A stretch of DNA of 64,000 nucleotides, taken from sequence record PZ168832.1; one strand, 5' to 3'. This stretch comes from a phage. A program made the translations under genes and the position numbers. Positions 1-64,000 of this stretch are shown here, piece after piece; within the stretch, counting starts at the first letter, position 1, and every line of letters begins with the position of its first letter. The notes beneath the pieces were generated by a model. The model worked only from the letters and a program-made list of their open reading frames with translations, was not told the DNA's origin and did no database searches.

Positions 1-437
1 GGGATGCGGTGATCAAGAAGGCGCTCTGTGTCCCACTCGCCAACCATCGACGCTTCATCGAGTACAACAAGGTGCGGCCTTTCATCCAGCTTTGACTTTC
101 TCGAAAAGATTGGCTCATTGTCGTCATTTACGCCGCGCACGTTATAGATGAACTGGTGAAGGGTCTTAGCGCCACGACAGCCTTTTTGCTTTAATCGGCT
201 TGCAGCCTTTCCGGTCGGCGCAATATAGATAGCGCCGTACTCACCGACACAGCGGCGCACAATCTCGCGAGCAATAGAGGTTTTACCAGTCCCTGCATAG
301 CCAGCGATGAAAAACACGCGCTTCGTCGTTTTACCGTCCTGCAATCGCTTGTACCATGCAACGGCTTTCTCGATGGCGTCGATTTGTTGCGCGTTAAACT
401 GAATCACTGGCTCATCATTAAATTCTGGAATGTTCAT
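1..437 (-). CDS. SF1 DNA helicase, Dda/RecD-like (N-terminal part; C-terminus lies beyond window start)
   Basis: Minus-strand translation from ATG (complement of 435-437) gives MNIPEFNDEP...FFIAGYAGTGKTSIAREI...YIAPTGKAASRL...LVVLDEASMV: Walker A, motif Ia and Walker B in the order typical of Dda/RecD helicases. Not in ORF track because it has no stop inside the window. Confidence 0.75.
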   Translation of the reverse strand, partial: MNIPEFNDEPVIQFNAQQIDAIEKAVAWYKRLQDGKTTKRVFFIAGYAGTGKTSIAREIVRRCVGEYGAIYIAPTGKAASRLKQKGCRGAKTLHQFIYNVRGVNDDNEPIFSRKSKLDERPHLVVLDEASMVGEWDTERLLDHRI

Positions 438-763
438 TATAACTCCACTACGCTTTCAAGGTCCAGATATACTGGAATAAAATGGCAATCTTCTTTTCGT
501 TCAAACATCTCACCATCAACATGGCTGAAGAAAACAGTTGTGTTTGGTATCTTCCATCCTTTCTCGTCGCGCACTAAGTACGCCATGGATTCAACAGGGA
601 TGTACAGCGATACCGGATTCGCGGCAAAAATAAATTTGATTCTGTCTGGTTGACCCAGGAATCGCATGATTGTTAGGCTTGAATTCAATCTTGTATTAAG
701 GAAGGACTCAACGATTCCGACGTGTGTTGCACGCTCGCGTTGCTTCGTCTCTTTTTCGTTCAT
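437..763 (-). CDS. hypothetical protein (108 aa)
   Basis: ORF track; stop overlaps helicase start (TAATG), consistent with operon coupling. Confidence 0.4.
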   Translation of the reverse strand: MNEKETKQRERATHVGIVESFLNTRLNSSLTIMRFLGQPDRIKFIFAANPVSLYIPVESMAYLVRDEKGWKIPNTTVFFSHVDGEMFERKEDCHFIPVYLDLESVVEL

Positions 764-868
764 TTCAGGCGACCTTTGTTAGTGCGGAAATATTTTTTGA
801 TAGTATAATTGCAGATATAGTATAAAGCAAAGTAAATCGAAATTGTGAACTAAATGGTAAATATTGTT

Positions 869-897
869 GACTTTGTATCACTCAATATTATACTGCA
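869..897 (+). promoter_or_regulatory. sigma70-like promoter upstream of primase gene (TTGACT, about 17 bp spacer, TATACT)
   Basis: Read directly in the 764-923 intergenic region; purine-rich RBS (gaaggaaag) precedes ATG at 924. Confidence 0.35.
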
Positions 898-923
898 GGT
901 ATTGATTACCGAAGGAAAGAAAG

Positions 924-2006
924 ATGGCTAGTTTAAGAGAAGAAGCAAAAATAATTGAAGAGTTTTTAACAGAACTCCAAAGAGGCATCCCAGAAGATGA
1001 GCGCGTCATGACGGTGTTTGCTCCTGAAGCAACGGTACAGACCGACGAGCGCGGCAAGAAGATCAACAGCAGCTTCTGGCCTAAGCCTTGGAAGTTGGGC
1101 AAGCCGCTCATGCAGCACCAAAACGGCTATGCGTGCATCAGTTCAATGCGTAAGTCTCCCAACCCAAAGACGGGTGAGATGCGATACTGGCGTACAGAGT
1201 CGGCCTTTGGTCACGGTATGGCGATGATGGTCGACGACATCGGCCACGGTAAAGGGTCCAAAGGCGATTTAGATTTGGAATTCTTTTTCGAGCGACTGAA
1301 GCCGACTGTCATTGTCGAGACGTCACCGAACAACCACCAGCTTTGGTACTTCTTTAAAGAGCCGATTGACCATCTTATTCAGTTCAAAGCATTCCTTGGG
1401 TCTTTCGTAAACATGGTACTCAAGAAGGGCGGCGACAATACGATTAAAGACGTGACGCGCGTGGGCCGTGTTCCTGGGTGCATCAACAACAAGCGTGTGA
1501 CTCACGACGGCCCCTATAAATATGTCGATGAGAACGGCGACCCGTTCCGCTGCCGACTTGTCCATGCAGACTACTCCTTGCGCTACACCATCGAAGACAT
1601 CTGTCAGGCATTTGGCTTTCACGTCGTTATGTCGCAAAAGCGTGAGATTCAAATTGACGTCGATGAATACAAGTACGATGCTGTTTGGTATAAAATAGCC
1701 CAGCAGATTCTAGCGCGCAACAAAATGGGTGAAGGGTCTGATGGCGACGTCATCGAGAACATGTCAGGCAAGTGCCGCATAATCTGTCCTTGGGGTGAAG
1801 AACACACCAACGGCGACCCGTATGGCGCTTATTTTCGCGGCCCCATCCCTGGTGCTGAACATGAATTCGTTTTCGGTTGCGCTCACGACTGTCACCGGAA
1901 AGGGGAAGGCAAGAAAGGTTGGACCGCTTTTGTTGAAGCAGTAGTCATGCCTTATATTGAGAATCAACTTGATATGATAAATCGTCGCGCAGGTGGCATA
2001 AAATAG
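924..2006 (+). CDS. DNA primase-polymerase of the archaeo-eukaryotic primase (AEP) type
   Basis: 360 aa; motifs MMVDDIGHG (DxD), ETSPNNHQLWYFF (S..H) and RVGRVPGCINNK (RxPGxxN) in the order characteristic of AEP/prim-pol domains. Confidence 0.6.
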   Translation: MASLREEAKIIEEFLTELQRGIPEDERVMTVFAPEATVQTDERGKKINSSFWPKPWKLGKPLMQHQNGYACISSMRKSPNPKTGEMRYWRTESAFGHGMAMMVDDIGHGKGSKGDLDLEFFFERLKPTVIVETSPNNHQLWYFFKEPIDHLIQFKAFLGSFVNMVLKKGGDNTIKDVTRVGRVPGCINNKRVTHDGPYKYVDENGDPFRCRLVHADYSLRYTIEDICQAFGFHVVMSQKREIQIDVDEYKYDAVWYKIAQQILARNKMGEGSDGDVIENMSGKCRIICPWGEEHTNGDPYGAYFRGPIPGAEHEFVFGCAHDCHRKGEGKKGWTAFVEAVVMPYIENQLDMINRRAGGIK

Positions 2007-2213
2007 TTTGCTTTTATTTTCATAGCAACTATAATCATTTTATGAACTGAAGCAGAGGTGATTTATGCAAAGCGAAGAATTGAACATCGAGGTTGAATGT
2101 CTGTTAAAGTCGTTAGAACATAAACCAGTAGAGCTTCCGACCCTTCAAGGAGTCATGGCTCACCATCAAGCGGCTGCGGCCAAACACTACTCTGAATTTG
2201 TTAAGGAATAAAA

Positions 2214-2504
2214 ATGAACGAACCAAAAATGATGACCGTTGAAGAAGCGCAAAAGCTTCGTGTTGAAAACGAGCTTAAGCTTGTCAACCAGATTCTCCCC
2301 TTGTTTGCAGGCTACGCAGTGGAGGAAGTTGTTGGGGCAATCCTTAACGTATCCACACATGTCGCTATGAATCTTCAGGCCGAACGATTCAATACGCTGC
2401 TGACTATTAAAAACCTTACGGTCAGTGCAACGTTCACCGTTGAGCCAGTCAATTTTGACGAAGCTGCAGCCGCGATTCAACAACAGCGAGATCAAGAGGT
2501 GTAG
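2214..2504 (+). CDS. hypothetical early protein (96 aa)
   Basis: ORF track; same strand, tightly packed. Confidence 0.4.
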   Translation: MNEPKMMTVEEAQKLRVENELKLVNQILPLFAGYAVEEVVGAILNVSTHVAMNLQAERFNTLLTIKNLTVSATFTVEPVNFDEAAAAIQQQRDQEV

Positions 2505-2506
2505 CA

Positions 2507-2769
2507 TGGGTGCTTTCCGTAACGAGTTCACCTGGAACGTTACCAGAAATCTCTCGACTTGTCCTAACTGTGCAAGCGATGTTATCAAGGTGCGGCAGCA
2601 TCGCAACGCGGAGGAAGGTGCCTGGGAAGATGGCGACCTTGTAGAGTGCCAGTGCTGCTCTCATGAAGGCGTTGTGGAGCTTTACGCTGGCGAAGGTTGC
2701 CCACCAGCAGAGCGCACAGCACGCGTTGAATGGGATGCAACAGACTCCATTGGTGATCCTCAACAGTAA
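2507..2769 (+). CDS. small zinc-ribbon-like protein
   Basis: Start moved to in-frame ATG (MGAFRNE...); CPNC...CQCC cysteine pairs. Confidence 0.4.
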
Positions 2770-2888
2770 ATTTAGGTATAGATACTTATGAAAGCCGTAA
2801 AGAAATACACATTAATCATTTCCCTTGTCATCATCCTGGGGCTATTATATGTATTGGATATGGCATATTATTTGGCAGGGGTGAGTGG

Positions 2889-3179
2889 ATGAATATTGTA
2901 ATTCTTTATGGTGAAAATATCAGCGATGACGACATCGAAGTTGCCGTTGATGTTTACGGTATCGATGAGGTGAAACGTGTTGAAGAAATTAGTGGCGCAA
3001 ATCTCAATGAGATTGTCAAAGAAGCTGGCTGCCCTTCGGAAGAGATTCTGGTGGTTACTAACGATGACCTGTCTTCTATGGATCATTTGCGCCGCATCTT
3101 CACCGATTGCCAATACCTTCATGCTGTTCAATCAGTAAACAAATTGAGAAAGGCATACGCCAACCAATTTCCTTGCTGA
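2889..3179 (+). CDS. hypothetical early protein (96 aa)
   Basis: ORF track. Confidence 0.4.
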   Translation: MNIVILYGENISDDDIEVAVDVYGIDEVKRVEEISGANLNEIVKEAGCPSEEILVVTNDDLSSMDHLRRIFTDCQYLHAVQSVNKLRKAYANQFPC

Positions 3180-3315
3180 TAGTTCACCAGTTATATTGCT
3201 TTAAATTGAGTTTTACTATATTAATATACAACGCCAGATTTCTGGCGTTTATTTACCGCACCCTGAAAGGATATATCCATGCAACAATATAACAAAGCCG
3301 TATCAGGAGGATTAA

Positions 3316-4986
3316 ATGTCAATTGAACATGACAATCTTCCAGAGGATACAGGTGATGAATTTGGTGCAATCTTTGACGAAATTCAAGACGCTGGTGTTT
3401 CAGAAGAAATGCAAGCAGCAGAGCAGCAAGGCACCAGAGCTAAAATAAGCCTTCAGCACAAGGCTGTTGAGAAAGATGCAGAGCGCATGGAATGCTACGG
3501 TGAAGAAGACTTGGTTGAAAGGGCACGTTTGCTCGCCTCACTTCAGGTAATCAAGTTCCCTCACTATAAACCGACGAAAGATGATTTTGTTCTTCAGGCG
3601 GACCGGACGAGTGACATGAACCGTTATGCGGTTTTCGACGCGTTGTTTGATAAGGGAAGCGGCGTTGTTCCATTCCCTCACAAAGATACTTTTCGTGGGC
3701 GCTTAGTCGACCATCGCGGCGAAACATTCACCGACCGGACGTTGGAAGTCACAGAGATAGTTGCCGCTGTCGACGCAGCAGGCCTGTCCAACCCAAACTC
3801 ACGGCAGGTCGCTCAATCCTATAAGGAATGGGCCATGCGTTATCAGCGCGACGACCTGATGGACTTCTTCTACAAGAAGCTGCCTGAATGGGACGGTACT
3901 GCGCGCATTGAGAAATACCTTATCGAGCTATTCCGACCGTTCGATACAGAGTTAAACCGACAAATCGGTGTGTATTTTTGGCTATCGCTCTATAACCGCC
4001 TGACCAACCCTGGCTGTCAAGCGCCAATATCCATTGCGCTCATCGGCGGCCAGAACGCAGGGAAGAGTTATTTTAGTAAGCTGCTTTGCGAAGCTATTAT
4101 GAACGACCGCCACGCAACACCGATTCCGTTGAACTTGGCCGCGCAAAACTTCAACCCGTTCTTGCGAGCTATTACGGGTCGCTCAATTATCGCGAACGTT
4201 GGCGAGATGACAGGCTTTAAAAAGGCCGACATCGAAAACATGAAAGCATTCCTGACTAAGACGGAAGATGACCTGGACTTCAAATTTGAAGACACGCAGG
4301 TTAAACCACGCCAGTGGATTGCGATCATGGACGGCAACGAATACGCAGGCATGCAGCGTGACGACACGGGCAACCGTCGTGTTTACCCTATCTTTGTTGG
4401 CCAACTTGCTGACAAGGACGGGCAACCGAACTGGTCTAAAGACTTCCAAGCTGACCTTTCCACTTTGAAAGAAGATGTTTGGCAGCTTATGGCTGAGTGC
4501 GCTGCGTGGATGGAGAAGCACGGCGAAGCAGGTTACAACGCCTTTGTTGGTGAAACGTCTCGTATGCTTACTGAGTTCAGCAAGAATGAAATGGAACGCG
4601 CTCGCGGCGTTATCCGTGATGAGATGGTCGACAACGACCTTGTTGAAGTCGTCATTACTGCGCCTTATGACCGACATCACAGCGGACGCTGGCACATCAC
4701 CAGTGGTGCAATCGCTATGGGATTCAGAGCTAAGTGCGGCAAGTCGCCTTTCTCACGTACCCTTGCGCCGCACATGTCGAAACTTGGATTTGAGCCTGCA
4801 ACCTATCGCAACCAGCGTGGTTACTTTACGCCGCTGATTAAGAATGAAGCAGGGGAATACATTTCTGACTTGATGACTATCTTGGCGTATCTTATCCGCG
4901 ACGAGTCTGACCCTGAAGATATTGAATTCTTGAAGAAGGTTATTGAACGCAAACGTTCTTTAGGAAGAGATAAGGATGAATTCTGA
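3316..4986 (+). CDS. VirE-like P-loop NTPase (primase-associated helicase-like replication protein)
   Basis: 556 aa; Walker A IALIGGQNAGKSYFSKLL; resembles primase C-terminal/VirE-family NTPases; lies downstream of the AEP primase. Confidence 0.55.
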   Translation: MSIEHDNLPEDTGDEFGAIFDEIQDAGVSEEMQAAEQQGTRAKISLQHKAVEKDAERMECYGEEDLVERARLLASLQVIKFPHYKPTKDDFVLQADRTSDMNRYAVFDALFDKGSGVVPFPHKDTFRGRLVDHRGETFTDRTLEVTEIVAAVDAAGLSNPNSRQVAQSYKEWAMRYQRDDLMDFFYKKLPEWDGTARIEKYLIELFRPFDTELNRQIGVYFWLSLYNRLTNPGCQAPISIALIGGQNAGKSYFSKLLCEAIMNDRHATPIPLNLAAQNFNPFLRAITGRSIIANVGEMTGFKKADIENMKAFLTKTEDDLDFKFEDTQVKPRQWIAIMDGNEYAGMQRDDTGNRRVYPIFVGQLADKDGQPNWSKDFQADLSTLKEDVWQLMAECAAWMEKHGEAGYNAFVGETSRMLTEFSKNEMERARGVIRDEMVDNDLVEVVITAPYDRHHSGRWHITSGAIAMGFRAKCGKSPFSRTLAPHMSKLGFEPATYRNQRGYFTPLIKNEAGEYISDLMTILAYLIRDESDPEDIEFLKKVIERKRSLGRDKDEF

Positions 4987-5633
4987 TGAATAAAGCAATC
5001 AACATCGCTAAATTCTTTCAAAATCTCGGTGAACTGAACAAAGAGAGTGACGTTCACGGAGAAGAAATGAACCGGATGATTTCAACCGTGTTGCGTGGTT
5101 TTGGGTACGATAAGGACTCCATCAACTGTAAGCGCACGAAGCTTGTCGATGAGACATACCTTTACTACGTTGAATTGCGCGTAGGGAAAGAGTTGATGAT
5201 CATCGACCCTAAATTGGAAGGGGCGCACTGTTTTGGCGCTCACCCTCGTGCGAGTGAATTCAAGGGTCGCGGTCGCAACCGACTCCAGAAGCTTGATGAT
5301 GCAGGCGACTTGAACATCTCGATGTTCCTCAAAGAGTTCCTTGCGCTGCCGAAGGTTGCATCCTCAACGGGCCGTGATGACCTGTGCAAGATTGGATTCA
5401 GAACTAAAGATTTGCGCAATGCGCTACGCAAGAAGGGATTTGTACCTTCTTATGATAACGTCGCCGCGCTGATGGCTTCCATGGAGGAAGCTGAAGCAAT
5501 GGATAAAGTGCGCGGCTATTTCCTGAATACAGGCTACACAATGTATGAGTGGCACACCAAAGGATTGACTGTCGCCGACTTCATCTATTCATTAGAGCAG
5601 AAGTATGTACGCAATATGCAGGCCACAGGATAA
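4986..5633 (+). CDS. hypothetical protein (215 aa)
   Basis: ORF track; ATGA overlap with upstream gene. Confidence 0.45.
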   Translation: MNKAINIAKFFQNLGELNKESDVHGEEMNRMISTVLRGFGYDKDSINCKRTKLVDETYLYYVELRVGKELMIIDPKLEGAHCFGAHPRASEFKGRGRNRLQKLDDAGDLNISMFLKEFLALPKVASSTGRDDLCKIGFRTKDLRNALRKKGFVPSYDNVAALMASMEEAEAMDKVRGYFLNTGYTMYEWHTKGLTVADFIYSLEQKYVRNMQATG

Positions 5634-5862
5634 TTATCATCAAAATATTTGCTTTTCTGACGAGGTGATATTATGATTAACTTAGACAGGATTGAGTTAG
5701 CACTTAGTACCTTAATCAAATATTACCAGTTTGCTTTTAAGGCTAGTTTGTTCGGCTTGTTCAATCCTCATCAAGCAGCAAAGGCGCGAAGCAATGCCAA
5801 CCGCCTGCGCTGTACTGGTATAGTTATCCACGACCGGATATTGACAGAGGGTAGATTCAGCC

Positions 5863-6072
5863 ATGAATACACAAGGGAGAATAACAAATCAACGTAGGGC
5901 TTTACAAGTCCTCATCCACTACCTGTCACGCCTTTATCCAACGGCGCACGAGCAGAATCCATCAACGGGTCACCTGTTTAAGCGCCGTAACCTTTCGTTA
6001 AAAACATTTGCTTTAATCCAATATGACCGCTACCTGGACGGGCGCTACTGCGGCCCGAAGGATTCTCTATGA
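5863..6072 (+). CDS. hypothetical small protein
   Basis: ORF track. Confidence 0.3.
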   Translation: MNTQGRITNQRRALQVLIHYLSRLYPTAHEQNPSTGHLFKRRNLSLKTFALIQYDRYLDGRYCGPKDSL

Positions 6073-6347
6073 TTACTACATACAAAGTATTCTTTGTCAA
6101 GTGCACATCATCTATTGATGACCAATTTACTGCTGGCAAGAATTATCCCGTGATTTCTGAGTCAAGGCTAGATATAATCTTGAACGATCATGAAATCTAT
6201 GAGCCGATGCCAGCGACTGCGTTTGATGTTATCGGTCATGTTCGGATTAAGACGAATGTTGAAACGATGCATGACCCGTTGTTCAAGAAGCAAATCAAGA
6301 ATGCCATGCAAGACTTTTGCGCGGCCATGTTTAAATATTATAAGTGA
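6069..6347 (+). CDS. hypothetical small protein
   Basis: ORF track; start overlaps previous stop. Confidence 0.35.
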   Translation: MITTYKVFFVKCTSSIDDQFTAGKNYPVISESRLDIILNDHEIYEPMPATAFDVIGHVRIKTNVETMHDPLFKKQIKNAMQDFCAAMFKYYK

Positions 6348-6354
6348 GTTGAAG

Positions 6355-6576
6355 ATGAGCAAGAAAACCCTTAAGGCTGGCGACCGTATCCGTTGGGTGT
6401 CAGGACAGCATATGCGCGCAGGCACCATCCTTGAGCTGGATGAATACCTTACCGATTCGCGCGGTCGCAATCATTACCGTGTAAGAATCGATACAGTAAA
6501 AGAAGATGACAAGTCACTGGTTGGTGAAGTCGTCATCGTAACTCCACGTCAAATCAAGGCGGCTTGTGAAGCATGA
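6355..6576 (+). CDS. hypothetical small protein (MSKKTLKAGD...)
   Basis: In-frame ATG within track ORF 6190..6576, chosen because the longer form overlaps the upstream gene. Confidence 0.35.
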   Translation: MSKKTLKAGDRIRWVSGQHMRAGTILELDEYLTDSRGRNHYRVRIDTVKEDDKSLVGEVVIVTPRQIKAACEA

Positions 6577-6730
6577 ATAAATATCAATTTAGCGATAATA
6601 AAATCAGTAAGGCAGATGCAATCAAGCAGCTTCGCCGCGTACTTGAAGCCAGCGGCCATACGAAAGAGCGCGCACGCGTCCTGGCCAAAGAGCATTATAA
6701 ACGTTTTGTGTCACAAATCAGAGGTTGACC

Positions 6731-7078
6731 ATGGCTCATGTTAAAGACGAAGTGTTGTATGGCGCAGAAATTAAGAAGCGCGTGCGTGAGATGGCTTCCG
6801 GTGGCACGCTGCTGCCGCCGCGCGTTCGATGCGACCATGTGATTGGCGTATCCGGCACGAAAGAGATGGGTGTGTTGGTAAAAGACATTCGCGTTGGCGA
6901 TGTCATGGTCATAGACCGACAAGCACGCGTCGTTATCCAGGTGCAACCGAACGATGATGAAGGCTGTGTTCTATTGAAGCTGAAGAAGCTTTCATCCAGC
7001 CCAGCGAAGGCCGTCATCAAGAAGGTGTGGCCCGAAGGATTACGCAAACTCATTCGTCGACCCGTGGAGAATGTATAA
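6731..7078 (+). CDS. hypothetical small protein
   Basis: Track ORF 6725..7078 with start at MAHVKDE. Confidence 0.35.
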   Translation: MAHVKDEVLYGAEIKKRVREMASGGTLLPPRVRCDHVIGVSGTKEMGVLVKDIRVGDVMVIDRQARVVIQVQPNDDEGCVLLKLKKLSSSPAKAVIKKVWPEGLRKLIRRPVENV

Positions 7079-7314
7079 TGGAAGATTATATCAACGCTAT
7101 GTATATGGCATTCTATGTCGTGCAACTTCCCAATGGCGCGGTATTCTATGGCGAGTATACCTTTGACGTTCAATATGACGTTTCAGAGCGTACAGTGTTA
7201 ACAAGGGAGTTAATCGCGGACCTTAAGGACGACATCAAACGCGTCGCGCGGCAGCAGTTCAATTTGGATGACACCGTCATCGTTCGAATTACCGGAATAA
7301 CAGAGGTGCAGTGA
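7078..7314 (+). CDS. hypothetical small protein
   Basis: In-frame ATG (MEDYINAMY...) of track ORF 7027..7314. Confidence 0.35.
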   Translation: MEDYINAMYMAFYVVQLPNGAVFYGEYTFDVQYDVSERTVLTRELIADLKDDIKRVARQQFNLDDTVIVRITGITEVQ

Positions 7315-7643
7315 TGACCCGTGATCAGATACTCGCCGCGCATGAGCGTGGATTGATAAAGGAAGTTTGGAAGAAGGCCAATGTCTTTGCTGATTCTTAT
7401 TACTTCTTAAAGAAGTGCATAAAAGAAAATGCAAGAATGGGCAACACAGTATTGACTTTTAATCTTCTATCTTATGGCGAAAAGCTTAATGCAATATATG
7501 CTTGTCGACTAGCCAGCATGAAGTTCGATAGAGGAAACGACGGAGAGTTGACCATCTATCGATTCTCTCACCGGACGGGTGATACAAAGATAACAAGGAC
7601 ACGTGACCAGATAGAGATTGACCTACTCCACTATGTAAAATGA
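7311..7643 (+). CDS. hypothetical protein (110 aa)
   Basis: ORF track. Confidence 0.4.
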   Translation: MMTRDQILAAHERGLIKEVWKKANVFADSYYFLKKCIKENARMGNTVLTFNLLSYGEKLNAIYACRLASMKFDRGNDGELTIYRFSHRTGDTKITRTRDQIEIDLLHYVK

Positions 7644-7647
7644 ATAT

Positions 7648-7696
7648 CAAAAGGTGAGCTAAATGCTTGCCTTTTATTTTATCAATACTTATACTA
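7648..7696 (+). promoter_or_regulatory. terminator-promoter cassette 1: hairpin plus T-run, then TTGCCT (about 17 bp) TATACT
   Basis: caaaaggtgagctaaatgcttgccttttatttt forms a stem with G-U pairs followed by a T-run; the -35 lies in the descending arm. Confidence 0.45.
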
Positions 7697-7727
7697 TTTT
7701 CATCAAGACAAACAAGTGAGGCGAATT

Positions 7728-8045
7728 ATGATTTACTTAGGCATCGACCAGGAACAAGACGAGCGTTTAGGAAGCGTGTTAAACGTAGACTTAAACACAG
7801 CTGTACACATCAAGCCTTGGCCAGAGGACCACGGCGACGTAGTTGTACCCGTTGCGCCTTGGACGCGTTACGTGGCCATTGACAATGACGGCCTTGTACA
7901 TTGTTATTCAGAAAAGCCGACCTACTTCGAAAAGTATCACCAATGGCTCATGACTGGTTGGGCATTGGTACGCTGTTGCGGCGAAGTCGGTCTGGATGGC
8001 TGGAGCTTCGAGGCTAGTGAATCGTGTGTCGAGGTGCGATTATGA
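7728..8045 (+). CDS. hypothetical protein
   Basis: Track ORF 7716..8045, start moved to ATG (MIYLGID...). Confidence 0.4.
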   Translation: MIYLGIDQEQDERLGSVLNVDLNTAVHIKPWPEDHGDVVVPVAPWTRYVAIDNDGLVHCYSEKPTYFEKYHQWLMTGWALVRCCGEVGLDGWSFEASESCVEVRL

Positions 8046-8260
8046 ATGCCGCGCTGGGTAAGCTGTCTTTCAACAAGCGCAACGAGTTGCGTATGGTGTC
8101 GCGCTTTCAACAAACGCATTTATCACTAATCAAGATTGCAAACAAGGCCTACTCTCTAAATTGTCCTGAAGAAGAATGGAAAGAATTGAATGAGCGTCGT
8201 AAACAATTACAAAAGGCTGCGTTTAAGCTGCAGCAATATGCCATGGAGTATGCAAAATGA
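8042..8260 (+). CDS. hypothetical small protein
   Basis: Track ORF 8024..8260, start at MNAALGK. Confidence 0.35.
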   Translation: MNAALGKLSFNKRNELRMVSRFQQTHLSLIKIANKAYSLNCPEEEWKELNERRKQLQKAAFKLQQYAMEYAK

Positions 8261-8640
8261 GAATGAAGCGTTGCCCTTACTGCCACGATGTAATGCACCT
8301 TCCACACGAAGAGTTTGTGCAGCACATGACTAACTGTGATAAGAATCCTAAGAGCGAAAGCCAACTTGAAGAAAGAATGTTCTTGGTGTCATTCAAAGCT
8401 TCTGCTTATGAAGTGCAACGTTCTTACGGCGCACCAAGTACGATTTACTGCCCAACAACATTGAGAAGCGACATCGACTCAATTCAGCTTGCGGCCTGGA
8501 TTAACGTTAAGGAAGGAGTCACGCCGCACTTTATTGCGCGCCTCCAATCTCAGATTCTACAAATGAAGCGCGAATACAACCGTGACATAACTGAAGTGAA
8601 GGTGTTGTCTATCACGCCTATGAATAAGGAGTTGCCGTGA
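8257..8640 (+). CDS. hypothetical protein with Cys/His cluster (CPYCHDVMH)
   Basis: ORF track. Confidence 0.4.
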   Translation: MRMKRCPYCHDVMHLPHEEFVQHMTNCDKNPKSESQLEERMFLVSFKASAYEVQRSYGAPSTIYCPTTLRSDIDSIQLAAWINVKEGVTPHFIARLQSQILQMKREYNRDITEVKVLSITPMNKELP

Positions 8641-8897
8641 ACAAGGGTCCGATGACGAAGTTGGCCGTTGCCGCGCGGAAGCTTCGACAAGCCGTTAATG
8701 GGTCGCGGCCCGTGGCGTTAACACTCGACGATGCAAAGGCACTGGTAGAGCTGCTCGACGAGCACAACCGACGCAAGAATCTGGAGAACACATTACGCTG
8801 GCGCGTTACTCCGAAAGGGCGGGAGAGCGAAAAGAAAGCTTACTTGCGGCGCAAACTAAGGTCGGTCGGCCTTCACGAAGAGGCGAAGAATATTTAA
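8637..8897 (+). CDS. hypothetical small protein
   Basis: ORF track. Confidence 0.4.
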   Translation: MNKGPMTKLAVAARKLRQAVNGSRPVALTLDDAKALVELLDEHNRRKNLENTLRWRVTPKGRESEKKAYLRRKLRSVGLHEEAKNI

Positions 8898-8900
8898 TTC

Positions 8901-8947
8901 AAAAAGGTGAGCTAAATGCTTGCCTTTTTATTTGCCTGTATTATACT
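8901..8947 (+). promoter_or_regulatory. terminator-promoter cassette 2 (near-identical copy of cassette 1)
   Basis: aaaaaggtgagctaaatgcttgcctttttattt followed by TTGCCT (about 16 bp) TATACT. Confidence 0.45.
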
Positions 8948-8975
8948 TAGTTCATCAAGCAAAGGAGAAATGATT

Positions 8976-9278
8976 ATGAGTTACGACGAAAGGTTTGGCA
9001 GAAGCGGATTATTTCATGACGCTGTACACAAAGACAGCAAAGATGTTGTCTGCGCATTCAAGGTTGATTCTTACGGTACACTGAAACCTTTTAAGGTCGG
9101 CGAAACATACAAGCTGTTTCACGGCTGGTTGACGCGTCGCAACAACTTGCCTGACGTGGAGGTGTGGTGGATAGAATACAAGGGTCAGGCTCATCGGTGC
9201 AAGGTTGTAGAGATGCACGGCGTCAAATACTATCAATCGATCATCAGCGGCTTTGTTTTTAAAGAGGGTGAGCTATGA
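8976..9278 (+). CDS. hypothetical protein
   Basis: Track ORF 8916..9278; start moved to ATG with aaggag RBS. Confidence 0.4.
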   Translation: MSYDERFGRSGLFHDAVHKDSKDVVCAFKVDSYGTLKPFKVGETYKLFHGWLTRRNNLPDVEVWWIEYKGQAHRCKVVEMHGVKYYQSIISGFVFKEGEL

Positions 9279-9580
9279 GTACAGAAGCGATGAAGAAAAA
9301 GATTTTGAACGCTTTGCAAGAAGGCGTGAACTGTGGTGCTATCAAAGAGTTTAATGAGGCGCAAGTCAGCGGAGAGAATGCAATAGGATTTAGTAATAAT
9401 AAAGGCGGCATCGCCGCAATCCTTTTGTTAAACAACACCGATGATAAGTTTATACTTTACGTCGGAGGGTATGAGCTTGTTGTTGATGATTTATTCATCA
9501 CTTGTGCCGACGGCCTTAACCCTATGTTGACATTTGAACGTTGCGGAATTCGTGTTGCAACGTTTGGAGGGAATTTATGA
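9275..9580 (+). CDS. hypothetical protein
   Basis: ORF track. Confidence 0.4.
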   Translation: MSTEAMKKKILNALQEGVNCGAIKEFNEAQVSGENAIGFSNNKGGIAAILLLNNTDDKFILYVGGYELVVDDLFITCADGLNPMLTFERCGIRVATFGGNL

Positions 9581-9762
9581 GTACCGAAGTCCATAACGCT
9601 TCAGCACTGGTGAGCTTTTACCGCAACAAAGGCGTGTCACTCGTTAAAACGCCGCAAGGCATGCTGTTCTTTGGCACGCGCTTCCTTAAGGCTTCGGAGC
9701 GTGAAACGCTGTCCAAGTTTGACCAGAAAACATTGCACGCAGTTTGGAGAAGACAACAATGA
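9577..9762 (+). CDS. hypothetical small protein
   Basis: In-frame ATG of track ORF 9541..9762 (ATGA overlap). Confidence 0.3.
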   Translation: MSTEVHNASALVSFYRNKGVSLVKTPQGMLFFGTRFLKASERETLSKFDQKTLHAVWRRQQ

Positions 9763-9995
9763 CATCCAATCTTAAAGCCCGTTTGTTATTCATCAAGCCG
9801 CATGTGCCTTATAAGATTAGTAAGCGCACCTGGCTTAACATTTACAACCGCAGCGGCGACCGTTGTTTGTACAAGGCAAAGCGACGCAAGAAGGTATATT
9901 TAAAGGCTGTGGTGTCGCATCCTGTTGATGCATTCCTCGTCGGCGAAAATGAATTATCAATCGGCTATCAAATTGAATTAGGAGTAAAGAAATGA
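9759..9995 (+). CDS. hypothetical small basic protein
   Basis: In-frame ATG of track ORF 9744..9995. Confidence 0.3.
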   Translation: MTSNLKARLLFIKPHVPYKISKRTWLNIYNRSGDRCLYKAKRRKKVYLKAVVSHPVDAFLVGENELSIGYQIELGVKK

Positions 9996-10318
9996 AAATC
10001 GAACAACTCGAAGCATTATTGGAAATGGCTGTAAAGGCAGGCGCAATAAAAAGCTATCGCCGCGAGAAGTCTGACGATGCTGCGCACTTTTGTCGCAACT
10101 TCTATATTGTCGGCAACCTTAACGACCACTACACCATCGAGTGGTATACTAATATGATGACGCTTAAGTCGCGCACCATGGAGCTTTGGTGCGATGACGT
10201 TTGTCTTTCTCATAGCCACCCGTGCTACGACGTTGCGCTTGGATTCTTTTACAAAAGCAACCAGCCAATCGCCCACATCGGAGAGAAGTACGACCACTTG
10301 AAGGAGAAGGTTGAATAA
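9992..10318 (+). CDS. hypothetical protein
   Basis: ORF track. Confidence 0.4.
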   Translation: MKIEQLEALLEMAVKAGAIKSYRREKSDDAAHFCRNFYIVGNLNDHYTIEWYTNMMTLKSRTMELWCDDVCLSHSHPCYDVALGFFYKSNQPIAHIGEKYDHLKEKVE

Positions 10319-10659
10319 TGGAAGAGCAAGAAGGTCGTGAGCTAACGTTCGACGAGCAAATGAAAGAGCTTCAGCGCACATCGCCGCTGCGCGGTAAGAT
10401 TGTTGACATCGAGGCGAGCGAATCCAATCTCACCCAGTGGCGGCTCAAGTGCACCAGCACAAGCAAGGATATGTTAAGCTTCAAAGTCGGTCATACTTAT
10501 TTGCTTTATGAGGCAAAAGGACTTATTATTGATGGAAGGCAAATTGTCTTCACCGTCGTCAACGGCATGCGTTGGTTCGTGAAGCGTGATGTCGAGGGCC
10601 GTGACATGTTTGTCGCAGGCTTTCTAGAAACAAGATTCCAATTGGAGAAGGTTAAATGA
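10318..10659 (+). CDS. hypothetical protein
   Basis: ORF track. Confidence 0.4.
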   Translation: MEEQEGRELTFDEQMKELQRTSPLRGKIVDIEASESNLTQWRLKCTSTSKDMLSFKVGHTYLLYEAKGLIIDGRQIVFTVVNGMRWFVKRDVEGRDMFVAGFLETRFQLEKVK

Positions 10660-10988
10660 AATTGAAATGGTATGTGGACCCTGAGCCGACAGGCCAATAC
10701 AGGTCATTCCAACGTCGCGGCTGGCCGACTTGTTACAGCGGCAATCCCGATAAAGAAGACTGCGAGCTGCTTGCCGCTATCGTAAGCCTCGACCATCACG
10801 GCTATGAAGGCCACTACGCGAGAGCAACCAACCTTCGGCTCAAGGTGCGCATCCATTTCAAGGTCGCAGGCGAGGACCGCACCGGACTCTCCAAGGAAGA
10901 GTTCAGCAGCATCGCCGACGCAAAGGCGTGGCTCAAGGCTTTCTATAAGAACAACCCTAAATTCTATCCAACTAAGGATGCATCATGA
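10656..10988 (+). CDS. hypothetical protein
   Basis: ORF track. Confidence 0.4.
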   Translation: MKLKWYVDPEPTGQYRSFQRRGWPTCYSGNPDKEDCELLAAIVSLDHHGYEGHYARATNLRLKVRIHFKVAGEDRTGLSKEEFSSIADAKAWLKAFYKNNPKFYPTKDAS

Positions 10989-11476
10989 CTAATAAAACTC
11001 AGCGCATCAAGTTCGAAGGCAAAGAATACAAAATAGACGTTCGTGCAAGATTCATTGCGCGCGATTCCAATGGCGGCATTTGGTTGTATGAGTCAAAACC
11101 TGTATGGGAAGAGCGGCGCGGCCAGTGGTTGTACGAGACTTGTGGTTCGGTTTGGTGCGAGCGCATCGACCAAGTGAAGACGTTGAAAAAGAACCGACCA
11201 GCATCACGAGATTCTCTGCAAGAAGTCGAATCAATCAAAATCCAAGACCCAGCAACGTCGACCGATAAACAATACGCAGTCGGGCAACGTGACATCGAGC
11301 AACTCGACGAGGGTGGCTATTATACGCGCCACATCTATGCCATGACTCATGAAGGACTTTACAGCAAGTCAGACATCGCCGCTGAACTGGCTCACCGTGA
11401 CTTGCAAATTGACCTTCTCAAGATAGAAGTGCAAAACTTACGCAACACCCTGTTAAATACTTGGAGCTTAAAATGA
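10985..11476 (+). CDS. hypothetical protein (163 aa)
   Basis: ORF track. Confidence 0.4.
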   Translation: MTNKTQRIKFEGKEYKIDVRARFIARDSNGGIWLYESKPVWEERRGQWLYETCGSVWCERIDQVKTLKKNRPASRDSLQEVESIKIQDPATSTDKQYAVGQRDIEQLDEGGYYTRHIYAMTHEGLYSKSDIAAELAHRDLQIDLLKIEVQNLRNTLLNTWSLK

Positions 11477-11898
11477 TACAACGTTACGACCTGACATATG
11501 ATGTGGTATCAGAAGATTGCGCCATCACTCCCGTTCCAGAGAGTCATGAAGGACGTTTTGTTGAATATGAGGACTATGCTGCGCTGGAAGCGAAATATAG
11601 TGAAGCGCAACGCGAGTTGGTTGCATTACGCTCACAGGTCCGTGATGCGTCGGCGCTTGTTAAGCAGTTGCACGACGTCGTTGCTACTATAGGCGTGGAT
11701 GATGATGCACCGAAGGAGGAAGCGTGGACCGTGTGGCTTGGTGGAGATAATCCGGTGCCTGGGAAGATGGTTGAGTTTGAATTACTCAACGGTTATAAAT
11801 CAAAAGCTGCCGTTCCTTCGGACAGTTTGACATGGGATAAAGTCACAAGCCCGACTGGTGCAAAGATTATTGCCTATCGGGTCGTTAAGGAGGGGTGA
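11473..11898 (+). CDS. hypothetical protein
   Basis: In-frame ATG of track ORF 11461..11898. Confidence 0.4.
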   Translation: MIQRYDLTYDVVSEDCAITPVPESHEGRFVEYEDYAALEAKYSEAQRELVALRSQVRDASALVKQLHDVVATIGVDDDAPKEEAWTVWLGGDNPVPGKMVEFELLNGYKSKAAVPSDSLTWDKVTSPTGAKIIAYRVVKEG

Positions 11899-12347
11899 TG
11901 GGTAAAAAGCTTATCGCCGCTGGTTGGGCCATCCCGAAGTGGGCTCATCGTGCGCACTACTTTGATGAAGGAGAAGTGCAAAGCCTTTGTGGTCGCGCAA
12001 CTTATTTCGGTGATGAGCGCGTCAGCGGCGATTACATCGACTCGCTTTTAGGCAAAGGTGATTGCAAGAAATGTCAGGATATATTAAGAGATATTCTTAC
12101 GCAAAGAGGATTGCTTGAGCTTGATGAATCGGAGGAAGTAATTGAACTTAAGCTTGAAGCGAATTACCTTATTTATACGTTCAAGAACTATTACGCAACT
12201 AATATGCGCTCAAAAATGAGCGAGGAAGTAATAGAAAAGGTGTTCACCTACAATCCGCTAAGGATGAATAAAACTAAATTGAAGAAGTTTAATATAATGT
12301 TAAGGAAAGAATTTAAAAGGCTTGGAGTGAAGAATTTTATATTTTAA
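11895..12347 (+). CDS. hypothetical protein (150 aa), last gene of early operon
   Basis: ORF track; followed by a terminator. Confidence 0.4.
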   Translation: MMGKKLIAAGWAIPKWAHRAHYFDEGEVQSLCGRATYFGDERVSGDYIDSLLGKGDCKKCQDILRDILTQRGLLELDESEEVIELKLEANYLIYTFKNYYATNMRSKMSEEVIEKVFTYNPLRMNKTKLKKFNIMLRKEFKRLGVKNFIF

Positions 12348-12363
12348 TAGTGATTAATGTTAA

Positions 12364-12388
12364 GAGGGCCGATTGGCCCTTTTTGTTT
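12364..12388 (+). terminator. rho-independent terminator ending the early operon
   Basis: agggccgattggccc stem followed by ttttt. Confidence 0.5.
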
Positions 12389-12880
12389 GCCTGTGGAATG
12401 TGAGGCTTTTGTGGTTATTTACGATTCAAGGCTGTAATTTAAGAGAGCGAAAATATTATAATAATTTATCAAGATTATTGCATATTGTGGCAATCAACGT
12501 TTATACGTATTTATGACAGTTTAATCCACTAAATAATACGGATAGAACAGTGAGGAAAATACAGCGGTGTATTTTAGTGTAAATATTGAATCAAAAATAA
12601 ATAATTATGGTGCTATTATATACGCAGATTGTTTGTAATTTATAGGATATTTTATCGTGGAGTATTGGCTAACGGTGCGTTAGCCGTGGGTCTTGGTGCT
12701 TGTGGTGTTGATGCTCAGAATTTTAATAATGTTTTAGTTTTAGTAATCGTAGTCAATGATGATACGTATAAGAAAATGAGAGTCACCCCTTCACAGGATA
12801 TTGTACCGTGGCCCTGTGGTGCGCCGCGCCTGGGATTGCTGGTATACACTGGTGCTATTTTGCCGCGAAGGCAGTCATTC

Positions 12881-13210
12881 ATACGTATCATGACGTATCA
12901 TTGGGCTATTGATTTATAAGGAAAAATACGCTGATACGGATGATACGGGTGCAAACATAATATATATAGAATTCCAGAAAATTAATTAACTCCATTTTGA
13001 ATTAATTTAAATTAATTTTTTTCTACATCCTCATACTTATACTAAACTTATATTTATACGTATCATCCGTAAGATATAAGTAAAAACAAAGACTTGCGGC
13101 AATACGGATGATACGTCATGATACGCTTCAACCAGCCATCTGCGGCTAAGTCATTGATTTGCATAACAAGCGGCGAAAGGGATGGATTTCTTTTATACGT
13201 ATCAAACAGT
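12881..13210. repeat. iteron region A: CCGTATCAT / ATGATACGG copies in alternating orientation around an AT-rich core
   Basis: acgtatcatgacgtatcat (~12883), gatacggatgatacgg (~12933), AT-rich core with gaattc and attaatttaaattaattttttt, cgtatcatccgta (~13059), atacggatgatacgtcatgatacg (~13102), tatacgtatca (~13196). Confidence 0.6.
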
Positions 13211-13339
13211 ACACCACGCACCACGGTCCGCAATCCACGCAGCATTATGATTTGTGTACATTTATAGCCATAATGAACATCAATCTGCACTTGAATATAA
13301 TGTCCATCCATTGTATAATTCACACTATTAATTTGCACT

Positions 13340-13828
13340 ATGGGATTTTGCACTATGAGTCAAGACTATGTAGCGATGCCTGAAGACTTTGAAGACCCGC
13401 GATTTGCAGAGCACAATCAGGCTTTATTCGATGAGTTCATTGACCTTGTTATTCAGGGCCATGACATGCGCGCAGCTTTTGCACTAGTATTTGGAATGGA
13501 AGTTGCAACGGATAACTACACTGGACAGCGAATCCTTTGCGCGCAACGCAACCCATACTACAAAATGCGCTTCAAAAAGCGTATGGAAGAGATGCCACTC
13601 AAGGATTTGTGGAGCGTAAAAGGTGCAATTCACAATTTGGTTAAGCTTGTGCGTGATCCAGAAGTCGCGGCGTCAGCCAAGCTTAATGCTATTCGCGAAC
13701 TGAATATCATCTACGGCATCACGATGATTGATGAAAACGGCAATAGTAAAATGGGCCGTTCCATGGACGATTTCTACAAGGATTTTGGAGAGGCAGCCAA
13801 AGAAGGCGAGCAATTCTCCCGCCACTAG
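13340..13828 (+). CDS. possible terminase small subunit (alternatively a DNA-binding regulator)
   Basis: 162 aa; FIDLVIQGHDMRAAFALVFG...AQRNPYYKMRF resembles the helix-turn-helix region of small terminase families (from memory); flanked by the 12-mer array. Confidence 0.4.
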   Translation: MGFCTMSQDYVAMPEDFEDPRFAEHNQALFDEFIDLVIQGHDMRAAFALVFGMEVATDNYTGQRILCAQRNPYYKMRFKKRMEEMPLKDLWSVKGAIHNLVKLVRDPEVAASAKLNAIRELNIIYGITMIDENGNSKMGRSMDDFYKDFGEAAKEGEQFSRH

Positions 13829-13845
13829 CCAATTTGCACTATAAA

Positions 13846-13880
13846 ACGGCCCTAGAACACATCTTCTCCACTTCTAGGGC
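13846..13880 (+). terminator. perfect 10-bp inverted repeat (ggccctagaa ... ttctagggcc), probable terminator
   Basis: Directly after the 13340..13828 stop; no strong T-run. Confidence 0.35.
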
Positions 13881-13942
13881 CGTCGGTAATACGACGGGGA
13901 AGGTTGCAACCGTAAACGCGTTAGAAAGTGTATTATTATAAG

Positions 13943-14206
13943 TCATCTTTTAGTCACCTTACGTAACAATTTACGACCTTCAGCCGTCCAATCGAACGAC
14001 TCCACCAGCAGATTCGCACTATAACCTAAGATGATGCGCCCTTTCTCGTTATCGACCCGCCAACAAGTCTCGAATAGCATTCGATTTGCACTATTAACTA
14101 TCGCCGCAACGCGCGTAGGGTAAACGCAATTTGCACTATGGTCATAAAGGGATAAGGTGCGACCACTTCCGATGGACAACGTAGCGATGAGAATGAGCGT
14201 ATTCAT
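13943..14206 (-). CDS. hypothetical protein (87 aa), island gene
   Basis: ORF track; CpG-rich codon usage; contains two 12-mer copies. Confidence 0.35.
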   Translation of the reverse strand: MNTLILIATLSIGSGRTLSLYDHSANCVYPTRVAAIVNSANRMLFETCWRVDNEKGRIILGYSANLLVESFDWTAEGRKLLRKVTKR

Positions 14207-14256
14207 AAGCCACCAATTTGCACTATGAAAAGCGACCCCGAAGGGCCGCCATTCGA

Positions 14257-14883
14257 TTAGATAATCTGGAAGGTGTAGGACTTGTTGCCGAACTCGAAGT
14301 TCAAGCGCCCAGCTTCCTTAAGCTTCATGCGGAAGCGAATATGTTTGCTATCCGGTAAGCCCAGCGCGGCGAACGCTACGCGGACCGATTTGAACTCTCC
14401 TACACCCTCGACCATAACGCCGTTACGGGTAAGACGCTTTTGCGCCACTTCCTTATTATCCCAACTTTTTGCAATGCCTTCGCTATTCGAACGGCGATGG
14501 GAAGGAGTTCCGTTTTGCACTACGCAATTTGCACTATCGTTTAAACCGCTCTTAACGAAGGCTTCATACTCTTCGTCGGTCATCGCGTCGAGTTCTTCCT
14601 GCGTCGGCTCGGCCTTTTTAACGACCGCACGCGCCTTATGCGTTTTTACATCGCTGGACACTTCCTCGCGCGGCTTCGCGTCGGGGATGGGCGATTCGTT
14701 GGACGGCTCATCGAGCGCGTTTAAGGACTCGATTAACGCGATTACGCGAGTCTCGGCGGTCCGGCGGTCCGAAAACTTCTTAATCGGTTTTGAGCCGGAA
14801 TTTGCATTATAGAATGCAACGAGGTCGGCGGTCTTAGTTGCGATAACGTCGCCGCTAGTCGAGAAGCGATTTAAGCTAACCAT
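14257..14883 (-). CDS. hypothetical protein (208 aa) with acidic central segment, island gene
   Basis: ORF track; EPTQEELDAMTDEEYEAF; unusually NCG-codon-rich. Confidence 0.45.
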   Translation of the reverse strand: MVSLNRFSTSGDVIATKTADLVAFYNANSGSKPIKKFSDRRTAETRVIALIESLNALDEPSNESPIPDAKPREEVSSDVKTHKARAVVKKAEPTQEELDAMTDEEYEAFVKSGLNDSANCVVQNGTPSHRRSNSEGIAKSWDNKEVAQKRLTRNGVMVEGVGEFKSVRVAFAALGLPDSKHIRFRMKLKEAGRLNFEFGNKSYTFQII

Positions 14884-14963
14884 AATAAACTCCTATTTGT
14901 TAGGGCGCTAGGCGCGAAAGAATTTTATTAAAGCGCCGCGCACGACGCTCTAAAAATCCTCTC

Positions 14964-15248
14964 TTACGCTTCGACGAGGGAGAAGGTTTCAAATTCTTCT
15001 TCTCCCATAACGAGTAAAATATTCCCGATTTCGACCGCTTCGAAGAAGTATCCGTTAACGTTTACTTCGAATGATTCGCGGTCCGATTCCGGTAACGCCG
15101 CGTAAAGTTTAAAAGCCTCGGCGACCGTTACCCCACCCGCTTCAATAGTTTGATCTACGTTCGCGGCGTAGACTTCGGATAAATTTTGTTTTACGCCGTA
15201 GTTCTCGACGATAGCGTTACGGATAGAAGAAACGTTAAGAATAGCCAT
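14964..15248 (-). CDS. small acidic protein, paralogue family member 1 (94 aa)
   Basis: About 16 D/E versus 4 K/R; SEVYAANVDQTIE and FEVNVNGYFFEAVEIGN align with YLSNVDATIE and YRVTINGFVYTITEIGG of 15880..16170. Confidence 0.5.
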   Translation of the reverse strand: MAILNVSSIRNAIVENYGVKQNLSEVYAANVDQTIEAGGVTVAEAFKLYAALPESDRESFEVNVNGYFFEAVEIGNILLVMGEEEFETFSLVEA

Positions 15249-15316
15249 TTTAAACTCCTAGTTGGGATAGGCGTTAACGACCTATTCGTTAACTCATCCC
15301 GTCCCGATATGAGTAC

Positions 15317-15344
15317 ATTATAATATAGTGTAGAAAAAAGTAAA
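15317..15344 (-). promoter_or_regulatory. promoter-leader cassette, copy 1 (minus strand): TTTACT, spacer, TATAAT, leader gtactcatatcgggacggg
   Basis: Reverse complement of the divergent region matches the two plus-strand cassette copies. Confidence 0.4.
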
Positions 15345-15388
15345 GCACTTTTTCGATAAAAATGCGATAAATTATTTTATCTTTTTTC

Positions 15389-15433
15389 TTTACTTCTTCG
15401 TACACTCGCGTATACTTGTTTATATCGAGACGG
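15389..15433 (+). promoter_or_regulatory. promoter-leader cassette, copy 2: TTTACT (16 bp) TATACT, leader gtttatatcgagacggg
   Basis: ctttacttcttcgtacactcgcgtatacttgtttatatcgagacggg upstream of ATG 15472. Confidence 0.45.
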
Positions 15434-15471
15434 GCGATGGCCTTTCTTCTACTAGCATCGGGAGCTTTATT

Positions 15472-15774
15472 ATGACTACTTTGATCTCTTCCATCCTTAC
15501 TTACGACGAAGACCGCTTAACCGTTCGCTCTCTTATCGCCGCCGTTAACGCGGAACTAGAATCTAGCGCCATTAAGGTCCGCGCGGTCGCCTTCATCGGC
15601 CTTTCCTTCGACGATATGAAGTACGCCGAACGTAGCGCCATCCGCTTCACGAAGACCGACGACGAAGCCGTTACCCTTATCGAGACGGTTACGCCGCGCG
15701 ACGAAGCGTTAATTATCATCGAGTATATCGATATAGAAGGTGATAAAGCTTATAAATATTTTATCGCAAAATAA
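15472..15774 (+). CDS. small acidic protein (100 aa), island gene
   Basis: ORF track; driven by cassette copy 2. Confidence 0.45.
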   Translation: MTTLISSILTYDEDRLTVRSLIAAVNAELESSAIKVRAVAFIGLSFDDMKYAERSAIRFTKTDDEAVTLIETVTPRDEALIIIEYIDIEGDKAYKYFIAK

Positions 15775-15785
15775 CGAAAAATTGC

Positions 15786-15830
15786 TTTACTTATTCGTAC
15801 ACTAAGACTATAATGTTTATATCGAGAGGG
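15786..15830 (+). promoter_or_regulatory. promoter-leader cassette, copy 3: TTTACT (17 bp) TATAAT, leader gtttatatcgagaggg
   Basis: gctttacttattcgtacactaagactataatgtttatatcgagaggg upstream of ATG 15880. Confidence 0.45.
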
Positions 15831-15879
15831 ATGAGGAAGCGAATAGGTCGCTACCCTCCCGACTAACTAGGAGAATATT

Positions 15880-16170
15880 ATGATTACTTTATCCGCTATC
15901 CGCGCCGCTCGCGTCGAAACTTCCGAAAACTCTAATGTATTTGGCGAAACCTTAGAGAGCGTTTATCTCTCTAACGTAGACGCGACTATCGAGTCTATTT
16001 ATGAACCGATCAACTTCCTCGACCTTTACAAGTATCGCGACGAGGACGTAGCATCCTACCGCGTAACGATTAACGGCTTCGTCTATACGATTACCGAAAT
16101 CGGCGGCGAATATCTCGCGATCCCGCAACTCGGCGGAGAAGTGACTTATTTTAAAATCGTAAGCCTTTAA
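15880..16170 (+). CDS. small acidic protein, paralogue family member 2 (96 aa)
   Basis: Alignable to 14964..15248 product; about 15 D/E versus 6 K/R. Confidence 0.5.
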   Translation: MITLSAIRAARVETSENSNVFGETLESVYLSNVDATIESIYEPINFLDLYKYRDEDVASYRVTINGFVYTITEIGGEYLAIPQLGGEVTYFKIVSL

Positions 16171-16181
16171 GGAGAAGAAAA

Positions 16182-16391
16182 ATGACTAATATGAATAACT
16201 CTCTTAACGCGCGCGCCCATCGTACCGCCGTCATCGATATGTTCCGCGAACTTAAGGAATTATGCGATAATATGAACGCGATGTTATCCATCGGCGGCTG
16301 GGGATACGAAGAAGAGGTTAAATACGCGGTTATGCGTCGTAAGCGCGATAACGTCCTGGGACAAATTAAACGCGCCGGATTATTCCTTTAA
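16182..16391 (+). CDS. hypothetical small protein (69 aa)
   Basis: ORF track; aggag RBS. Confidence 0.4.
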   Translation: MTNMNNSLNARAHRTAVIDMFRELKELCDNMNAMLSIGGWGYEEEVKYAVMRRKRDNVLGQIKRAGLFL

Positions 16392-16416
16392 TTATAATTA
16401 CCCACCGTTACTAATA

Positions 16417-16440
16417 GGCCGCGCTTAGTCGCGGCTTTTC
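16417..16440 (+). terminator. rho-independent terminator (ggccgcgcttagtcgcggc plus tttt)
   Basis: Read directly after 16182..16391. Confidence 0.45.
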
Positions 16441-16561
16441 TTCGTCCCTATTTCGATGCGCTTCTCCGCGAAAACTCCTTTATCCTTCCCTTCGTCGTCG
16501 CATAATCTTCTTCGAGATGCTCCTTAGTTCGCATAACAGGTATTACGTTAAATGGAGAACA

Positions 16562-16823
16562 TCGCGTAAGTCCTTGTTTTATATAGACACCTATATCGGA
16601 CCGTTAGGGCGGGTCGCGTAAGTCGTTGTTTTATAAAGGCGCAAAACTTTCCCTTCGTTCCGAACTAAAACGAGGAATATGCCGACCCTTCGTCCGAAAA
16701 TAGTACGCATGCGAAATTACATGCATCTAGAATAATCCCCACCGATATTATCCTACACGCAATCATTCGCTTTCGAATCATTATGCTTCATATTGTTATG
16801 CGTCAAATCATTCGCTTTCGAAT
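16562..16823. repeat. direct repeats in an ORF-poor region: tcgcgtaagtc(c/g)ttgttttata x2 and atcattcgctttcgaat x2
   Basis: Copies at about 16562/16614 and 16762/16807; the second contains palindrome attcg-cttt-cgaat. Confidence 0.4.
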
Positions 16824-17095
16824 TGTAACGCTGGAAACTGTAACGGCTATTGATTATTGCGTTCGTGTGGTTTTTATGGCATGGGTCTTTTGGTGCGTTT
16901 TGGTACTTGATGGAATTTGCGGTACACTAATCAAAATACGACACATTTGGTCCACTAACTTTTCAAAGAAAAAGTCCCAGACAGTACCGTACTATTTTGT
17001 ACCCACAGTAAATTTGCAGTACACTCCTGCGCGGCAGGCAAAATAAAGGGCCGCCACAGCGACCCACGATTCACGGTTAAATCAACAAGCACCCA

Positions 17096-17542
17096 CTATT
17101 CACTCTTATGGGCATCACCAAAGCCATCCGCAATCTGGCTGATCAGCGATTCAATGGACACAGTTTTACCAATTGATCGAGCGGTAATAGCAAGCATATT
17201 ATCAATCAAACCATGATTGGATGCATATGATCCAGGTTTTGAATCATCTTCAGAACAACCAAAAAGCTGGTCGCGCAGACTTTCAAGAGAACGCTCAATA
17301 TTTTCCAACTTCTCTTCTAAATCGGATTGGCGACGTAAAACCCACGTCAAGTCACGGTTGCCAACTTCCAATCCATCAGAATAGCAAGGTGGAGCGTCAA
17401 TTTTGATGCTGGAACCAAAAGCAATGCCGCTGCCTTTAGTATATGTGTGACTCATAGAATCATTTTTATTTGACATATCGTTACCTTCAATATTTGGGTG
17501 ATTAACAATAAGTATAATAAAGCCGCATAGCGCGGCATTCAA
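17096..17542 (-). CDS. hypothetical protein (start possibly at internal MSNKND)
   Basis: ORF track. Confidence 0.4.
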   Translation of the reverse strand: MNAALCGFIILIVNHPNIEGNDMSNKNDSMSHTYTKGSGIAFGSSIKIDAPPCYSDGLEVGNRDLTWVLRRQSDLEEKLENIERSLESLRDQLFGCSEDDSKPGSYASNHGLIDNMLAITARSIGKTVSIESLISQIADGFGDAHKSE

Positions 17543-17551
17543 ATCGATTTA

Positions 17552-17800
17552 TTAATTGTGACGATTGGATTCATCAATCGATACCAATTGTGCAGGGTCG
17601 CCGGATACAGTTGCGCCGATGATGCCCATCTGAGAGAAAAATTCTGAATAAACTTCCTTCCAGTACTTACGCGCTGCTTTCTGGGCTTGTCCTTTGCGCT
17701 TGAAGCTTTTGCCTTGAAAGATGAAACGGTCTTTTGGCGCGGAATACTCCACCACACCTTCCAGCCATTGTAAGAATGCTACTGATTCATTTTGATTCAT
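17552..17800 (-). CDS. hypothetical protein (82 aa)
   Basis: ORF track. Confidence 0.35.
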   Translation of the reverse strand: MNQNESVAFLQWLEGVVEYSAPKDRFIFQGKSFKRKGQAQKAARKYWKEVYSEFFSQMGIIGATVSGDPAQLVSIDESNRHN

Positions 17801-17807
17801 ATAATCC

Positions 17808-18209
17808 TCAATATTTTAATAAGAAAGCGCCCAACCAACTTTCCTCAATCTCGCGGCCAGTAGCCACACGGTCGGTCTTTGCTATGGGTCTGGATTCGCC
17901 GCAGGGTAATCCGTCTTGTAGCTGTGTACTATTGCCAATTCTCACCAAAACCTTTCCATCAGGGTCGATATAAGCGCGACAACCCATGATTTCGAGTCGC
18001 TGTAGACACTGGCGAATCGTTTTCAGCTTCTCACCGGACCGGATAGAGCGTGGTCGCGACCGCGACCGCTGACCGTTCTTATTCACTGTACGCTTGAAAA
18101 CCGGAATATCATTGGTGCGTTGTGGCTTGGGTCGGTAGTAGGCTTCTTCACCAGGAGTTGCGCCTGGTGTCAGTTCGCGCTTAAGCGCCTTTTCGATATC
18201 GATGATCAT
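17808..18209 (-). CDS. hypothetical basic protein (133 aa)
   Basis: ORF track; Arg/Ser-rich segment. Confidence 0.4.
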   Translation of the reverse strand: MIIDIEKALKRELTPGATPGEEAYYRPKPQRTNDIPVFKRTVNKNGQRSRSRPRSIRSGEKLKTIRQCLQRLEIMGCRAYIDPDGKVLVRIGNSTQLQDGLPCGESRPIAKTDRVATGREIEESWLGAFLLKY

Positions 18210-18303
18210 AATTCATGCCGCAGCAGCATGGATGATTGCGTAAACAATTCCAAACAGGGCGACAACACAAACAGTGCCCCAAAATGCAAAGCGTCGTGAC
18301 TCT

Positions 18304-18525
18304 TTATCCATTGTCCACCGCCCCAATATCAGTTAAGAACTCGTGCAACGCGCCTTTCTTATTGAGTCTTTGCATAGTTTTGATATCATCAAGCGATATA
18401 CTCTGATCACTTTGCTGTTTATCTATGCAGACAAGGCCGCCTTTCTTAGCCTTGATTGTCATGCCTTTGGCTTCAATACTTTTTACGAAATCGGACAATA
18501 ATTTAATTTCCATAATACACCTCAC
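18304..18525 (-). CDS. hypothetical small protein
   Basis: ORF track; track start is GTG, ATG four codons in (MEIKLL). Confidence 0.35.
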   Translation of the reverse strand: MRCIMEIKLLSDFVKSIEAKGMTIKAKKGGLVCIDKQQSDQSISLDDIKTMQRLNKKGALHEFLTDIGAVDNG

Positions 18526-18594
18526 TTGTTAACGTATAATGAGTATAACTTAATAGCCCATAAAGTAAAGGCGCTTTTCAGCGCCTTGAGTGAA

Positions 18595-20952
18595 TTATTT
18601 CGCTGCTTTCAGCGCGGCTATCTCTGCCTTGAGTTCATCTATCTGATCCATCAATGCAAGAATAGCCTCGTGGTGCAGTGCTGCTGCTACACCTGGTGTG
18701 TTGACAGATTTTATGTTATCCAACGTCGAACCGTCGCGCAGAGTAACAGGCGATGACTGTGTTTCAGATACTGCTTCAGGAAAGTCTTTCTCTACATCCT
18801 GGGCGATGAAGCCAAAACCGACGGAGCCATTAGTTTCCAGAGTCCATGCCACGCCTCTGATGTTGCGCATCTTGACAAGTGGATCAGTGATCCGCTCAAT
18901 GTTACTTTTAATACGTTCATCAGATATACTCCGCCACTCCTGACACCTTGCTATTCCATCGGAGCCAAAAAGATAAGAGGCCGCGCCGCCTGTCCCGCTG
19001 TAAACGTTCAATTGCGCGCGGTCCAGCGTGGTCGTGCTACTCCTTATGCCTCCGAGAATCCAGCTTCCACTGTACCAGTCACCGCTGATTGAGTTTACAA
19101 AATTTCCTTCTGGAACGTTGGCATAGTTTTGAATCCTTATGGCGTTGTTTTCTGCAGCAGCAACGCCTACTGAATTAACTGGGGATGCAACAAGGTCTTT
19201 AGACCGGATATATGCATCAACAACTATTGTCCCATCAGGGCGCAGAGTTCCAATCTGGGATGTGGAATTCGGCAACACCAATTTGCCATCTTGGTTAAAT
19301 GCCCACTCTTGCACCCCATTAGATATCACAGCACCTTGTTCAGACGTCAATCCATCAATTTTGCCGTATGCCTGCAAGAATGCTTGATACGCGATGTTCG
19401 TGCCAATCTTATATTCAGATTTTACACTACCGCCTCTGACAAGCATTCCGGCTGCAGGTTTTACTGCGTCGCCGTTAATCACACTCCAAGAAGTATTCGC
19501 GGCAACAAATCCACCCGATGCACGAATCACCCAAACGCCAACAAAGTTGCGACCCATGATTTCGTCAGTTGCCGCTCCATAAATCGGGCTTGATCTGGAT
19601 GCATCAATATTTATTGTATTGAGACGCCCCTCTACTGCCCCGCTTCCAACAGGTATGGTGTCGCCAGCGCCTTGGGGGTACAAATCGTTGTTTGTGTAAA
19701 AAGCACCTCGGACGGCTGTGCCAAAGATTTGCGCATAAGTGCCTGCCGATACACCAGCGGCTGAGCCTGTGATGTTTGGTGCAGCAGATTCAAATATTTG
19801 ACCGTTCGCAGTGGAGTTGCCGCCATCACCGCGCCCGTAAAGCGCCCGTACAGAGCCTGTCTGAACACCGTTAAGGTCTGGGACACGGAATGTCGTTGTG
19901 CCGTTACCTGAAGAATATTTTGCACGTTTGAACTTATCCGCAAGCCAGTCGGCATCTGCGATGGGCGAAAGCATTTGCGCATACGCCCAAAGTTCAGGCC
20001 AGTCAGCACGGTTTAGCAATTGCCCGTCTGCAACGACTTCGTATGGCTGAATATATGATCTACTATTGCGAAGATGGAAATCGCCAACACCATAGTTCAT
20101 GACGCCGTTCATACTTGGACCAACGGTGCCTGTGTTTACTAAGTTTTCAACCCAACGCTTAGTCGCGGCATCATAATCATTTACAGGGTCGCCAGCGAGC
20201 GGCGTTGATCCTTGTGGACGGATGTTTAGCCACGCCTGAGCATTATCTGCAGAGCCTGTGCCGCCCATTGAAGTTGGAACGATGCTCTGATCAGCAACAG
20301 GGCCGAATCCAAAAGCAGACTTCATCCCTTGGATGGTAGTTTGCCCTGTGCCGCCGTTGGCGACTGGGATGACAGATTTACTGTTGTATAATTGCGCCCA
20401 TTGACTCCAAACCCCATTTACCGCGTTGTAAGTCCTTTGGTATGTAACATTGTTGTAATATGTTGAGTATCTTTGGACGCAACTTTCTATTGATGGTCCA
20501 GTTTTTAGGACTTCAAGGACTCCTGCTTGTGAAACTGGGTAATTAAGAACAGTCTGAGCATCTGCATTGAAGTCTTGGAAATAATTTCCAAACCAAGAGC
20601 CTGTCAGAAAGTTGAGATTTATCCCAGAAGGAAGTTTGCCATAATTTCTTACAACCCCTGTTAAGGTCGCAGCAGTGTTACGAATAGAAAGCATGTCACC
20701 AGCAGACCATGCACGCGCTGCCGTACCTTCTTGTGCGCGCTGCACGGTCAGGACGTCTCCAACCACGGCTGTCACTGTGACAATTTCGAATTGGCGGCCT
20801 GTTGCAGCGTCGACGATTGTCGCCACTACACGCTCGTTCGCGCCCAAGGTCGGAAATCCCGACCCTGAGCGAATTGTGATTGTGGTGTCTGAAGTCGTCG
20901 TTGGTTGAGCCAGCGCGACCTCAAAGTTGTTTTTGAATATTAGCCTTGGCAT
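18595..20952 (-). CDS. tail spike/fibre with C-terminal intramolecular chaperone (peptidase S74-like) domain
   Basis: 785 aa; fibre-like Gly/Ser/Thr/Asn-rich repeats, YDAATKRWVEN motif; C-terminal SDERIKSNIERI...GFIAQDVEKDFPEAV followed by a coiled-coil tail, the hallmark of self-cleaving chaperone domains. Confidence 0.8.
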   Translation of the reverse strand: MPRLIFKNNFEVALAQPTTTSDTTITIRSGSGFPTLGANERVVATIVDAATGRQFEIVTVTAVVGDVLTVQRAQEGTAARAWSAGDMLSIRNTAATLTGVVRNYGKLPSGINLNFLTGSWFGNYFQDFNADAQTVLNYPVSQAGVLEVLKTGPSIESCVQRYSTYYNNVTYQRTYNAVNGVWSQWAQLYNSKSVIPVANGGTGQTTIQGMKSAFGFGPVADQSIVPTSMGGTGSADNAQAWLNIRPQGSTPLAGDPVNDYDAATKRWVENLVNTGTVGPSMNGVMNYGVGDFHLRNSRSYIQPYEVVADGQLLNRADWPELWAYAQMLSPIADADWLADKFKRAKYSSGNGTTTFRVPDLNGVQTGSVRALYGRGDGGNSTANGQIFESAAPNITGSAAGVSAGTYAQIFGTAVRGAFYTNNDLYPQGAGDTIPVGSGAVEGRLNTINIDASRSSPIYGAATDEIMGRNFVGVWVIRASGGFVAANTSWSVINGDAVKPAAGMLVRGGSVKSEYKIGTNIAYQAFLQAYGKIDGLTSEQGAVISNGVQEWAFNQDGKLVLPNSTSQIGTLRPDGTIVVDAYIRSKDLVASPVNSVGVAAAENNAIRIQNYANVPEGNFVNSISGDWYSGSWILGGIRSSTTTLDRAQLNVYSGTGGAASYLFGSDGIARCQEWRSISDERIKSNIERITDPLVKMRNIRGVAWTLETNGSVGFGFIAQDVEKDFPEAVSETQSSPVTLRDGSTLDNIKSVNTPGVAAALHHEAILALMDQIDELKAEIAALKAAK

Positions 20953-20990
20953 TTTACGGTCCTCGTTTTGTCGACAACCGTATTATAACC

Positions 20991-21332
20991 TTAATTTCTT
21001 TTGAGAGGAATATGACGGTGGCTGCCATTATTTGGTTTAATAATGAGCATAAAAACGATTAGAAAGATGATGGCTGATATACTTAATTCAATCAGCGCGG
21101 CTTGAGATATGGATTGGTCTTCGTGATACTGCTTTTGCATTTCCGCTTTCTTCTGAGCGCAAACTTCAGGTGATATATAATCGCCTTTTGAGTTGCCATA
21201 ATAAATCTCGCCATTCTCAGAAATAAGTCTGCCGCAAATATCAGTTTCAGCCTTTGCGCTTGACATCATAATGACGGTGCCGATGATAGCGGCAATTGTC
21301 CAGATTAGCAGTTGTGATAAAGTGTTGTTCAT
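20991..21332 (-). CDS. small membrane protein (N-terminal and C-terminal hydrophobic segments)
   Basis: Track ORF 20991..21566 trimmed to internal ATG (MNNTLSQLLIWTIAAIIG...); hairpin cccttcccacatcgggaaggg just upstream. Confidence 0.4.
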   Translation of the reverse strand: MNNTLSQLLIWTIAAIIGTVIMMSSAKAETDICGRLISENGEIYYGNSKGDYISPEVCAQKKAEMQKQYHEDQSISQAALIELSISAIIFLIVFMLIIKPNNGSHRHIPLKRN

Positions 21333-21528
21333 GATGACCTCTTTAAATTCCCTTCCCACATCGGGAAGGGTGAATATTATTTTAAACGAAAGAATAGGCG
21401 CGTGCCACACAGAGAGTCCCAACGGCCTTCGCCGTCCCATATCGAACCAACGCCAGCAGTGATTGGGCCAGCAGAATTGGCGGCATTGGCCCAAGCGAGA
21501 CGTTTCAACTTCCAACTGCACCAACGAT

Positions 21529-21792
21529 TCACAGTTCACCTCCAGATTGCAAAACAAGTCCCGCATAGAGGATTGCTAAAGCTAAAGGCGCACCACTTCC
21601 AGCTTCTCTATTCTCTTTGATTTGAAGAGTGTCCTTAAGGAATTGCAGCTGAACGTTGAATTCATTTTCAATTCCAAGCACTCCAGCTAATTCTTTTACA
21701 GAATCTGCATATGCCTTGTCTAGCACTTCTTTTGGTACTGTTAAAGTCAATTCATTTGCCATTTTCTTTCCACTCCACAAATGTGCTGCCAC
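21529..21792 (-). CDS. hypothetical small protein
   Basis: ORF track; probable start at MANELTL. Confidence 0.35.
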   Translation of the reverse strand: MAAHLWSGKKMANELTLTVPKEVLDKAYADSVKELAGVLGIENEFNVQLQFLKDTLQIKENREAGSGAPLALAILYAGLVLQSGGEL

Positions 21793-21973
21793 TTGTTTCT
21801 CTATTTAGCAGGTATCTGCCGCGCATTCCATGAAGGCTGAATTCAACCGTCGATGGATTAGATTTTGAAAGCCACATCGCTTGACCGTCGAATGGTCCGC
21901 CAACGCATGTGTATTTGGCTTTTGGCTCACTCCTTTTGGGCCGTTTTGCCCGCTCTTTGATTGATAGTCTCAT
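21752..21973 (-). CDS. hypothetical small basic protein
   Basis: ORF track. Confidence 0.35.
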   Translation of the reverse strand: MRLSIKERAKRPKRSEPKAKYTCVGGPFDGQAMWLSKSNPSTVEFSLHGMRGRYLLNRETSGSTFVEWKENGK

Positions 21974-22188
21974 CAGTCTTCACCTTGAGATTCAAGACAA
22001 GTAAGAACAAGCCATGTCATCGGAAGAATCAAAACCAGAGAAATAAGGGACCAGATGGACCAGCACAAGATGACAGACTTGAATGTGTGAACGTCGCCAA
22101 ACGCAGCAGTGAAACAAAATCCCATCACGAAAGCAAGCGCGGTGGAGTGGTTATCAATGGCTTTGATGGCACGGTCGATGAGTTTCAT
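21973..22188 (-). CDS. small membrane protein (two predicted TM helices)
   Basis: ALAFVMGFCFTAAFG and WSLISLVLILPMTWLVL hydrophobic stretches. Confidence 0.4.
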   Translation of the reverse strand: MKLIDRAIKAIDNHSTALAFVMGFCFTAAFGDVHTFKSVILCWSIWSLISLVLILPMTWLVLTCLESQGED

Positions 22189-22277
22189 ATTACCTCCGGT
22201 TTTGAGTTAATATGATTATAACGCAGAGCTTCAGAAAGGCAAACTTTTTGTGAATTTATGCCGTCCATGGCAAATGA

Positions 22278-22508
22278 TTAGTGAGAAGACACGACTAATG
22301 TGCCGCTTCCTTTCGCGAAAATCTCAACACCTGGCGGGATTGTGACCGTGCCAACCACTGCGATTCCGATCAACTTGTCATCGGCTTTTTCTTCGAAACA
22401 GATCTCTGCGGCACCGCCGCGAACTTGAATAAGTGCGCCTGATACGTTTTCAGCAACAGAAAGAACGGAAGTGTAAGATGGAGTGAGTTGAATATTTACT
22501 AGGGCCAT
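22278..22508 (-). CDS. hypothetical protein (76 aa)
   Basis: ORF track; hairpin plus T-run (minus sense) immediately upstream of its RBS. Confidence 0.4.
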   Translation of the reverse strand: MALVNIQLTPSYTSVLSVAENVSGALIQVRGGAAEICFEEKADDKLIGIAVVGTVTIPPGVEIFAKGSGTLVVSSH

Positions 22509-22626
22509 GATTTACTCCTGATAAAAAAATGGCCAGAAAGAATCTGGCCGAAAAGATCACCCTTTATCCACTACTAAGCTGGAATCATAATTTTACTTGA
22601 TATAGCTGTCGCAAGCAAACTATAAT

Positions 22627-24087
22627 ATGAATAAAATATTAACACATAATTGGAAAGTCATGTACCAGTTGAATCCTGCTTTAAGAGAAGTCTGGAAGAC
22701 GAAAGCGCGATACAAAGTAATATACGGCGGTCGTGCATCTTCCAAATCGCATGATGCCGCTGGTTTTGCTATTTATTTGGCGGCAAACTTTAAATTAAAA
22801 TTCCTTTGCGTTCGACAATTCCAGAACAAGATTTCTGAATCAGTATATACGCTATTAAAAGACAAAATAGAAATTTCTGATTTCAAAGATGAGTTCAACT
22901 TGTTAAAGAACTCCATTGAACACAAAAGAACAAAATCTGAATTCTTATTTTACGGTATCGCACGCAACGTTGACGAAATCAAATCAACAGAAGGCGTTGA
23001 TGTTCTTTGGCTTGAAGAAGCGCACGCACTTACTGAAGAGCAGTGGGACATCATTGAGCCGACAATTCGTAAGGAAGGGTCCGAAATATGGATCATATTT
23101 AACCCTGATGAAGAGGCTGATTTCGTCTACCAGAACTTTGTTATGCGACCGCCTAAAAATGCCATCGTTAAGAAGATTAACTGGCAGGACAATCCATTCT
23201 TGTCGCAAACAATGCTGGACGTTATCGCTGGCATGTATGAGCGCGACCCGAAAAAGGCAGAACACGTTTATGGCGGAGTACCGAAGACAGGCGGCGACAA
23301 GTCGGTCATCAACCGTGCATTCGTCAAGGCCGCACTAAACCTCCACAAACACCCTACGTTGGGATGGAGCTTGTCAGGGTCTAACCGTATAGGCTTTGAC
23401 GTGGCAGACGACGGCGACGACTTAAACGCCACAGCATTTGTCACGGGCAACGTATTGCGCGGCATAAAGACATGGGAAGGTCTGGAAGATGAATTGCTTA
23501 AGTCCGCAAGCGGAGTTTGGAAAGATGCATTAACATTCGGCGCATCAATTACCTATGACGCCATCGGTGTTGGTGCATTTGCTGGTTCAAAATTTGATGA
23601 GCTTAATGAGTATGCAATCCATGAAAATCCAACATTCCCAAGAATCGAATTTAATGCGTTCAACGCGCAAGGTGCTGTTGATGATCCTGATGACGTCTTC
23701 CTTGAGTTACCACACGTTGAAATACTCAATAAAGACCATTTCGCAAACATAAAAGCGCAAAAATGGACTGAGATTGCCGAACGATTCAGGAAGACATATG
23801 AGTATGCAACAGGGCAGGCCGTATACCCGACTGATGAGCTGATTTCCATCGACACAGACGGCATTCCAGAACTTGGGATTCCTGCTTGGTCTGCGGAAGA
23901 AATTGAGACATTTCTTTTTGAGATGTCAGCGCCGCGCAAAGACACGTCTGTGCTTGGTAAGTTTAAAGTTGAATCGAAAAAGGATATGGCAAAGCGTGGA
24001 GTCAAATCGCCTAACAAAGCGGACGCAGCAATCATGGCGTTGATGAAACCAATTGTTGCAGCATCCGGCTTCTTCTCTAACCTTTAA
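22627..24087 (+). CDS. terminase large subunit
   Basis: 486 aa; Walker A-like YGGRASSKS near N-terminus; ATPase-then-nuclease layout; true start may be the second in-frame ATG (MYQLNPA) because TATAAT abuts the first ATG. Confidence 0.8.
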   Translation: MNKILTHNWKVMYQLNPALREVWKTKARYKVIYGGRASSKSHDAAGFAIYLAANFKLKFLCVRQFQNKISESVYTLLKDKIEISDFKDEFNLLKNSIEHKRTKSEFLFYGIARNVDEIKSTEGVDVLWLEEAHALTEEQWDIIEPTIRKEGSEIWIIFNPDEEADFVYQNFVMRPPKNAIVKKINWQDNPFLSQTMLDVIAGMYERDPKKAEHVYGGVPKTGGDKSVINRAFVKAALNLHKHPTLGWSLSGSNRIGFDVADDGDDLNATAFVTGNVLRGIKTWEGLEDELLKSASGVWKDALTFGASITYDAIGVGAFAGSKFDELNEYAIHENPTFPRIEFNAFNAQGAVDDPDDVFLELPHVEILNKDHFANIKAQKWTEIAERFRKTYEYATGQAVYPTDELISIDTDGIPELGIPAWSAEEIETFLFEMSAPRKDTSVLGKFKVESKKDMAKRGVKSPNKADAAIMALMKPIVAASGFFSNL

Positions 24088-24090
24088 CAA

Positions 24091-24330
24091 TTAAAGCATT
24101 CCGTGCTGAAGGTCGAGTTTTCTTGCGGCAAACGACCTGGCACGGAATCGCTTACCCGCCCTTACTGCCTGTCGAATCTTCTTTTGCAAACACTTACGAT
24201 CAAAATCGTTGCGGTCGACGGCTTCGAGTAAATCACGACGCAAAGCACCCAGTGTCGACTTTTCAGAGACTTCAACGCCCAGCGCCGCTGCAACGTCTTT
24301 CAAAACATCGAGTTCGGTTAAAGTTCTCAT
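24091..24330 (-). CDS. hypothetical small basic protein (79 aa), second gene of a two-gene insert
   Basis: ORF track; ATGA overlap with upstream gene; opposite strand to flanking terL and portal. Confidence 0.4.
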   Translation of the reverse strand: MRTLTELDVLKDVAAALGVEVSEKSTLGALRRDLLEAVDRNDFDRKCLQKKIRQAVRAGKRFRARSFAARKLDLQHGML

Positions 24331-24743
24331 TTGATAATCCCCTTGATGTCTGATTCTGCCATAAAGATTGGAGTTCCGCCGCCAGGAACAATCGAGCGCG
24401 TGACTTTATCAAACATATCGTTTTCTTCAACTTGAATACGATAGAATTTATTTTTGGATGAAGATGGGCACAATCCCATAAATTTGCCGATTCCGCGAAC
24501 GCATTCATCTTCAAAGTATACTGTTTCACCTTGAATGGAGTCGATGTTGTCTACTGGATAGACTTTGCGACCCAACAACCACTCATCCAAAGTAGCTTGC
24601 AAGACGTTTCGCGCATCTAAAATCCACGGGTCAATAATAGCACCTTCATATCGCGCAGCAGTGGCTTTTGCCAGCTCTTCATATTCGCATACGTTTACCA
24701 CTTCGCCTTGATGAAGGACGACAAATACAATTGTTGTGCTCAT
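24327..24743 (-). CDS. hypothetical protein (138 aa), first gene of the two-gene insert
   Basis: ORF track. Confidence 0.4.
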   Translation of the reverse strand: MSTTIVFVVLHQGEVVNVCEYEELAKATAARYEGAIIDPWILDARNVLQATLDEWLLGRKVYPVDNIDSIQGETVYFEDECVRGIGKFMGLCPSSSKNKFYRIQVEENDMFDKVTRSIVPGGGTPIFMAESDIKGIIK

Positions 24744-24872
24744 TTCAATCTCCTTTCGTTTGGTTAACTAAAATATAACTCAAAATGATACAAAAGCAAA
24801 ATATTTTATGAACTATTTATGATTACTATACATATCATTTGCTTACAAACACATGAATATTTATAATATAGA

Positions 24873-27281
24873 TTGATTCCCTTTCACTGTCAGGTGGCGT
24901 TAACAATGAAAATTCTTGGCATAAAACTCTGGGAGAAGACGCAACCAGAAGCCGAACCAGCGGAGATGCCGCCAGGCGACCCATTGGCACCGTTTGAACG
25001 CCTTGAAAGGCGCGGCAGCGGTCAACGCTGGGAAAAGACTGAAAGCAATCGACCGACCTTTAAAACGGTTGATGACTTCCCTTTATATGAGCCTGATATT
25101 AATGGCGATGGTGTTGCAATCATAAAAGGTCGTTCAGTCGATTCCGCAACAGTATCCAAAAAGGTTATGGATAATGCCTTAAAGAACATCAGTTCAGAAG
25201 GGCAAGTCAACCCATACACAGTACCTATTCAACTTCAAAACTGGTATTTGTCACAGTCATTTATCGGCTATCAAGCTTGTGCCATCATCGCACAGCATTG
25301 GCTGGTGAACAAGGCTTGCTCTATGGTAGGCCGTGATGCAGTGCGTAAAGGTTGGGAAGTAAAATCAAGCTCTGAATCAGAATTGTCTGTGCAGGCCAGC
25401 GAACGCTTAAAGCAAATTGATAAAGAATTTAATATCAAAGAGCACTTAGTTGAAGCCGAACGATTCAAAAATATTTTTGGTATCCGCGTCATCATATTTG
25501 ATGTGCGTAGCGATGATCCAGAATACTACAGCAAACCTTTTAACATTGATGGTGTGACAAAGGGGTCTTATAAGGGAATCATTCAGGTTGACCCTTATTG
25601 GATGATGCCATTTTTGACGTCTGAAAACACCGCCGACCCTGCATCACAGCACTTCTATGATCCAGAATACTGGGTGATCAGCGGACAACGTTATCATCGA
25701 AGCCACCTGATCATTTTGCGAAACGATGAGCCAGCTGATATTCTCAAGCCGACTTATATTTACGGCGGCATCCCTCTGACTCAGCAGATTTATGAACGCA
25801 TCTATGCCGCTGAACGTACCGCTAACGAAGCGCCATTGCTGGCGATGTCCAAGCGTACAACCACGCTGCGGACCGACGTTGACAAGGCGATTGCCAATGA
25901 GCGGTCTTTTGCTGAACGTCTGATGATGTGGATTAAGTACCGCGACAACTATGCAGTCAAAGTGCTTGGTCAAAAAGAAGAGATGGACCAGTTCGACATC
26001 AACTTGTCAGACTTCGACAGCATCATCATGAACCAGTACCAGCTGGTGGCCGCAATCGCAAAAGTTCCGTCGACCAAACTTCTTGGGACTTCGCCAAAAG
26101 GCTTTAACGCCACTGGTGAATTTGAGATGGTCAGCTATCACGAAGAGTTGGAAACGTGCCAGCAGCATGACCTGACAAAAATTCTCGACCGCCATTACAA
26201 AATCCTTCTCAAATCAGAAGGGGTGGAAGTCGACGTTAAGGTTGCATGGGAACCAGTTGGCTCACTTACTGCTACTCAACTTGCAGAAATCAACGACAAG
26301 CGAGCTAACACTGGCAAAACTCTCATTGATGCTGGCGTCATTTCTCCTGATGAAGAGCGCGACCGCATCAAAGACGACAAAAACAGCGGCTACAACCGTC
26401 TGCCGGAAGACGCAGCAGAAGAAACCCCAGGGATGTCTCCAGAGAATATGGCATTGCTTGGCAAGTCTGCTGGTGAAGTCCTGCAAGGTAAGGCCGATAT
26501 TGAACAGGCGAAAGTTGATGTCGTTAAGATGGGCGGCCAGTTCTATAGCGAAACAGGTATTATGCCAGAGGGTGCCGCGCGTGGTGAGTTGGCGGAAAAC
26601 CCTGACAAAGCGCCTGTCGAAATCAACATGGACGATACCGATGATGAATCAAGCCATCAGGTTGATGTCCTAACGCAGTTGAAAGAAGGGCTGGAGGGTA
26701 TTGCGGATTACTACCTGAAAGAAGGTCAGGATGTGGATTTTGACCCTCAAAAAGATTCACGGTCGGTGCAACCGTCTACCCTTCCAAGCGTTAAAGGACA
26801 CGTCGTCAACTTACGCCACAACGTGGGTAAAATGGACGCAGCATCATTACCTAAGATGAAGTTGCACGGAATGATTCTTGGCATTGAGAATCCGCGAAAC
26901 AGCATTCGTAGAGGAAACAGCCTTGACGGTGAATGGGCCGTGAAGATGCCGCACCACTACGGATTCATCAAGGGCACCAAGGGCGCAGACGGTGATGAAG
27001 TCGACTGCTTTGTGGGTCCAAATCTGAAGTCGCCGAAAGTCTTTATCGTGAACCAAAACGATAACTACTCTGGCGAGTTTGATGAACACAAGTGTATGCT
27101 TGGATTCGATTCAGCAGAAGAAGCGAAAGAAGCTTATCAAGCATCATTTGGTAACGGTTGGAACGGATTCGACTCAATCCACGAATTAGATGTGAACTCA
27201 TTCAAGGAGTGGTTGAAGGGTGATTGCTCTCAAGCATACGGAGCACTCAATAATCCTACTAATTCACCGAAGCAAGGTTGA
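24873..27281 (+). CDS. portal protein with long C-terminal extension
   Basis: About 800 aa between terL and the Mu-F-like head protein; likely start is ATG at 24906 (MKILGIK), since the track start is a non-ATG codon. Confidence 0.7.
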   Translation: MIPFHCQVALTMKILGIKLWEKTQPEAEPAEMPPGDPLAPFERLERRGSGQRWEKTESNRPTFKTVDDFPLYEPDINGDGVAIIKGRSVDSATVSKKVMDNALKNISSEGQVNPYTVPIQLQNWYLSQSFIGYQACAIIAQHWLVNKACSMVGRDAVRKGWEVKSSSESELSVQASERLKQIDKEFNIKEHLVEAERFKNIFGIRVIIFDVRSDDPEYYSKPFNIDGVTKGSYKGIIQVDPYWMMPFLTSENTADPASQHFYDPEYWVISGQRYHRSHLIILRNDEPADILKPTYIYGGIPLTQQIYERIYAAERTANEAPLLAMSKRTTTLRTDVDKAIANERSFAERLMMWIKYRDNYAVKVLGQKEEMDQFDINLSDFDSIIMNQYQLVAAIAKVPSTKLLGTSPKGFNATGEFEMVSYHEELETCQQHDLTKILDRHYKILLKSEGVEVDVKVAWEPVGSLTATQLAEINDKRANTGKTLIDAGVISPDEERDRIKDDKNSGYNRLPEDAAEETPGMSPENMALLGKSAGEVLQGKADIEQAKVDVVKMGGQFYSETGIMPEGAARGELAENPDKAPVEINMDDTDDESSHQVDVLTQLKEGLEGIADYYLKEGQDVDFDPQKDSRSVQPSTLPSVKGHVVNLRHNVGKMDAASLPKMKLHGMILGIENPRNSIRRGNSLDGEWAVKMPHHYGFIKGTKGADGDEVDCFVGPNLKSPKVFIVNQNDNYSGEFDEHKCMLGFDSAEEAKEAYQASFGNGWNGFDSIHELDVNSFKEWLKGDCSQAYGALNNPTNSPKQG

Positions 27282-27282
27282 T

Positions 27283-28134
27283 ATGGCTTTTAAAGCTTCG
27301 AAAAAACGTGAACGCCGCTCACCCGATAGAATCGGACGCGGCAGTCCGATAATCCCATCAAACGCTATTGCGATGGCCTACCGTCGTGAGATGAAAGGTC
27401 TTTGCTATGCGATGATTGATGACTATCAGGCAGGCATTTCAGAATGGCTTGACAAGAAGCAGGTGCAGAAGTTTTTTGCGCAAGACTCTGCTGATTCGAC
27501 ATTCCAGACCCTTATGAAACGGCTGCAACTGAAATGGGCAAAGGCGTTTGCACGTGTTGGGTCGAAGATTGCCGCTGATTTTATCAAATCGGTCGAAAAG
27601 GGTGCCACTTCTGCTACATTCGCAAGCCTTAAGTCCGCAGGCATAGAAGCGCCAAAGGCCACATATAACAAATTCGTTGAGAACACTCTTAGAACAAGCG
27701 AGAAGTTTAACACGACTCTAGTGACTAAGGTCGGCGAGGATATTCACAACAGGGTGTACGAAGCGGTGATGCTTTCGCTGACTTCGCCAGACCCAGCACA
27801 GCAAGGCGCATCCGGCATTCAGGCGGCATTAAGAAATGTCAAACACTTCTCTGCAAAACGCGTAGACCTTATCGCCAAAGACCAAACGAGCAAACTTTAT
27901 TGCGTATTAAGTGATGAAAGGATGCGACAGAATGGCGTGGAGGAATTTGAGTGGGCGCATTCAGGAGCAGGCAAAGAGCCGCGAATATCACATGAGCACG
28001 TCGACGGCATGAGATTCAAGCTTGATGACAAACGCTTATGGGAAGTAGGTGGAGAACTTAAGTTCAAAAAGGGTGACATCGGTCCTCCTGGATGGGCAAT
28101 ACACTGCAAGTGCAGAAAAATACCAATTATCTGA
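27283..28134 (+). CDS. head morphogenesis protein (Mu gpF / SPP1 gp7-like)
   Basis: Track ORF 27220..28134 trimmed to MAFKASKK; C-terminal ...PPGWAIHCKCRKIPII resembles the conserved H-x-C-x-C end of this family. Confidence 0.65.
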   Translation: MAFKASKKRERRSPDRIGRGSPIIPSNAIAMAYRREMKGLCYAMIDDYQAGISEWLDKKQVQKFFAQDSADSTFQTLMKRLQLKWAKAFARVGSKIAADFIKSVEKGATSATFASLKSAGIEAPKATYNKFVENTLRTSEKFNTTLVTKVGEDIHNRVYEAVMLSLTSPDPAQQGASGIQAALRNVKHFSAKRVDLIAKDQTSKLYCVLSDERMRQNGVEEFEWAHSGAGKEPRISHEHVDGMRFKLDDKRLWEVGGELKFKKGDIGPPGWAIHCKCRKIPII

Positions 28135-28386
28135 ATTAAGATAGTTGTAAATAAGCGCAATTTAAACTGTGCAATTATTAATTTGATATGAACTAAAGAG
28201 GAAGTTATGCAAAAGATTATTCAGTCACGTTATGTTAAAGTGCGAAATATTAATTGCAACTCTTTGCTTTCTTGGAAATGGGCTGTTTATGACTCAATGC
28301 TGATTGGCGTTTTAGTTGCTGGAGTGCTTTTTAATATTCACTGAATCGCCTGGCAATGGATTGCCGCAGGATTTCACGCGTATAAT

Positions 28387-28655
28387 GACGTATCATCCGT
28401 ATCAAGTAAGTAGTTGTTTTCAAAAGAATCTTACGGATGATACGGATGATACGCGTTGCCGCGATACTTTATAGGAATTCAAATAAATTAATTTAAAATT
28501 ATATATCTAATTTAATTTTATTTTTTTATAAACTCTTATATATGAAAAGTATCCGTATCATCCGTATCATCCGTAGCACACCAGTGATAGCGCGGCTTAT
28601 ACACCGATACGGATAAAAATACGCCTCATTTTATCCGTATCATCCGTATCACACT
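28387..28655. repeat. iteron region B: diverged copy of region A
   Basis: gacgtatcatccgtatca (~28388), ttacggatgatacggatgatacg (~28431), gaattc plus attaatttaaaatt...attttattttttt core, ccgtatcatccgtatcatccgta (~28550), ccgatacggat (~28605), tccgtatcatccgtatca (~28633). Confidence 0.6.
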
Positions 28656-28760
28656 AATTAAGGCGCGGCTATATCGGTTGTTATACATATTCAAACCATA
28701 ATTATTGTTTGCCTAAGTTTTTTTCATTAGATATAATACACAATACTTATTTGAGGGTGG

Positions 28761-30179
28761 ATGCGAATGCAAACGGCACGCGAAATTGACAAAAATGGAT
28801 TCTTGACGATTGTGGGTTGTCCCATTTCGTCATTTGGCATTTTTGATTATTCTGCAGGTCAGGTTGGACTTGATGGTGATCCGAATCGCATCGTAAAAGT
28901 TTATCGCCCAGAGTCAGCGGTGAAAGACCCCGAAGCGATAGATTCATTCAAAAATATCCCTTTCATCGACAATCACGAAATGCTTTCTGGATTCGAAGGT
29001 GATGAGGATAACACAGCACCCGAAGAGTATGGAGTTGATGGCGTTCTGACTGGCAATGTTTATTATGACAAGCCATGGATGCGCGGCGACCTTAAAGTGT
29101 TTAGCCGTCGTCTGAAGAAGGCCATTGATTCTGGAAAGGTTGACTTGTCTTTGGGCTATGACTGTGAATTCATCATACAGTCTGGAGAGTTTGACGGGCA
29201 GCCGTATGAAGTGGTGCAGACAACTCTTCGCGGCAACCACATTGCTCTCGTGGACGTTGGTCGAGTACCAGGTGCACGGGTGCTGGATGGTCGTTGCTTT
29301 GACCATCTTTGTTTGACGACTGTAACACCATCCAACGAGGATTTAGACATGCCAAAACCGTTAAAAGGTAAAGCGCGTGATAATGCTGTTGAACAGCTGA
29401 AATCACTGATCCCTGCGCTCGAACAATTTCTGAATGAAGAGAGTACTGAAGCTGCTCATCAGGACGAAGTTGAAGTGAAAGCAGAAGAGAAGGACTCAAC
29501 CGAAAATCGTGAAGAAGTAATGGTTGATCCAGAAGTCAAGGCAGAAGCAGAAGAAACCCCAGAAGGTGAAGAGAAGTTTGAAGTTGAAACTGAATCTAAC
29601 GCTGGCGGCGAACTTCCGCAATTGATCAGCCAAATCGAAGCACTTATTGCAAAACTGAAAGGTGGCGCGGTAGGTGATGAAGAAGAAGTTGAAGCCGAAG
29701 TCAAAGACGAAGAAGTTGAAGTCAAGGCTGAAGATGTATCACCTTGCGACAAAGCTGAAGATGTGGTTAGCGGCCTGCAAAACAGCAACGTAAAGGGGGC
29801 TTCGGTCGAAAAAGATGACAAACCGACAAAAGCGGCGAAAGCGTCGCCAGGTCCAGCAAAAGGGGAACACTCAATGGCATCTGATTCAGCAGTTGCTGCT
29901 TTCTACGCTGATTCTGCTCGTAAGAATAGCCTCTACCAGCGCCTGTCTAAAGTTGTTGGTGCCTTTGATCATGCAACTATGGACTCCAAGTCCGTAGCGA
30001 AATATGGCGCTAAAAAGTTAGGCTTGAAGTGCGTTGATGGTGCTGAGTTTGACGTGGTGGATAATTATCTGCGTGGCGTTGAACACGGTCAAAAACAGCG
30101 TGTAGTCGCAAAACAAAAGGCCGCTGCGGATTCTGCAGCAACTGACGAAGCATTTGAAGCTTGGTTGAAAGGGGAATAA
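28761..30179 (+). CDS. probable prohead protease/scaffolding fusion protein
   Basis: 472 aa; globular N-terminal domain followed by Glu/Ala/Lys-rich low-complexity repeats (EEVEVKAEE...); sits between portal/head protein and capsid gene. Confidence 0.5.
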   Translation: MRMQTAREIDKNGFLTIVGCPISSFGIFDYSAGQVGLDGDPNRIVKVYRPESAVKDPEAIDSFKNIPFIDNHEMLSGFEGDEDNTAPEEYGVDGVLTGNVYYDKPWMRGDLKVFSRRLKKAIDSGKVDLSLGYDCEFIIQSGEFDGQPYEVVQTTLRGNHIALVDVGRVPGARVLDGRCFDHLCLTTVTPSNEDLDMPKPLKGKARDNAVEQLKSLIPALEQFLNEESTEAAHQDEVEVKAEEKDSTENREEVMVDPEVKAEAEETPEGEEKFEVETESNAGGELPQLISQIEALIAKLKGGAVGDEEEVEAEVKDEEVEVKAEDVSPCDKAEDVVSGLQNSNVKGASVEKDDKPTKAAKASPGPAKGEHSMASDSAVAAFYADSARKNSLYQRLSKVVGAFDHATMDSKSVAKYGAKKLGLKCVDGAEFDVVDNYLRGVEHGQKQRVVAKQKAAADSAATDEAFEAWLKGE

Positions 30180-30181
30180 AT

Positions 30182-30799
30182 ATGACTTTCCAAACTAGTG
30201 TAGGCCGTCAATATACAACTGGCTTTCCTGGCGACATCGTTCGCGACGGCCCACAGCGTGGGAAGCCAGGTCGAATTGCCAACGCCAACGAAGGCGCAAA
30301 CGTAAACGCCATCAGCCGTGTGTTCGGTTTTAAGGCTGACGTATCCTTAATGGGTACTGGTCAAACCAAAACTTTGGGCGCGCAGGACTTTGAAGTTGAG
30401 CTGGGCGGCACCAACTACTACGGCATCCTCGGCAATAGCAAGCGTTACGCGCTGTATGGCAACTCTACTGGTCCTTTGGGCGCCAGCATGGTTCTGCCTC
30501 AATATAGCGAAGGCGAGTTCTACGACATGTGCACGGGCCTCGTAGTTGAAGTATTCAACCCAAGCACCAGCCCGCAGACGCTTAACTATGGCGATTTGCT
30601 CGCTTATGTACCTAAAGGCATCTCCAGCACGGATAACCCGAACAACTTGCCTATTGGTGCAATTATCGCCTATACTGGCTCACTGCCAACTGGCATGGTT
30701 GCCATTCCAGGCGGTATCGTGATTGACCCGACTGCTATTGCCCTTTCCGGCCCAAGCGTCCAGTCTTCCACTTATACCATTGTACAATTGACTCGTTAA
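30182..30799 (+). CDS. hypothetical head protein (possibly decoration)
   Basis: Track ORF 30161..30799 with start at MTFQTSV; position between scaffold and capsid. Confidence 0.4.
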   Translation: MTFQTSVGRQYTTGFPGDIVRDGPQRGKPGRIANANEGANVNAISRVFGFKADVSLMGTGQTKTLGAQDFEVELGGTNYYGILGNSKRYALYGNSTGPLGASMVLPQYSEGEFYDMCTGLVVEVFNPSTSPQTLNYGDLLAYVPKGISSTDNPNNLPIGAIIAYTGSLPTGMVAIPGGIVIDPTAIALSGPSVQSSTYTIVQLTR

Positions 30800-30813
30800 T
30801 AGGCAGGTGAATA

Positions 30814-31953
30814 ATGACTCGCATTAGCCAAACACACTCTCGCCTCCCAGCGAGCAAGGTGCGCCCTTTTGATATGCAATCCGTCACCGACGCGGCTGTT
30901 TCCCAGCTTGCTCGTATCGGTATTGTGTTTGATTCCGCGATTGTGCGTGATCAGATTGAGCACTTAAACCGTGCAGGCGCTTTCCGCGTAGGTGATGCCG
31001 CGTTTACTGCGCCGCAGACTACTCCGTCAATCCCGACCCCGTTGCAGTTCCTGCAGCAGTGGTTGCCTGGCTTCGTCAAAATCATGACAGCTGCTCGTAA
31101 AATCGACGAGCTGGTTGGTATTGATACCGTTGGTCAGTGGGAAGATGCAGAAATCGTTCAGGGCATCGTTGAACCAGCTGGCACCGCAGTTGAATATGGT
31201 GATTTCACCTCTATTCCTCTGGCAAGCTGGAACGTAAACTTTGAACGTCGCTCTATCGTTCGCGGTGAAATGGGCATGGCAGTTGGTATGCTGGAAGAAG
31301 GCCGCGCGTCTGCGATGCGTCTGAACTCCGCAGAAACCAAACGCCAGCAGGCTGCTGTATCTCTGGAAATCATGCGTAACGCAATCGGCTTCTATGGTTG
31401 GTACAACGGGAACAACCGCACGTTCGGCTTCCTGAATGATCCAAACCTGCCAGCGGCGATGACTTCCACCACCACTTCCGGCTGGGCCACTGCGACTTTC
31501 CAACAGGTGACTGCAGACATCCGTTTGATGGTTCGTCAAATTCGTGTGAACTCTCAGGACCAGATTGATCCAGAGAAGGTTGACATGACTCTTGCGCTGC
31601 CGACTAACTCTATCGATTGGCTGTCCAACACCACTGACTTCGGTATTTCTGTACGTGACTGGATCACCCAGACTTATCCGAAGATGAAGATCAAGTCTGC
31701 ACCGGAACTCAACGGCGCACTTGGCAGCGACCCGACTTTCTTGAACGTGGCATACCTGTACGCTGATCACATCGATTCCTCAATCGATGGTTCAAGCGAT
31801 GATGGTTCCGTATTCAGTCAGCTGGTTCAAACCAAGTTCATGACTCTGGGCGTTGAAAAGCGTGCTAAGAGCTACGTTGAAGACTACGCAAACGCAACAG
31901 CAGGCGTTCTGCTCAAGCGTCCGTTCGCAGTCGTCCGTATGACTGGTATTTAA
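30814..31953 (+). CDS. major capsid protein
   Basis: 379 aa; position after scaffold; size and composition typical of major capsid proteins. Confidence 0.6.
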
Positions 31954-32068
31954 TTGCTGTGATTACACAGTAAAACACATGGGGCGTGGTCGAAAGGCTT
32001 CGCCCCATATCAATAGACCTCAAGGGCTGTAGGGGCTTATCTGAGGCTTATATAAATAGGACTACAAA

Positions 32069-32533
32069 ATGCCAAAATACATCGTTTCAACTATGTCTAT
32101 GTCAGTCAACTACACTTTCTATACGGAAGTGAAAGAAAACCCGAATGCAAAAGCTGGTTCAGGCGCTCTTCCAAATATTCGCAAACAGATTCTGATCAAG
32201 GGCGGTGCTGGTCTTACTTCGGCAACTTCCGGCTTTGGTGAAATGGCAAAAGGCGCTGATGGTGCACCTTTGTGGACTCCTGAAGGAATCGTCACCGTTG
32301 TAAGCGATGCTGATTTTGAACATTTAAAAGATCATCACGTATTCAAGCAGCACCTTGAAAAAGGTCTGGTTAAAGTGGTTAACCACGACATCGTTGGCAA
32401 TCATAAAGCTGTCGCTAAAGAAGTGCGCGGCATGTCAGATGACCCGTTCGCACCTATGACGCGTGAGACGGCTGACAAGCGCATCAAGGTTAAATTGAGC
32501 GGCGAACAAGAAGATGATTTGTTCCGCGTTTAA
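32069..32533 (+). CDS. hypothetical structural protein
   Basis: ORF track. Confidence 0.45.
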   Translation: MPKYIVSTMSMSVNYTFYTEVKENPNAKAGSGALPNIRKQILIKGGAGLTSATSGFGEMAKGADGAPLWTPEGIVTVVSDADFEHLKDHHVFKQHLEKGLVKVVNHDIVGNHKAVAKEVRGMSDDPFAPMTRETADKRIKVKLSGEQEDDLFRV

Positions 32534-32538
32534 ATAAG

Positions 32539-33003
32539 GTGAATGCCATGTCATTAGATTACGAAAAGTTCAGAATAAAATTTCCACAGTTTGCTGATCA
32601 GGTAAAATTCCCTGACACAACGCTTCAAGTATTCTATGACATGGCATGTGAATTTATTGAATCACAAGACAGTCCTTGTCGTGTTTTAAATGGCAGTAAA
32701 TTGGAGCTGGCATTGGAATATATGACGGCTCATCTTTTATGCATAGCCACAGACCAACAGGTGTCTGTGTCTTCTGGTGACGGAGTCGAACAAGGCGGCT
32801 TCGTGACTGGTGCAACAATCGGTGACATCACCGTGAATAAGGTAGCGCCGCCTGCAAGTGATGGTTGGGAATACTGGCTTTCAAGCACTCCTTATGGCAT
32901 GGCGCTTTGGGCGCTTCTGCAAGCACTGGCTGTCGGCGGCTTGTCGTTTGGCGGTCTTCCAGAGCGCGAAGGATTTCGTAAAATTGGTGGGGTATTCTGG
33001 TGA
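32539..33003 (+). CDS. hypothetical head-tail joining protein
   Basis: ORF track; track start is GTG, ATG at about 32548. Confidence 0.4.
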   Translation: MNAMSLDYEKFRIKFPQFADQVKFPDTTLQVFYDMACEFIESQDSPCRVLNGSKLELALEYMTAHLLCIATDQQVSVSSGDGVEQGGFVTGATIGDITVNKVAPPASDGWEYWLSSTPYGMALWALLQALAVGGLSFGGLPEREGFRKIGGVFW

Positions 33004-33386
33004 GGATTCCTGGCGTAAACTTATATCGAGTTGCGACAAAGGTCATCGGTCGCCAACCGATTCAATATTACATGTACAAGGGGCGCACTCTTGATAAAAT
33101 GCGCAACTACGTTACCACTTATGAAGAACCAATCACGCTACTTGCTTCGGTGCAGGCTGTTCTTCGAAATCAATACGTCGAGCTTGGATTGGAGCTTCAA
33201 AAGAACTATGTCAAAATATGGGTAGACAAAGACATTGTTGACCTTGACCGCGACGCTTCCGGCGACTATTTTGTGTTTGGTGGGAAAACGTATAAAATGG
33301 AAGATGAAACGACATGGTTTGACCAAGATGGTTGGACTACTTGCCTTGCCGTGGAAATAAAACAAAGCTTTCCAGTGTCTACTTGA
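33000..33386 (+). CDS. hypothetical structural protein
   Basis: ORF track (GTG start). Confidence 0.4.
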   Translation: MRIPGVNLYRVATKVIGRQPIQYYMYKGRTLDKMRNYVTTYEEPITLLASVQAVLRNQYVELGLELQKNYVKIWVDKDIVDLDRDASGDYFVFGGKTYKMEDETTWFDQDGWTTCLAVEIKQSFPVST

Positions 33387-33387
33387 G

Positions 33388-33969
33388 GTGTATATGACAG
33401 ATGTCGACCTGATTGACATGCTGGCAACGCGAATTGAAGAAGGTCTGGCGGCGTATAGTCGTGCAGACCTTTCTGCTGTTCCGGTCCAGAAAAAGTATCA
33501 ACCGACTCAACAGGGTATTCCGACTGGTGACCAAATTTGGTTTAACCTTTTATTCTCAGTTCCGTTTGGATGGTCCATGAGGAAAAGTGAATTTGTCAAT
33601 GATGAGTCTCAATTTGTAAACGGAAAATTCAAAGATATTGAAGATCAAATATACGCTACACGTTTTCAAATCAGCGGCTTATTTCCAGAAGTTCCTGGCA
33701 ATCCAGAAAAGCCTACTGCTAATGACGTATTGACTTATTTGGCAAGATTCATAACTCATAAAGCGAATTTGAGGGATTGGTTCAAAAAGCATCAGGCATC
33801 AGTATATCGAATCGACATGAATAATAATGAAAAGTTTTATGATGACATGTCGCAATTTGAATCATTCCCTTCTTTTGATTTGGTAATACTTCACAGAAAC
33901 GCAATTTCAATTGATACTCCTGCTGTTGCAAGAGCTGTTAATAATGATTTGGGTGATATTCCGGTGTAA
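33388..33969 (+). CDS. hypothetical structural protein
   Basis: ORF track. Confidence 0.45.
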   Translation: MYMTDVDLIDMLATRIEEGLAAYSRADLSAVPVQKKYQPTQQGIPTGDQIWFNLLFSVPFGWSMRKSEFVNDESQFVNGKFKDIEDQIYATRFQISGLFPEVPGNPEKPTANDVLTYLARFITHKANLRDWFKKHQASVYRIDMNNNEKFYDDMSQFESFPSFDLVILHRNAISIDTPAVARAVNNDLGDIPV

Positions 33970-33970
33970 T

Positions 33971-34456
33971 ATGACAAAATCAAAAATGATAGAAAAACAG
34001 ATTAAGGCGCTTCAGTCTATGAAGGGTCTTACTGTTGAGGCAGGATGGTTTGATTCTACCAGATACCCTTCAGAAACTGGTGGAGAAGGAATACTGGTGT
34101 CAGAAGTCGCGCGGCTTAACGAGTTTGGTCACATAGCCGTTTTGAACTTTGGACAAGGACCAGTCAGGGTAGAAGTGCCACCCAGACCATTCATGAGATA
34201 TGCCTATGAATTATTCGTTAGTGAGCGCAGTGAAATAGAGAATAAAATTGCTAAAAAGATTTTTTCCGGTAAAATAGACGCTAGACAGGCATTGGGTCAA
34301 ATTGGGCTTGCGATGGAAGCAAAGATTGTCGAATCAATTAAAAACGGACCGTGGCAACCAAATGCCAGATATACTGTACGTGTGAAGGGATTCGACAAGC
34401 CTTTGATTCACACTAGCCTCATGTGGCAATCTGTCAGCAGCCAAGTCATTAAATAA
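33971..34456 (+). CDS. hypothetical neck/tail completion protein
   Basis: Track ORF 33911..34456 with start at MTKSKMIEK. Confidence 0.4.
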   Translation: MTKSKMIEKQIKALQSMKGLTVEAGWFDSTRYPSETGGEGILVSEVARLNEFGHIAVLNFGQGPVRVEVPPRPFMRYAYELFVSERSEIENKIAKKIFSGKIDARQALGQIGLAMEAKIVESIKNGPWQPNARYTVRVKGFDKPLIHTSLMWQSVSSQVIK

Positions 34457-34468
34457 GAGGACACCGAC

Positions 34469-36007
34469 GTGATCAGTCAATCTCGTTATATTAAAATTGT
34501 ATCAGGGGTCGGAGCAGGCGCGGCTGTTGCAGTTCGCAAACTGTCGCTTCGCATCATGACTTCCAATACAGTTCTGCCGCCAGGCATTGTAGCAGAATTT
34601 TCAACTGCTGATGCCGTTGGATCATATTTCGGTTTTTCTTCCGAAGAATACAAGCGTGCAGCACTGTATTTTGGATTCATCAGCAAGCAAATCAACTCGC
34701 CTGATTCAATCAGTTTTTCTCGCGTTGTATCCACGGCGATTCCTGCAATGGTTATCGGCGATACTGAGCCTAAAACACTTGCTACTTTTCAGGCATTCAC
34801 TGGCGCTATCTTAAGCATCACTTATGACGGCACAGACTACCTGACCGACGCAATCAACCTTTCAGCGGCAACAAGCCTTGCCAACGTAGCGGAACTTTTG
34901 GAAACGGCAATCAACACCAAGTTTGCAGCAGAAGGTGGGACATCGGTGCCTGCACTTGCTGATGCAGAAGTGTATTGGAACGCCAACACCCAGCAGTTCA
35001 CTTTGGAAGCCGCGCCGTCGACCGCTGGCGCTGGCAACCTTTCGATTAACGTTACAGGTCAACCGACAGACCCATCTCAGGCGCTTGGTTGGACGACTAC
35101 TGGCACCGTTACGGTCGATGGTCAGGGCGTAGCAAGTCCGGTAGAAGCCATCGCGGCATCTGTAGAGATTTCCAACAACTTTGGCTCATTCCTTTTCGCT
35201 GGAGCAGACCGAACGCTGGAAGAAATCACCGCTGTTGCAGCTTGGACTCACTCGCAGAACAATATGTACATGTATCTGTTCTCGACTGCATTCGCCAACA
35301 TCGGCTCATACTATACCGCGCTGAAAGGTTACTCAGGCGTTGGCATGATGATCCGTGCAACCAACCTCGCGAATGATTACATCGACCAGGCACCTGCTGA
35401 AATTCTTGCGGCAACAAACTATAATACTGTAAACGCAACTCAAAACTACATGTATTATCAGTTTGACACGCGAAATGTTACTGTATCGACTGATTCACGC
35501 GCAGATACTGCTGATCAAAACCGTGCAAACTATATCGGCGCTACTCAGCAAGCTGGTCAAACGCTCGCATTCTTCCAGCGTGGCGTTCTGATGGGCGGGT
35601 CTACCGCAGCAGTTGACATGAACACTTATGCCAACGAGATGTGGCTTAAATCTGCTATCACTTCTCAATTGTTCAGCATGTTCTTGAATCTTGGTCGCGT
35701 GCCTGCAAACGAAGAAGGCAAAGCGACTGTACAAGCCATGATTCAAGTTGCTGTTGACAATGCGAAGGTTAACGGCACCATCTCTGTCGGTAAGGCGCTG
35801 ACGGAAATCCAGAAACAGTACATCACGCAAACTTCCGGTGACAACACTGCTTGGCGGCAGGTTGAGACTATCGGCTATTGGTTGACTGTCGATTTTGACA
35901 CTGAAACCACTTCCGATAACCGAACCGAATACTATGCAACATACACGCTAATCTACTCTAAAGATGATGCTGTGCGTCGCGTTGAAGGTCGTGACGTTCT
36001 TATTTAA
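34469..36007 (+). CDS. tail sheath protein
   Basis: 512 aa, immediately upstream of tube-like genes and upstream of tape measure; GTG start with aagagga RBS. Confidence 0.55.
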   Translation: MISQSRYIKIVSGVGAGAAVAVRKLSLRIMTSNTVLPPGIVAEFSTADAVGSYFGFSSEEYKRAALYFGFISKQINSPDSISFSRVVSTAIPAMVIGDTEPKTLATFQAFTGAILSITYDGTDYLTDAINLSAATSLANVAELLETAINTKFAAEGGTSVPALADAEVYWNANTQQFTLEAAPSTAGAGNLSINVTGQPTDPSQALGWTTTGTVTVDGQGVASPVEAIAASVEISNNFGSFLFAGADRTLEEITAVAAWTHSQNNMYMYLFSTAFANIGSYYTALKGYSGVGMMIRATNLANDYIDQAPAEILAATNYNTVNATQNYMYYQFDTRNVTVSTDSRADTADQNRANYIGATQQAGQTLAFFQRGVLMGGSTAAVDMNTYANEMWLKSAITSQLFSMFLNLGRVPANEEGKATVQAMIQVAVDNAKVNGTISVGKALTEIQKQYITQTSGDNTAWRQVETIGYWLTVDFDTETTSDNRTEYYATYTLIYSKDDAVRRVEGRDVLI

Positions 36008-36054
36008 ATAATTGCCGCCGTAACTGGCGGCCATCTCTCTGAGAGGAATCTGTA

Positions 36055-36522
36055 ATGATTAACGTTTCCGGTTTTGGCGCTTCGATTCGTTTGGTAGCAT
36101 CAAACACTTTTCCGAATGGTGTGACTCTTTCTGATTTTGCAGATGATGCTGATCCGATTGACGCGCCGGACCTGCAAATCTCTGAGGCCGCAATGGGCCT
36201 TAACGGTGACCTAGTAGTATGGAACCGTGCAAACCCACTTGAAGTAGGTGTGAACATCATCCCTACTTCTGAAAGTGATGTCAACTTGGACGTTCTTGCA
36301 GCTGCAAACCGCGTAGGCAAGCGTAAGAACTCCGCAAAAGACGTGATCACACTTGTGCTGACTTATCCTTCTGGAATGGTTATCACGCTAAACAAAGGCA
36401 CCTTGACAACTGGTTCAGTAATTCCTGGCATCCAGTCTCAAGGTCGTGTGAAAACACGTCAATATCGCTTCAAGTTTGAGAACGTAGTCAAAACTGGCGT
36501 GAGCAACCAAGAGATTTTATAA
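36055..36522 (+). CDS. tail tube protein
   Basis: 155 aa; MINVSGFGASIRLVA...; paralogue of 37473..37970. Confidence 0.55.
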   Translation: MINVSGFGASIRLVASNTFPNGVTLSDFADDADPIDAPDLQISEAAMGLNGDLVVWNRANPLEVGVNIIPTSESDVNLDVLAAANRVGKRKNSAKDVITLVLTYPSGMVITLNKGTLTTGSVIPGIQSQGRVKTRQYRFKFENVVKTGVSNQEIL

Positions 36523-36851
36523 TGTATCAAATACCACTTGACAGCGTACCTAACCAGAATATCAGCTTTAACGTTGACGGTGCATATTGGCAGTTGCACA
36601 TTTTTGCCGCTATCGAGCATATGTGTGCCGACGTATATCGCAATGGTGAACTTTTGATTCAAGGGGTGCGCTGTTTTGGTGGTATCCCAATGGTGCCTTA
36701 TAAGTATCTCATGATTGGGTACGGTAATTTCATTTTCGACAGCGTACCTGATTATGAAAGTTTTAACTCTGGCGGCTGTAATCTATATTACATGTCAGAA
36801 TCTGAGTTGGCTGAATTCCAGGCCACTGCTGAAGCGGAGTTTGCAATTTGA
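36522..36851 (+). CDS. hypothetical tail protein
   Basis: ORF track. Confidence 0.4.
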   Translation: MYQIPLDSVPNQNISFNVDGAYWQLHIFAAIEHMCADVYRNGELLIQGVRCFGGIPMVPYKYLMIGYGNFIFDSVPDYESFNSGGCNLYYMSESELAEFQATAEAEFAI

Positions 36852-37204
36852 CAACTCTAACCATTGAAGTGAACGAAAATAATGACCTTTTTCTACCTGA
36901 TGGAAGAAACTTAAATATTCTTTCAGGAGAAAAAGCAATGGTGCAAGTAATCAAGGCCGCGCATCAGATGCGACTTGGTGAAGACTTGTACGATATAGAA
37001 AACGGGGTCGATTATTTGGGGACCGTTTTCAAGTCGCCCGTTGACGAAGACGGTGCGCGAAAGTCGATTGCAGATGCTATTCTGAAGAAAGCAGACGTTG
37101 CCGGAATCGACTCATTGACTGTCACCATCCAAAACGGTATCCTTGGATTCACTGCAGAAGTGGTGACTATTTATGGCGAACGTATAAAGGTGAGTAATCA
37201 ATAA
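36848..37204 (+). CDS. hypothetical tail protein
   Basis: ORF track (non-ATG start). Confidence 0.35.
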   Translation: MTTLTIEVNENNDLFLPDGRNLNILSGEKAMVQVIKAAHQMRLGEDLYDIENGVDYLGTVFKSPVDEDGARKSIADAILKKADVAGIDSLTVTIQNGILGFTAEVVTIYGERIKVSNQ

Positions 37205-37470
37205 TGGCACAAGTAATTCATTTTGCAAATGGCGTCATGAAATTTGGCGAAAAATTTGAAGACGCATCAGAGCTGTTTAATAAGAAGGTTGAGCCTGTTA
37301 CAGAAATCAAAGAGCAGGTCGAAGAAAAGTCCGTTGAACAAAAACTCGATTTTGATTCCATGAGCGTTTCAGAATTGAAGTCTTATGCCAAAGAAAATGG
37401 CATCGACATCAAGGGTCTTTCTTATAAGGATGAAATTCTTGCTGCAGTTAAATCTGCATCTGCGGAGTAA
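37204..37470 (+). CDS. small acidic protein (88 aa)
   Basis: ORF track; lies between the two tube paralogues. Confidence 0.4.
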   Translation: MAQVIHFANGVMKFGEKFEDASELFNKKVEPVTEIKEQVEEKSVEQKLDFDSMSVSELKSYAKENGIDIKGLSYKDEILAAVKSASAE

Positions 37471-37472
37471 AC

Positions 37473-37970
37473 ATGGTCAATATTAGTGGATTTGGCACAA
37501 GCATTAGAATTGTCGCTCTTCAATCTTTTCCTGTTGGGCTGAATATCAGTTCTTTGTCTGATGACCAGGATTCGCTAATTATTGAGGAAGTTGAATCAGT
37601 AGGTTATCAACTTACTTACGACGGCGGCATTTGCATATACGACAAAGCCGCCGTCGTTCGCGTATCCATTGCGGTCATTCCAAACACTGAAGATGACATA
37701 AATCTTAAGCTTTTATTATCTGCCCGTAAAGGTGGATTCAAGTGGTTGCCAATTCAGGATGTGACATCAATGCTTATTACATATCCTGACGGTGGAAGGG
37801 TGGCATTCTCTAACGGAACAATAATCAGCGGTCCGCTTGGTGACTCCATAGAGCAATCAGGCCGTCGCAAGACAAACCGATACACATTTGTGTTTGCCAG
37901 CTACGGTGGCGCACAGAGCACGTCTCAAATTGCCAAGGGCGTGGTGCAAAGCATATTGGGGTCCATTTAA
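37473..37970 (+). CDS. tail tube protein paralogue
   Basis: MVNISGFGTSIRIVA... aligns with MINVSGFGASIRLVA... and further along the length. Confidence 0.55.
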   Translation: MVNISGFGTSIRIVALQSFPVGLNISSLSDDQDSLIIEEVESVGYQLTYDGGICIYDKAAVVRVSIAVIPNTEDDINLKLLLSARKGGFKWLPIQDVTSMLITYPDGGRVAFSNGTIISGPLGDSIEQSGRRKTNRYTFVFASYGGAQSTSQIAKGVVQSILGSI

Positions 37971-38503
37971 TGGCTATCGATTTACTGTCATATAGTCTAT
38001 CAAACAGAAGCTTCACGATAAAGAGCTTCAACCTTGGAGAAGTATCCACGCTTGGATGGGCCATAGTCAACGTCAAAATAAGACTCCAAGCGAAGATATT
38101 CAAAAACCAAAGGGAAGACGGCAGCTATATTGTCGATGGCAGAGTAAAGATGCCGCGAATACTCACTGTCACCGTGATAGCTCAGACGAAAAGCGCATCA
38201 GACGCAATAGCTAAGATGTTGCAAAACAGGTCGACTATATACACAATTAATTCCCGTGGTCTAATATTCGAACGTATGGTGCTGCAAAATAACAACTTCA
38301 GCCAGGACGCTGACAATATAACGTCTCAGCCCATACAATTGGTCTTCCATGAGATATTAACACAGCAGGATGTGTCTATTCAAACAGCGCAGGCAGGCGA
38401 CTCAACAGTAATAGAGCGCGGCATTGCATACATAAAAGAAACTTCTGCCAGCGTCACTGGCGTCGCTACAAAGGTGATGAATGGTATCAAGGGGATGTTC
38501 TGA
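37970..38503 (+). CDS. hypothetical tail protein
   Basis: ORF track. Confidence 0.4.
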   Translation: MAIDLLSYSLSNRSFTIKSFNLGEVSTLGWAIVNVKIRLQAKIFKNQREDGSYIVDGRVKMPRILTVTVIAQTKSASDAIAKMLQNRSTIYTINSRGLIFERMVLQNNNFSQDADNITSQPIQLVFHEILTQQDVSIQTAQAGDSTVIERGIAYIKETSASVTGVATKVMNGIKGMF

Positions 38504-39063
38504 TGGACTTCGTTTCGATTCTGCTTTCTGGTCAATCTTTGACCATAACGAATGAGTCAACAGGTCTTCCTGTCTGGACAAGGCTTTCACCTGTTTCTGC
38601 AGAAATAACATCCCCAGCAGAAACAACTCAATTCCCTCTTGCTGGTACAGCCATGCAGGTTGTCGAAGTATCAAGCACGTCATCAGTAAGCAATTTACAG
38701 GCGGCAAAGGTTGTAATGCCAGCCCATATGGCGTTAAACGTAATTTGCAATGACCAGTCTACAATTGAAAATATCATAAATTCATTTGATGATGACGAAG
38801 TCACATTTTCAATAACTTCTCGAAGCATCATTGCCAGTAAAATGTCGATGTCCGACGTTGAAATAACCCAGTCAGAAGAAAACTTGAATGGAGTCTCAAT
38901 AGTAATAACTTTCGAGCAAACGTCATTTAGCATTCAAGGAAGCTTCGACCCTAAACAATCTGCAGACGAATCATCAAATGGTGTTGCTATTAAAGAACCA
39001 GTCAGTTTGACTACAACTGTGAGTTCGTTATATAATAAAATAAAATCAACAGTAGGAATATAA
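38503..39063 (+). CDS. hypothetical tail protein
   Basis: ORF track. Confidence 0.4.
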   Translation: MDFVSILLSGQSLTITNESTGLPVWTRLSPVSAEITSPAETTQFPLAGTAMQVVEVSSTSSVSNLQAAKVVMPAHMALNVICNDQSTIENIINSFDDDEVTFSITSRSIIASKMSMSDVEITQSEENLNGVSIVITFEQTSFSIQGSFDPKQSADESSNGVAIKEPVSLTTTVSSLYNKIKSTVGI

Positions 39064-39064
39064 A

Positions 39065-39481
39065 ATGAAGATCACCAACAAACAAACTGGTCGTACAGTA
39101 GAAATTAAAATCAGCAAAATGACTGCGATGGAAGGCTGGAATATTCAGCGTCGCTTTGTCGAATTTGCAATGTCGAAGGACCCTGCGTTTCGTTCAGAGT
39201 ATACGATGGAAGTGTTGAGCTTCGCAAAAGTCGAGCTTGATGTTGGCCAAGAAATCCCATTAAGTACTGGTGCACTAATTGACAACCATCTTGGTGACTG
39301 GGAAAACCTTAAAGAAGTCTTCGAAGCAGTCCTCATGGAGAACGGTATAAACCCAGATACTCACGCCGAGCGTGAAGGCTACTGGGAACAAGCTGGCGGC
39401 GAAATGGCTGCAGCATTCATCGGCGAATCGATGCGATTAATCGCGCCATTCCTCAGCGGCGAGACTCCAAACAAGGGGTAA
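39065..39481 (+). CDS. possible tail assembly chaperone
   Basis: 138 aa directly upstream of the tape measure gene. Confidence 0.35.
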   Translation: MKITNKQTGRTVEIKISKMTAMEGWNIQRRFVEFAMSKDPAFRSEYTMEVLSFAKVELDVGQEIPLSTGALIDNHLGDWENLKEVFEAVLMENGINPDTHAEREGYWEQAGGEMAAAFIGESMRLIAPFLSGETPNKG

Positions 39482-39484
39482 ACT

Positions 39485-41665
39485 GTGTCTGACTCATTAG
39501 AAAAATTTGTGCTTCAATATACGGTGGACTTGAAAGAGTCCATCAATCGTCTTGAGCAATTGCAAGATAAGGTTGATCAGACAAACAAAAAGGCAAAATC
39601 CGCTGGCAAAGATTTCTCTGGAGCATTCAAAGATGTTTTTGGCGAGCTAAAGCCGCTTACTGGTGAGCTAGGGTCAATTGACGGAATACTTGCGCGGCTG
39701 ACATATCGTTTTGCCGCGCTCGTCCCTGTTGTCGCAGGATTGGCAGTCGTCGTCAAATCCATCGTTGATGTTCGAAAAGAATACGAAGCGCAAAGAAAGC
39801 TTGGTTTTGAAGCCGGACTCTCTCCAATGGGTGTCGAACAACTACAACGACAGTTGAATGAAAGTTCAGGTGGCATCCTTGGCGCACAGGGGTCGCGAGA
39901 CTTAATCAGCAAAGCTTCTAATCTGGCATTCAATGCATACACCAACCCCGATGTGATGAACAAGGACAACTTGTTGTTGAACAAGATGGGGACAAGTCCT
40001 TTCAACAGTAACGGCGGCATCAAAGACACGAATCAGCTGCTTGATGAAATTGGAACAAAGCTGAGAAGTGTGAATGAGCAAACCGCTCGTGCTATTGGTG
40101 CTCTGGCAGGTTTTACCGCCGATGAAGTCCGCGCCCTTCGCGAGCGCAACCAGTCTGTGAAAGAAAGCACACGCATAAGCGATGAGGAAACGGCAAAGCT
40201 GCAGCGCCAACAAGCTGCTCTTGAGACTATACGAAATAGTATGGGGCAAATTCAAGAAGATTGGCGGCGTATTGAGCTGGTTATCGGTGAAAACGTTATG
40301 CCTGCATTCTCGACGCTTGTCAGCAAAACCGCCGATACAGTCGAAGGATTCCAGATGATGTTCCAAAGAATGTCTGACGGATGGAGCGAATTTGTCGACA
40401 ATTTCATCGCTGACTTGAAACACCCGTTTGATAAACAGGCGGCTGTTAACGAGCGTCACGAGCGTGCCGTTGATAGATGGATCACGCAGATGGCCGAAGG
40501 CGATGTGAAACGCCAGAGGAACCAGGAGCAAAACGCAGCTGAACAACGTTCTGCGCAAGCACTTTTCACTCGCGATATAAACCTGTTTTCAAGCGCCGTT
40601 TCAACATTTGCTGGCGTCATTGATGAGCGACAAGCATGGGCTGCATGGGCTGGTGAAATAGGACGAAGCGCAGGTCAATCTGCCATGCCTGGAACACCAG
40701 CACTAAGTACTGGCGCGACCGTAGGCAACAACTTGGGATCAGGCAATCCGACCGCTTACGACTCAATATATGAGGAAGCATCCAAGCGTTATGGAATCCC
40801 TGTTGCGATGATGAAGGCCGTAACAGAAGTCGAATCTGGATTCAACCCCAATGCCGTAAGCGGAGCAGGTGCGACCGGACTGATGCAAATCATGCCTTCC
40901 AACTTCAAGGGCCTTGGTATCACAGACGGCAACGACCCTAGACAAAACATTATGGGCGGCGCTCAACTGTTGAAAGAGTATTTAAACGCTGCCAACGGCG
41001 ATTGGAATCTTGCGCTGACGATGTATCACGGCGGCTACGACCGCAGCGGCTGGGGCAAGAATACACGCGCTTATCCTGGAAAGGTCATGGCCGCTCTCGA
41101 CCGACAATCCAATGGTGAGTATGCCACGGCAGCGCCGCAAGGTGCACCAGTTACTCCAGTACTTAGCGGTAGCGGAGCGGAAGCACCAAAGGGCAGCTAT
41201 GCACCAGTACAAGGCCAATCGCGCCAAACGGTGCAATACAGGCAATTGCAAGAAGCCATTGCAGGATACCTGAACGTACCAGTTGAGCAGTTGATGCAGG
41301 GACAAGTAAACAAAGGTGATATTGACTTTGCTCAAACTTACCTTAAGCTTGGAACGCAAAGGGATTATATTAAAAATATGCAGCTGGCTTCAACTCCAGG
41401 TGTAAGACCGAACATTCAAGCCGAAGCGATGAAAAACGCTCGTCTTGCTGCATTCCAACTTGAAGCATTCCAGAAATATGGCGGCGACCTTTCCGCGAAT
41501 AGTCGACCTGGTGGGCGTGATATTACTATGGGTCAGAAAAACGTTGTCATCAACGTAAACGGCGCTCAAGACCCACGCAGCACGGCGTTCGAAACGAAAC
41601 GGGTGCTTGAACAAGATGATATCAACGACATAAACAACCTTACTGCTACACCTTTGAAGTGGTGA
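39485..41665 (+). CDS. tail tape measure protein with lytic transglycosylase (SLT) domain
   Basis: 726 aa, coiled-coil N-terminal part; VTEVESGFNPNAVSGAGATGLMQIMPSNF plus YHGGYD match SLT motifs; GTG start. Confidence 0.8.
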   Translation: MSDSLEKFVLQYTVDLKESINRLEQLQDKVDQTNKKAKSAGKDFSGAFKDVFGELKPLTGELGSIDGILARLTYRFAALVPVVAGLAVVVKSIVDVRKEYEAQRKLGFEAGLSPMGVEQLQRQLNESSGGILGAQGSRDLISKASNLAFNAYTNPDVMNKDNLLLNKMGTSPFNSNGGIKDTNQLLDEIGTKLRSVNEQTARAIGALAGFTADEVRALRERNQSVKESTRISDEETAKLQRQQAALETIRNSMGQIQEDWRRIELVIGENVMPAFSTLVSKTADTVEGFQMMFQRMSDGWSEFVDNFIADLKHPFDKQAAVNERHERAVDRWITQMAEGDVKRQRNQEQNAAEQRSAQALFTRDINLFSSAVSTFAGVIDERQAWAAWAGEIGRSAGQSAMPGTPALSTGATVGNNLGSGNPTAYDSIYEEASKRYGIPVAMMKAVTEVESGFNPNAVSGAGATGLMQIMPSNFKGLGITDGNDPRQNIMGGAQLLKEYLNAANGDWNLALTMYHGGYDRSGWGKNTRAYPGKVMAALDRQSNGEYATAAPQGAPVTPVLSGSGAEAPKGSYAPVQGQSRQTVQYRQLQEAIAGYLNVPVEQLMQGQVNKGDIDFAQTYLKLGTQRDYIKNMQLASTPGVRPNIQAEAMKNARLAAFQLEAFQKYGGDLSANSRPGGRDITMGQKNVVINVNGAQDPRSTAFETKRVLEQDDINDINNLTATPLKW

Positions 41666-41669
41666 TAAT

Positions 41670-42542
41670 TTGAAAAAGAGAATCCTTAAAGTCACCTTAT
41701 CTATGCCGGATGGCACAAGCCAAGTGCTTGATGAAGGATTGATGCTTAGATGCCGAATCAAAAAGGCAGCACTTTCCGTGCAAAATAAGGCCACAATCGA
41801 AGTCGCAGGATTGACAGGGTACTTGAGAGAGCACCTGCTTTCCAACTTCACCGCATTCAACAAACGTCTGCGTGATCAAGGCCAATTGGCGGCGAATTAC
41901 GTCAACGTAACAATTGAAGCTGGATATAGAGAAGGCAACGTTGTTAGCAGCAACTTAGTCTACAAGGGGCAAGTCACAACGGTCGAGATAACAGCGCCGC
42001 CGCCGAACATCGTCATACGCATCACTTGCTACACCAACCAGATAAACAGGACTAAGTTCATCACTCAAGCTGCACCGTCAAACCCAACATTCAAAGAGTT
42101 TGTGGAGTGGTCGGCAAAGCAAATGGATATTGATACTGTTATCTGCGATACTTCGATTAACAATCAGCGTCTTGTTAACCCAGGCCGCACAACATATGTT
42201 GCAGCCGCCTTGCTGCTTGAGATTCAGAACTATCAAAGGAACTCTATTGCGGCATATATCGATGATGATACGCTCATCGTCAAGGATAAAGACAAAATTC
42301 TGAATCCAGAACAGATAACGGTGATTGAGGAATTTGTCGGAATACCGATGTGGAACGAGTGGGGCGCTGACTTCACTTGCATGTATAACGCGGATTTGAA
42401 GCTTGCCCAAGGTGTGAAATTCAAATCAGTCTTAAACCCAAGCTTGAACGACACCACATTCGTCATCATGCAACTTGAATATGATTTAGCAAGTCGTGAT
42501 GACATATTTACGGTGACGGGCGGCGTTGCACCATCGGCCTAA
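41670..42542 (+). CDS. hypothetical tail/baseplate protein (290 aa)
   Basis: ORF track; non-ATG start. Confidence 0.45.
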   Translation: MKKRILKVTLSMPDGTSQVLDEGLMLRCRIKKAALSVQNKATIEVAGLTGYLREHLLSNFTAFNKRLRDQGQLAANYVNVTIEAGYREGNVVSSNLVYKGQVTTVEITAPPPNIVIRITCYTNQINRTKFITQAAPSNPTFKEFVEWSAKQMDIDTVICDTSINNQRLVNPGRTTYVAAALLLEIQNYQRNSIAAYIDDDTLIVKDKDKILNPEQITVIEEFVGIPMWNEWGADFTCMYNADLKLAQGVKFKSVLNPSLNDTTFVIMQLEYDLASRDDIFTVTGGVAPSA

Positions 42543-42544
42543 AT

Positions 42545-43066
42545 ATGAGAAAGAATAAAGTAATTGAGTTGTTTGGAGTTACTTATGAAATACATCAATT
42601 CAGCGCAATAGATGCGTTTGAAATGGTTGATGCGATAAGCATATTAACTCCACTTGAATTATTAAGTGAATGTCATGTTATTAAATATGACGGAACTAAA
42701 GTCAGGTTAAACTCTGAGAAGGCCATAAGTGAAGAAGTGAAAAGTGTGCCAAATCACTTGCCGCCAAACCTTGTATTGAAAGTTCTAATGGAAGCGGTAA
42801 AGAAGCACAATTTTGGATTCCTCAGTGATTGGAAAGGCACTAAGATTCCAAATAGATTCTTGGCTGACGTTCCGACCGTGGAGCCTAATTATCTTGAGCC
42901 GATGGTTGCAAGCCTAATAAACAATGGTCTTGCTTCGTTAAAAGAACTGGAAGAATATTATTCATTGCGTGATGCATTCGCCATGTTTGATGGACTAATA
43001 GCAAAATCACTTAATGAAGCCTACTCAAACGAAGCTGCCATTAAAGAATCAAAGTCAAATCGCTAA
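42545..43066 (+). CDS. hypothetical tail protein
   Basis: ORF track. Confidence 0.4.
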   Translation: MRKNKVIELFGVTYEIHQFSAIDAFEMVDAISILTPLELLSECHVIKYDGTKVRLNSEKAISEEVKSVPNHLPPNLVLKVLMEAVKKHNFGFLSDWKGTKIPNRFLADVPTVEPNYLEPMVASLINNGLASLKELEEYYSLRDAFAMFDGLIAKSLNEAYSNEAAIKESKSNR

Positions 43067-43123
43067 AATATTGCTTATAGACTCCTTATAGATTATAATT
43101 TGTTGATCAGATATAAGGAGTCT

Positions 43124-43852
43124 ATGATGGCAGAAAAGTTAACCCAACTTACAAGCCCCAACCAAACTGACAAATCAAGTATGTTTGCCGCGCTGCAGGG
43201 AATGCTGGACCGTGGCAAGTATACCACTGACGGCATGATTCCTGCACAAGTAATATCTTATGACCGCAAACAGAATTTAGCAGTCATAAAGCCTGTTATT
43301 CATTTCGTAAGTCTTGATGATAGACCAGTGGAGCGTCAACCACTGGTGTCAATTCCTGTATTGGCAATCGGCGGCGGCGGCTTCGTAATCAACTTTCCTC
43401 TGAAAGAGGGTGATTTGGGCTGGATATTCGCTGGCGACCGCGAGTTGTCGACATTCCTTGAAGAATTGAAGCCGACCGCGCCTACCAATGGCCGCGCGAA
43501 AACTTTCGCTGATGGACTGTTCATACCGGATGTATTTCGAAAATACACCATAAGCGGAGAGGATGCAGGCTCAATGGTAATCCAGTCACTCAGCGGAGCT
43601 GTCCGCATCGCATTAAGTGATGACTCGATAAACATAACTGCATCGGCTGGAGTAAATGTGAAAACACCAATAACCACTATCGACCAACAATTGATAGTTA
43701 ATGGAAAGGCAACGTTCAATGGTGGTATAGAAGGGAAAGAAGGAACGACGGCAACGCTTCCGACTGGCACAACAATCGGCGGCACAAATGTATCCACTCA
43801 CGGTCACATAGGTAACGGACCTGGAAACAGAACTGGGGATATGATAGAATGA
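43124..43852 (+). CDS. putative baseplate protein
   Basis: Track ORF 43100..43852 trimmed to ATG with aaggag RBS. Confidence 0.4.
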   Translation: MMAEKLTQLTSPNQTDKSSMFAALQGMLDRGKYTTDGMIPAQVISYDRKQNLAVIKPVIHFVSLDDRPVERQPLVSIPVLAIGGGGFVINFPLKEGDLGWIFAGDRELSTFLEELKPTAPTNGRAKTFADGLFIPDVFRKYTISGEDAGSMVIQSLSGAVRIALSDDSINITASAGVNVKTPITTIDQQLIVNGKATFNGGIEGKEGTTATLPTGTTIGGTNVSTHGHIGNGPGNRTGDMIE

Positions 43853-45120
43853 GTGCACAATATTCTTACATAGTAAGCACTGGTGTAATAACCATCGACA
43901 CAGCCGATTTGCTGGCTGACGTTCAAAGTGAATGGATTGAGTCATTAGGGGTCGGGCTTGACGTTGATGCCTCGACACCGCAAGGCACCCTAATCGCGAC
44001 AGAGACTTTGGCAAGAACTTCAGTCATGAAGAATAACGCCGAGCTGGGAAGTCTCATCAACCCTAATTATTCATATGGCGTATACCTTGATGCCATCGCG
44101 GCGTTGCTTGGTATTGAGCGAACGAAAAACATCAGCACGATGTTGAAAGGCATTACCGCAGAAGGAACGCCGCTGTTGGAAATTCCTGCTGGAAGTTTGC
44201 TGACGGATTCAAATGGCACATACTGGTATGTTTTGGAAGACGTTCAAATCACTTCGACTGGCAAGACAAGCAATATGACTCTTGCATCAAAAGAGTATGG
44301 CTCATTTACTGTTGCACCTGATGAAGAGTTTACCGTGGTGCAAGGATATGACGTCATCGGATGGTCAAGAACGTATTCAACATCAGCAACGACGACCGTA
44401 CCAGGTACGCAATACATGGGCGACGGAGCGTTAAAGGCCGCTCGCGTTAAGCGCCTTTACCAGCAGGGAATTGCATCGCTTGGTGCTATTCGCGCTCGCG
44501 CCATGTCGGTCGACGGCGTGGAATCGGTGATGGTAGTGGAGAATGACACGGGATTGCCTGGAACGGTGCGCGGCATCACCTTTTCAACGCCTAACGGTGT
44601 CTGGGTGTGCGCAAGCGGAACGTTCGATAAGCAAGTTTTTGCTGAGACTATTTTCAAGGCAAAGATGGGCGGCCAACCGTGGGACTTTGGTGCTACCAAC
44701 CAGGGTGATCCAGTCAACTCGCCTGATGGAATAGAAGTTGTCGACGAAGAATCGCAACTGTCTTATTTCGTAAAGTTCAACACTGCTGTCATATATGACT
44801 TGTATGTCGACATTACTGTTGTAAGAGGCACCGCAACCGCCGATGCCGAATCTATTATTGCCGCTGTGTTGAATTACGGTAATGGAAATTTTAACGGCGA
44901 GCAAGGATATGCAGTGGGTCAATCTCAATCTTCTTTTGAGATTGCTTCATCAGTGTCTTGCGAGTATCCAGGTCTGTACATTAAAGATTGCAAAATTGCA
45001 GCAGTTAAAAGCGGACAGGCAGCGCCAAATTATCCATCCGATTACGGCAGCGAGTGGATTGCCAATCCTTGGGATAAGGCTAATACTATGCGCGGCTTCA
45101 TCAACGTTAAATTTGTGTGA
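43849..45120 (+). CDS. baseplate J-like protein
   Basis: 423 aa; N-terminal region resembles baseplate J family; position after the putative baseplate gene. Confidence 0.45.
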   Translation: MSAQYSYIVSTGVITIDTADLLADVQSEWIESLGVGLDVDASTPQGTLIATETLARTSVMKNNAELGSLINPNYSYGVYLDAIAALLGIERTKNISTMLKGITAEGTPLLEIPAGSLLTDSNGTYWYVLEDVQITSTGKTSNMTLASKEYGSFTVAPDEEFTVVQGYDVIGWSRTYSTSATTTVPGTQYMGDGALKAARVKRLYQQGIASLGAIRARAMSVDGVESVMVVENDTGLPGTVRGITFSTPNGVWVCASGTFDKQVFAETIFKAKMGGQPWDFGATNQGDPVNSPDGIEVVDEESQLSYFVKFNTAVIYDLYVDITVVRGTATADAESIIAAVLNYGNGNFNGEQGYAVGQSQSSFEIASSVSCEYPGLYIKDCKIAAVKSGQAAPNYPSDYGSEWIANPWDKANTMRGFINVKFV

Positions 45121-45126
45121 GGAACT

Positions 45127-47865
45127 ATGCAAAAGTTTGACACAAACCTGTTGCAAAACCTTAAGTGGATGCAGAACAATGCGCCAAACATCACATCTTT
45201 GGTGCAAAAGAAAAGTGACTGGTATGAAAGATACCAAGATCAGTTTTGGACTGACTGGTACAATAACATTTTTAACATTGACACTTGTGATGCAATGGGC
45301 ATTTATATTTGGTGCGACATCCTTTGCATACCAAGAGACTTTGTGGACTTAAGCAACTATGAGCACAACTGGGCGTTTGGACCCACACGCGACAATTTCG
45401 AAGGGCCGGACAATATCGGCGGCAACTTCTTTGGTGCTGGCGGAAAGGTTGTGAAAAACATCGAAGAAGCCCGCATCCTTCTGAAGCTTCGTTATCTGAC
45501 GCTTACAAGTGATGGCCGCATAGAAAGCATCAACCGTATGCTTAAGTGGATTTTCAACCGTGGAGAAGATTGGGATTACTCTTCATCGCGCTACGCATAT
45601 GTGACAGATAATACTCAAGGCGCGGTGTCTTCTTCTGAAGCAACAAACGGCTCATTCCTTCTGTACGACTGGCAGGGGTCAACTGAGATTCAGCACGATT
45701 ATAAACAAGTTCTTTTGAGCCACGGCAACAACGCAGGACTTACCATAAGTGGGGTGGCAGGGACCGTTTCGCGAATGGCACACCCAGACTGGTATTCATG
45801 GGGTAATGGTTCCGGCGCTGGTATTGTCGGTGGCGACACCAGACAGTACGGCGGCCCTGATTACTATGGACAGTTGTGTGGCGATTACCCAGGTGAGGCA
45901 ATAGAGAATTTTGCCAACGCAGTAAGGGTCGTCAAGACGGCTTCAAGCGGTGAGCCTGTGTATTCTTTGGCTAATAATCCAAGCGCACAGTCAATTGCCC
46001 TTCCTTCGCAGGCTGGCGTTAACGTTTGCTATAGCTTCTACATAAAGGTGCTTTCTGAAAACGTCGCTTCTGTTTCTGTTACAGAGAATAGTGATGCATC
46101 GAGCAATGGAAAGCTGTTTGACCCCGTCACCGGCCAGTTCAACTTGGACCCGTCATTGAGCTATTTCATCAAAGGCAAATTCGATGGAGTAAGAAGGGAA
46201 TCAAACCGTGGTGGCATAAAAGCAATTGGCGGCGATTGGTATCGAATCTGGATTGTAGAGCAGACGGCAACCGCTGCTTCTGGAGTAAGTACCAGCTTTT
46301 CAATAGAGTTGAAGGCGACTGCCGCTGGATCAACTCAAACTCGTGAATTGCCTGAAGGGTCTGATGCACTTCTTTTTGGATACTCGATTTGCGTCTGCGA
46401 CCCTGTTCAGAATCCAAATGGGCCTGAGCCTTATTTTTATGGAACGCAAAACCCTCCTTCTGACGGAACAGCAATACTGTCTGTAACGGCGGGAACGCTC
46501 AACAACATCTCCTGTGCAAACGGACCGCTGACGACAAGAAACGGTGTGGTTGGCGAGTCATTCATGCAACCTGGCTCATCACTTGCATACTCTGGCTCAA
46601 TCGGCGGCTACCCGTACCCAGGGAACGCCACATTGATTGCAGAGACTGACGGCATCAGACGCTCATGGAACGTTAGCAGGCTTGATGGAGTACCGCCGCC
46701 GCCGACCGCTGACTATTACATGGAATACGTCATCGGACCTTATTTCGCCAACAACCTGTCAGACAACTTTAAGACGCTAGTTGGCGACAGGAATGAAGGA
46801 TTCTTGCCAGCAAATGCCGGAATACGTTGGCAGCTTTACCAAGAAGTCGCAGACTTATCTGATATTGATTTGACCGTCAGCAACATAACAGACACGCGAG
46901 TAGGATTCGAAACGGAAGGTGTCGCATGGATTAACACTGACGGCATCATCAGAGTTGGCGGCATAAACGAGTGGCCGTTGAACAACTTCAAAGGTGTTAT
47001 ACGACAGCTTGAATCTTTGAAAGGTGTGAACCAAGTTATCGACGGCGCACTTGTCAACGACTATTCAATCTCAAAAGCATCAAGAGATGACTTTGGTCGT
47101 GAAATCCCACGTGCCGCGATCACAAACTACTGGCGATACACACAGCCCAATGACGGCACATCTTTTGGAAATATCGTCAAGGACGGAGATAACACGGTAA
47201 CGGCGACGCCAATCAGCGGTGTGCCCAACCAGTTCCCATCATTCAAGCTTTCCGCTACAATAGGGACTGTGCCAGCGTCCGGCTATGCACGTGCTGTACT
47301 TGCTACTAAATACACTGGCAACCTGACTGGTCCTTTGTCATTTATCGCAATAGTTAAAAACAACACGGTAAACGGTCAAAAACTTTTCGTAACCGTACCG
47401 GATGGTATGGGCGGCTATATCCCTAAATTCTACAGCATAGGCGCAGGTGATTTGCAACGTATCGAAATTGACCTTGCCGCTGAGATTGTTGCAGGAACGA
47501 CTTGGGATGGTTCGACAGGTGGAATCAGCATTGGTTTGATATCAGGGAAAGACTTGCCGACCGAAGTTGGTACGACTCTTGAACTTGATATTTTAAGCTT
47601 GATGCTTGTTTCTGGTAATACGATGAATGCTCTTGCGATTTCAACAAGCGAAGATTTTGCAAAGAAAACTGCAACTTCTATATACATCAAAAACCCAGGG
47701 TCACTGGCGACTGGAGTTCAATTGATAGCTTCGAATGGGGATGTTGTAGCGACAGTAAACTTTCCAAGAAGTGCTGCTGGCGGTTATGTTTCAAGCATGA
47801 ATATAACTGACTTGACTGGTGATTGGGCATCGACCCTTTTATCAAAAATTAAATACATCGTGTAG
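45127..47865 (+). CDS. tail fibre / baseplate-attached receptor-binding protein
   Basis: 912 aa; Gly/Ser/Thr/Asn-rich repetitive sequence; position. Confidence 0.5.
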   Translation: MQKFDTNLLQNLKWMQNNAPNITSLVQKKSDWYERYQDQFWTDWYNNIFNIDTCDAMGIYIWCDILCIPRDFVDLSNYEHNWAFGPTRDNFEGPDNIGGNFFGAGGKVVKNIEEARILLKLRYLTLTSDGRIESINRMLKWIFNRGEDWDYSSSRYAYVTDNTQGAVSSSEATNGSFLLYDWQGSTEIQHDYKQVLLSHGNNAGLTISGVAGTVSRMAHPDWYSWGNGSGAGIVGGDTRQYGGPDYYGQLCGDYPGEAIENFANAVRVVKTASSGEPVYSLANNPSAQSIALPSQAGVNVCYSFYIKVLSENVASVSVTENSDASSNGKLFDPVTGQFNLDPSLSYFIKGKFDGVRRESNRGGIKAIGGDWYRIWIVEQTATAASGVSTSFSIELKATAAGSTQTRELPEGSDALLFGYSICVCDPVQNPNGPEPYFYGTQNPPSDGTAILSVTAGTLNNISCANGPLTTRNGVVGESFMQPGSSLAYSGSIGGYPYPGNATLIAETDGIRRSWNVSRLDGVPPPPTADYYMEYVIGPYFANNLSDNFKTLVGDRNEGFLPANAGIRWQLYQEVADLSDIDLTVSNITDTRVGFETEGVAWINTDGIIRVGGINEWPLNNFKGVIRQLESLKGVNQVIDGALVNDYSISKASRDDFGREIPRAAITNYWRYTQPNDGTSFGNIVKDGDNTVTATPISGVPNQFPSFKLSATIGTVPASGYARAVLATKYTGNLTGPLSFIAIVKNNTVNGQKLFVTVPDGMGGYIPKFYSIGAGDLQRIEIDLAAEIVAGTTWDGSTGGISIGLISGKDLPTEVGTTLELDILSLMLVSGNTMNALAISTSEDFAKKTATSIYIKNPGSLATGVQLIASNGDVVATVNFPRSAAGGYVSSMNITDLTGDWASTLLSKIKYIV

Positions 47866-47875
47866 AGGAACGGCA

Positions 47876-49663
47876 ATGCCAACACTTATTAACAGACCTT
47901 TCGCGCAAAGCGGTGATGTATCCGTGGTGCCGGATGCAAGCCCAAGTGGTTATGTGAACTTCCAGCGCGGATACACCCCTGACTATGCGCTTGCTCTGGC
48001 GGCTGGAAACGTCTCCGCGAAAGCTGTTGAGCGCGAATCGATGAACTGGTTGTTGAATCTGATTACAGACAACCTTATGTTTATTCAAGATCATGGCGCT
48101 CAACAATATTTCTCTTCTGACTTGAAGCCGGATGGATACCCGAAAAACGCCATCGTAGTAAGCAACTCTGGAACTCCTTCAGCGCCTGAATGGCGCATTT
48201 TCCAGAGCGTAGTTGACGGAAACACAAGCGCCGTCCCGGCCAACGGAGAAACGGAATCTTGGCAGGAATTAACACTGCCCAGCGAAGCGCGAAAATACAT
48301 TCCTATGCCTGCTGGCGGCGATGCGCAAAACCCGTATTTTGTTCGCGGATTGATTTCAAGTGTTGTTGACTTTGACAATATCACGACTTCCACAACTATC
48401 GTGATTCAATCCGATGCCGTTGCCGCTCTGTGCTCTAACATACCGAATGCTGTTGGCGCAACGAAGGTTGCAGGTCGGCTGCAGGTATGCGCTTGGCAGG
48501 TCGATGAACAAACCTTTGCCTTGCAGCAATATACATCAATGAATGGCTATTTGTTTACTCGCTCTTATACTTCTGGTGCTTGGAGTGCTTGGATTCAAAA
48601 TGCCACTGTTCAAGACGTTCAAATTGGAACGCCGAATCTTGCATCAGGTAAAGGAGCGCAAGACATAATCCTTACCGTCCCAGCAGGTTATTCATGGCCT
48701 CCGTCAGCAGGTAGTCGCCTGACAATCGTCAATGATGTGACGACTACCGGACCTGTCACTGTGACCATTGGTGTAAACAAAGTTGCCGTTCTTGGATTCG
48801 ACGGCAGCGAGTTGCCAGCTGGCGCTATCGTAGGCCTGTTGCCATTCACCATCATCTATGACGGCACTGTTTGGCGTCTTCTTCAGGCATTCGGCGCGGC
48901 GCAAATCGGCGTTGATGCTACGGAGCCGCAGCAGTTTGTTACCAAAAGGCAACTTGACGCGCTTGCCGCGAAGTTGATTACCATGGGTGACGTATTCGAA
49001 GTCGGTGAGACTCGATTCCTTACCAACGGGACCAACCCGAATACTAAACTGGGCGCTTACGGCCAGGTATGGACACGACTGCCTGATAACATGGTGATTC
49101 GCACGTCCGGCGCTGCGCGAAACGGTCTTGATACAGGCGGAGCAGACTCTGTTACTCTCACCGCCGCCATGCTTCCTCTCCATAATCACAGCGTGAACAT
49201 TACCACGCGACAAAGTGGTCCATGGTCCAATACCACTGGAGACGCAGGCAACCATAACCACACAGGCGATACCAGTCAAAACGGCGCTCACGTGCACGGA
49301 ATGGACACGGCAGGCAACCACCATCATGACAGTAGCTGGGGTGAAGCGAATACGAACGATGCACGATACGGCGTTTATGATGGAACACACAACAACTTCG
49401 GAAGTCGAAAGGGCGGCGACTGGGACAACTACAAATACAACACTTCAACCAACGGCAACCACGTCCATAATATTCAGTCGTCTGGATCACACACCCATGG
49501 GTTGAATATAAATTACGCTGGCAATCACAGCCATAGCTATACCCTTCCCGCTCACACTCACGATGTGGTCGGTAACACTGGCAACGCAGGGCAGTCCGTT
49601 CCAACGGCTGTTTCAACCCTGCCGCGATATGTCGTCTTGAACGGCTGGTACAGAAGCGCATAA
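47876..49663 (+). CDS. tail fibre protein with His-rich H-x-H repeats
   Basis: Track ORF 47819..49663 trimmed to ATG with agaggaa RBS; C-terminal HNHSVN...GNHNHTGD...HVHGMDTAGNHHHD...GNHVHNIQSSGSHTHG...GNHSHSYTLPAHTHD. Confidence 0.65.
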   Translation: MPTLINRPFAQSGDVSVVPDASPSGYVNFQRGYTPDYALALAAGNVSAKAVERESMNWLLNLITDNLMFIQDHGAQQYFSSDLKPDGYPKNAIVVSNSGTPSAPEWRIFQSVVDGNTSAVPANGETESWQELTLPSEARKYIPMPAGGDAQNPYFVRGLISSVVDFDNITTSTTIVIQSDAVAALCSNIPNAVGATKVAGRLQVCAWQVDEQTFALQQYTSMNGYLFTRSYTSGAWSAWIQNATVQDVQIGTPNLASGKGAQDIILTVPAGYSWPPSAGSRLTIVNDVTTTGPVTVTIGVNKVAVLGFDGSELPAGAIVGLLPFTIIYDGTVWRLLQAFGAAQIGVDATEPQQFVTKRQLDALAAKLITMGDVFEVGETRFLTNGTNPNTKLGAYGQVWTRLPDNMVIRTSGAARNGLDTGGADSVTLTAAMLPLHNHSVNITTRQSGPWSNTTGDAGNHNHTGDTSQNGAHVHGMDTAGNHHHDSSWGEANTNDARYGVYDGTHNNFGSRKGGDWDNYKYNTSTNGNHVHNIQSSGSHTHGLNINYAGNHSHSYTLPAHTHDVVGNTGNAGQSVPTAVSTLPRYVVLNGWYRSA

Positions 49664-49671
49664 GGTGATTT

Positions 49672-50316
49672 ATGATTAATGCAAACGTAATATCTAAAGG
49701 GACCGGATGCAGCATGGATGTCGCAGAGAAATGGGTGGACCCTTTCAAGCAGGCTTGTGAGCACTACGGAATCAAAAGCAAGAATGCCATCGCGGCATTC
49801 CTTGCAAACGTAGGAGTAGAGACAGGCAGCTTGAGAACATTTGTGGAAAATCTCAACTACTCTGCACAGGGTCTTGCCAACACGTGGCCTAGCCGTTACA
49901 GCGTCAGCGGTCGTTTCGGTGGCGCACCAAACTCCTTGGCGTTGTCGATTGCCCGTAAACCAATGGAAATCGCCAATAATACATATGCAAACCGAATGGG
50001 AAATGGTTCGGTAGCATCTGGCGACGGTTGGAAGTACCGTGGCCGTGGTGCCATTCAGCTGACTGGAAAGGACAACTATGCAGAGTATTCAAAGCAATCA
50101 GGGTATGACGCCTTGAATAACCCTGACATTTTGACTGAGCCGAAATACATCGCTGACAGCGCGGCGTGGTTCTTCAAGAACAGCGGTTGCATTCCACTTG
50201 CCGATGCGGGTGCATTTGATTCGACCGTGAAGCGGATTAACGGGGCCGCGCCGAATACGGCTAACCATGGGGATTTGCGACGGAAGCGTTACAAGGATGC
50301 ACTAGCAGTTATGTAA
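49672..50316 (+). CDS. endolysin, glycoside hydrolase family 19-like
   Basis: 214 aa; FLANVGVETGSL and YRGRGAIQLTGKDNY resemble GH19 chitinase/lysin motifs. Confidence 0.75.
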   Translation: MINANVISKGTGCSMDVAEKWVDPFKQACEHYGIKSKNAIAAFLANVGVETGSLRTFVENLNYSAQGLANTWPSRYSVSGRFGGAPNSLALSIARKPMEIANNTYANRMGNGSVASGDGWKYRGRGAIQLTGKDNYAEYSKQSGYDALNNPDILTEPKYIADSAAWFFKNSGCIPLADAGAFDSTVKRINGAAPNTANHGDLRRKRYKDALAVM

Positions 50317-50320
50317 GAAA

Positions 50321-50341
50321 AAGGCCCATATGGGCCTTTGT
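50321..50341. terminator. bidirectional terminator (aaaaaggcccatatgggccttt)
   Basis: Palindromic stem flanked by A-run and T-run between convergent genes. Confidence 0.5.
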
Positions 50342-50572
50342 TTATTTCACGGCTTCAACCTGGACTGGCGGCGCGGAACTTGTATCAATGTCTGGCAAGT
50401 CGAAGTAATACCCCGCCATGCCAATCACGCCAACAATCGCGGCCCGTGCCACCTTGTTGCTAATTGACTCCCCAATAAGCTTTACCAACAGGGACAAGAT
50501 TTGAGACGTCAAAGCCTTTTTCAGCCTTTTGTTTTCTTCCAAATCTTTCTGCATAACTACCACCCATGTCAA
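50342..50572 (-). CDS. small protein with one TM segment (76 aa)
   Basis: AAIVGVIGMAGYYF hydrophobic stretch. Confidence 0.35.
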   Translation of the reverse strand: MTWVVVMQKDLEENKRLKKALTSQILSLLVKLIGESISNKVARAAIVGVIGMAGYYFDLPDIDTSSAPPVQVEAVK

Positions 50573-51111
50573 CGCACATCCTGTGTCTTAACATTACCTG
50601 AAGCATCTCTTAAGGGCAGTGGATAGTAGGCCATTTGGTAGTCTGATACGCCTTCAACATGATAAAACACGATTACGTCTTTGCTGTTGATGAGCATGTT
50701 AACGACATCTGATTTATCTTCTGGAGTGAGTATGAGTGCGCCGCCTGTCCTGCTGTCTACTGCAACAGGGTATGTCTTGTCGACAAGGCCGCTGTCCAAT
50801 GTATTATACCTGACAACGATTTCAGCGGCATCAACTTTTGCAATTGACATTCCGAACACAAACGACACGACTTGGCGACCGCGATCATTCATTACGCACA
50901 TCTTTTCCTTATCAAACCTTTCCTTTATCACATCATATTTGTTCCAGCAAAATTCGAACGATTGGCCGTTGTTAAAATATCTCGTTAACACTTTGGCATT
51001 ACTATTTGGCGGCGTAAACATACTTTCAGCCGCTGCACTTTTGGTGAAGAACAAGACTGTCAGCATAGCCATGATGGTGATCAAAACAATCTTTAAAGTT
51101 TTCGATTTCAT
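50569..51111 (-). CDS. secreted/periplasmic protein with N-terminal signal peptide (180 aa)
   Basis: MKSKTLKIVLITIMAMLTVLFFTKSAAAE signal-like N-terminus. Confidence 0.45.
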   Translation of the reverse strand: MKSKTLKIVLITIMAMLTVLFFTKSAAAESMFTPPNSNAKVLTRYFNNGQSFEFCWNKYDVIKERFDKEKMCVMNDRGRQVVSFVFGMSIAKVDAAEIVVRYNTLDSGLVDKTYPVAVDSRTGGALILTPEDKSDVVNMLINSKDVIVFYHVEGVSDYQMAYYPLPLRDASGNVKTQDVR

Positions 51112-51202
51112 TATAATTCACCTTTTGATTACGAATATTAATAGTATAGGCCGAAGGTTTTGAAAGTAAATAAGGCGAAAGGTAAATAAAAGAAAAGCCG
51201 GA

Positions 51203-51228
51203 GATTTCCGGCTTTATGTATACACTGT
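51203..51228 (-). terminator. terminator-like hairpin (agccggagatttccggct) with U-rich flank on minus sense
   Basis: Read directly between ligase and the downstream minus gene. Confidence 0.4.
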
Positions 51229-51287
51229 ATATTAAATTCTATAAAACGACGCGATAGATTATCCGCACCAATTATTTATCTAGTGTC

Positions 51288-52250
51288 TTAAAAATACTCC
51301 ATATCGGTAATATCACGGAAGCATTTATACAAAGCAGAGCGCGGCACATCAACGATGCCAAAGTTAAAGAATTTATACGTTAGATATTTATCGCGATAGT
51401 TCTCGCGATTCTCCCAAAGCATTTTTCTCTCTGCCATAGGCATTGAACCAGCGGATACGCGGAAAGGAATCATTTCACCTTTTTCATCCACATATTTTGG
51501 ATTGACGACTACGAATGAGCCAAGGTGTCCTTTCGCAACTAAACCTTCAGCCTCTTTTGAACGCTTGGTGCGACCCAATTCGTCAATGAATGCTTCGTTG
51601 TTGTTCTCCATCATCTCAACGAAGTCTATGATCAATCCTTCTTCATCCGTCCACGGCTTGTCCTTCCACACATCACGTGACTTCGGCGTCGCGCGGCCAT
51701 GCTTGTATTTGCCCGTCCAAGACTTGCCATACAAGCCTTCATATCCAAGCTGGTCTGCTTCGATTTGCATCGCCGCGTACTGTTCCATATTTTCGATGTT
51801 TCGATATTCGAGAGCGCGAAGGAATGGGCGTCGACCATGGTTGATGAGATGTTGATTAACTTCAGCAACTCTGGCTCGATAGTTTGCATAACGCTTTTCA
51901 AAAGGCAGATCAGGGTCGCTGAAGTCATCAAACACCCACCATGTAAAGTTAGTTATTGCGTCAGTATTCATGCATGCAGTATAGGCCTGTTGCATTACGT
52001 TCTTATCATTTGGATTGCCGTCGATTAGCTCTCCATCAAGTCCGTGAATTAGTTCACCCAAAAAGAGGAACTCTTTTTTGATTTGAACGTTGCGCAACGG
52101 CATGCCGGAAGTGCCCATTGGCAAGTTGTCATACGCCATTGCACGTATGCCATCGACCTTGAATGACAGTCCGCAAGGCAGCGGCACGTCTTCGCCGCGC
52201 TCGATAATCTGCTTACGTTGGCAACCCTTCATTGGTTTTAATGCTGTCAT
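51288..52250 (-). CDS. ATP-dependent DNA ligase
   Basis: 320 aa; motif I FKVDGIRA (KxDG), motif III-like LDGELIDG. Confidence 0.7.
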   Translation of the reverse strand: MTALKPMKGCQRKQIIERGEDVPLPCGLSFKVDGIRAMAYDNLPMGTSGMPLRNVQIKKEFLFLGELIHGLDGELIDGNPNDKNVMQQAYTACMNTDAITNFTWWVFDDFSDPDLPFEKRYANYRARVAEVNQHLINHGRRPFLRALEYRNIENMEQYAAMQIEADQLGYEGLYGKSWTGKYKHGRATPKSRDVWKDKPWTDEEGLIIDFVEMMENNNEAFIDELGRTKRSKEAEGLVAKGHLGSFVVVNPKYVDEKGEMIPFRVSAGSMPMAERKMLWENRENYRDKYLTYKFFNFGIVDVPRSALYKCFRDITDMEYF

Positions 52251-52252
52251 AA

Positions 52253-52876
52253 TTATTGTCCTGTAACTTCTCTGATCACACGGTCTTCAAGTTCCAGCTT
52301 CTTTACCATTTTGCAGGAGTGCTCATAAGCTGGATCAGTCGATTTGATAAACGTGCCGTTGTACATGACACCTTTGCGGTCCTTGATGTCTTCGTAGGCC
52401 GCTTGCGCACAGTCGGATAATCGAAGGCCATAATCATGAGCTACGCCGGAAAGGTAATCGACTGCGGCCATGATAGTGACGTCAATATCCATGGCCTGAT
52501 TCTTGGCAATAGCATCACCAAGTCGTCCAAGGGTCTTTGCCAGGCGAAGGATAAATGAATGAGGGTGAGCGCCCTTATCAGCGCAACCGCCGCCATTAAT
52601 GTTTTCGATTTCAGTACCGTTTTGCGCTGCCAGGATGGCCAACACAACAAGGCAATCGCCGATGTCGTCCTTAATTGCCGCCTGCAAGTCACAGATGGCC
52701 TGCTCTGTATATCCAATTTCAGGGTCAAAGAACACAAGGTCATGGAGTTGATCAACGTGGTCGGTTAACTCCCCAAACTCGCTGATAAGCTTCGGATATT
52801 GGTCTTTAAGGTCGCAACCTTGGATGATGTTACGGTCAGAAGCCCACTGGCGAATGTTTGCATAAATCTGGTTCAT
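52253..52876 (-). CDS. possible MazG-like nucleotide pyrophosphohydrolase
   Basis: 207 aa; KLISEFGELTDHV resembles the EExGE-type helix; weak call. Confidence 0.3.
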   Translation of the reverse strand: MNQIYANIRQWASDRNIIQGCDLKDQYPKLISEFGELTDHVDQLHDLVFFDPEIGYTEQAICDLQAAIKDDIGDCLVVLAILAAQNGTEIENINGGGCADKGAHPHSFILRLAKTLGRLGDAIAKNQAMDIDVTIMAAVDYLSGVAHDYGLRLSDCAQAAYEDIKDRKGVMYNGTFIKSTDPAYEHSCKMVKKLELEDRVIREVTGQ

Positions 52877-53391
52877 TTATTTTCCTTTGATGCATTTAAT
52901 TGATCGATTTTTATTTTAGCCTGATTATAAGTATCAATCAAGCTATTAACTTTCTCTTTTAATCGGTTTGTTTCTGCGGCGAACTGAACAAGAAATCTGA
53001 CATCCTCTTCTGATAGTCCACAGTTTCCTTCTGGGATAGAGAGGCGTCCAGTGGTCGCAGAGTCGGGCACACTCCTGAGTAACTCACGGGAGCAGCTGAG
53101 TTGCTCGCGCAGCTTGATATTCCCAGACTTGTAACGAGCAATAGTGTCATCAGCAACCAGTTGCGCTTCCTGGCGACCCTTCTCATATGCCGATGCCGAT
53201 TCAACCTGTAAAGTTGCAATTTGCTCTTCGAGTGCATTTATCTTGTCCTTACGCTCATTAAGCGATGTCAGATATTGATTATCCTTGGCCAGTGATGCGT
53301 TGGTTTGCTGCAGGTCTTCAACGTATGATCCAGCGGCAAACGCACCAACAAGGGCCAGAATCTTCAGGAGCGGTACAATTCTTTCTATCAT
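52873..53391 (-). CDS. i-spanin-like protein (Rz-like)
   Basis: N-terminal TM (LLKILALVGAFAAG) followed by coiled-coil; contains an embedded +1-frame lipoprotein ORF. Confidence 0.45.
   Translation of the reverse strand: MIERIVPLLKILALVGAFAAGSYVEDLQQTNASLAKDNQYLTSLNERKDKINALEEQIATLQVESASAYEKGRQEAQLVADDTIARYKSGNIKLREQLSCSRELLRSVPDSATTGRLSIPEGNCGLSEEDVRFLVQFAAETNRLKEKVNSLIDTYNQAKIKIDQLNASKENK
52959..53186 (-). CDS. o-spanin-like embedded lipoprotein (Rz1-like)
   Basis: Track ORF 52959..53237 from internal Met: MRRVARKRNWLLMTLLLVTSLGISSC, signal peptide plus lipobox ISSC; entirely inside the i-spanin-like gene in another frame. Confidence 0.4.
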   Translation of the reverse strand: MRRVARKRNWLLMTLLLVTSLGISSCASNSAAPVSYSGVCPTLRPLDASLSQKETVDYQKRMSDFLFSSPQKQTD

Positions 53392-53448
53392 GATGCACCA
53401 GATAAATAAAAGGCCGCCAAACGGCAGCCTTGTTGATTTGATTGTCGA

Positions 53449-54309
53449 TTAAAACTCTTCTGCGTCGGTCGGAGTTTCATTGACAGGACCAGCGGCACCG
53501 CTTGCTTCTTCCTGCTTGCTGCGGTCGATGTTAACGTTACCGCCAACTACGTCGTTGTGGAATGCCTTGGCGACTTCGTACAGGCCTTTGTCCTGCACCA
53601 GACCTTCCAGCTCAAACTTCAGAACAGACCAGGTGTTGCCGTCTTTGGACTGGGATGCAGTACCCATGCGAACGATGTTCATAAAGGTCGGCGGCGTTTT
53701 CAGACCCTGCGGAGTCTGAACTTTCTTCTGCTGCAGCGCGGTCATCAGCATGCGAGACGGCTTGATCATGGAAGAAGTCAGAGACAGCATTGCGCTACCA
53801 AATTCACCAGTTTCTTCGTTCAACAGAATCACAAAGTGGTTGCGTGTATCTGCGTAGTAAGGCGATTTCTTCTCGTGCACCTTGCCGTTTTCGTCTGGCA
53901 CAAACACCTTACCGTTGATCTCAACAGCGCGGCCTGCCGCGACTTCTGCATCAACGTGCTCTTTGGTGAATTCACCTTTAAAGCCTTTATCGTCGGACTC
54001 GCGACCGCCCCAAAGAATGAAGGTGCGTTTGAATGCGCAAGGGATGATCTGCACGCCTTTCTTGCCGTCATACAACTCACCAGTAACGGTGTTGTAAAGC
54101 ATGCCAGCTTTTGCGCCAGGAACGTGTTTTGGATCATCTTCGTCGACCATAGGAGACATCTTCTGCAGTACGACGATAAAAGGAATGGCATACGCATCGG
54201 CATCGGCACCTTCAAAACCAGCGCCAAAATCGGTCATGTCGACAAAATCAGCCATAGCGGACATCTGGGTGTTTTTCACTGCAACTTCGGTGGTTTCTTT
54301 CTTAGACAT
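53449..54309 (-). CDS. possible single-stranded DNA-binding protein
   Basis: 286 aa; acidic C-terminal tail ending in Phe (...ETPTDAEEF), as in T7 gp2.5-type SSBs; replication-operon context. Weak. Confidence 0.3.
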   Translation of the reverse strand: MSKKETTEVAVKNTQMSAMADFVDMTDFGAGFEGADADAYAIPFIVVLQKMSPMVDEDDPKHVPGAKAGMLYNTVTGELYDGKKGVQIIPCAFKRTFILWGGRESDDKGFKGEFTKEHVDAEVAAGRAVEINGKVFVPDENGKVHEKKSPYYADTRNHFVILLNEETGEFGSAMLSLTSSMIKPSRMLMTALQQKKVQTPQGLKTPPTFMNIVRMGTASQSKDGNTWSVLKFELEGLVQDKGLYEVAKAFHNDVVGGNVNIDRSKQEEASGAAGPVNETPTDAEEF

Positions 54310-54368
54310 TTGATATTTTCCTATAGTATCAAGTTTCGTGGCAACCTGATTTCAAGATAAAGGTTAAA

Positions 54369-54926
54369 TTACTTTTTGCTTTTAGGCAAGGTTATTTTAG
54401 CTTCTTTGTATTCAAAAACGCTAATATCTTCACTAACTGGATTGCCCGCTTCCAGCTGTTCTTTTACAAACGACTTCAGTGTAGCAGAATGAACGCCTTG
54501 TTTCAACGTGGCTTCAACACCATCTTCACGCAGCGCGGCAACAATCTCTTGCGCCTGTTCGATTTCTTCGCGACCGAACTCAGCCGTGACGCTGGACTTG
54601 ATCAAGCCGCCGTAACCGTTGTTGACAAGCCAATCGAAAACTTTTAATTCGTTTTCTTTCTTGATTGAAGCGTTCACCTTGGACTCGACCTTGATTTTGG
54701 TCTTGTCCTCAAGCTTGATTTCGGACACGCCAAGCTCATCCATAACGCCAGGAAGCAGAACAGTTTTGATTTCACTGATGCGCTGCTTTTGCATATCAGC
54801 TTCATCTTCAAGCTTTGTCAAAACTTCTTGTCGTTCTGCCAGTTCAGACACTAAGCGCGCAAGGCGCTCTTGAATGCTCTCAGGAGCAACCTGCGGCAAA
54901 TCATCTTCCCAATTAATATTGCTCAT
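54369..54926 (-). CDS. hypothetical protein with coiled-coil N-terminus (185 aa)
   Basis: ORF track. Confidence 0.4.
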   Translation of the reverse strand: MSNINWEDDLPQVAPESIQERLARLVSELAERQEVLTKLEDEADMQKQRISEIKTVLLPGVMDELGVSEIKLEDKTKIKVESKVNASIKKENELKVFDWLVNNGYGGLIKSSVTAEFGREEIEQAQEIVAALREDGVEATLKQGVHSATLKSFVKEQLEAGNPVSEDISVFEYKEAKITLPKSKK

Positions 54927-55186
54927 ATTTTACCTTCTTGCATTAGCCCTTCAACACGGGTCATTTGATAACGTTCAGGCTTCCAAGCCGCCAAAGCCTT
55001 CTCAGCGCCTTTTAAGGTTTTATATGCCTTGATGCCAGGCATAATAACGGTATTCACCCCAGCACCGTTGCCATAATCAAACTCTTTAACAACGCGGAAC
55101 ATACCGTCAATTTCTTTGACCAAAAGACGTTTGAAAGCGATTGCGCCAGTAGCTTCATTTTTGTAACGTTCAAGGATGCGTACCAT
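54923..55186 (-). CDS. hypothetical protein (87 aa)
   Basis: ORF track. Confidence 0.4.
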   Translation of the reverse strand: MVRILERYKNEATGAIAFKRLLVKEIDGMFRVVKEFDYGNGAGVNTVIMPGIKAYKTLKGAEKALAAWKPERYQMTRVEGLMQEGKI

Positions 55187-55260
55187 TTTGTGTTCCTCTG
55201 TTTCGTTTCGATGAAGTAATTATGACTCATCTTCCATGACAAGTCAAATTATTTTTGATA

Positions 55261-56784
55261 TTAATTCATCTTTTTGCCGTCGAGGATGTGATCAGCAAGC
55301 ATAGATTTCATGCTCAGTGAACGCTGAATTTCTTCGTCGATGGTATCAACGCCAATAAAATCAACATACAACACGCTTGATTTGGTGCCGATGCGGTGAT
55401 TTCGGTCTTCGGATTGCTTGCGCAACTCGTTGTCATAGTTGCAAGAATAATAGATTGCCAAGTCGGCGGCTGTAAGCGTGATTCCGATGCCTGCCGCTGC
55501 AGCGTGACAAACAAGCACTTGCGTCCCACCGTTCTCGACTGTGTTCTTCTGGAAGTCATCAATCAAGAACTCACGCTGCTCTTTTGACGTCTCACCGTTA
55601 TATAAACCAGTGACCACTCCTTCAGACTCAAGCCAATCCTTAATCTGGTTCATCTCTTCCTTAAAGATGGCCCAAACAATGAATTTGCGCTCTGGGTCGT
55701 CTTCCAGCACCCCTTCCACATAGTCCTTAAAGGCCGTGAATCGTGGGTTGTCTTCCATGTAGACCATCTCATCATACACCTTAACAAAGCCTGATGTAAC
55801 CTGCTTCATCTTAGTGCGAGATGCGATCATCTCAAACTTAACGTTTTCTTCTTCGCCCTTGTATTCCATCAAATAGTTGTACTCATTCTTGAGTTCATCG
55901 TAGACATCGCGTTGTTTAGGCGACAGCTCGAAGTCGATAAACTTATACACCTTCTCTGGAAGGTCAGGCAAGTATTCCGCTTTTGTCGCACGAAAATAGT
56001 GCGGTTCCATCAGCCGGATAAGCTTGTCAAGGTTTTTGTACATCGGTCGGCCAAACTGGTCTTTGCGCGGCACTTGCGGAATCCCATGGCCATTGCCGCC
56101 GATTTTCTTGAGAATGGCCTGCATCTCTGGGTCGTGCGCTTCAAGCAGCACCGTGAATTCAGAATTGAATGCACGGAACGATTTTGTGCCAAGCAAGCCA
56201 GCTTCAAGGAAGTGATACTGCATGTAAATATCAGCAGGCGAGCGCGGCAGCGGCGTACCGGAAAGGATTCGACGGGCCTTTGCCAGCCGTCCCAATTCCA
56301 CAACCTTGATGGAGCGTTTGGCTGTGTTATTTTTGATACGCGTCGATTCATCAATGATCATCAAACAGCGGTACTTCTTCAGGACGGACTCAATGTGTTG
56401 ATAACCGACTGGCGTATTCACCGTATCAATGTTGAATGAGAAGATGCGCGCAGGCACTTCACCTTCAGGGTAGTGATCAGCAAACATCTTCTCCCAAAGC
56501 GCCTTGCCCTTTTTAGTCTTCATCTTGTCATTGCCGCGCCAGTAATGCCCAATCCACTTGATGGAAAGGTGTTCTGGTGCTTCACGACGAATCCAGTTTG
56601 AGTGCACACCGTTAGGAGCGATGACAACCATGGCATCAAATGCGCCAGCGGCGAAGTGTTTTTCAAACTCTGCCAAAGCAGTCCAGGTTTTGCCAAGACC
56701 CTGCTCCATGAAATAAGCAAAGTATTTTCTGCGGCCTGCTTTATCAAGCGCCAATAATTGGTGGCGCATTCCTTGTGTTTTCAT
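55261..56784 (-). CDS. SNF2-family ATP-dependent helicase
   Basis: 507 aa; Walker A MEQGLGKTWTAL, DExx box MIIDESTRIKN, C-terminal helicase domain. Confidence 0.8.
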   Translation of the reverse strand: MKTQGMRHQLLALDKAGRRKYFAYFMEQGLGKTWTALAEFEKHFAAGAFDAMVVIAPNGVHSNWIRREAPEHLSIKWIGHYWRGNDKMKTKKGKALWEKMFADHYPEGEVPARIFSFNIDTVNTPVGYQHIESVLKKYRCLMIIDESTRIKNNTAKRSIKVVELGRLAKARRILSGTPLPRSPADIYMQYHFLEAGLLGTKSFRAFNSEFTVLLEAHDPEMQAILKKIGGNGHGIPQVPRKDQFGRPMYKNLDKLIRLMEPHYFRATKAEYLPDLPEKVYKFIDFELSPKQRDVYDELKNEYNYLMEYKGEEENVKFEMIASRTKMKQVTSGFVKVYDEMVYMEDNPRFTAFKDYVEGVLEDDPERKFIVWAIFKEEMNQIKDWLESEGVVTGLYNGETSKEQREFLIDDFQKNTVENGGTQVLVCHAAAAGIGITLTAADLAIYYSCNYDNELRKQSEDRNHRIGTKSSVLYVDFIGVDTIDEEIQRSLSMKSMLADHILDGKKMN

Positions 56785-57203
56785 GACAATTCCTCTAAAT
56801 ACTTGATGATGTGATGAATAGTTCCCTTCACGATTATCTCACGTTGAACGTCTGCAGTATTATAACGCTTTAATTCAATAGAAGGGTGGACTAAATAAAA
56901 CATCTTCTCAGAATCAACCTTAAGCAAAACGAATGATGGGTATCGCCAATCATTCCACGAAGAAAGGAAGCTGCACTGTCCTTTCTCAAATGCATTTCTG
57001 AAAGGTGCAGTGGTTGCCCTTGCAGGCCACGATTCAAAGAACTTCATTTCAAGCCAAAAGCCGCGCCCTTTCCGGTTGGTGCCGATTACGTCCGGCACGC
57101 CATCACCAGTCATTGACTCGATTCGTTGAAGCTTCAATACCGATTCTGAATGCTTCTTCAAAGGCACGAATATGTATTTCTGCTCACGGTTATTTGTTGC
57201 CAT
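56781..57203 (-). CDS. VRR-NUC-type PD-(D/E)xK nuclease
   Basis: 140 aa; GVPDVIG ... WLEMKF pattern; directly downstream of and overlapping the SNF2 helicase gene. Confidence 0.5.
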   Translation of the reverse strand: MATNNREQKYIFVPLKKHSESVLKLQRIESMTGDGVPDVIGTNRKGRGFWLEMKFFESWPARATTAPFRNAFEKGQCSFLSSWNDWRYPSFVLLKVDSEKMFYLVHPSIELKRYNTADVQREIIVKGTIHHIIKYLEELS

Positions 57204-60087
57204 CTGGATACACCTGTTTGATCACGTCAACGATGAACATGTCAATGCCTTCAAGCTTACGACCTTTCATCAGGAAGAATGCGCCGTTCCCGACGTTTTC
57301 AGCAATGTACTTCCCGTACTTCTGGAACTTCTCTGGACGAATCCTGAAGCGCATTGGCGAGTCGGTCGAGTCGTCTTTGCACATAAGGTCGATGAACTGA
57401 GTCTCAAGCTTGTTCCCGTACTGGTCAAACTCTGCGTAGCGGCCATCAGCTTGAAGACCCTTTTTAAGCTTTCCGTACTTTGTATAAATGCCGCGCTCAA
57501 GACGTTTGCGGATGCGTGTTGCTTCGTTCTCGTCTGCAAGCACTTTCTTTGTCAACTTGCCGATTACTATTGCGCGCTCGTCATCACCGACTTCCTTCAT
57601 CTGGCGTATTGAAGCGCCGGACGTCACGCCAATAAGATAAGGGTCATTATACGCCCAGCCAAACTTTGTGTGCATCTCTGTAAGGTCGCCGTATTTGACT
57701 TCAGCATTGGCCAATGCATCCTTTTGCTTTTGCGTTAAGGTTCCGGCTTCACGTGCTTCGATATACTTCATCGCCTTCACCATTCCGTACCCTTTCGCGT
57801 TCATGATGCCGCCGATTAGCTTTCCGTTCGCGATGGTCCAGTTCATTGAAGAGTGATCAGGGTCGATTGGCACATAATCCACGCCTTCCTTCGCAAGTTC
57901 ACGTAATATCGCAATCGTCTGGTCTTCATCCTTGGCAGCGCGTAAGCAGGCAGCGGCAAATTCCAACGGGTAGTGTCGCTTAAGCCACAAGGTCCAGTAG
58001 GTCACGACCGCGTATGACACGGAGTGTGATTTGTTAAAGCCCCATGACCCGAACGTAGCCATCGCTTGCCAAAGCTTTCTTGCATCCGCTTCCGGTACGC
58101 CGTTATTGATTGCGCCTGCAACAAAGTCCTCGCCAAGCTTGTTAAAGTATTCTTCACCCTTACGGCCTGACATCGCCTTACGGACAGCGGACGTTTTCGC
58201 CCAGTCAAATGAACCAATCTCTTTAACCACGGCCATGATTTGCTCTTGGTAAAGAAACACGCCGTAAGTCTCTTTTAAGTACGGCTCAAGCTGCGGCACG
58301 TCGTATTCAATCGGCGCACGCCCTGCCGCGCGTTCAATGTATTTCTGGGCCATACCGGATGACAACGGGCCAGGTCGACCCAAAGCCGTCAGGTTGTCGA
58401 TTTTGTTAAAGTTATCGACGTGCACAAAGTTTGTTACTGAGCGTACAGCGTCGCCTTCAAACTGGAAGATGCCTGACATCTTGTTTTCGTTAAGAATGTC
58501 AAGGACGCTTTGATCATCAAGCTTGATGCCGTAGAGCGTTTCAGCATCAATAACGCCTGTATCAGAAATAATGCCGAGAGTACGAAGGCCCAGCGCATCA
58601 AGCTTCAAAAGGTTAAGGTATTCGCTGTCAGGCTTATCGATTTGTGCAATCCCTTCTGCAGTTACAGTACAGTAATCAGAGATTGGGTCATTACACACAA
58701 TGATTCCCGCTGCGTGAACACCTGTGTGGGACGGGTGAATCTCAAGGTCACCCATGCAACGCGCGGCGTCAGGATATTTCGCCACGAACTCTTGGCCCGT
58801 GGTCGTTGTTGCAAAGGTATCCTCCAGGCCGTGACCATAACGGGCGTCACCGGATGAGTATTCAAGCAGTGCGTTTTTAATGTTGGCCGTTTCGTGGTAT
58901 CCAATGTTGAACTTCTTACCAACCTGCGCCATTACTGAGTTGGCCTTAAGCGTGTTGATGTTGCCAAGCTTTGCAACGTTCATTTCGCCGTATTTCTCTT
59001 TAAGGTAATCAAACACCATGTAGCGTTTGGTATCTTCAAAGTCGATGTCGATGTCAGGAAGGTCGGCGCGGCTTACGTCGATGAATCGGGCAAACAGCAG
59101 CTTATACGGGATTGGGTCCACTTCCGTGATGCCGAGGCAATAGCAAACAAGTGAACCAGCCGATGAGCCGCGAGCAGGACCGACGAGCATTTTTGTTTTT
59201 GCGAATCGTACAAGGTCCGCTACTACCAGAAAGTATGAGTCGAAATCTTTCAGCTGAATCTGGTGAATTTCTTCGTTGAAGCGGTCCTCATATTCCTGAG
59301 TCCATTCTTTGATGTGACCTGCTTTGAGACGGTACTCCATCCCCTCACGCGCAAGCTTTACCATATCACCAGCAAGGTGAATAATCGGTGCCTTGCGTAA
59401 TTTCAGGTCAAGTCCGACTATGCCGTTTGCTATGTCAACAGCATTGGCCGTTGCCTGATTCAGCTCATCTTCCGTCAAGATGCCTTTAAGCTGTTTGCGC
59501 AAGTCTTCCGCGTCAACGATGCAGTGCGGCTTGACCGTGTCGCGCACTTCCCAAGCATAAGCAAAGTCAACGTGCTCAGGTGAAGGCATGTGGTTGTATC
59601 CGGTTAAAACCAGCGGCCTTCCACCGCTACGATGAGCCAATGCCTGGCGCTTTGCCAAAAGGAACGATGATGGGTTGACGTCTATATAGTCGTAGTCCTC
59701 TGGCCGCAGCAACTCCACGGCACCGCCACAGAATTTAACGACGCCATCGAGCGCACCGAACTCTGCACGGGTAAGCCCACCGCGCTGCGTTGAAAGTGTT
59801 GTCGCGTTGTAAAAAGATTTTAAGTCAAGGGCCAATATCCAAGCCTTCGGTTTGAATCCCTTTTTAGGGTCCGCATCAGGGTCGATGATTGGAATCTCCA
59901 TCCCAAACATAGGCTTAATATCATTTTTCTGGCATTCCTTTTCCCAGCGAACGTGACCCCATGTGTTGTTATCAACTAATGCCGCGACTTCGCAGCCCAA
60001 CTCTTTGAGCCGTGCTATAATTTCAGGATGCCGTCCATAAACTTCTTTGAACGTGTAACCGCTGCAAACTCTCAATTGTGGAAACAT
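57190..60087 (-). CDS. DNA polymerase III alpha subunit-like (DnaE-type) replicative polymerase
   Basis: 965 aa; N-terminal PHP-like region; GPARGSSAGSLVCYCLGITEVDPI...DIDIDFE matches the DnaE palm motif. Confidence 0.85.
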   Translation of the reverse strand: MFPQLRVCSGYTFKEVYGRHPEIIARLKELGCEVAALVDNNTWGHVRWEKECQKNDIKPMFGMEIPIIDPDADPKKGFKPKAWILALDLKSFYNATTLSTQRGGLTRAEFGALDGVVKFCGGAVELLRPEDYDYIDVNPSSFLLAKRQALAHRSGGRPLVLTGYNHMPSPEHVDFAYAWEVRDTVKPHCIVDAEDLRKQLKGILTEDELNQATANAVDIANGIVGLDLKLRKAPIIHLAGDMVKLAREGMEYRLKAGHIKEWTQEYEDRFNEEIHQIQLKDFDSYFLVVADLVRFAKTKMLVGPARGSSAGSLVCYCLGITEVDPIPYKLLFARFIDVSRADLPDIDIDFEDTKRYMVFDYLKEKYGEMNVAKLGNINTLKANSVMAQVGKKFNIGYHETANIKNALLEYSSGDARYGHGLEDTFATTTTGQEFVAKYPDAARCMGDLEIHPSHTGVHAAGIIVCNDPISDYCTVTAEGIAQIDKPDSEYLNLLKLDALGLRTLGIISDTGVIDAETLYGIKLDDQSVLDILNENKMSGIFQFEGDAVRSVTNFVHVDNFNKIDNLTALGRPGPLSSGMAQKYIERAAGRAPIEYDVPQLEPYLKETYGVFLYQEQIMAVVKEIGSFDWAKTSAVRKAMSGRKGEEYFNKLGEDFVAGAINNGVPEADARKLWQAMATFGSWGFNKSHSVSYAVVTYWTLWLKRHYPLEFAAACLRAAKDEDQTIAILRELAKEGVDYVPIDPDHSSMNWTIANGKLIGGIMNAKGYGMVKAMKYIEAREAGTLTQKQKDALANAEVKYGDLTEMHTKFGWAYNDPYLIGVTSGASIRQMKEVGDDERAIVIGKLTKKVLADENEATRIRKRLERGIYTKYGKLKKGLQADGRYAEFDQYGNKLETQFIDLMCKDDSTDSPMRFRIRPEKFQKYGKYIAENVGNGAFFLMKGRKLEGIDMFIVDVIKQVYPDGNK

Positions 60088-60629
60088 TATTTACTCCAGA
60101 TGTCATATATGCCAATTTGTTGGCAGACTTTGTGCAGTAATATTACGTCGTCTAATGCACGGTGTTTCTGTTCATATTTTCCGAAATATAATTCATACAG
60201 CTCTTGAAGCTTAACTCTTCGGCCAAAAATAGGCAAGGTTTGCTCAACTGTACAAATGTTTATTTCTGGAAAATTAACATCATCAAGCGTAAGTCCTTCG
60301 CGCTGTAGTGCATAATCAAGAATGTTTTTATCGAACGCATGGTTGTGCGCGATAGTGGCATCCGTCTTCTTGAAGATTTCTTTTAGCTGCGGGACAAAAT
60401 TGATGAATGGTGGATTGCACTCAAGGTCTTCATTTGTTAATCCGGTAATCTTTGTGATAATTTCTTCAATCACGATTTCAGGATTAATTATGAATTCAAA
60501 CGTTTCAAGAATCTCTTTGCCGTCTGTCAACAGACCTGCAAATTCAATAGGGCGCGGCTGCATCCCAAGCGGCGCTTTCGGGTGCACGGTCAATCCGGTT
60601 GTTTCGAAGTCATAAGGGAGAAATAACAC
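60087..60629 (-). CDS. DnaQ-like 3'-5' proofreading exonuclease
   Basis: 180 aa; Exo I YDFETTGL, Exo II HNHAFDKNIL, Exo III HRALDDV. Confidence 0.85.
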   Translation of the reverse strand: MLFLPYDFETTGLTVHPKAPLGMQPRPIEFAGLLTDGKEILETFEFIINPEIVIEEIITKITGLTNEDLECNPPFINFVPQLKEIFKKTDATIAHNHAFDKNILDYALQREGLTLDDVNFPEINICTVEQTLPIFGRRVKLQELYELYFGKYEQKHRALDDVILLHKVCQQIGIYDIWSK

Positions 60630-60683
60630 ATTAGCCTCCTACAAAAAGGCCGCCCATTAGGACGGCCACAGATTCACGATTTG

Positions 60684-61235
60684 TTATACAGTGTACGGAG
60701 TACCGTCTTGATTCAACCGCACGATGAATTTAAGGTCGACACCGATGATTTCACGAGTATCAAAGATTACATAGTTGTAACGACGCTGACCAGCAATGTT
60801 TGGGTTGGTGTGAGAGTCGGTCACAACTTCCTGCGCAACCTGAATGCCTTCTTCTTTAAAGAACTTGCGCCATTCAGCAAGTTCAGCGGCAGTCACGTGC
60901 ATACCAAGATGGCTAACCTGATTGTCGTGCGCATCGATGTATTCGATGTTTTCGTGAATCCAGTTGCAACCTTTTGTATAGTCAAGAATTTCAAGCTCAA
61001 GAGGCTTACCAGCGCCGCCATCGGTGCCGTTGCCAGCCTGATAGTTGAAGCGCAAGTCAGCTTCGTTGGTGCAATCGCCGCGCTGACCCTTAAAGACATC
61101 AGCTTCAAATACGCGACCAGTAGCAACAACGTGATCATGGAACCATTCTGTCAGGCCGATTTTAGCCAGGAAATTCTGTGCGCGCTGAGCACCTGGAATT
61201 GACAGGGCGATTTGTTCAATTTTAAAATGTGGCAT
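60684..61235 (-). CDS. hypothetical protein (183 aa)
   Basis: ORF track; no confident family assignment; hairpin plus T-run on minus sense lies between it and dnaQ-like gene. Confidence 0.4.
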   Translation of the reverse strand: MPHFKIEQIALSIPGAQRAQNFLAKIGLTEWFHDHVVATGRVFEADVFKGQRGDCTNEADLRFNYQAGNGTDGGAGKPLELEILDYTKGCNWIHENIEYIDAHDNQVSHLGMHVTAAELAEWRKFFKEEGIQVAQEVVTDSHTNPNIAGQRRYNYVIFDTREIIGVDLKFIVRLNQDGTPYTV

Positions 61236-61331
61236 TTTGTTTCCTTAATTAAATATTATTGATTAATTACTTTGTTGTCTTCGTCCTGTTTCTTTTCAGG
61301 AGCGGGTGTGACAACCTCAAATTTTCGTGAT

Positions 61332-62015
61332 TTATTTACCGAATGGAATATCAGTACCAGACATAAAGCGCCATGCGCCCGTAATTAAGATATGGCGAAT
61401 GAAGTCAGCAATTACTTGCGGCTCAGTCTCCAATCCATTCATCAGTGCCTTTTTCTGGTATTCAGCAGCGTATTCAGGAGTCCAGCCGCGAGTCGCGCAA
61501 ACAGCATCTTCAATCTGTTTGGACATGCCAGTACCACGTAGCTTGTTAGGACTAATAGAGAATACCGTGATCCCGTATTTAGGCGTAAGCTCGTGAGCCA
61601 TCTGCTTGCTAATCATGAGCGCAGCAGCCTTGGAAGCATTATAACACAAGCTGGACGTCATAGGAATATGCGCAGCGTTGGAAACGATGTTGATCACAAA
61701 ACCTTTGTTGTCAATAAGACTTTTCAGCGCGGCCTGAGTCGTGTTGACGAAAGAGAAGGCGTTGGTGTGCATAACGCGATTGAACTCTTCGTAGTTAACA
61801 TCTTCGAACCAGTTGTTGGAGTTGACGCCAGCGCAGTTGATCAAGCCTTCTACGTCGTATTGAGAGAGAAGCTCTTTCATCTGTTTCGCGTTACGGATGT
61901 CATAGCCGTTCTCCAAATCAATACCGACAACTTCATGACCGTAAGCGCCAAGGGTGTCAAAAATGGATTTACCAAGACCGGAATTGCAGCCAGTTACAAC
62001 AATTACTTTTTTCAT
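61332..62015 (-). CDS. short-chain dehydrogenase/reductase (SDR) family oxidoreductase
   Basis: 227 aa; VTGCNSGLG Rossmann motif and YNASKAA catalytic Y-x-x-x-K. Confidence 0.75.
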   Translation of the reverse strand: MKKVIVVTGCNSGLGKSIFDTLGAYGHEVVGIDLENGYDIRNAKQMKELLSQYDVEGLINCAGVNSNNWFEDVNYEEFNRVMHTNAFSFVNTTQAALKSLIDNKGFVINIVSNAAHIPMTSSLCYNASKAAALMISKQMAHELTPKYGITVFSISPNKLRGTGMSKQIEDAVCATRGWTPEYAAEYQKKALMNGLETEPQVIADFIRHILITGAWRFMSGTDIPFGK

Positions 62016-62038
62016 TTATTTATCCTTTTTGGACTTCG

Positions 62039-62072
62039 TTTCGATGAGATAAATATAACTCATCGAAACGCA
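62039..62072. promoter_or_regulatory. perfect 12-bp inverted repeat (cgtttcgatgag ... ctcatcgaaacg) with 10-bp AT-rich spacer
   Basis: Read directly in the intergenic gap between the HAD and SDR genes. Confidence 0.3.
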
Positions 62073-62080
62073 CAAGTAAA

Positions 62081-62953
62081 CTATTTATTGAAATTAATAT
62101 TATGGGTGTTAACAAGACGTTCACACATGGCGCTGTAAACACCATCATCGTGTATAGAGTCTTCGTGCTTCAGGCCGCTGATTGCGAAGCGTGTAAGCTT
62201 GACAATCTTAAGCTCGAACAGATGCCACATGTGGTAGTCTTCCGGCGTTTTCAACGTCACGCCATTAGGGAAAAGCACTTGCATAACCTGACCTACCATC
62301 ACAGCGTTATCGCCATAGACAGCGTTGCGCTCACGGAAGGTTGCTGCCATTGCATCAAGAATATCAGCGGCAGTTGCCGGAGATTGTCCAACTTCCACAG
62401 CCTTAGTCTCTTCTTGCCCTGTTGCGCTTGGATCAATTGCTAATTGTTGCACCACTTCACCTGCCTTGCAAAGATTAAATGTAAAAGCGATTTTATTTTG
62501 AGCAACGGAATTATAATACAATGCTTCATCTTGCATCCGCGCGAGTACGTCTTGTCGGTCGTCGAATACATTGATGATTCGATAATCGCCGTGCCGCAAA
62601 GCGTGCGATAGCCATGCAGATTTCATAATAGTTGATGGACGTTTGTCGCCATAGTCTCTCATCTTGATTGTAAATTCATCAAAAGGAAAAACATTGTCCA
62701 GACGTTCAAAAGTCACTTGTCTGTATTTTTCTGGCCTTGCAGTCCAATATTCAACCGCCTCACCGCGAAGAGATGCCGACTCTACTGCTGATGCAATGTG
62801 AGGATAGAACTGATCATAACCAATACCGCTGTGATAATCATCATAGTCTGACAACGGACCTGCCACCTTAATGCGGTCTAAGCGCCAACGATCATCAAAC
62901 AGCGTTCCGTCAAGGTCGAATACGTTTAAGATTTCGCTGTTTTTAATGCTCAT
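62081..62953 (-). CDS. HAD-superfamily phosphatase (possible nucleotidase) with extra C-terminal domain
   Basis: 290 aa; motif I VFDLDGTL. Confidence 0.55.
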   Translation of the reverse strand: MSIKNSEILNVFDLDGTLFDDRWRLDRIKVAGPLSDYDDYHSGIGYDQFYPHIASAVESASLRGEAVEYWTARPEKYRQVTFERLDNVFPFDEFTIKMRDYGDKRPSTIMKSAWLSHALRHGDYRIINVFDDRQDVLARMQDEALYYNSVAQNKIAFTFNLCKAGEVVQQLAIDPSATGQEETKAVEVGQSPATAADILDAMAATFRERNAVYGDNAVMVGQVMQVLFPNGVTLKTPEDYHMWHLFELKIVKLTRFAISGLKHEDSIHDDGVYSAMCERLVNTHNINFNK

Positions 62954-63753
62954 CCTTTTGATACTCCATCTTTAGCAACTGGATTGTTGGTGATTGGCAT
63001 CGCATTCCAAAACTGGATGCGCAACTCTTCTTGCTGTGCCGTAGTATCCATCCAATCACGATACCAAGGGCAATGGGCTTTTCCATGACGAGGAAACGCG
63101 CATTTACCCATACCGATGCATTGCGGCTGTAATAATGGATTTGCCCACGGGTGCACCTTGAGGACTTCCGCAACCATTGCGCGGAATACTTCTTGATACT
63201 CGCCTTGAGTGCGCGTGCACAAGCGGTTTGACGCCATCTGCTGCAGCGTGCGCAAGTTGAACTTTGCCATGATATGCGTTTGCATATTAGAAGGCAACAC
63301 GGCACGTGCATCTTGAATCTCTGCGCCAGCCGCGCGAAGCTCTTGGTAGAGGGCGTCAATCGTGGCCATCGCATCATCCCATTTCTCTGCCAGTTCAGCG
63401 GCCTTCTCGTCATGACGAGTCCATCCCTTTGGATCATCCTCTGGGTAAGTGAATTTAGCAGGACGAATCGCATCAAATGCAGACGACTCCTGAGCGCGGC
63501 TGGTGCGTTCTTGATATGCACCTGTGCGTGTGCGTACCATCTGATGAGTCATATTCTTTGATACAGCGGTGATGTCAAAGATATAGTCCACAAAGTCAAA
63601 AGGCGACTTGATGGTGTCAAGCATATAGCGCCAATGCTCTTGCTTCTCTGATTCCGTCATCTCAGAGACAGGCTTACCAGTCATGCGCGTGTTCTTTGTT
63701 TCCAGCAAAAGGTCAAGTGCATCTTGGGTGTATCGAATTAATTCAACTTTCAT
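62950..63753 (-). CDS. ThyX-like flavin-dependent thymidylate synthase homologue (divergent)
   Basis: 267 aa; HQMVRTRTGAYQERTSRA resembles the ThyX signature region but with RTR where I recall RHR. Confidence 0.45.
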   Translation of the reverse strand: MKVELIRYTQDALDLLLETKNTRMTGKPVSEMTESEKQEHWRYMLDTIKSPFDFVDYIFDITAVSKNMTHQMVRTRTGAYQERTSRAQESSAFDAIRPAKFTYPEDDPKGWTRHDEKAAELAEKWDDAMATIDALYQELRAAGAEIQDARAVLPSNMQTHIMAKFNLRTLQQMASNRLCTRTQGEYQEVFRAMVAEVLKVHPWANPLLQPQCIGMGKCAFPRHGKAHCPWYRDWMDTTAQQEELRIQFWNAMPITNNPVAKDGVSKG

Positions 63754-63766
63754 TTTAATTATCCTA

Positions 63767-64000
63767 TTAACGGTAATTTACTAGTTGCTGATCACTAGAG
63801 AAGGTGCAATGATAAACGAATTGTGCGTTATAAAGCAACTGAAAACTTTTCTTTGGTTCATTATTAGAACTCATTGATGTAAAGATTTCTGCACCAGAAC
63901 GGTTTTCACCAATCAGGTTAATAAAGCCGCCAGTTGAACGAGGCTGAACGAAAGTGAAACGTTGCATCCACGGAGTGCGGTTGGCACCTTTCCCTGTGAA
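63767..64000 (-). CDS. hypothetical protein, partial (continues beyond window end)
   Basis: Open reading frame on minus strand runs off the window end (...FTGKGANRTPWMQRFTF...). Confidence 0.3.
   Translation of the reverse strand, partial: FTGKGANRTPWMQRFTFVQPRSTGGFINLIGENRSGAEIFTSMSSNNEPKKSFQLLYNAQFVYHCTFSSDQQLVNYR

Follow-up and report, generated by a model that had tools for sequence, protein, structure and literature searches.

Can a gene pair that is placed among replication genes, apart from the endolysin gene and on the other strand, supply the spanin of a phage? The locus that raises this question lies in a stretch of phage DNA of 64,000 nucleotides (sequence record PZ168832.1), referred to here as the window, which is 98.7% identical to vB_EcoM_WFC and belongs to a Wifcevirus coliphage. 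A sequence-only reading of the window had placed an outer gene at 52873-53391, with a second open reading frame embedded in it, and both were found at these positions on the minus strand (Table 1). From the anatomy of the two genes, the homology of both frames, the constraint on each of them and the operon context, we consider it highly probable that this region encodes a functional two-component spanin with an embedded (Rz/Rz1-type) architecture. The pair is an ordinary one and was already known: it has been published (Kongari et al. 2018) and is annotated in the records of relatives, namely Mansfield and Bas98-101 (GenBank MK903282 and PQ850618).

Table 1. Positions of the predicted spanin genes, their parts and neighbouring features in the window
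Feature	Position	Strand	Evidence or remark
i-spanin gene, Rz-like, 172 aa	52873..53391	minus	ORF and PHROG 1327 match
i-spanin N-terminal transmembrane segment, about residues 5-23, IVPLLKILALVGAFAAGSY	53323..53379	minus	hydropathy and AF2
Periplasmic helix alpha1, residues 24-106	53074..53322	minus	AF2, heptad score, invariant columns
Unstructured i-spanin linker, residues 107-127	53011..53073	minus	AF2, invariant columns
Periplasmic helix alpha2, residues 128-172	52876..53010	minus	AF2 and heptad score
o-spanin ORF, 92 aa from ATG 53237	52959..53237	minus	+1 frame, embedded in i-spanin gene
o-spanin lipoprotein signal peptide	53112..53237	minus	basic n-region, h-region LLMTLLLVTSLGI, I-S-S before Cys43
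Mature o-spanin, 50 aa	52962..53111	minus	starts at Cys43 (codon 53109-53111), then Ala
Shine-Dalgarno AAGGA	53246..53250	minus	8 nt upstream of o-spanin ATG 53237
Intrinsic-terminator-like hairpin and T-tract	53400..53431	minus	9-bp stem, 6 GC pairs, 4-nt loop
MazG-like pyrophosphatase	52253-52876	minus	downstream of spanin pair, same transcription unit
ATP-dependent DNA ligase	51288-52250	minus	downstream of MazG, same transcription unit
Endolysin, GH19/chitinase-like	49672..50316	plus	PHROG 181, E 2e-70

The outer protein was matched by PHROG 1327 'Rz-like spanin' with an E value of 1.2e-26 (residues 6-160 against positions 9-156 of the 158-position profile), and tblastn searches with it led to the i-spanins of phages PY54, Mica and LIET2. 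A Pfam search of the same protein gave nothing at E 0.01, and at E up to 10 returned only coiled-coil noise and no lambda Rz family. The outer product had been described from the sequence as an N-terminal transmembrane helix plus a coiled coil, a description with which hydropathy, the helices modelled by AlphaFold2 (AF2) and the heptad score all agree. A single hydrophobic segment was found, at residues 5-23, and the most hydrophobic 15-aa window within the protein is IVPLLKILALVGAFA (residues 5-19; KD 2.3). We take this segment to be a predicted signal-anchor; an AXA-like motif at its end (AFA followed by AG) leaves some chance that it is instead a signal that is cleaved off. The AF2 model (mean pLDDT 80) consists of a helix at residues 5-106, a coil at 107-127 and a helix at 128-171, with the transmembrane segment forming the beginning of the long first helix. 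A crude heptad score peaked at about residues 25-75 and 133-172, and its maximum was reached by 4.6% of shuffled sequences. Two cysteines are invariant, Cys100 in alpha1 (codon 53092-53094) and Cys124 in the linker (codon 53020-53022). By analogy with lambda Rz, alpha2 is the end of the i-spanin that would contact the o-spanin. For the i-spanin of phage ECML-117 (EIS, 172 aa), Kongari et al. (2018) list a 24-aa TMD region, a 148-aa periplasmic domain and one coiled-coil segment.

The inner open reading frame occupies nucleotides 155-433 of the 519-nt outer gene, so that it is wholly contained in it, and its offset of 154 (154 mod 3 = 1) places it in the +1 frame. This agrees with the earlier claim of a lipoprotein gene lying fully inside the outer one in another frame. 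As judged by sequence pattern and hydropathy, the predicted product starts with a basic and then hydrophobic signal, which leads into the lipobox I-S-S-C with Cys43; the +2 residue is Ala and not Asp. The mature part contains 4 Pro in 50 aa and a second cysteine, residue 57 (codon 53067-53069), which is conserved in the relatives L003-L005 as well as in PY54, LIET2 and Mica. No match to the inner protein was obtained in Pfam at E 0.01, and its PHROG match was weak (E 8e-4). A unimolecular spanin of the T1 gp11 type was also considered and rejected: the outer protein has its TMD at the N-terminus and carries no lipobox, and the inner protein has no C-terminal TMD.

Sources differ as to where the o-spanin starts. 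Kongari et al. (2018) give the o-spanin of ECML-117 (EOS) as 75 aa beginning with MRRVARK, with a lipoprotein signal, a mature part of 50 aa and three periplasmic cysteines in the pair, whereas the Mansfield and Bas99 records give 92 aa beginning with MHSKSK. The AAGGA sequence and the ATG at 53237, which open the longer form, are kept in L003-L005 while the outer-frame residue at this place varies between N, Y, H and D. Over the first 17 inner codons the third positions of the outer frame show no constraint; it sets in at Met18 (53186), and a start at 53186 yields the 75-aa o-spanin, the form in Kongari et al. Short signal peptides of 14-19 aa are found in the distant homologues PY54, Mica and LIET2. 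The mature lipoprotein is identical from either start.

The pair is located in a replication/nucleotide-metabolism operon that is convergent with the endolysin gene, and the gene order around it is PolIII alpha, helicase, DUF7307, Pam3_Gp34-like, spanin pair, MazG, ligase. The i-spanin stop codon (TGA, 52873-52875) overlaps the MazG start codon (ATG, 52874-52876) in a shared ATGA, and the spanin-MazG-ligase transcription unit terminates at terminator-like sites at 51194-51270. At the other end, the hairpin listed in Table 1 comes so close before the i-spanin start codon that a promoter would not fit between them, and no promoter-like site was seen there. A hairpin at the same position was also found in L003-L005, Pbunavirus E215, Myosmarvirus WR01 and Carpasinavirus XcP1, and the Mansfield record annotates the hairpin as a terminator. 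The ATGA overlap with MazG together with the upstream terminator supports co-transcription of the pair with MazG and ligase.

From the end of the endolysin gene (50316, plus strand) to the start of the pair (52873, minus strand) we measured 2,557 bp, in accord with the 2.5 kb and opposite strands given by the sequence-only reading. That reading had also held that lysis functions are dispersed in this genome, which the present map bears out: the pair stands among replication genes and adjoins the Pam3_Gp34-like gene and MazG/ligase rather than a holin and endolysin, as it would in a canonical lysis cassette. On the precedent of T4, adjacency to such a cassette is no defining feature of spanins. 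The endolysin has no N-terminal membrane segment and is the presumed functional partner, whose action would release the spanin.

From the lambda and T4 models we infer how the two proteins would be sorted to the membranes, form a complex with disulfides, carry out the fusion step and be timed. Polymerase reading through the conserved terminator after the Pam3-gp34-like gene would transcribe the pair together with MazG and ligase. The N-terminal helix of the 172-aa i-spanin would hold this protein in the inner membrane, with its two coiled-coil-prone helices and flexible linker in the periplasm. The o-spanin would be translated from the +1 frame of the same mRNA, exported, lipidated on Cys43 and cleaved by signal peptidase II, and would be sorted to the outer membrane because its +2 residue is Ala, not Asp. 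Binding between the C-terminal ends of the i-spanin and o-spanin, and disulfide-linked homodimers formed through the three conserved periplasmic cysteines, would give a complex that spans the periplasm and is threaded through the peptidoglycan. After a holin had allowed the soluble GH19 endolysin to break down the wall, the spanin complexes could freely change conformation and would complete lysis by fusing the inner membrane with the outer one or by disrupting both. As the spanin would be harmless while the wall is intact, late, cassette-linked expression of its genes would not be needed. Our literature search found no experiments on spanin binding, lysis phenotype or complementation of lambda Rz/Rz1 for Wifcevirus.

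The outer gene alone might be functional, as a membrane-anchored coiled-coil protein with some other function, and the inner frame would then be a by-product of the outer sequence. When the outer gene was recoded synonymously 20,000 times, 8.3% of the recodings still had an ORF of 92 aa or more in an alternative frame, and for this reason ORF length was rejected as evidence for the inner gene. The failure of the inner protein to match Pfam, its weak PHROG match and the lack of constraint on the first 17 inner codons likewise fit a by-product. Yet a lipoprotein-like ORF arose in only 0.5% of the recodings. Moreover, three metagenomic relatives whose outer proteins are 62-66% identical to that of the window all keep the +1 ORF, a lipobox of the form LAIS[GS]C and the motif GVCPTL.PL.ASLSQ.ET.DYQ (3/3 in each case), and relatives at this distance retain all three periplasmic cysteines. 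Divergence at third codon positions of the outer frame drops about three-fold, from 0.60 before the overlap to 0.30 in the signal region and 0.21 in the mature inner region, and the Shine-Dalgarno sequence and ATG of the inner gene are conserved despite amino-acid changes in the outer frame. The inner protein is also the better conserved of the two when compared with PY54 and Mica: its identity to embedded o-spanins is 50% for PY54, 46% for LIET2 and 41% for Mica, while the outer protein reaches only 29-33% with PY54 and Mica (and 46% with LIET2, over only 41% of the length). An inner frame that is a mere consequence of the outer sequence is, in our judgement, extremely improbable, and we regard it as the o-spanin gene of the pair.

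The pattern of substitutions also bears on the idea that a cassette was once acquired from a temperate phage and that the pair, now decaying, is what is left of it and plays no further part in lysis. PY54 and Mica, temperate-type phages whose cassettes are canonical, do figure among the closest homologues outside the genus, and related genera have other genes in the same slot. Against this, neither frame is interrupted in any genome examined, these being 9 relatives including all six close ones (6/6), the cysteines are invariant, and purifying selection, as read from the diverged relatives, acts on both reading frames; decay is hardly credible under such conservation. We also give a very small chance to a genuine i-/o-spanin-like complex with its main role in early envelope remodelling instead of terminal lysis, some other protein then disrupting the outer membrane. 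Such a complex might serve, for example, in superinfection exclusion, in stabilisation of the envelope during a very fast infection or in membrane tethering. The position of the pair in a replication/nucleotide-metabolism operon, with its stop overlapping the MazG start, would suit an early role. So would the lack of any known holin or lysis cassette in Wifcevirus and the reports that infection in this genus has a very short latent period. However, both proteins are homologous to pairs that end canonical lysis cassettes, in T4, too, the spanin genes lie apart from e and t, yet they complement lambda Rz/Rz1, and no other candidate for an outer-membrane disruptor was found within the window. A spanin that acts in lysis remains our preferred reading of the pair.

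Regarding the holin, no annotation was found in the Mansfield record from 1 to 35 kb or in the whole of Bas99, and small membrane ORFs searched against PHROG had no matches. The genome announcements of Mansfield and MyoSmar do not discuss lysis genes, and nothing useful was found in the literature on a Pbunavirus holin. The 'holin' label in the Myosmarvirus WR01 record was judged unsupported; the authors of MTx wrote that they had identified neither a holin nor a spanin. In phage JJ01 the gene next to the SNF2 helicase has been labelled 'U-spanin' via PHASTER and E215, and by its position and size we take it to be a DUF7307 homologue. For the DUF7307 protein of the window we rejected this label, as it has no cysteine and no hydrophobic segment.

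The slot between the gp34-like gene and MazG is filled differently in related genera. Wifcevirus has the embedded PY54-type spanin pair, XcP1 (Carpasinavirus) an unrelated, separated lipoprotein spanin pair, and Pbunavirus and Myosmarvirus a 200-aa membrane/coiled-coil protein of unknown function (PHROG 1544; gp30 in E215), of which no homologue was found in the window. One might see here, after the conserved hairpin, an ancestral and swappable envelope-disruption slot of the PB1-like supergroup, a speculative view that we hold to be rather unlikely. If it were true, the Pbunavirus phages, which are used in therapy, would have in PHROG 1544 a lysis protein that acts as a holin or as a novel disruptor of the outer membrane, and pre-loading of the spanin from the replication operon might add to the very short reported latent period of Wifcevirus. 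With non-homologous envelope genes in the same slot of sister genera, the Pbunavirus gene there becomes a candidate for a lysis gene.

For the genus itself, these results amount to confirmation at the level of annotation: Wifcevirus phages would carry a complete outer-membrane disruption function, and the 'hypothetical protein' labels in GenBank records such as those of WFC, FEC19, vB_Eco4M-7 and EC150 can be corrected. The biological gain is small, since there is ample documentation of embedded spanins as well as of dispersed lysis genes. What modest value there is lies in three side points, namely the o-spanin start, the terminator and co-transcription with MazG and ligase, and the slot in sister genera.

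Among known systems, the nearest are those of other Wifcevirus phages. In ECML-117, Mansfield and Bas98-101 the outer protein is 96-99% identical to that of the window and has the same position relative to MazG and the gp34-like gene, and other isolates of the genus differ from the window pair by only a few substitutions. Outside the genus, the pairs of PY54 (p62), Mica and LIET2 share the embedded +1 architecture and have outer proteins of 166-173 aa; PY54 and the window phage both have a mature lipoprotein of 50 aa. The o-spanins of PY54, Mica, LIET2 and the window have in common the motif C-P-x-(L/M)-P-P-(L/V)-D-x-x-L-x-Q-x-E-T-x-D-(Y/F)-Q-x-x-M-S-x-F-L-F. In PY54 (holin-endolysin-Rz) and Mica (holin-SAR endolysin-i/o-spanin) the pair forms the last genes of the cassette, whereas in the window it is part of a replication operon. 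The Rz/Rz1-type assignment first made from the sequence is thus upheld by the homology of both proteins to pairs in bona fide lysis cassettes.

By analogy, the window pair would belong to the same functional class as lambda Rz/Rz1, with which it shares the architecture, Rz1 being embedded in the +1 frame of Rz. Both have the domain order TMD, alpha1, linker, alpha2, and in both the i-spanin has two periplasmic cysteines and the mature o-spanin one. The window o-spanin is longer than lambda Rz1, which we take to be the more proline-rich of the two, and the window pair is not adjacent to equivalents of S and R. Membership in the lambda Rz family itself was not found, the outer protein giving no Pfam Rz match at E up to 10. 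Likewise, the ECML-117 pair is not among the 83 members of the lambda family in Kongari et al. (2018), who list it as a singleton family of the embedded type.

The pair gp038/gp037 of XcP1 occupies the same slot as the window pair, between the Pam3-gp34-like gene and MazG and after the hairpin, but is separated in architecture and unrelated in sequence. Its gp037 is a lipoprotein (lipobox TVGC) matched by PHROG 11951 'Rz-like spanin' (E 7e-21), and its partner gp038, encoded upstream, shows several hydrophobic segments near the N-terminus and falls in a PHROG of unknown function. T4 PseT.3/PseT.2 differs from the window pair in that its genes are separated, its i-spanin has no cysteine, its o-spanin has two, and there is no sequence similarity. 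It is nevertheless a two-component spanin that is unlinked from the holin and endolysin genes and complements lambda Rz/Rz1, and serves as the textbook example of a virulent myophage whose lysis genes are dispersed.

We found both ORFs of the putative spanin pair on the minus strand (see the table), the inner (o-spanin) ORF being fully embedded in the +1 frame since its start lies 154 nt into the outer (i-spanin) ORF. This agrees with the sequence-only reading, which had described an outer gene for an N-terminal transmembrane helix plus coiled-coil and, wholly within it, a lipoprotein ORF with signal peptide and lipobox. Hydropathy analysis of i-spanin revealed a single hydrophobic segment at residues 5-23, and an AlphaFold2 model obtained with six homologues as input (mean pLDDT 80) showed an unbroken helix at residues 5-106, a coil at 107-127 and a second helix at 128-171. 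A crude heptad score peaked at about residues 25-75 and 133-172; its maximum was reached by only 4.6% of shuffles, so support for the coiled-coil is modest. One coiled-coil segment is given for i-spanin by Kongari et al. The N-terminal segment ends AFA/AG, and cleavage there may be conceivable. The N-terminus of o-spanin reads MHSKSKLQLYRLNRHRHMRRVARKRNWLLMTLLLVTSLGISS, followed after the lipobox junction by CASNS..., and its pattern is that of a basic n-region and a hydrophobic h-region leading to the lipobox I-S-S-C. Position +2 is occupied by Ala, not the inner-membrane retention signal Asp, and the mature 50-aa product has one more Cys beyond the lipobox Cys. The i-spanin gene of phage vB_EcoM_WFC carries a 1-nt indel near its 3′ end, outside the o-spanin ORF; its product ends in ...SKEK-stop vs. 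...SKENK-stop, and the MazG junction is displaced.

Coordinates of the spanin pair, its surroundings and related loci in other phages
Feature	Coordinates	Strand	Remarks
i-spanin ORF (outer)	52873-53391	minus	172 aa
o-spanin ORF (inner)	52959-53237	minus	92 aa
Terminator-like hairpin + T-tract	53400-53431 (stem-loop 53410-53431)	minus	9-bp stem, 6 GC pairs
Further terminator-like sites	51194-51270		after ligase
Palindromic hairpin	50320-50339		between convergent endolysin gene and minus-strand genes
180-aa ORF	50569-51111	minus	between endolysin and ligase
70-aa ORF	50342-50554		PHROG 5165 member
71-aa protein	21973-22188	minus	two hydrophobic segments
113-aa protein	20991-21332	minus	N-terminal hydrophobic segment, two Cys
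i-spanin gene, vB_EcoM_WFC (L008)	L008:6001-6520		1-nt indel
PHROG 1544 slot gene, Pbunavirus E215 (L014)	L014:6789-7397		gp30
PHROG 1544 slot gene, Serratia phage WR01 (L015)	L015:6940-7545
Slot pair gp038/gp037, Xanthomonas phage XcP1 (L018)	L018:4942-5869		separated; both 'hypothetical protein' in record

As an embedded ORF could arise by chance, we replaced the codons of the outer gene 20,000 times by synonymous ones sampled according to the codon usage of the phage. In 8.3% of the recodings an ORF of 92 aa or longer arose in an alternative frame, so ORF length alone is unconvincing; one with a lipoprotein-like N-terminus appeared in only 0.5%. Comparison of relatives provides the stronger evidence for the inner frame. 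Both frames were intact in six of six close relatives examined. Three metagenomic relatives, with outer proteins only 62-66% identical to i-spanin, all retain the +1 ORF with its lipobox (LAIS[GS]C) as well as the motif GVCPTL.PL.ASLSQ.ET.DYQ. Across these and the window (four lineages), divergence at the outer third position, which is the inner second position, was 0.60 upstream of the overlap, 0.56 across the first 17 inner codons, 0.30 in the signal peptide, 0.21 in the mature lipoprotein and 0.38 downstream of the overlap. C100 and C124 of i-spanin were invariant among the compared homologues.

More distant homologues were identified by tblastn of i-spanin against 50,697 phage records, which returned Wifcevirus orthologues and the i-spanins of Yersinia phages PY54 (29% identity) and P744, Burkholderia phage Mica (33%) and Pantoea phage LIET2 (46%, limited to the C-terminal 41% of the protein). 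The +1-frame lipoproteins of PY54, LIET2 and Mica were 50, 46 and 41% identical to o-spanin, respectively; all share with it the lipobox Cys, a further Cys and the motif C-P-x-(L/M)-P-P-(L/V)-D...Q-x-E-T-x-D-(Y/F)-Q-x-x-M-S-x-F-L-F. For the PY54 and Mica pairs, conservation is higher in the inner than in the outer frame, therefore the inner frame must encode a selected protein. The PY54 homologue directly follows holin and endolysin genes, and that of Mica, with an annotated embedded o-spanin, comes after genes for a class II holin and a SAR endolysin. The pair behaves as one unit, homologous to pairs of canonical lysis cassettes.

The start of o-spanin differs by source, being Met18 (53186, 75 aa, MRRVARK...) in Kongari et al. 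2018 and Met1 (53237, 92 aa, MHSKSK...) in the Mansfield and Bas99 records. For 53237 speaks an AAGGA Shine-Dalgarno sequence 8 nt upstream of the ATG, retained together with the ATG in four of four diverged lineages while the overlapping outer residue is N, Y, H or D. For 53186, the dual-frame constraint starts only at Met18 and the signals of distant homologues are 14-19 aa long. The mature protein is identical from either start.

The 5-kb stretch around the pair shares 98.7% identity with Escherichia phage vB_EcoM_WFC, and 28 further records match it at 93-98%, all of these phages being Wifcevirus myophages of E. coli/Shigella; the PB1-like Pbunavirus phages of Pseudomonas are distant relatives. 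The pair is an ordinary feature and already known, because the same pair is found in Kongari et al. 2018, where ECML-117 is listed among embedded singleton families for both subunits, and in phages Mansfield (CPT_Mansfield_057/058) and Bas98-101 of the BASEL collection, where both genes are annotated. The Kongari supplement gives the ECML-117 i-spanin as 172 aa with a 148-aa periplasmic domain and 2 Cys, and the o-spanin as 75 aa with a 25-aa signal, lipobox GISS/C and 50 mature aa (JX128258, 45375-45894 and 45461-45689); each differs from ours by one or two residues. In RefSeq the outer gene carries the label "Rz-like spanin", and several primary GenBank records still have both genes as hypothetical. 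The literature searched yielded no experimental work on Wifcevirus spanin genes. The Wifcevirus latent period is reported as extremely short: in one study development was over by about 10 min, and the BASEL paper cites 3-5 min. Early expression of the spanins from the replication operon might be related to this.

On the minus strand, the genes for a PolIII exonuclease subunit and PolIII alpha come first, followed by two helicase genes, a small ORF, DUF7307 (Pam3 gp33-like), a Pam3_Gp34-like gene, the spanin pair, a MazG-like pyrophosphatase and an ATP-dependent ligase, and this order is also kept in all three metagenomic relatives. The i-spanin stop and MazG start share ATGA, and the ligase directly abuts MazG. 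The endolysin, a soluble GH19-type enzyme without N-terminal membrane segment, closes the plus-strand tail module at 50316, convergent with the pair and 2,557 bp from it; the earlier placement of the pair among replication genes, 2.5 kb from the endolysin on the opposite strand, was thus confirmed. Directly upstream of i-spanin, about 20 nt from its ATG, lies a terminator-like hairpin, likewise marked as a terminator in Mansfield, and no promoter-like site was found between the two. A GC-rich hairpin followed by a T-tract (weak in XcP1) stands after the Pam3_Gp34-like gene in seven of seven lineages (the window, its three metagenomic relatives, E215, WR01 and XcP1), and may attenuate transcription into the gene that follows as well as into MazG and ligase. 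In lysates of vB_Eco4M-7 and ECML-117, mass spectrometry detected the gp34-like protein abundantly.

Several other elements were seen nearby. The palindromic hairpin beyond the endolysin gene (AAAGGCCCATATGGGCCTTT) looks like a bidirectional terminator, and Mansfield annotates a terminator on both strands. The 180-aa ORF, for which no PHROG family was found, has an N-terminal signal-peptide-like segment (...FFTKSAAAES...), its product being probably secreted or periplasmic; the 70-aa ORF comes after it. A gene beside the SNF2 helicase of phage JJ01 was labelled 'U-spanin' via PHASTER/E215. That label would be wrong for the DUF7307 protein encoded at 54369-54926 (minus), which lacks both cysteines and hydrophobic segments. 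From position and size only, we take the JJ01 gene to be a DUF7307/Pam3 gp33-like homologue.

The slot between the Pam3_Gp34-like gene and MazG is conserved across genera with differing gene content. Pbunavirus E215 and Myosmarvirus WR01 carry there a 200-aa PHROG 1544 protein whose N-terminus is hydrophobic and rich in Gly/Ala, with a coiled-coil-like stretch in the centre and hydrophobic segment(s) towards the C-terminus; neither protein has a cysteine, neither gene contains an embedded lipoprotein, and the window has no homologue. The WR01 record calls the gene 'holin'; in the MTx paper a holin was not identified. From its position only, we hypothesize that PHROG 1544 is a candidate lysis gene. 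The slot of Carpasinavirus XcP1 is occupied by a spanin-like pair that is separated, whereas ours is embedded. Its first gene, gp038, encodes a 199-aa membrane/coiled-coil protein that has several hydrophobic segments in its N-terminal part and is helical in its C-terminal domain; gp037, after it, encodes a 108-aa lipoprotein with lipobox TVGC and a match to PHROG 11951 "Rz-like spanin" (E 7e-21). The differing slot contents suggest, by position only, fixed-position, non-orthologous replacement of envelope-disruption genes.

No holin annotation was found in Wifcevirus (Mansfield 1-35 kb, whole Bas99). Between the terminase large subunit and tail fibre genes, a cluster on the minus strand encodes two small membrane proteins of 71 and 113 aa, the latter having a strongly hydrophobic C-terminal segment plus a basic tail. 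Their layout is holin-like; neither had a PHROG match.

Taken together, the full-length match of i-spanin to PHROG 1327 "Rz-like spanin" (E 1.2e-26), the homologous cassette pairs, the lipobox and the dual-frame constraint make it very probable that the pair is an Rz/Rz1-type spanin, as first proposed. In the established lambda/T4 model, which we adopt, i-spanin would be anchored in the inner membrane and o-spanin sorted to the inner leaflet of the outer membrane, their C-terminal ends meeting across the periplasm in a complex stabilised by homotypic disulfides. The peptidoglycan mesh would keep the complexes inactive until removed by the endolysin, upon which they would fuse or disrupt both membranes. 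As the spanin would be inert while the wall is intact, expression with replication genes would be compatible with a lysis role; it is probably lowered by the upstream terminator. Neither protein matched Pfam (E up to 10), thus the pair lies outside the lambda Rz/Rz1 sequence families, though functionally it would belong to the two-component spanin class. Phage T4 offers a precedent, its spanin genes not being near t or e and still complementing lambda Rz/Rz1.

Follow-up and report, generated by a model that had tools for sequence, protein, structure and literature searches.

A DnaE-type DNA polymerase and an overlapping DEDDh exonuclease gene in an Escherichia coli phage of the genus Wifcevirus

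The window analyzed here is a 64,000-nucleotide stretch of phage DNA (sequence record PZ168832.1), which matches 29 records of E. coli and Shigella phages at 94–98.5% nucleotide identity and originates from an E. coli phage of the genus Wifcevirus. An initial annotation, made from the sequence alone, had described a polymerase gene and a neighboring exonuclease gene; both open reading frames are present on the minus strand with the positions and lengths it gave (Table 1). The stop codon of the exonuclease gene and the start codon of the polymerase gene share one nucleotide (TAATG), and the annotation of phage Bas101 uses an identical exonuclease start.

Table 1. Positions of the exonuclease–polymerase pair, its domains and neighboring features within the window
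Feature	Position	Strand	Basis
DEDDh 3'-5' exonuclease (DnaQ/RNase T superfamily), 180 aa, GTG start, putative proofreading subunit	60087..60629	-	ORF, Pfam, PHROG
Shine-Dalgarno AGGAGG, 5 nt upstream of exonuclease GTG	60635..60640	-	Read from sequence
Terminator-like GC-rich hairpin (8 pairs, 7 GC) then TTTTTGT, directly upstream of exonuclease gene	60648..60667	-	Consensus scan
DnaE-type C-family DNA polymerase, 965 aa, ATG start	57190..60087	-	ORF, profiles, structure model
PHP domain, ~residues 1-240, fold kept, metal site degenerate	59368..60087	-	hhalign, homologue columns, Foldseek
Pol3 core (palm, thumb, fingers), ~residues 241-760	57808..59367	-	BLASTP alignment, invariant Asp
Catalytic codons D345; D347; D497	59053-59055; 59047-59049; 58597-58599	-	
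(HhH)2-like helical region and linker, ~residues 761-837	57577..57807	-	Model helices
C-terminal OB-fold domain (predicted), residues 838-959	57211..57576	-	AF2 model, weak Foldseek
140-aa gene, overlapping polymerase 3' end by 14 nt	56781..57203	-	PHROG 2165 'DNA helicase', E 4.7e-35
SNF2-family helicase/translocase, 507 aa, same operon-like string as polymerase	55261..56784	-	SNF2-rel_dom 2.2e-21, Helicase_C 8.9e-11, PHROG 62
DUF7307 (Pam3 gp33-like) protein, 185 aa, conserved partner of SSB-like gene	54369..54926	-	PF23984, E 2e-36
Pam3 gp34-like protein, 286 aa, annotated 'hypothetical'	53449..54309	-	OB-type core, acidic tail

The 965-aa product belongs to the DnaE-type C-family polymerases rather than being a stand-alone PHP protein. 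The DnaE palm motif noted in the initial annotation (GPARGSSAGSLV...DIDIDFE) occupies residues 303–351, and the DnaE-like assignment is supported. Pfam returned DNA_pol3_alpha (E = 3e-63) and the finger domain (E = 1e-37); the curated Pol3 core profiles PF07733 (214 bits, cut-off 23.9) and PF17657 (129.5 bits, cut-off 22) and the NCBIfam model TIGR00594 (475 bits, cut-off 434) were all exceeded; and PHROG 405, 'DNA polymerase', matched at 2.9e-269. Chance does not account for matches of this strength. None of the profile searches assigned the protein to a non-polymerase PHP-domain family. The NCBIfam DnaE equivalog score was not reached, the best model, PRK05673, giving 494 bits where the cut-off is 1002, and PolC profiles yielded only 42–45 bits. 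Pol III alpha structures from Taq and E. coli matched at about 1e-85, and hhalign aligned residues 3–784 with E. coli DnaE at a probability of 100. In BLASTP, identity to E. coli DnaE was 33% across 625 residues, with D345, D347 and D497 aligned to the three catalytic residues D401, D403 and D555; this triad is invariant in 75 of 75 homologues. The AF2 model (pLDDT 87.4) superimposes onto structures of full-length DnaE (7pu7, E = 1e-50, TMq 0.74), and Foldseek retrieved Mtb, Taq and E. coli DnaE at E-values of 1e-44 to 1e-50, compared with just 1e-27 for PolC.

Modeling places the polymerase domains in the predicted order PHP, palm/thumb/fingers, (HhH)2 and OB. At the N-terminus, residues 3–240 align by hhalign to the E. 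coli PHP domain (residues 5–290), the Pfam PHP score of 24 bits lies under the 26.4 cut-off, and Foldseek gave secondary matches to the PHP structures 4gx9 and 7ug9. Metal ligands have been lost: HxH is replaced by R6..C8 (R/R in the family), the motif-3 His by W83, and D-x-H by H166(D)..P168, and column statistics over 75 homologues show that the site is degenerate family-wide. Beyond the Pol3 core, the model contains helices at residues 769–781, 786–793 and 804–819, and the first hairpin of this (HhH)2 region aligns to E. coli DnaE residues 836–857. The last domain is modeled as beta-beta-beta-alpha-beta-beta with a pLDDT of about 80–90, and its secondary Foldseek matches to the OB folds of RPA, Teb1 and OBody are weak (E = 0.04–0.2). 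Since neither global nor local hhalign of residues 770–965 against E. coli DnaE 830–1160 gave anything meaningful, the OB assignment draws on the model and these matches; at the sequence level, E. coli residues 858–1160 have no counterpart in the phage protein. The modeled PHP domain carries no insertion and the putative OB domain lies C-terminal to (HhH)2, which is the DnaE order and not that of PolC, where OB is N-terminal and PHP carries an inserted exonuclease. A tau-binding C-terminal domain (CTD) is absent; the polymerase stops six residues past the OB domain, and nothing aligns to E. coli residues 1000–1160.

The 180-aa protein is a DEDDh exonuclease that is epsilon-like in its catalytic domain only. 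Pfam RNase_T (PF00929) matched at 9.6e-22 (78.7 bits, cut-off 24), as did PHROG 192, 'DNA polymerase exonuclease subunit', at 2.5e-37. The three exonuclease motifs listed in the initial annotation were recovered by mapping against E. coli DnaQ as DFETTG (D7, E9), HNHAFD (D100) and HRALDD (H156, D161), and these residues do not vary among 121 family members. The proposal of a stand-alone epsilon-like subunit stood with respect to a separate DEDDh catalytic domain, but not with respect to the alpha-binding tail or the DnaQ profile scores. Residue 180 corresponds to approximately E. coli residue 186, so that epsilon's alpha-binding tail (about 190–243) is missing, and the NCBIfam DnaQ cut-offs were not reached (TIGR01406, 43.8 against 222.7; TIGR00573, 37 against 71.5). 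The top NCBIfam matches were generic DEDD, PolC-exo and DinG-exo models, identity to E. coli DnaQ is 24%, and in the PDB the proofreading domain of PolC matched best. All 120 exonuclease homologues are 177–209 aa long. Their C-terminus carries a conserved [ILM]-G-[VLI]-[YF]-[DE]-[AI]-[FWL] motif (residues 172–178) at a position equivalent to QTSMAF. A 'QIGIY' string in this segment was considered as a Qxx[LMI][FY] clamp motif and downgraded to a lead, as its Gln varies across the family.

Among the surrounding genes, the PHROG label of helicase for the 140-aa protein was ruled out, the protein being too small. A motif spotted by eye (GVPDVIG...GFWLEMK) hints at a possible PD-(D/E)xK nuclease; neither Pfam at E<5 nor a PDB sequence search supported a VRR-NUC or PD-(D/E)xK assignment. 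The hairpin preceding the exonuclease gene may bound an exo–pol–nuclease–helicase transcription unit; a terminator scan of the region found 12 sites against 11.9 expected in shuffled sequence, which is no enrichment. The 286-aa Pam3 gp34-like protein has an OB-type core (residues 44–255) and a disordered acidic tail with an invariant final Phe (...TDAEEF), and is most likely the phage ssDNA-binding protein (SSB); its family occurs in more than 500 phage genomes.

The initial annotation had proposed looking for clamp and clamp-loader genes elsewhere in the genome. In the closest complete genome, where the DnaE-type enzyme is the sole annotated DNA polymerase, no Pfam or PHROG family of a sliding clamp or AAA+ clamp loader was detected among the replication-region proteins or the unknowns of at least 140 aa; for two unknowns (331 and 279 aa) encoded outside the window, this result draws on sequence profiles. 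The 286-aa unknown proved OB/SSB-like and not a ring. A regular-expression search covering canonical forms found no Qxx[LMIV]F-type clamp-binding motif anywhere in the polymerase, and no theta gene is present.

The pair itself is already known, being named as Pol III alpha and epsilon subunits in GenBank records of Wifcevirus and Pbunavirus, and dozens of sequenced relatives carry this annotation. The Wifcevirus phages WFC, WFH, vB_Eco4M-7, SP13 and Bas98-101 and the Pbunavirus phages (PB1-like, e.g., phage chunk gp55/gp56) have the same genes, labeled 'DNA polymerase III alpha subunit' and 'epsilon subunit / DEDDH exonuclease', with nothing of substance different. Nucleotide identity in Wifcevirus records is 94–98.5%. 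In Pbunavirus, protein identity is about 58% and the gene order is identical: ThyX, PNKP, exonuclease, polymerase, a small ORF at the position of the 140-aa gene, and SNF2 helicase. Pbunavirus polymerases differ in having an extra insert of 50–90 aa between (HhH)2 and OB; these inserts of the longer homologues are charged and helical and contain no Q-type clamp motif. Homologues derive from phage-sized contigs of about 68–72 kb and from phages of Pantoea, Serratia, Pseudomonas, Xanthomonas, Luteibacter and Burkholderia. In tblastn, relatives were found in 1414 of 50,697 phage records (about 2.8%), so the initial description of a less common solution is fair; among phages, the C-family pair is a minority solution, yet a familiar one. 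C-family polymerases also occur in actinobacteriophages (Mycobacterium, Gordonia, Streptomyces) and Bacillus phages, with 29–37% identity over the Pol3 core in tblastn and an alignment limited to about residues 245–780.

Compared with the E. coli Pol III core, the phage system likewise combines a C-family polymerase carrying a dead PHP domain with a separate, putatively proofreading DEDDh protein, and shares the catalytic triad and the PHP-to-OB fold. However, E. coli alpha possesses a tau-binding CTD and an internal QADMF-type clamp motif, neither of which is present in the phage polymerase, and E. coli epsilon possesses QTSMAF and an alpha-binding C-terminal segment, whereas the phage exonuclease stops at the point where the catalytic domain of epsilon does. 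Other architectural parallels are DnaE2 and a CTD-less subset of DnaE3, in which PHP-Pol3-(HhH)2-OB likewise terminates after the OB domain; the PHP metal site of DnaE3 is also disrupted (PMC3919608). According to work cited in the same source, the C-terminal tail of SSB keeps B. subtilis DnaE3 at the fork, a case that the phage SSB-like protein with its acidic ...EEF tail recalls. In some Bacteroidetes, the exonuclease is fused N-terminally to the PHP domain of DnaE1 (PMC3919608), giving the same exonuclease-then-polymerase order as the phage genes, but there a linker of about 60 residues joins the two in one chain, whereas the phage has two polypeptides; no fused form was present among 120 polymerase homologues.

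Very probably, the overlapping gene pair codes for a replicative DNA polymerase of the phage's own, divided between two polypeptides, with the exonuclease proofreading in trans. The exonuclease would be translated just ahead of the polymerase from one mRNA, the stop and start codons overlapping by 1 nt. The polymerase would synthesize DNA through a two-metal site formed by D345, D347 and D497, while its PHP domain, since the metal ligands are lost, would retain the fold but be unable to proofread. The 180-aa exonuclease would then supply 3'-5' proofreading, taking the part that epsilon plays for alpha in E. coli. What the analysis establishes is the identity of the proteins, the domain order, the catalytic residues, the conserved pairing of the genes and their descent within phages; complex formation, proofreading and the role as replicase are inferred. 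A physical complex with proofreading activity is suggested by the conservation of the overlapping genes. The partners of the pair would be phage proteins, namely the SSB, a RepB-type AEP primase, a VapE/D5-type NTPase, Dda-like and SNF2 helicases and a ligase, and not the Pol III holoenzyme. No experiments on the biochemistry of phage DnaE-type enzymes were found in the searched literature, which contained annotations and uses as phylogenetic markers, and two surveys of bacterial C-family polymerases make no mention of phage DnaE.

DEDDh domains have a wide range of roles, and the 180-aa protein could instead be an independent nuclease, active in host DNA or RNA degradation, end processing or counter-defence, whose position beside the polymerase reflects operon packing. 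Its lack of an epsilon-type alpha-binding tail and its preference for generic DEDD, PolC-exo and DinG-exo models over any DnaQ equivalog fit such a role. We consider it unlikely, however: the gene order and the stop/start overlap persist from Wifcevirus to Pbunavirus at only 55–60% protein identity, contigs with exonuclease homologues match in length those with polymerase homologues, the closest PDB structure is itself a proofreading domain, and no other proofreader would exist, because the PHP site of the polymerase is dead.

A second alternative is that the polymerase is a DnaE2-like error-prone, repair or accessory enzyme and that the host Pol III holoenzyme performs the bulk of phage replication. 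DnaE2 also lacks a tau-binding CTD (PMC3919608), and the polymerase has no recognizable clamp-binding motif, nor was a phage clamp or loader found. DnaE2 and DnaE3, though, are accessory enzymes working beside a main replicase, whereas this polymerase is the only one of a virulent phage whose genome also provides a primase, helicases, an SSB and a ligase, and profiles favor the DnaE1 type (494 and 475 bits, against 330 bits for the DnaE2 model PRK05672). A conserved partner of the proofreading type is the opposite of an error-prone design, and no imuA or imuB partners are present, which together make a DnaE2-like role very improbable. Recent capture of host dnaE and dnaQ is scarcely credible: counterparts of both genes exist in the host, and the PHP domain has degenerated in a way similar to that of proteobacterial DnaE1 (PMC3919608), but the pair belongs to a phage lineage, because its identities to E. 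coli K-12 DnaE and DnaQ (33% and 24%) contrast with 55–99% to homologues from phages of proteobacterial hosts, and its architecture differs in lacking both the CTD and the epsilon tail.

A phage-encoded replicase split in two thus remains the preferred reading, and with no clamp or clamp loader found, the system does not amount to a scaled-down Pol III holoenzyme. C-family polymerases alone are poorly processive; with no clamp, loader or clamp-binding motif found, part of the mechanism is therefore missing. One tentative suggestion, which we regard as possible but doubtful, is that the Wifcevirus/Pbunavirus replicase is a minimal, self-contained C-family replisome operating without a sliding clamp or loader, in which processivity and fork retention would come from the polymerase OB domain, the acidic ...AExF tail of the SSB and the phage helicases; in a variant, the sole route for recruiting the host beta clamp would be the conserved motif at the exonuclease C-terminus. 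If true, a clamp-free replisome could also underlie the Wifcevirus infection cycle, which is reportedly very short (cited in PMC11990801).

The finding itself adds little, as alpha-like and epsilon-like genes have already been named in this genus and in therapeutically used Pbunavirus phages. Its significance lies in a phage polymerase/exonuclease pair in which none of the known features linking bacterial Pol III with its clamp, clamp loader and proofreader was recognized. Working out how a 965-aa DnaE and a 180-aa exonuclease would copy a genome of 68 kb could establish what a minimal C-family replisome consists of, and would assign roles to conserved genes labeled 'hypothetical', the SSB-like Pam3 gp34 family among them.

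The initial annotation had read two ORFs in 57190-60629 as a DnaE-like polymerase with a separate DnaQ-like proofreading exonuclease, and both were recovered on the minus strand at the positions annotated. The exonuclease ORF (180 aa), preceded directly upstream by a GC-rich hairpin and then a T run, starts with GTG with AGGAGG 5 nt ahead. It lies upstream of the polymerase ORF (965 aa) and joins it through TAATG, in which the exonuclease TAA stop and the polymerase ATG have one base in common; stop/start overlaps of this kind are typical of translational coupling. The translated ORFs also contain the DnaE palm motif (GPARGSSAGSLV...DIDIDFE, polymerase residues 303-351) and all three DEDD exonuclease motifs (DFETTG, HNHAFD and HRALDD), and the functional reading is supported by Pfam, PHROG and NCBIfam profiles together with conserved catalytic residues.

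Coordinates of the exonuclease-polymerase pair and adjacent genes in the window
Feature	Position	Strand	Remark
ThyX-like thymidylate synthase	62950-63753	-	
290-aa protein	62081-62953	-	PNKP-type HAD phosphatase domain; C-terminal half unassigned
FabG-like short-chain dehydrogenase	61332-62015	-	
183-aa unknown	60684-61235	-	faint glyoxalase-like match
Exonuclease	60087-60629	-	
Exonuclease C-terminal motif	60090-60113	-	residues 172-179
Polymerase	57190-60087	-	
140-aa ORF	56781-57203	-	overlaps polymerase 3' end by 14 nt

Sequence comparison places the polymerase firmly in the C family. It matches Pfam DNA_pol3_alpha (E 3e-63), the finger domain (1e-37) and PHROG 405 (2.9e-269), and passes the NCBIfam TIGR00594 cut-off (475 bits against 434). 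Among the NCBIfam models the DnaE1 type ranks best (494 bits), followed by DnaE2 (330) and a trivial PolC score (~45), with none of the equivalog cut-offs attained. E. coli K-12 DnaE shares 33% identity with residues 208-798, and its catalytic D401, D403 and D555 align with D345, D347 and D497, which are invariant across a 75-sequence family alignment. Profile-profile alignment matched residues 3-784 to E. coli DnaE 5-857 (probability 100), taking in the N-terminal PHP domain. An AlphaFold2 model built on the family alignment was confident (pLDDT 87.4, pTM 0.79) and superposed on full-length Mtb DnaE1 (7pu7; E 1e-50, TMq 0.74), with the Taq and E. coli DnaE structures at 1e-44 to 1e-49 and PolC at only 1e-27. 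Because the model places an OB fold (beta-beta-beta-alpha-beta-beta) at residues 838-959 and the chain stops six residues on, the predicted architecture is PHP-Pol3-(HhH)2-OB without the tau-binding CTD, a layout described for DnaE2 and a subset of DnaE3 and DnaE1 (Timinskas et al., PMC3919608).

The PHP domain is catalytically dead. In the polymerase family, the HxH of the metal site is replaced by R6 and R/C8, the motif-3 His by W83, and the D-x-H by D/H166 and P168, leaving only E64 and D39 of the canonical ligands. With these ligands lost, the polymerase cannot use its PHP domain for proofreading; DnaE1 of alpha-, beta- and gamma-proteobacteria is in the same state and leaves proofreading to epsilon (PMC3919608).

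Separately, two metagenomic homologues of the polymerase (P0095 and P0115) carry ~255-aa insertions that begin with Cys and end with HN; these are inteins, and P0115 additionally contains the Pfam intein domain PF14890. Both interrupt the conserved FNK|SHS motif at the equivalent of polymerase K686/S687 (window ~58027-58032), a position near the site where DnaE inteins classically insert.

The exonuclease matches Pfam RNase_T (9.6e-22) and PHROG 192 ('DNA polymerase exonuclease subunit'), and among solved structures it is closest to the proofreading domain of T. maritima PolC (2p1j). Its DEDDh residues D7, E9, D100, H156 and D161 do not vary across 121 homologues; identity to E. coli DnaQ is only 24%, and no NCBIfam DnaQ cut-off is attained. 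E. coli epsilon carries a QTSMAF clamp motif and an alpha-binding C-terminal segment, both of which the phage protein lacks because it stops where the catalytic domain of epsilon stops, and all 120 of 120 homologues fall within 177-209 aa. At its C-terminal end lies a conserved [ILM]-G-[VLI]-[YF]-[DE]-[AI]-[FWL] motif (G173 in 117/121 sequences, Y/F175 in 121/121). This occupies the position of QTSMAF, but the canonical Gln is not conserved in the family; it could be a structural element, a polymerase-docking element, or a degenerate motif for binding the clamp (host beta).

Pfam and PHROG scans of the replication-region proteins and of all unknowns of at least 140 aa in Bas101, the closest complete genome, detected no clamp or AAA+ clamp-loader family; the families they did identify are a RepB-type AEP primase, a VapE/D5-type NTPase, a Dda-like SF1 helicase, an SNF2 helicase and a ligase. 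The whole polymerase contains no Qxx[LM]F-type clamp motif. Two conserved unknowns without a Pfam match, Bas101_0051 (331 aa, PHROG 4828) and Bas101_0052 (279 aa, PHROG 4765), lie just past the window end, with the ThyX region on one side and the Dda-like helicase on the other (L002 7460-9430 in Bas101). The structural check for a clamp-like fold covered the other sizeable replication-region proteins.

The 3.4-kb exonuclease-polymerase stretch shares 94-98.5% identity with 29 records of E. coli/Shigella myophages of the genus Wifcevirus, including WFC, WFH, vB_Eco4M-7, SP13, ECML-117-like phages and BASEL Bas98-101. The polymerase gene is annotated there as 'DNA polymerase III alpha subunit', and the exonuclease variously as 'DNA polymerase III subunit epsilon', 'DEDDH exonuclease' or 'DNA polymerase exonuclease subunit'. 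Aligned to Bas101, the window runs collinearly and takes in all but ~3.2 kb of the ~68.7-kb genome. Window segments 9310-9758, 11490-11712, 12410-12931 and 18630-19839, among small early genes and one tail-fibre segment, have no megablast match in Bas101 and probably reflect accessory-gene and receptor-binding-domain variation among isolates.

Wifceviruses have been described as distant relatives of Pbunavirus, and considerable restriction resistance has been reported for them (PMC11990801). The genome of Pbunavirus phage 'chunk' shows the gene order found here: ThyX, PNKP, epsilon-like exonuclease, alpha-like polymerase, small ORF, SNF2 helicase, two conserved unknowns and ligase. Pbunavirus-type polymerases are ~1035 aa long (L005 6001-9045; homologues P0048, P0050, P0052 and P0103), compared with 965 aa here, and carry a 50-90-aa K/E/A/L-rich insertion between (HhH)2 and OB that the Wifcevirus enzyme lacks. 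These inserts are charged helical segments, probably coiled-coil, and contain no Qxx[LM]F-type clamp motif.

Polymerase homologues with 55-99% identity occur on ~60-74 kb contigs and in phages of Pantoea, Serratia, Luteibacter, Xanthomonas, Burkholderia and Pseudomonas, and exonuclease homologues occur on contigs of the same sizes. With identity to host DnaE and DnaQ of only 33% and 24%, the two genes form a long-standing phage module passed on vertically, not one captured recently from the host. The earlier description of this replicase type as less common also holds, with tblastn relatives in 1414 of 50,697 phage records (2.8%), yet the type is a familiar one. Full-length relatives in 376 of these 1414 records make up the clade of the polymerase described here; the remainder match the core only and are mostly 'DnaE-like' polymerases of actinophages and Bacillus phages.

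Among the neighbours, the 140-aa ORF is called 'DNA helicase' by PHROGs and GenBank, a label rejected here given its far too small size. Pfam and PDB sequence searches returned no match; a PD..ExK-like motif seen by eye (GVPDVIG...GFWLEMK) suggests a nuclease partnering the adjacent SNF2 helicase. Directly upstream of the exonuclease runs a string of nucleotide-metabolism-like genes (60684-63753, minus strand).

The pair is already known and stands annotated in genomes of both Wifcevirus and Pbunavirus. No biochemical study of a phage C-family replicase turned up in the literature searched. Compared with the E. coli Pol III paradigm, the phage system has no tau-binding CTD, clamp-binding motif, epsilon tail, or detected clamp or clamp loader. 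These departures are real; a clamp-independent minimal C-family replisome is one reading of them, though less likely than not.

Follow-up and report, generated by a model that had tools for sequence, protein, structure and literature searches.

Described thymidine modification systems

Thymidine hypermodification derived from 5-hmdU is reportedly found in phages M6, ViI, SP10 and phiW-14 (reportedly by Lee et al., 2018), whose toolkit is said to comprise a ThyA-type dUMP hydroxymethylase, a 5-hmU DNA kinase, aGPT-pyrophosphorylase-type transferases and PLP/radical-SAM enzymes. The adducts of these M6-type systems are amino-alkyl, whereas those of the relatives of the phage analysed here are sugar-like. 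Pbunavirus contains the closest relatives of Wifcevirus (PMC11990801). LC-MS of virion DNA from the Pbunavirus phages F8 and 14-1 revealed new nucleosides derived from thymidine (362 and 390 Da), with about a quarter of the thymidines, at TG sites, swapped for sugar-type adducts and most T left canonical (PMC12191111, a 2025 preprint). TG-containing restriction sites in the modified DNA remain uncut, and the authors found none of the known hypermodification genes; the adduct data come from this one preprint, and the structures are provisional (PMC12191111).

The DNA analysed here, termed the window, is a stretch of 64,000 nucleotides (PZ168832.1) from a coliphage that belongs to Wifcevirus and is 97.6% identical to phage WFH. 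It has in common with F8 and 14-1 a flavoprotein-ThyX-(HAD-DUF6378)-DnaQ-DnaE array and a TG footprint in the genome sequence. SDR and VOC genes are missing from Pbunavirus, and the modification was detected chemically there, whereas a matching footprint is read from the genome sequence here. The likeness to the M6-type systems lies in a thymidylate-synthase homologue that would give a C5 one-carbon handle, in partial thymidine replacement and in protection from restriction; unlike them, the window cassette combines a ThyX-type enzyme with HAD, DUF6378, SDR, VOC and flavoprotein components. The ThyA-type hydroxymethylase, 5-hmU DNA kinase and aGPT-Pplase were not found by Pfam searches of the cassette and flanking proteins or in the record annotation.

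Gene content and transcriptional layout

The four cassette genes of the window are all encoded on the minus strand, directly followed by DnaQ and DnaE. The features of the locus are as follows:

63767-64000, minus strand, gene for 148 aa of which only the 3' part lies in the window, homologue of Bas101_0050
62950-63753, minus strand, ThyX-clade gene, 267 aa
62081-62953, minus strand, HAD-DUF6378 fusion gene, 290 aa
61332-62015, minus strand, SDR gene, 227 aa
60684-61235, minus strand, VOC-fold gene, 183 aa
60648-60667, minus strand, intrinsic-terminator-like hairpin between the VOC gene and dnaQ, GGCCGTCC-TAAT-GGGCGGCC and then TTTTT
60087-60629, minus strand, DnaQ-like exonuclease (Pfam RNase_T)
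57190-60087, minus strand, DnaE polymerase (Pfam DNA_pol3_alpha, finger and PHP)

The initial annotation had described four genes beside the replicase, encoding a ThyX-like protein, a HAD phosphatase extended by a C-terminal domain, a true SDR and an unassigned 183-aa protein. Both the coordinates and the naming were confirmed, and since each ORF has hundreds to thousands of homologues, all four are real genes. Their proposed placement in a replication operon holds insofar as DnaQ-DnaE follow directly, but the strong hairpin separates the transcription units, so that the four genes end an upstream unit and lie outside the operon of the polymerase itself. Serratia phage MTx has an annotated terminator in the corresponding position. 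The first gene of the cassette lies just beyond the 148-aa gene and encodes a flavoprotein-like product of ~330 aa with a GxGxxG motif (Bas101_0051 family, alignment A6); this alignment matched an actinophage 'oxidoreductase' with an hhalign probability of 94.3%.

Conservation and synteny of the cassette

The window genes make up the 3' half of an array of fixed order, flavoprotein-ThyX-HAD-DUF6378-SDR-VOC-DnaQ-DnaE, which was found in essentially all of 80 viral contigs with enough flanking sequence. Presence per locus was 75/76 for SDR, 70/70 for DUF6378, 65/65 for HAD, 56/56 for ThyX and 44/44 for the flavoprotein, with DnaQ (73/73 loci) and DnaE (62/70) as the invariant downstream neighbours. 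An SDR in this position had been thought unusual for a phage; it is rather the rule in this phage group. Identity to marine relatives was 45% for the SDR and 52% for the VOC protein, compared with 37% for DnaE. All six families are also present in the actinophage Sparcetus of Microbacterium, in permuted order and with a different HAD subfamily, and contig L017 carries five of them together with a short helical protein, the tie of which to DUF6378 is unsupported.

TG footprint and restriction

In the window, 98 of the 100 GATC sites occur in a TGATC/TG context, which leaves 2 that have neither T on the 5' side nor A on the 3' side, where 47 would be expected (p=1e-24); no effect was seen for other flanking bases. 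GATC sites without the protective flank numbered 3/113 in Bas101, 1/51 in MTx and 1/21 in Gekk3-15. Unflanked EcoRI sites were 4/18 in the window (8.5 expected, p=0.028) and 1/15 in Bas101, and unflanked EcoRV sites were 1/5 (p=0.23) and 0/7, respectively. None of the 16 palindromic hexamers of the window that contain TG/CA was depleted, versus 24 of the 48 that do not (Fisher p=1.8e-4). The experimentally modified F8 served as positive control and gave the signal (GATC, 3.5e-8; GTAC, 9e-9; SalI, 0/9; AatII, 0/7), and the GATC flank test was negative in the control phages T7 and lambda. The footprint is unreliable beyond enteric and Pseudomonas phages, and a GGCC signal was also seen in the controls L5 and lambda. 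The fraction of T followed by G is 27.4% in F8 and 26.4% in the window.

Wifcevirus resists EcoKI, EcoRI and EcoRV and is highly sensitive to EcoP1_I (PMC11990801), a phenotype that fits masking at TG. TG is present in the EcoKI site and absent from AGACC, for which the protective flank is not enriched (20/78).

The modified relatives and the TG footprint of the window together make the cassette the prime candidate for the TG modification pathway. With moderate confidence, its most likely function is to make or tailor a sugar-type hypermodified thymidine at TG, which would hide restriction sites with TG inside or next to them. We infer the cassette genes to be the cause of the footprint, as we do each individual step given below; the ~60 further genes without known function in the phage genome count against singling the cassette out. 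A modified nucleotide and plain dTMP supply had initially been rated as equally likely. The Pbunavirus adducts and the TG footprint shift this balance towards modification, with dTMP supply as the main rival, and the restriction to TG implies that some step takes place on the DNA itself, beyond a modified deoxynucleotide pool.

ThyX-clade protein

To our knowledge, free dUMP is the substrate of all ThyX enzymes characterised so far. The window protein matched Pfam Thy1 (PF02511) at 106 bits against a gathering cut-off of 24.8, over profile positions 2-191 of 191, and scored below the TIGR02170 equivalog cut-off (81.8 versus 87.9 bits). By sequence it is a ThyX-clade homologue of flavin-dependent thymidylate synthase that may catalyse dUMP to dTMP conversion. 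The fold, the Thy1 domain and the dUMP/FAD arginines are common to it and the ThyX proteins of T. maritima (TM0449), M. tuberculosis and H. pylori. The arginines for binding dUMP and the phosphates of FAD are kept as R74, R76, R86, R150, R168 and R177, and the T. maritima residues R78, R80, R90, R147, R165 and R174 are all aligned and invariant in clade alignment A4.

Unlike TM0449-type enzymes, the window protein has R74-T75-R76 (63526-63534) in place of the usual RHR, Ile for His53 (presumably the folate-stacking residue), Thr for Ser88 and Ala for the lid Tyr91. Its signature region, R74-T75-R76 ... T84-S85-R86-A87, departs from RHRxxxxxxxS(x)RY. The profile and active-site comparison that had been proposed as a check thus confirmed the Thy1 family, and the signature residues stayed abnormal on alignment to T. 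maritima ThyX. Of 47 ThyX sequences from cassettes, 44 have RTR, 3 RNR and none RHR; the lid position was T, A or V and never Y, and the RHR His, His53 and lid Tyr were absent across the clade. The RTR reading was therefore correct, but it is a trait of the clade and not peculiar to this phage. Nor does it correlate with SDR and VOC: Pbunavirus has an RTR ThyX but neither of these genes, and in Aeromonas phage Gekk3-15 both accompany an RHR ThyX. Roles of the RHR motif and the lid Tyr in ThyX are described in PMC6514825. The window protein also carries a C-terminal extension with C213-x5-C219-x9-C229, and this three-cysteine extension is found in PB1-like lineages.

A divergent but normal ThyX could simply feed DnaE, any TG modification being the work of other genes. 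HAD-DUF6378 would then condition the nucleotide pool, for example by dUMP supply or by taking 3'-phosphates off breakdown products, and SDR and VOC would be accessory small-molecule enzymes. The strong Thy1 match and the full set of retained arginines favour such a role, as do the free variation of the middle RxR residue across phage ThyX (T, N, Q or H), the ThyX-DUF6378 gene pair of an unrelated Faecalibacterium phage and the HAD-DUF6378 fusion of Rhizobium phage TM39, located near ThyX, dUTPase and ribonucleotide reductase. Most T of the relatives is canonical, so the phage must have a source of ordinary dTMP, which may be all that ThyX provides. Ordinary supply nevertheless seems the less likely reading: it offers no role for SDR, VOC and flavoprotein, though their conservation exceeds that of the polymerase, it fails to explain the clade-wide loss of the lid Tyr and His53, and it leaves the modification of the relatives with no candidate genes.

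HAD-DUF6378 fusion protein

The fusion protein consists of two domains:

62429-62953, minus strand, HAD domain (the N-terminal ~175 of the 290 residues), T4-Pnkp-type 3'-phosphatase
62084-62386, minus strand, DUF6378-like domain (residues ~190-290), four-helix bundle of ~100 aa

The N-terminus, F-D13-L-D15-G-T-L, matched Pfam HAD_PNKP at 33.5 bits (cut-off 27.6). The HAD motifs are D13-x-D15, T71, K111 and D131-D132-R133, of which D13, D15, T71, K111 and D131-D132 are invariant across 30 homologues. The domain has the Pnkp phosphatase fold, with T4 Pnkp and the Pnkp1 of an RNA-repair complex as the closest structures. No P-loop 5'-kinase domain was found in the fusion protein by Pfam, and the remaining 100 residues form the four-helix bundle; the database name 'polynucleotide kinase/phosphorylase' is unjustified for a protein that has no kinase domain. 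Whereas T4 Pnkp and bacterial Pnkp1 include a kinase, the HAD domain of the window is instead fused or adjacent to the DUF6378-like helical domain.

The helices of the C-terminal domain span residues 195-213, 216-227, 237-258 and 264-280 in the AF2 model. The window domain itself did not match PF19905 (DUF6378), and 13 of 18 homologues did so below threshold (best E=4.2e-6). Its invariant residues are R, Y, N, K-L-x-R and H-x-D-S-x-x-D, and no other part of the cassette is as conserved (61.5% identity to a marine homologue). Among 2101 representative DUF6378-like homologues the only fusion partner was HAD_PNKP; the two are fused in 24 loci and separate genes in 45. A PDB sequence search with the domain returned no match. 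Assignment as a MazG-like all-alpha NTP pyrophosphohydrolase was rejected (hhalign at most 1% against the MazG-like protein of the window and the MazG-like domain of L017).

The structural kinship with T4 Pnkp and the Pnkp1 of the RNA-repair complex would also suit end healing, in which the phosphatase clears 3'-phosphates from damaged DNA or RNA (e.g. after attack by host nucleases) for ligase or DnaE and its neighbours are unrelated. The phage does have an ATP-dependent ligase (51288-52250 in the window), and a weak T4-endoV-like gene lies inside marine versions of the cassette. We consider this improbable, as the 5'-kinase domain is missing and the constant company of SDR, VOC, DUF6378 and ThyX is not accounted for. 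Furthermore, actinophages have an NT5C-type deoxyribonucleotidase-like enzyme in place of the cassette HAD, a swap that points to small-molecule substrates.

SDR and VOC-fold proteins

The 227-aa protein matched Pfam adh_short at 110 bits and contains T8-G-x3-G-x-G15, N60-C-A-G63, S112 and Y125-x3-K129, motifs by which it is classed as a classical SDR. Asp33 at the end of beta-2 suggests a preference for NAD(H). All NCBIfam matches were far under their equivalog cut-offs, so that no specific assignment can be given; the nearest families include polyol and sugar dehydrogenases. The database annotation as FabG 3-oxoacyl-ACP reductase was rejected (75 bits against cut-offs of 222-296), the best PDB match being FabG at only 52 bits.

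The 183-aa protein had no match in Pfam, PHROG or NCBIfam. Its AF2 model (pLDDT 92.7) shows paired beta-alpha-beta-beta-beta modules in a single chain, and Foldseek returned methylmalonyl-CoA epimerase 3gm5 as best match (E=3.9e-7), then HPPD, with probability 1.0 to MMCE and HPPD. The homologue P0039 scored 26.8 bits for Glyoxalase_4 (cut-off 27). On the modelled structure, this previously unassigned protein is placed in the VOC (glyoxalase/dioxygenase) fold, which it has in common with MMCE, glyoxalase I and HPPD, although sequence identity to these is only 9-16%. Residues Q8, E82 and H109 are invariant, and K169 appears to take the place of the usual fourth metal ligand (Glu) in a manual, by-eye alignment. 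The family, with 690 homologues, is essentially phage-specific; a survey of 185,579 prokaryotic genomes yielded just 3 loci, at least 2 of them with the phage cassette.

Two further explanations involve these proteins. The first treats them as unrelated morons or auxiliary metabolic genes, a FabG-like reductase for host lipids and a glyoxalase/antibiotic-resistance protein linked by descent only. It agrees with the database wording ('FabG-like 3-oxoacyl-ACP reductase; moron, auxiliary metabolic gene'), and synteny inside the PB1-like group could reflect descent alone. It is very improbable, however, given that all FabG equivalog cut-offs are widely missed (75 versus 222 bits), that SDR and VOC are more conserved than DnaE, that the genes are still clustered after rearrangement in unrelated phages and that cellular genomes contain hardly any members of the VOC family. 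The second proposes cofactor support for a ThyX with an altered folate site, by a FolM/PTR1/dihydropteridine-reductase-like SDR, HAD plus DUF6378 dephosphorylating a pterin or flavin precursor, and a VOC epimerase, which jointly would provide that ThyX with a reduced pterin or flavin. Pteridine reductases are SDRs, His53 of ThyX is replaced, and the enzyme types formally parallel the route from dihydroneopterin triphosphate to tetrahydromonapterin. There is little probability in it nonetheless: NCBIfam and PDB searches gave the SDR no specific similarity to FolM, PTR1 or DHPR, we know of no VOC enzyme that takes part in the metabolism of pterins, the same ThyX variant occurs in Pbunavirus, where SDR and VOC are missing, and the TG footprint is left unaccounted for.

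Proposed TG modification pathway

In the favoured TG-site hypermodification, the ThyX-clade enzyme would perform C5 one-carbon chemistry in an active site that has neither the lid Tyr over dUMP C5 and flavin N5 nor the folate-stacking His, yielding 5-hydroxymethyl-dUMP, an activated methylene or merely dTMP as acceptor base. The HAD phosphatase would strip phosphate from a sugar-phosphate or nucleotide intermediate. This intermediate may already be joined to DNA, given that the enzymes nearest to the phosphatase in structure work on the 3' ends of polynucleotides. Oxidation, reduction or isomerisation of a C4/C5 sugar or sugar alcohol would fall to the NAD-type SDR and the VOC protein, and the DUF6378 domain may act as partner of the other enzymes. 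As judged from sequence families, among which polyol and sugar dehydrogenases are nearest to the SDR, the enzyme types would suit tailoring of a sugar or polyol phosphate. Pbunavirus makes its adducts without SDR and VOC, so these two would be tailoring steps at most. Reading of TG would need an enzyme that recognises DNA sequence, and no DNA-binding or base-flipping domain was recognisable in the four proteins; likewise, no nucleotide kinase, 5-hmU DNA kinase or glycosyltransferase was recognisable near the cluster.

A more specific version, which we advance only tentatively, is a new ThyX-type route in which the opened active site passes a C5 methylene or hydroxymethyl to a sugar-derived acceptor made by the cassette partners. 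The acceptor would be made and trimmed by the flavoprotein, the Pnkp-like phosphatase, DUF6378, SDR and VOC. If this is true, C4/C5-sugar thymidines would occur at every TG in PB1-like therapeutic phages, in Wifcevirus and in many environmental phages with the cassette. Conserved in hundreds of phages, the cassette is the best available candidate for making a sugar-bearing modified thymine that would shield the phage DNA from bacterial restriction enzymes. The adduct of Wifcevirus may be a different one, because those of F8 and 14-1 already differ from each other. Between these two phages, the replication module diverges most at the HAD-DUF6378 gene and the small genes next to it, with 80% and ~78% identity versus 96-98%.

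Location and identity of the four genes

The window derives from a Wifcevirus genome, and its segment 60000-64000 is 97.6% identical to Escherichia phage vB_EcoM_WFH. The four open reading frames of the initial annotation were recovered at its coordinates, each on the minus strand:

62950-63753, minus strand: Thy1-domain protein (ThyX); Pfam 106 bits, TIGR02170 81.8 bits, slightly below the 87.9 equivalog cut-off
62081-62953, minus strand: HAD phosphatase with an extra C-terminal domain of ~100 residues; FDLDGTL intact, HAD_PNKP 33.5 bits
61332-62015, minus strand: classical SDR; TGxxxGxG, Ser112-Tyr125-Lys129
60684-61235, minus strand: 183-aa VOC-fold protein; family searches without match

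The motifs and scores listed also bear out the earlier assignments of a HAD phosphatase with an added C-terminal domain and of a bona fide SDR. All of these proteins add new members to superfamilies already known. The SDR scores well below the FabG cut-offs and fits no specific family; the Asp at the end of its beta-2 strand suggests a preference for NAD(H). Public records describe the product of 62081-62953 as 'polynucleotide kinase/phosphorylase' or '3'-phosphatase, 5'-polynucleotide kinase', but a kinase domain is absent. The dnaQ and dnaE genes come after the 183-aa gene, which is separated from dnaQ by a strong terminator-like hairpin (60648-60667). Comparison of all cassette proteins with the PADLOC defence models gave zero matches.

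Conservation of the gene cassette

Identical gene order was found in phages of Serratia (Myosmarvirus), Xanthomonas (Carpasinavirus), and Aeromonas. For a wider census, the best 80 of 205 IMG/VR loci encoding the VOC protein were annotated with family HMMs, and denominators were restricted to loci with flank long enough for the given gene. The array flavoprotein-ThyX-HAD-DUF6378-SDR-VOC-DnaQ-DnaE was present on a single strand at all census loci with enough flank, and the individual genes were counted as SDR 75/76, DUF6378 70/70, HAD 65/65, ThyX 56/56, flavoprotein 44/44, DnaQ 73/73, and DnaE 62/70. HAD and DUF6378 were fused at 24 loci and separate at 45; in marine phage contigs, the two domains are likewise two genes.

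The first gene of the array lies just past the window end, next to the partial gene at 63767-64000, and encodes a GxGxxG protein of ~330 aa (Bas101_0051, at 16280-17275 of the Bas101 record L001). This family, designated A6, has at least 2746 homologues, with GxGxxG at the N-terminus and GRFATWR..LLDD at the C-terminus, the latter reminiscent of UDP-galactopyranose mutase and amine-oxidase flavoproteins. No Pfam domain was found in it, and no PDB relative except through the Rossmann motif.

Rearranged versions were also found in unrelated phages. In Microbacterium phage Sparcetus, an 'oxidoreductase' (gp55, homologous to A6 at hhalign 94.3%), an NT5C-type HAD (gp56), an SDR (gp57), a VOC protein (gp58), and gp59, which is 49% identical to the C-terminal domain of the window's HAD protein, lie beside DnaE, with ThyX farther downstream. 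On a 49-kb contig (L017), the order is flavoprotein, MazG-NT5C-HAD fusion, SDR, short helical protein, VOC, ThyX, and DnaE, and an unrelated Faecalibacterium phage is reported to carry a ThyX-DUF6378 gene pair. Between the window phage and a marine relative, identity is 61.5% for the DUF6378 domain, 51.7% for VOC, and 44.8% for SDR, compared with 37.4% for DnaE. Because the clustering outlives rearrangement, a different HAD subfamily can substitute for the phosphatase, HAD and DUF6378 occur both fused and split, and DUF6378, VOC, and SDR are conserved above DnaE, these comparisons argue for the cassette being a functional unit and not a mere product of shared descent. On marine contigs L011-L014, ThyX and HAD are separated by a gene (~4922-5407) whose product weakly matches Pyr_excise (T4 endonuclease V-like).

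The ThyX signature

The initial annotation had read RTR in place of the expected RHR, and active-site comparison by alignment with Thermotoga maritima ThyX confirmed this reading. The arginines binding dUMP and the FAD phosphates are kept in the window protein; His53 is replaced by Ile, RHR by RTR, Ser88 by Thr, and the Tyr after S-x-R by Ala. Hydrogen bonding to the FAD phosphates and ribityl is ascribed to the RHR residues, and a role as lid above dUMP C5 and flavin N5 to the tyrosine (PMC6514825). Among 47 distinct cassette ThyX proteins, 44 have RTR, three RNR, and none RHR, and the lid position is occupied by Thr, Ala, or Val, never Tyr. The altered signature is thus a trait of the whole clade and is not specific to the window phage. 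Elsewhere the motif varies freely, being RHR in Aeromonas phage Gekk3-15, RNR in a Rhizobium phage, RQR in Sparcetus, and RTR with a canonical SSRY on contig L017. The Pbunavirus ThyX has the identical RTR...TSRA variant, yet these phages are without SDR and VOC, so RTR does not signal anything linked to the SDR.

The window ThyX has a C-terminal extension (residues ~204-267; 62950-63150) in which three cysteines are invariant (C-x5-C-AFPRxG...C) and might bind a metal or an Fe-S cluster. The extension occurs only in lineages with fused HAD-DUF6378 (the PB1-like group) and is missing from the marine versions.

The VOC protein and the DUF6378-like domain

The 183-aa protein, left unassigned by the initial annotation, is predicted to adopt a VOC/glyoxalase-type fold (pLDDT 92.7), and the solved structures nearest to the model are methylmalonyl-CoA epimerases and HPPD. 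Nearly all of its 690 homologues are on contigs of phage size. Only three loci were found in 185,579 prokaryotic genomes, two of them with the phage cassette and the third a 479-bp contig. Similarity of gp74 of Gordonia phage Ranch to the VOC protein proved absent.

The C-terminal domain of the HAD protein is a four-helix bundle probably related to Pfam DUF6378, with matches below threshold. This very conserved family has at least 2101 representatives at 50% clustering, and its members stand alone or are fused to HAD_PNKP domains only. Identification of the domain as a MazG-like NTP pyrophosphatase was rejected, profile-profile comparisons being negative and PDB sequence searches empty; fold searches with the whole HAD-DUF6378 model returned HAD matches only. 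A 125-aa protein of contig L017 and Ranch gp72 were considered as DUF6378 homologues and were unsupported (hhalign probability 12%).

DNA chemistry of Pbunavirus

Wifcevirus was placed beside Pbunavirus in the BASEL-completion paper, whose authors described its resistance to most restriction systems without an explanation (PMC11990801). DNA hypermodification in Pbunavirus was first shown in 2025, in one preprint: DNA of phage F8 is cleaved by EcoRI, HindIII, XbaI, DraI, and BsaI and left uncut by five enzymes with TG in their sites (PMC12191111). In the same study, LC-MS revealed new thymidine-derived nucleosides of 362 Da in F8 ('erythrose/threose sugar alcohol derivative') and 390 Da in phage 14-1 ('circularized aldopentose derivative'), which take the place of about one quarter of T, and known hypermodification genes were found to be lacking in the family (PMC12191111). 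By mass arithmetic, 362 corresponds to thymidine plus a tetrose, equivalently 5-hmdU plus a tetritol minus water, and 390 to 5-hmdU plus a pentose minus water. T before G accounts for 26.4% of all T in the window and 27.4% in F8, in agreement with the 'one quarter' of the preprint (PMC12191111).

Identity between F8 and 14-1, whose reported adducts differ, is 96-98% for DnaE, DnaQ, and ligase and 78-82% for HAD-DUF6378, orf58, orf60, and orf61. Within the replication module, the two phages diverge most in HAD-DUF6378 and the small genes beside it.

TG-dependent avoidance of restriction sites

Modification of T in TG would protect any restriction site containing or adjoining TG, so that such sites need not be purged, and the window conforms to this expectation. 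Sixteen of the 64 palindromic hexamers are wholly absent from the window, among them the sites of BamHI, KpnI, SacI, NheI, XhoI, SmaI, SacII, and EagI, compared with 28 of 4032 non-palindromic hexamers (0.7%). HindIII (51 sites), SalI (30), and SspI (45) are over-represented. Of TG-containing sites, the window has 15 for ApaLI (GTGCAC), 25 for PstI (CTGCAG), 13 for NdeI (CATATG), 23 for FspI (TGCGCA), and 38 for BclI (TGATCA), and of the TG-free DraI site (TTTAAA) it has 29. No absent or strongly depleted palindrome in the window contains TG/CA: depletion affects 0/16 palindromes with TG/CA versus 24/48 others (Fisher p=1.8e-4; p=0.012 under first-order Markov expectation). In unmodified T7, TG-containing palindromes are depleted too (7/16). 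Palindrome avoidance as an argument against DNA modification was overturned, the avoidance being conditional on the absence of TG.

A TG flank was defined as T directly 5' and/or A directly 3' of a site. Of 100 GATC sites in the window, 98 have a TG flank; the two exceptions (16119, CGATCC; 22401, AGATCT) compare with 47 expected (p=1e-24), and TGATCA occurs 38 times versus 7 expected. Other symmetric flanks around GATC had no effect in the window. Flankless GATC is similarly scarce in the full Bas101 genome (3/113), Serratia phage MTx (1/51), and Aeromonas phage Gekk3-15 (1/21). EcoRI sites without a TG flank number 4/18 in the window (p=0.028) and 1/15 in Bas101, and EcoRV sites 1/5 and 0/7, respectively. 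The positive control F8, modified by experiment, shows the flank effect at GATC, GTAC, SalI, and AatII, and at GATC it is absent from lambda and T7.

For marine phages and actinophages, GGCC was rejected as evidence: its flanking by 5'-T or 3'-A is enriched in the controls L5 (p=9e-10) and lambda (p=0.001) as well, so TGGCCA enrichment is a general bias unusable as a footprint, and the marine and most actinophage results were discounted. Only GATC, GTAC, SalI, AatII, EcoRI, and EcoRV were relied on. The EcoKI site contains TG, and the EcoP1I site (AGACC) has neither TG nor enrichment of a protective flank; the TG pattern fits the BASEL restriction phenotypes.

In the actinophage Ranch of Gordonia, part of the cassette is present in altered order (flavoprotein, NT5C-HAD, methyltransferase, SDR, DnaE, and ThyX; VOC absent), and TG flanks are enriched, with 138 flankless GATC versus 212 expected (p=9e-15; only p=0.03 in the L5 control), SacI 0/9, and NarI-type GGCGCC 0/7.

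Candidate pathway and alternatives

Judging from this footprint, the DNA of the window phage very probably bears a protective modification directed to TG and resembling that of its relatives. The cassette to which the four genes belong appears the best available candidate for making it because it is the sole block of non-replicative enzymes common to all these phages, because its enzyme types suit the making and trimming of a C4/C5 sugar or alditol, and because HAD-DUF6378 and its small neighbours diverge most between F8 and 14-1. The candidate set would comprise a homologue of thymidylate synthase whose active site is opened, together with a flavoprotein, a phosphatase, a dehydrogenase, and a VOC enzyme of isomerase or lyase type. 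Counting against this reading, Pbunavirus DNA is modified despite the lack of SDR and VOC. No enzyme reading TG at the DNA level is evident among the four cassette proteins, and ThyX may merely supply dTMP. The initial annotation had held a modified-nucleotide pathway and ordinary dTMP supply to be equally possible. We now consider the chances of the cassette being a modification pathway to be evenly balanced, and its explanation by ordinary nucleotide supply to be the less likely of the two. Anti-viperin nucleotide detoxification, methylglyoxal detoxification, an acyl-CoA epimerase/reductase pair, and oxidative nucleoside cleavage were also considered.

The searchable literature contained no account of the cassette or its function, nor of Wifcevirus DNA chemistry or restriction digests; taken as a unit, the cassette would be new within a known class of systems, as would a route from ThyX to thymidine hypermodification of the sugar type. 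Against Pseudomonas aeruginosa, few phages are used in therapy as widely as those of Pbunavirus, and a short, testable gene list is now available for two questions, the Pbunavirus modification genes and Wifcevirus restriction resistance. TG-context rescue of avoided restriction sites provides a sequence-only diagnostic, which predicts same-context modification in Wifcevirus, Myosmarvirus (Serratia), and Aeromonas Gekk3-15 genomes. Should the cassette prove responsible, DNA hypermodification based on ThyX would be described for the first time; the finding would give functions to four large families of uncharacterised phage proteins (DUF6378-like, A6 flavoprotein, phage VOC, and phage SDR) and would be relevant to phage engineering, sequencing, and host-range prediction.

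The window also encodes, apart from the cassette, a 207-aa MazG-like protein (52253-52876, minus strand; weak Pfam MazG match), flanked by spanin genes and an ATP-dependent DNA ligase gene (51288-52250). This protein, with 92% identity between the F8 and 14-1 versions, could be part of the cassette's nucleotide pathway.
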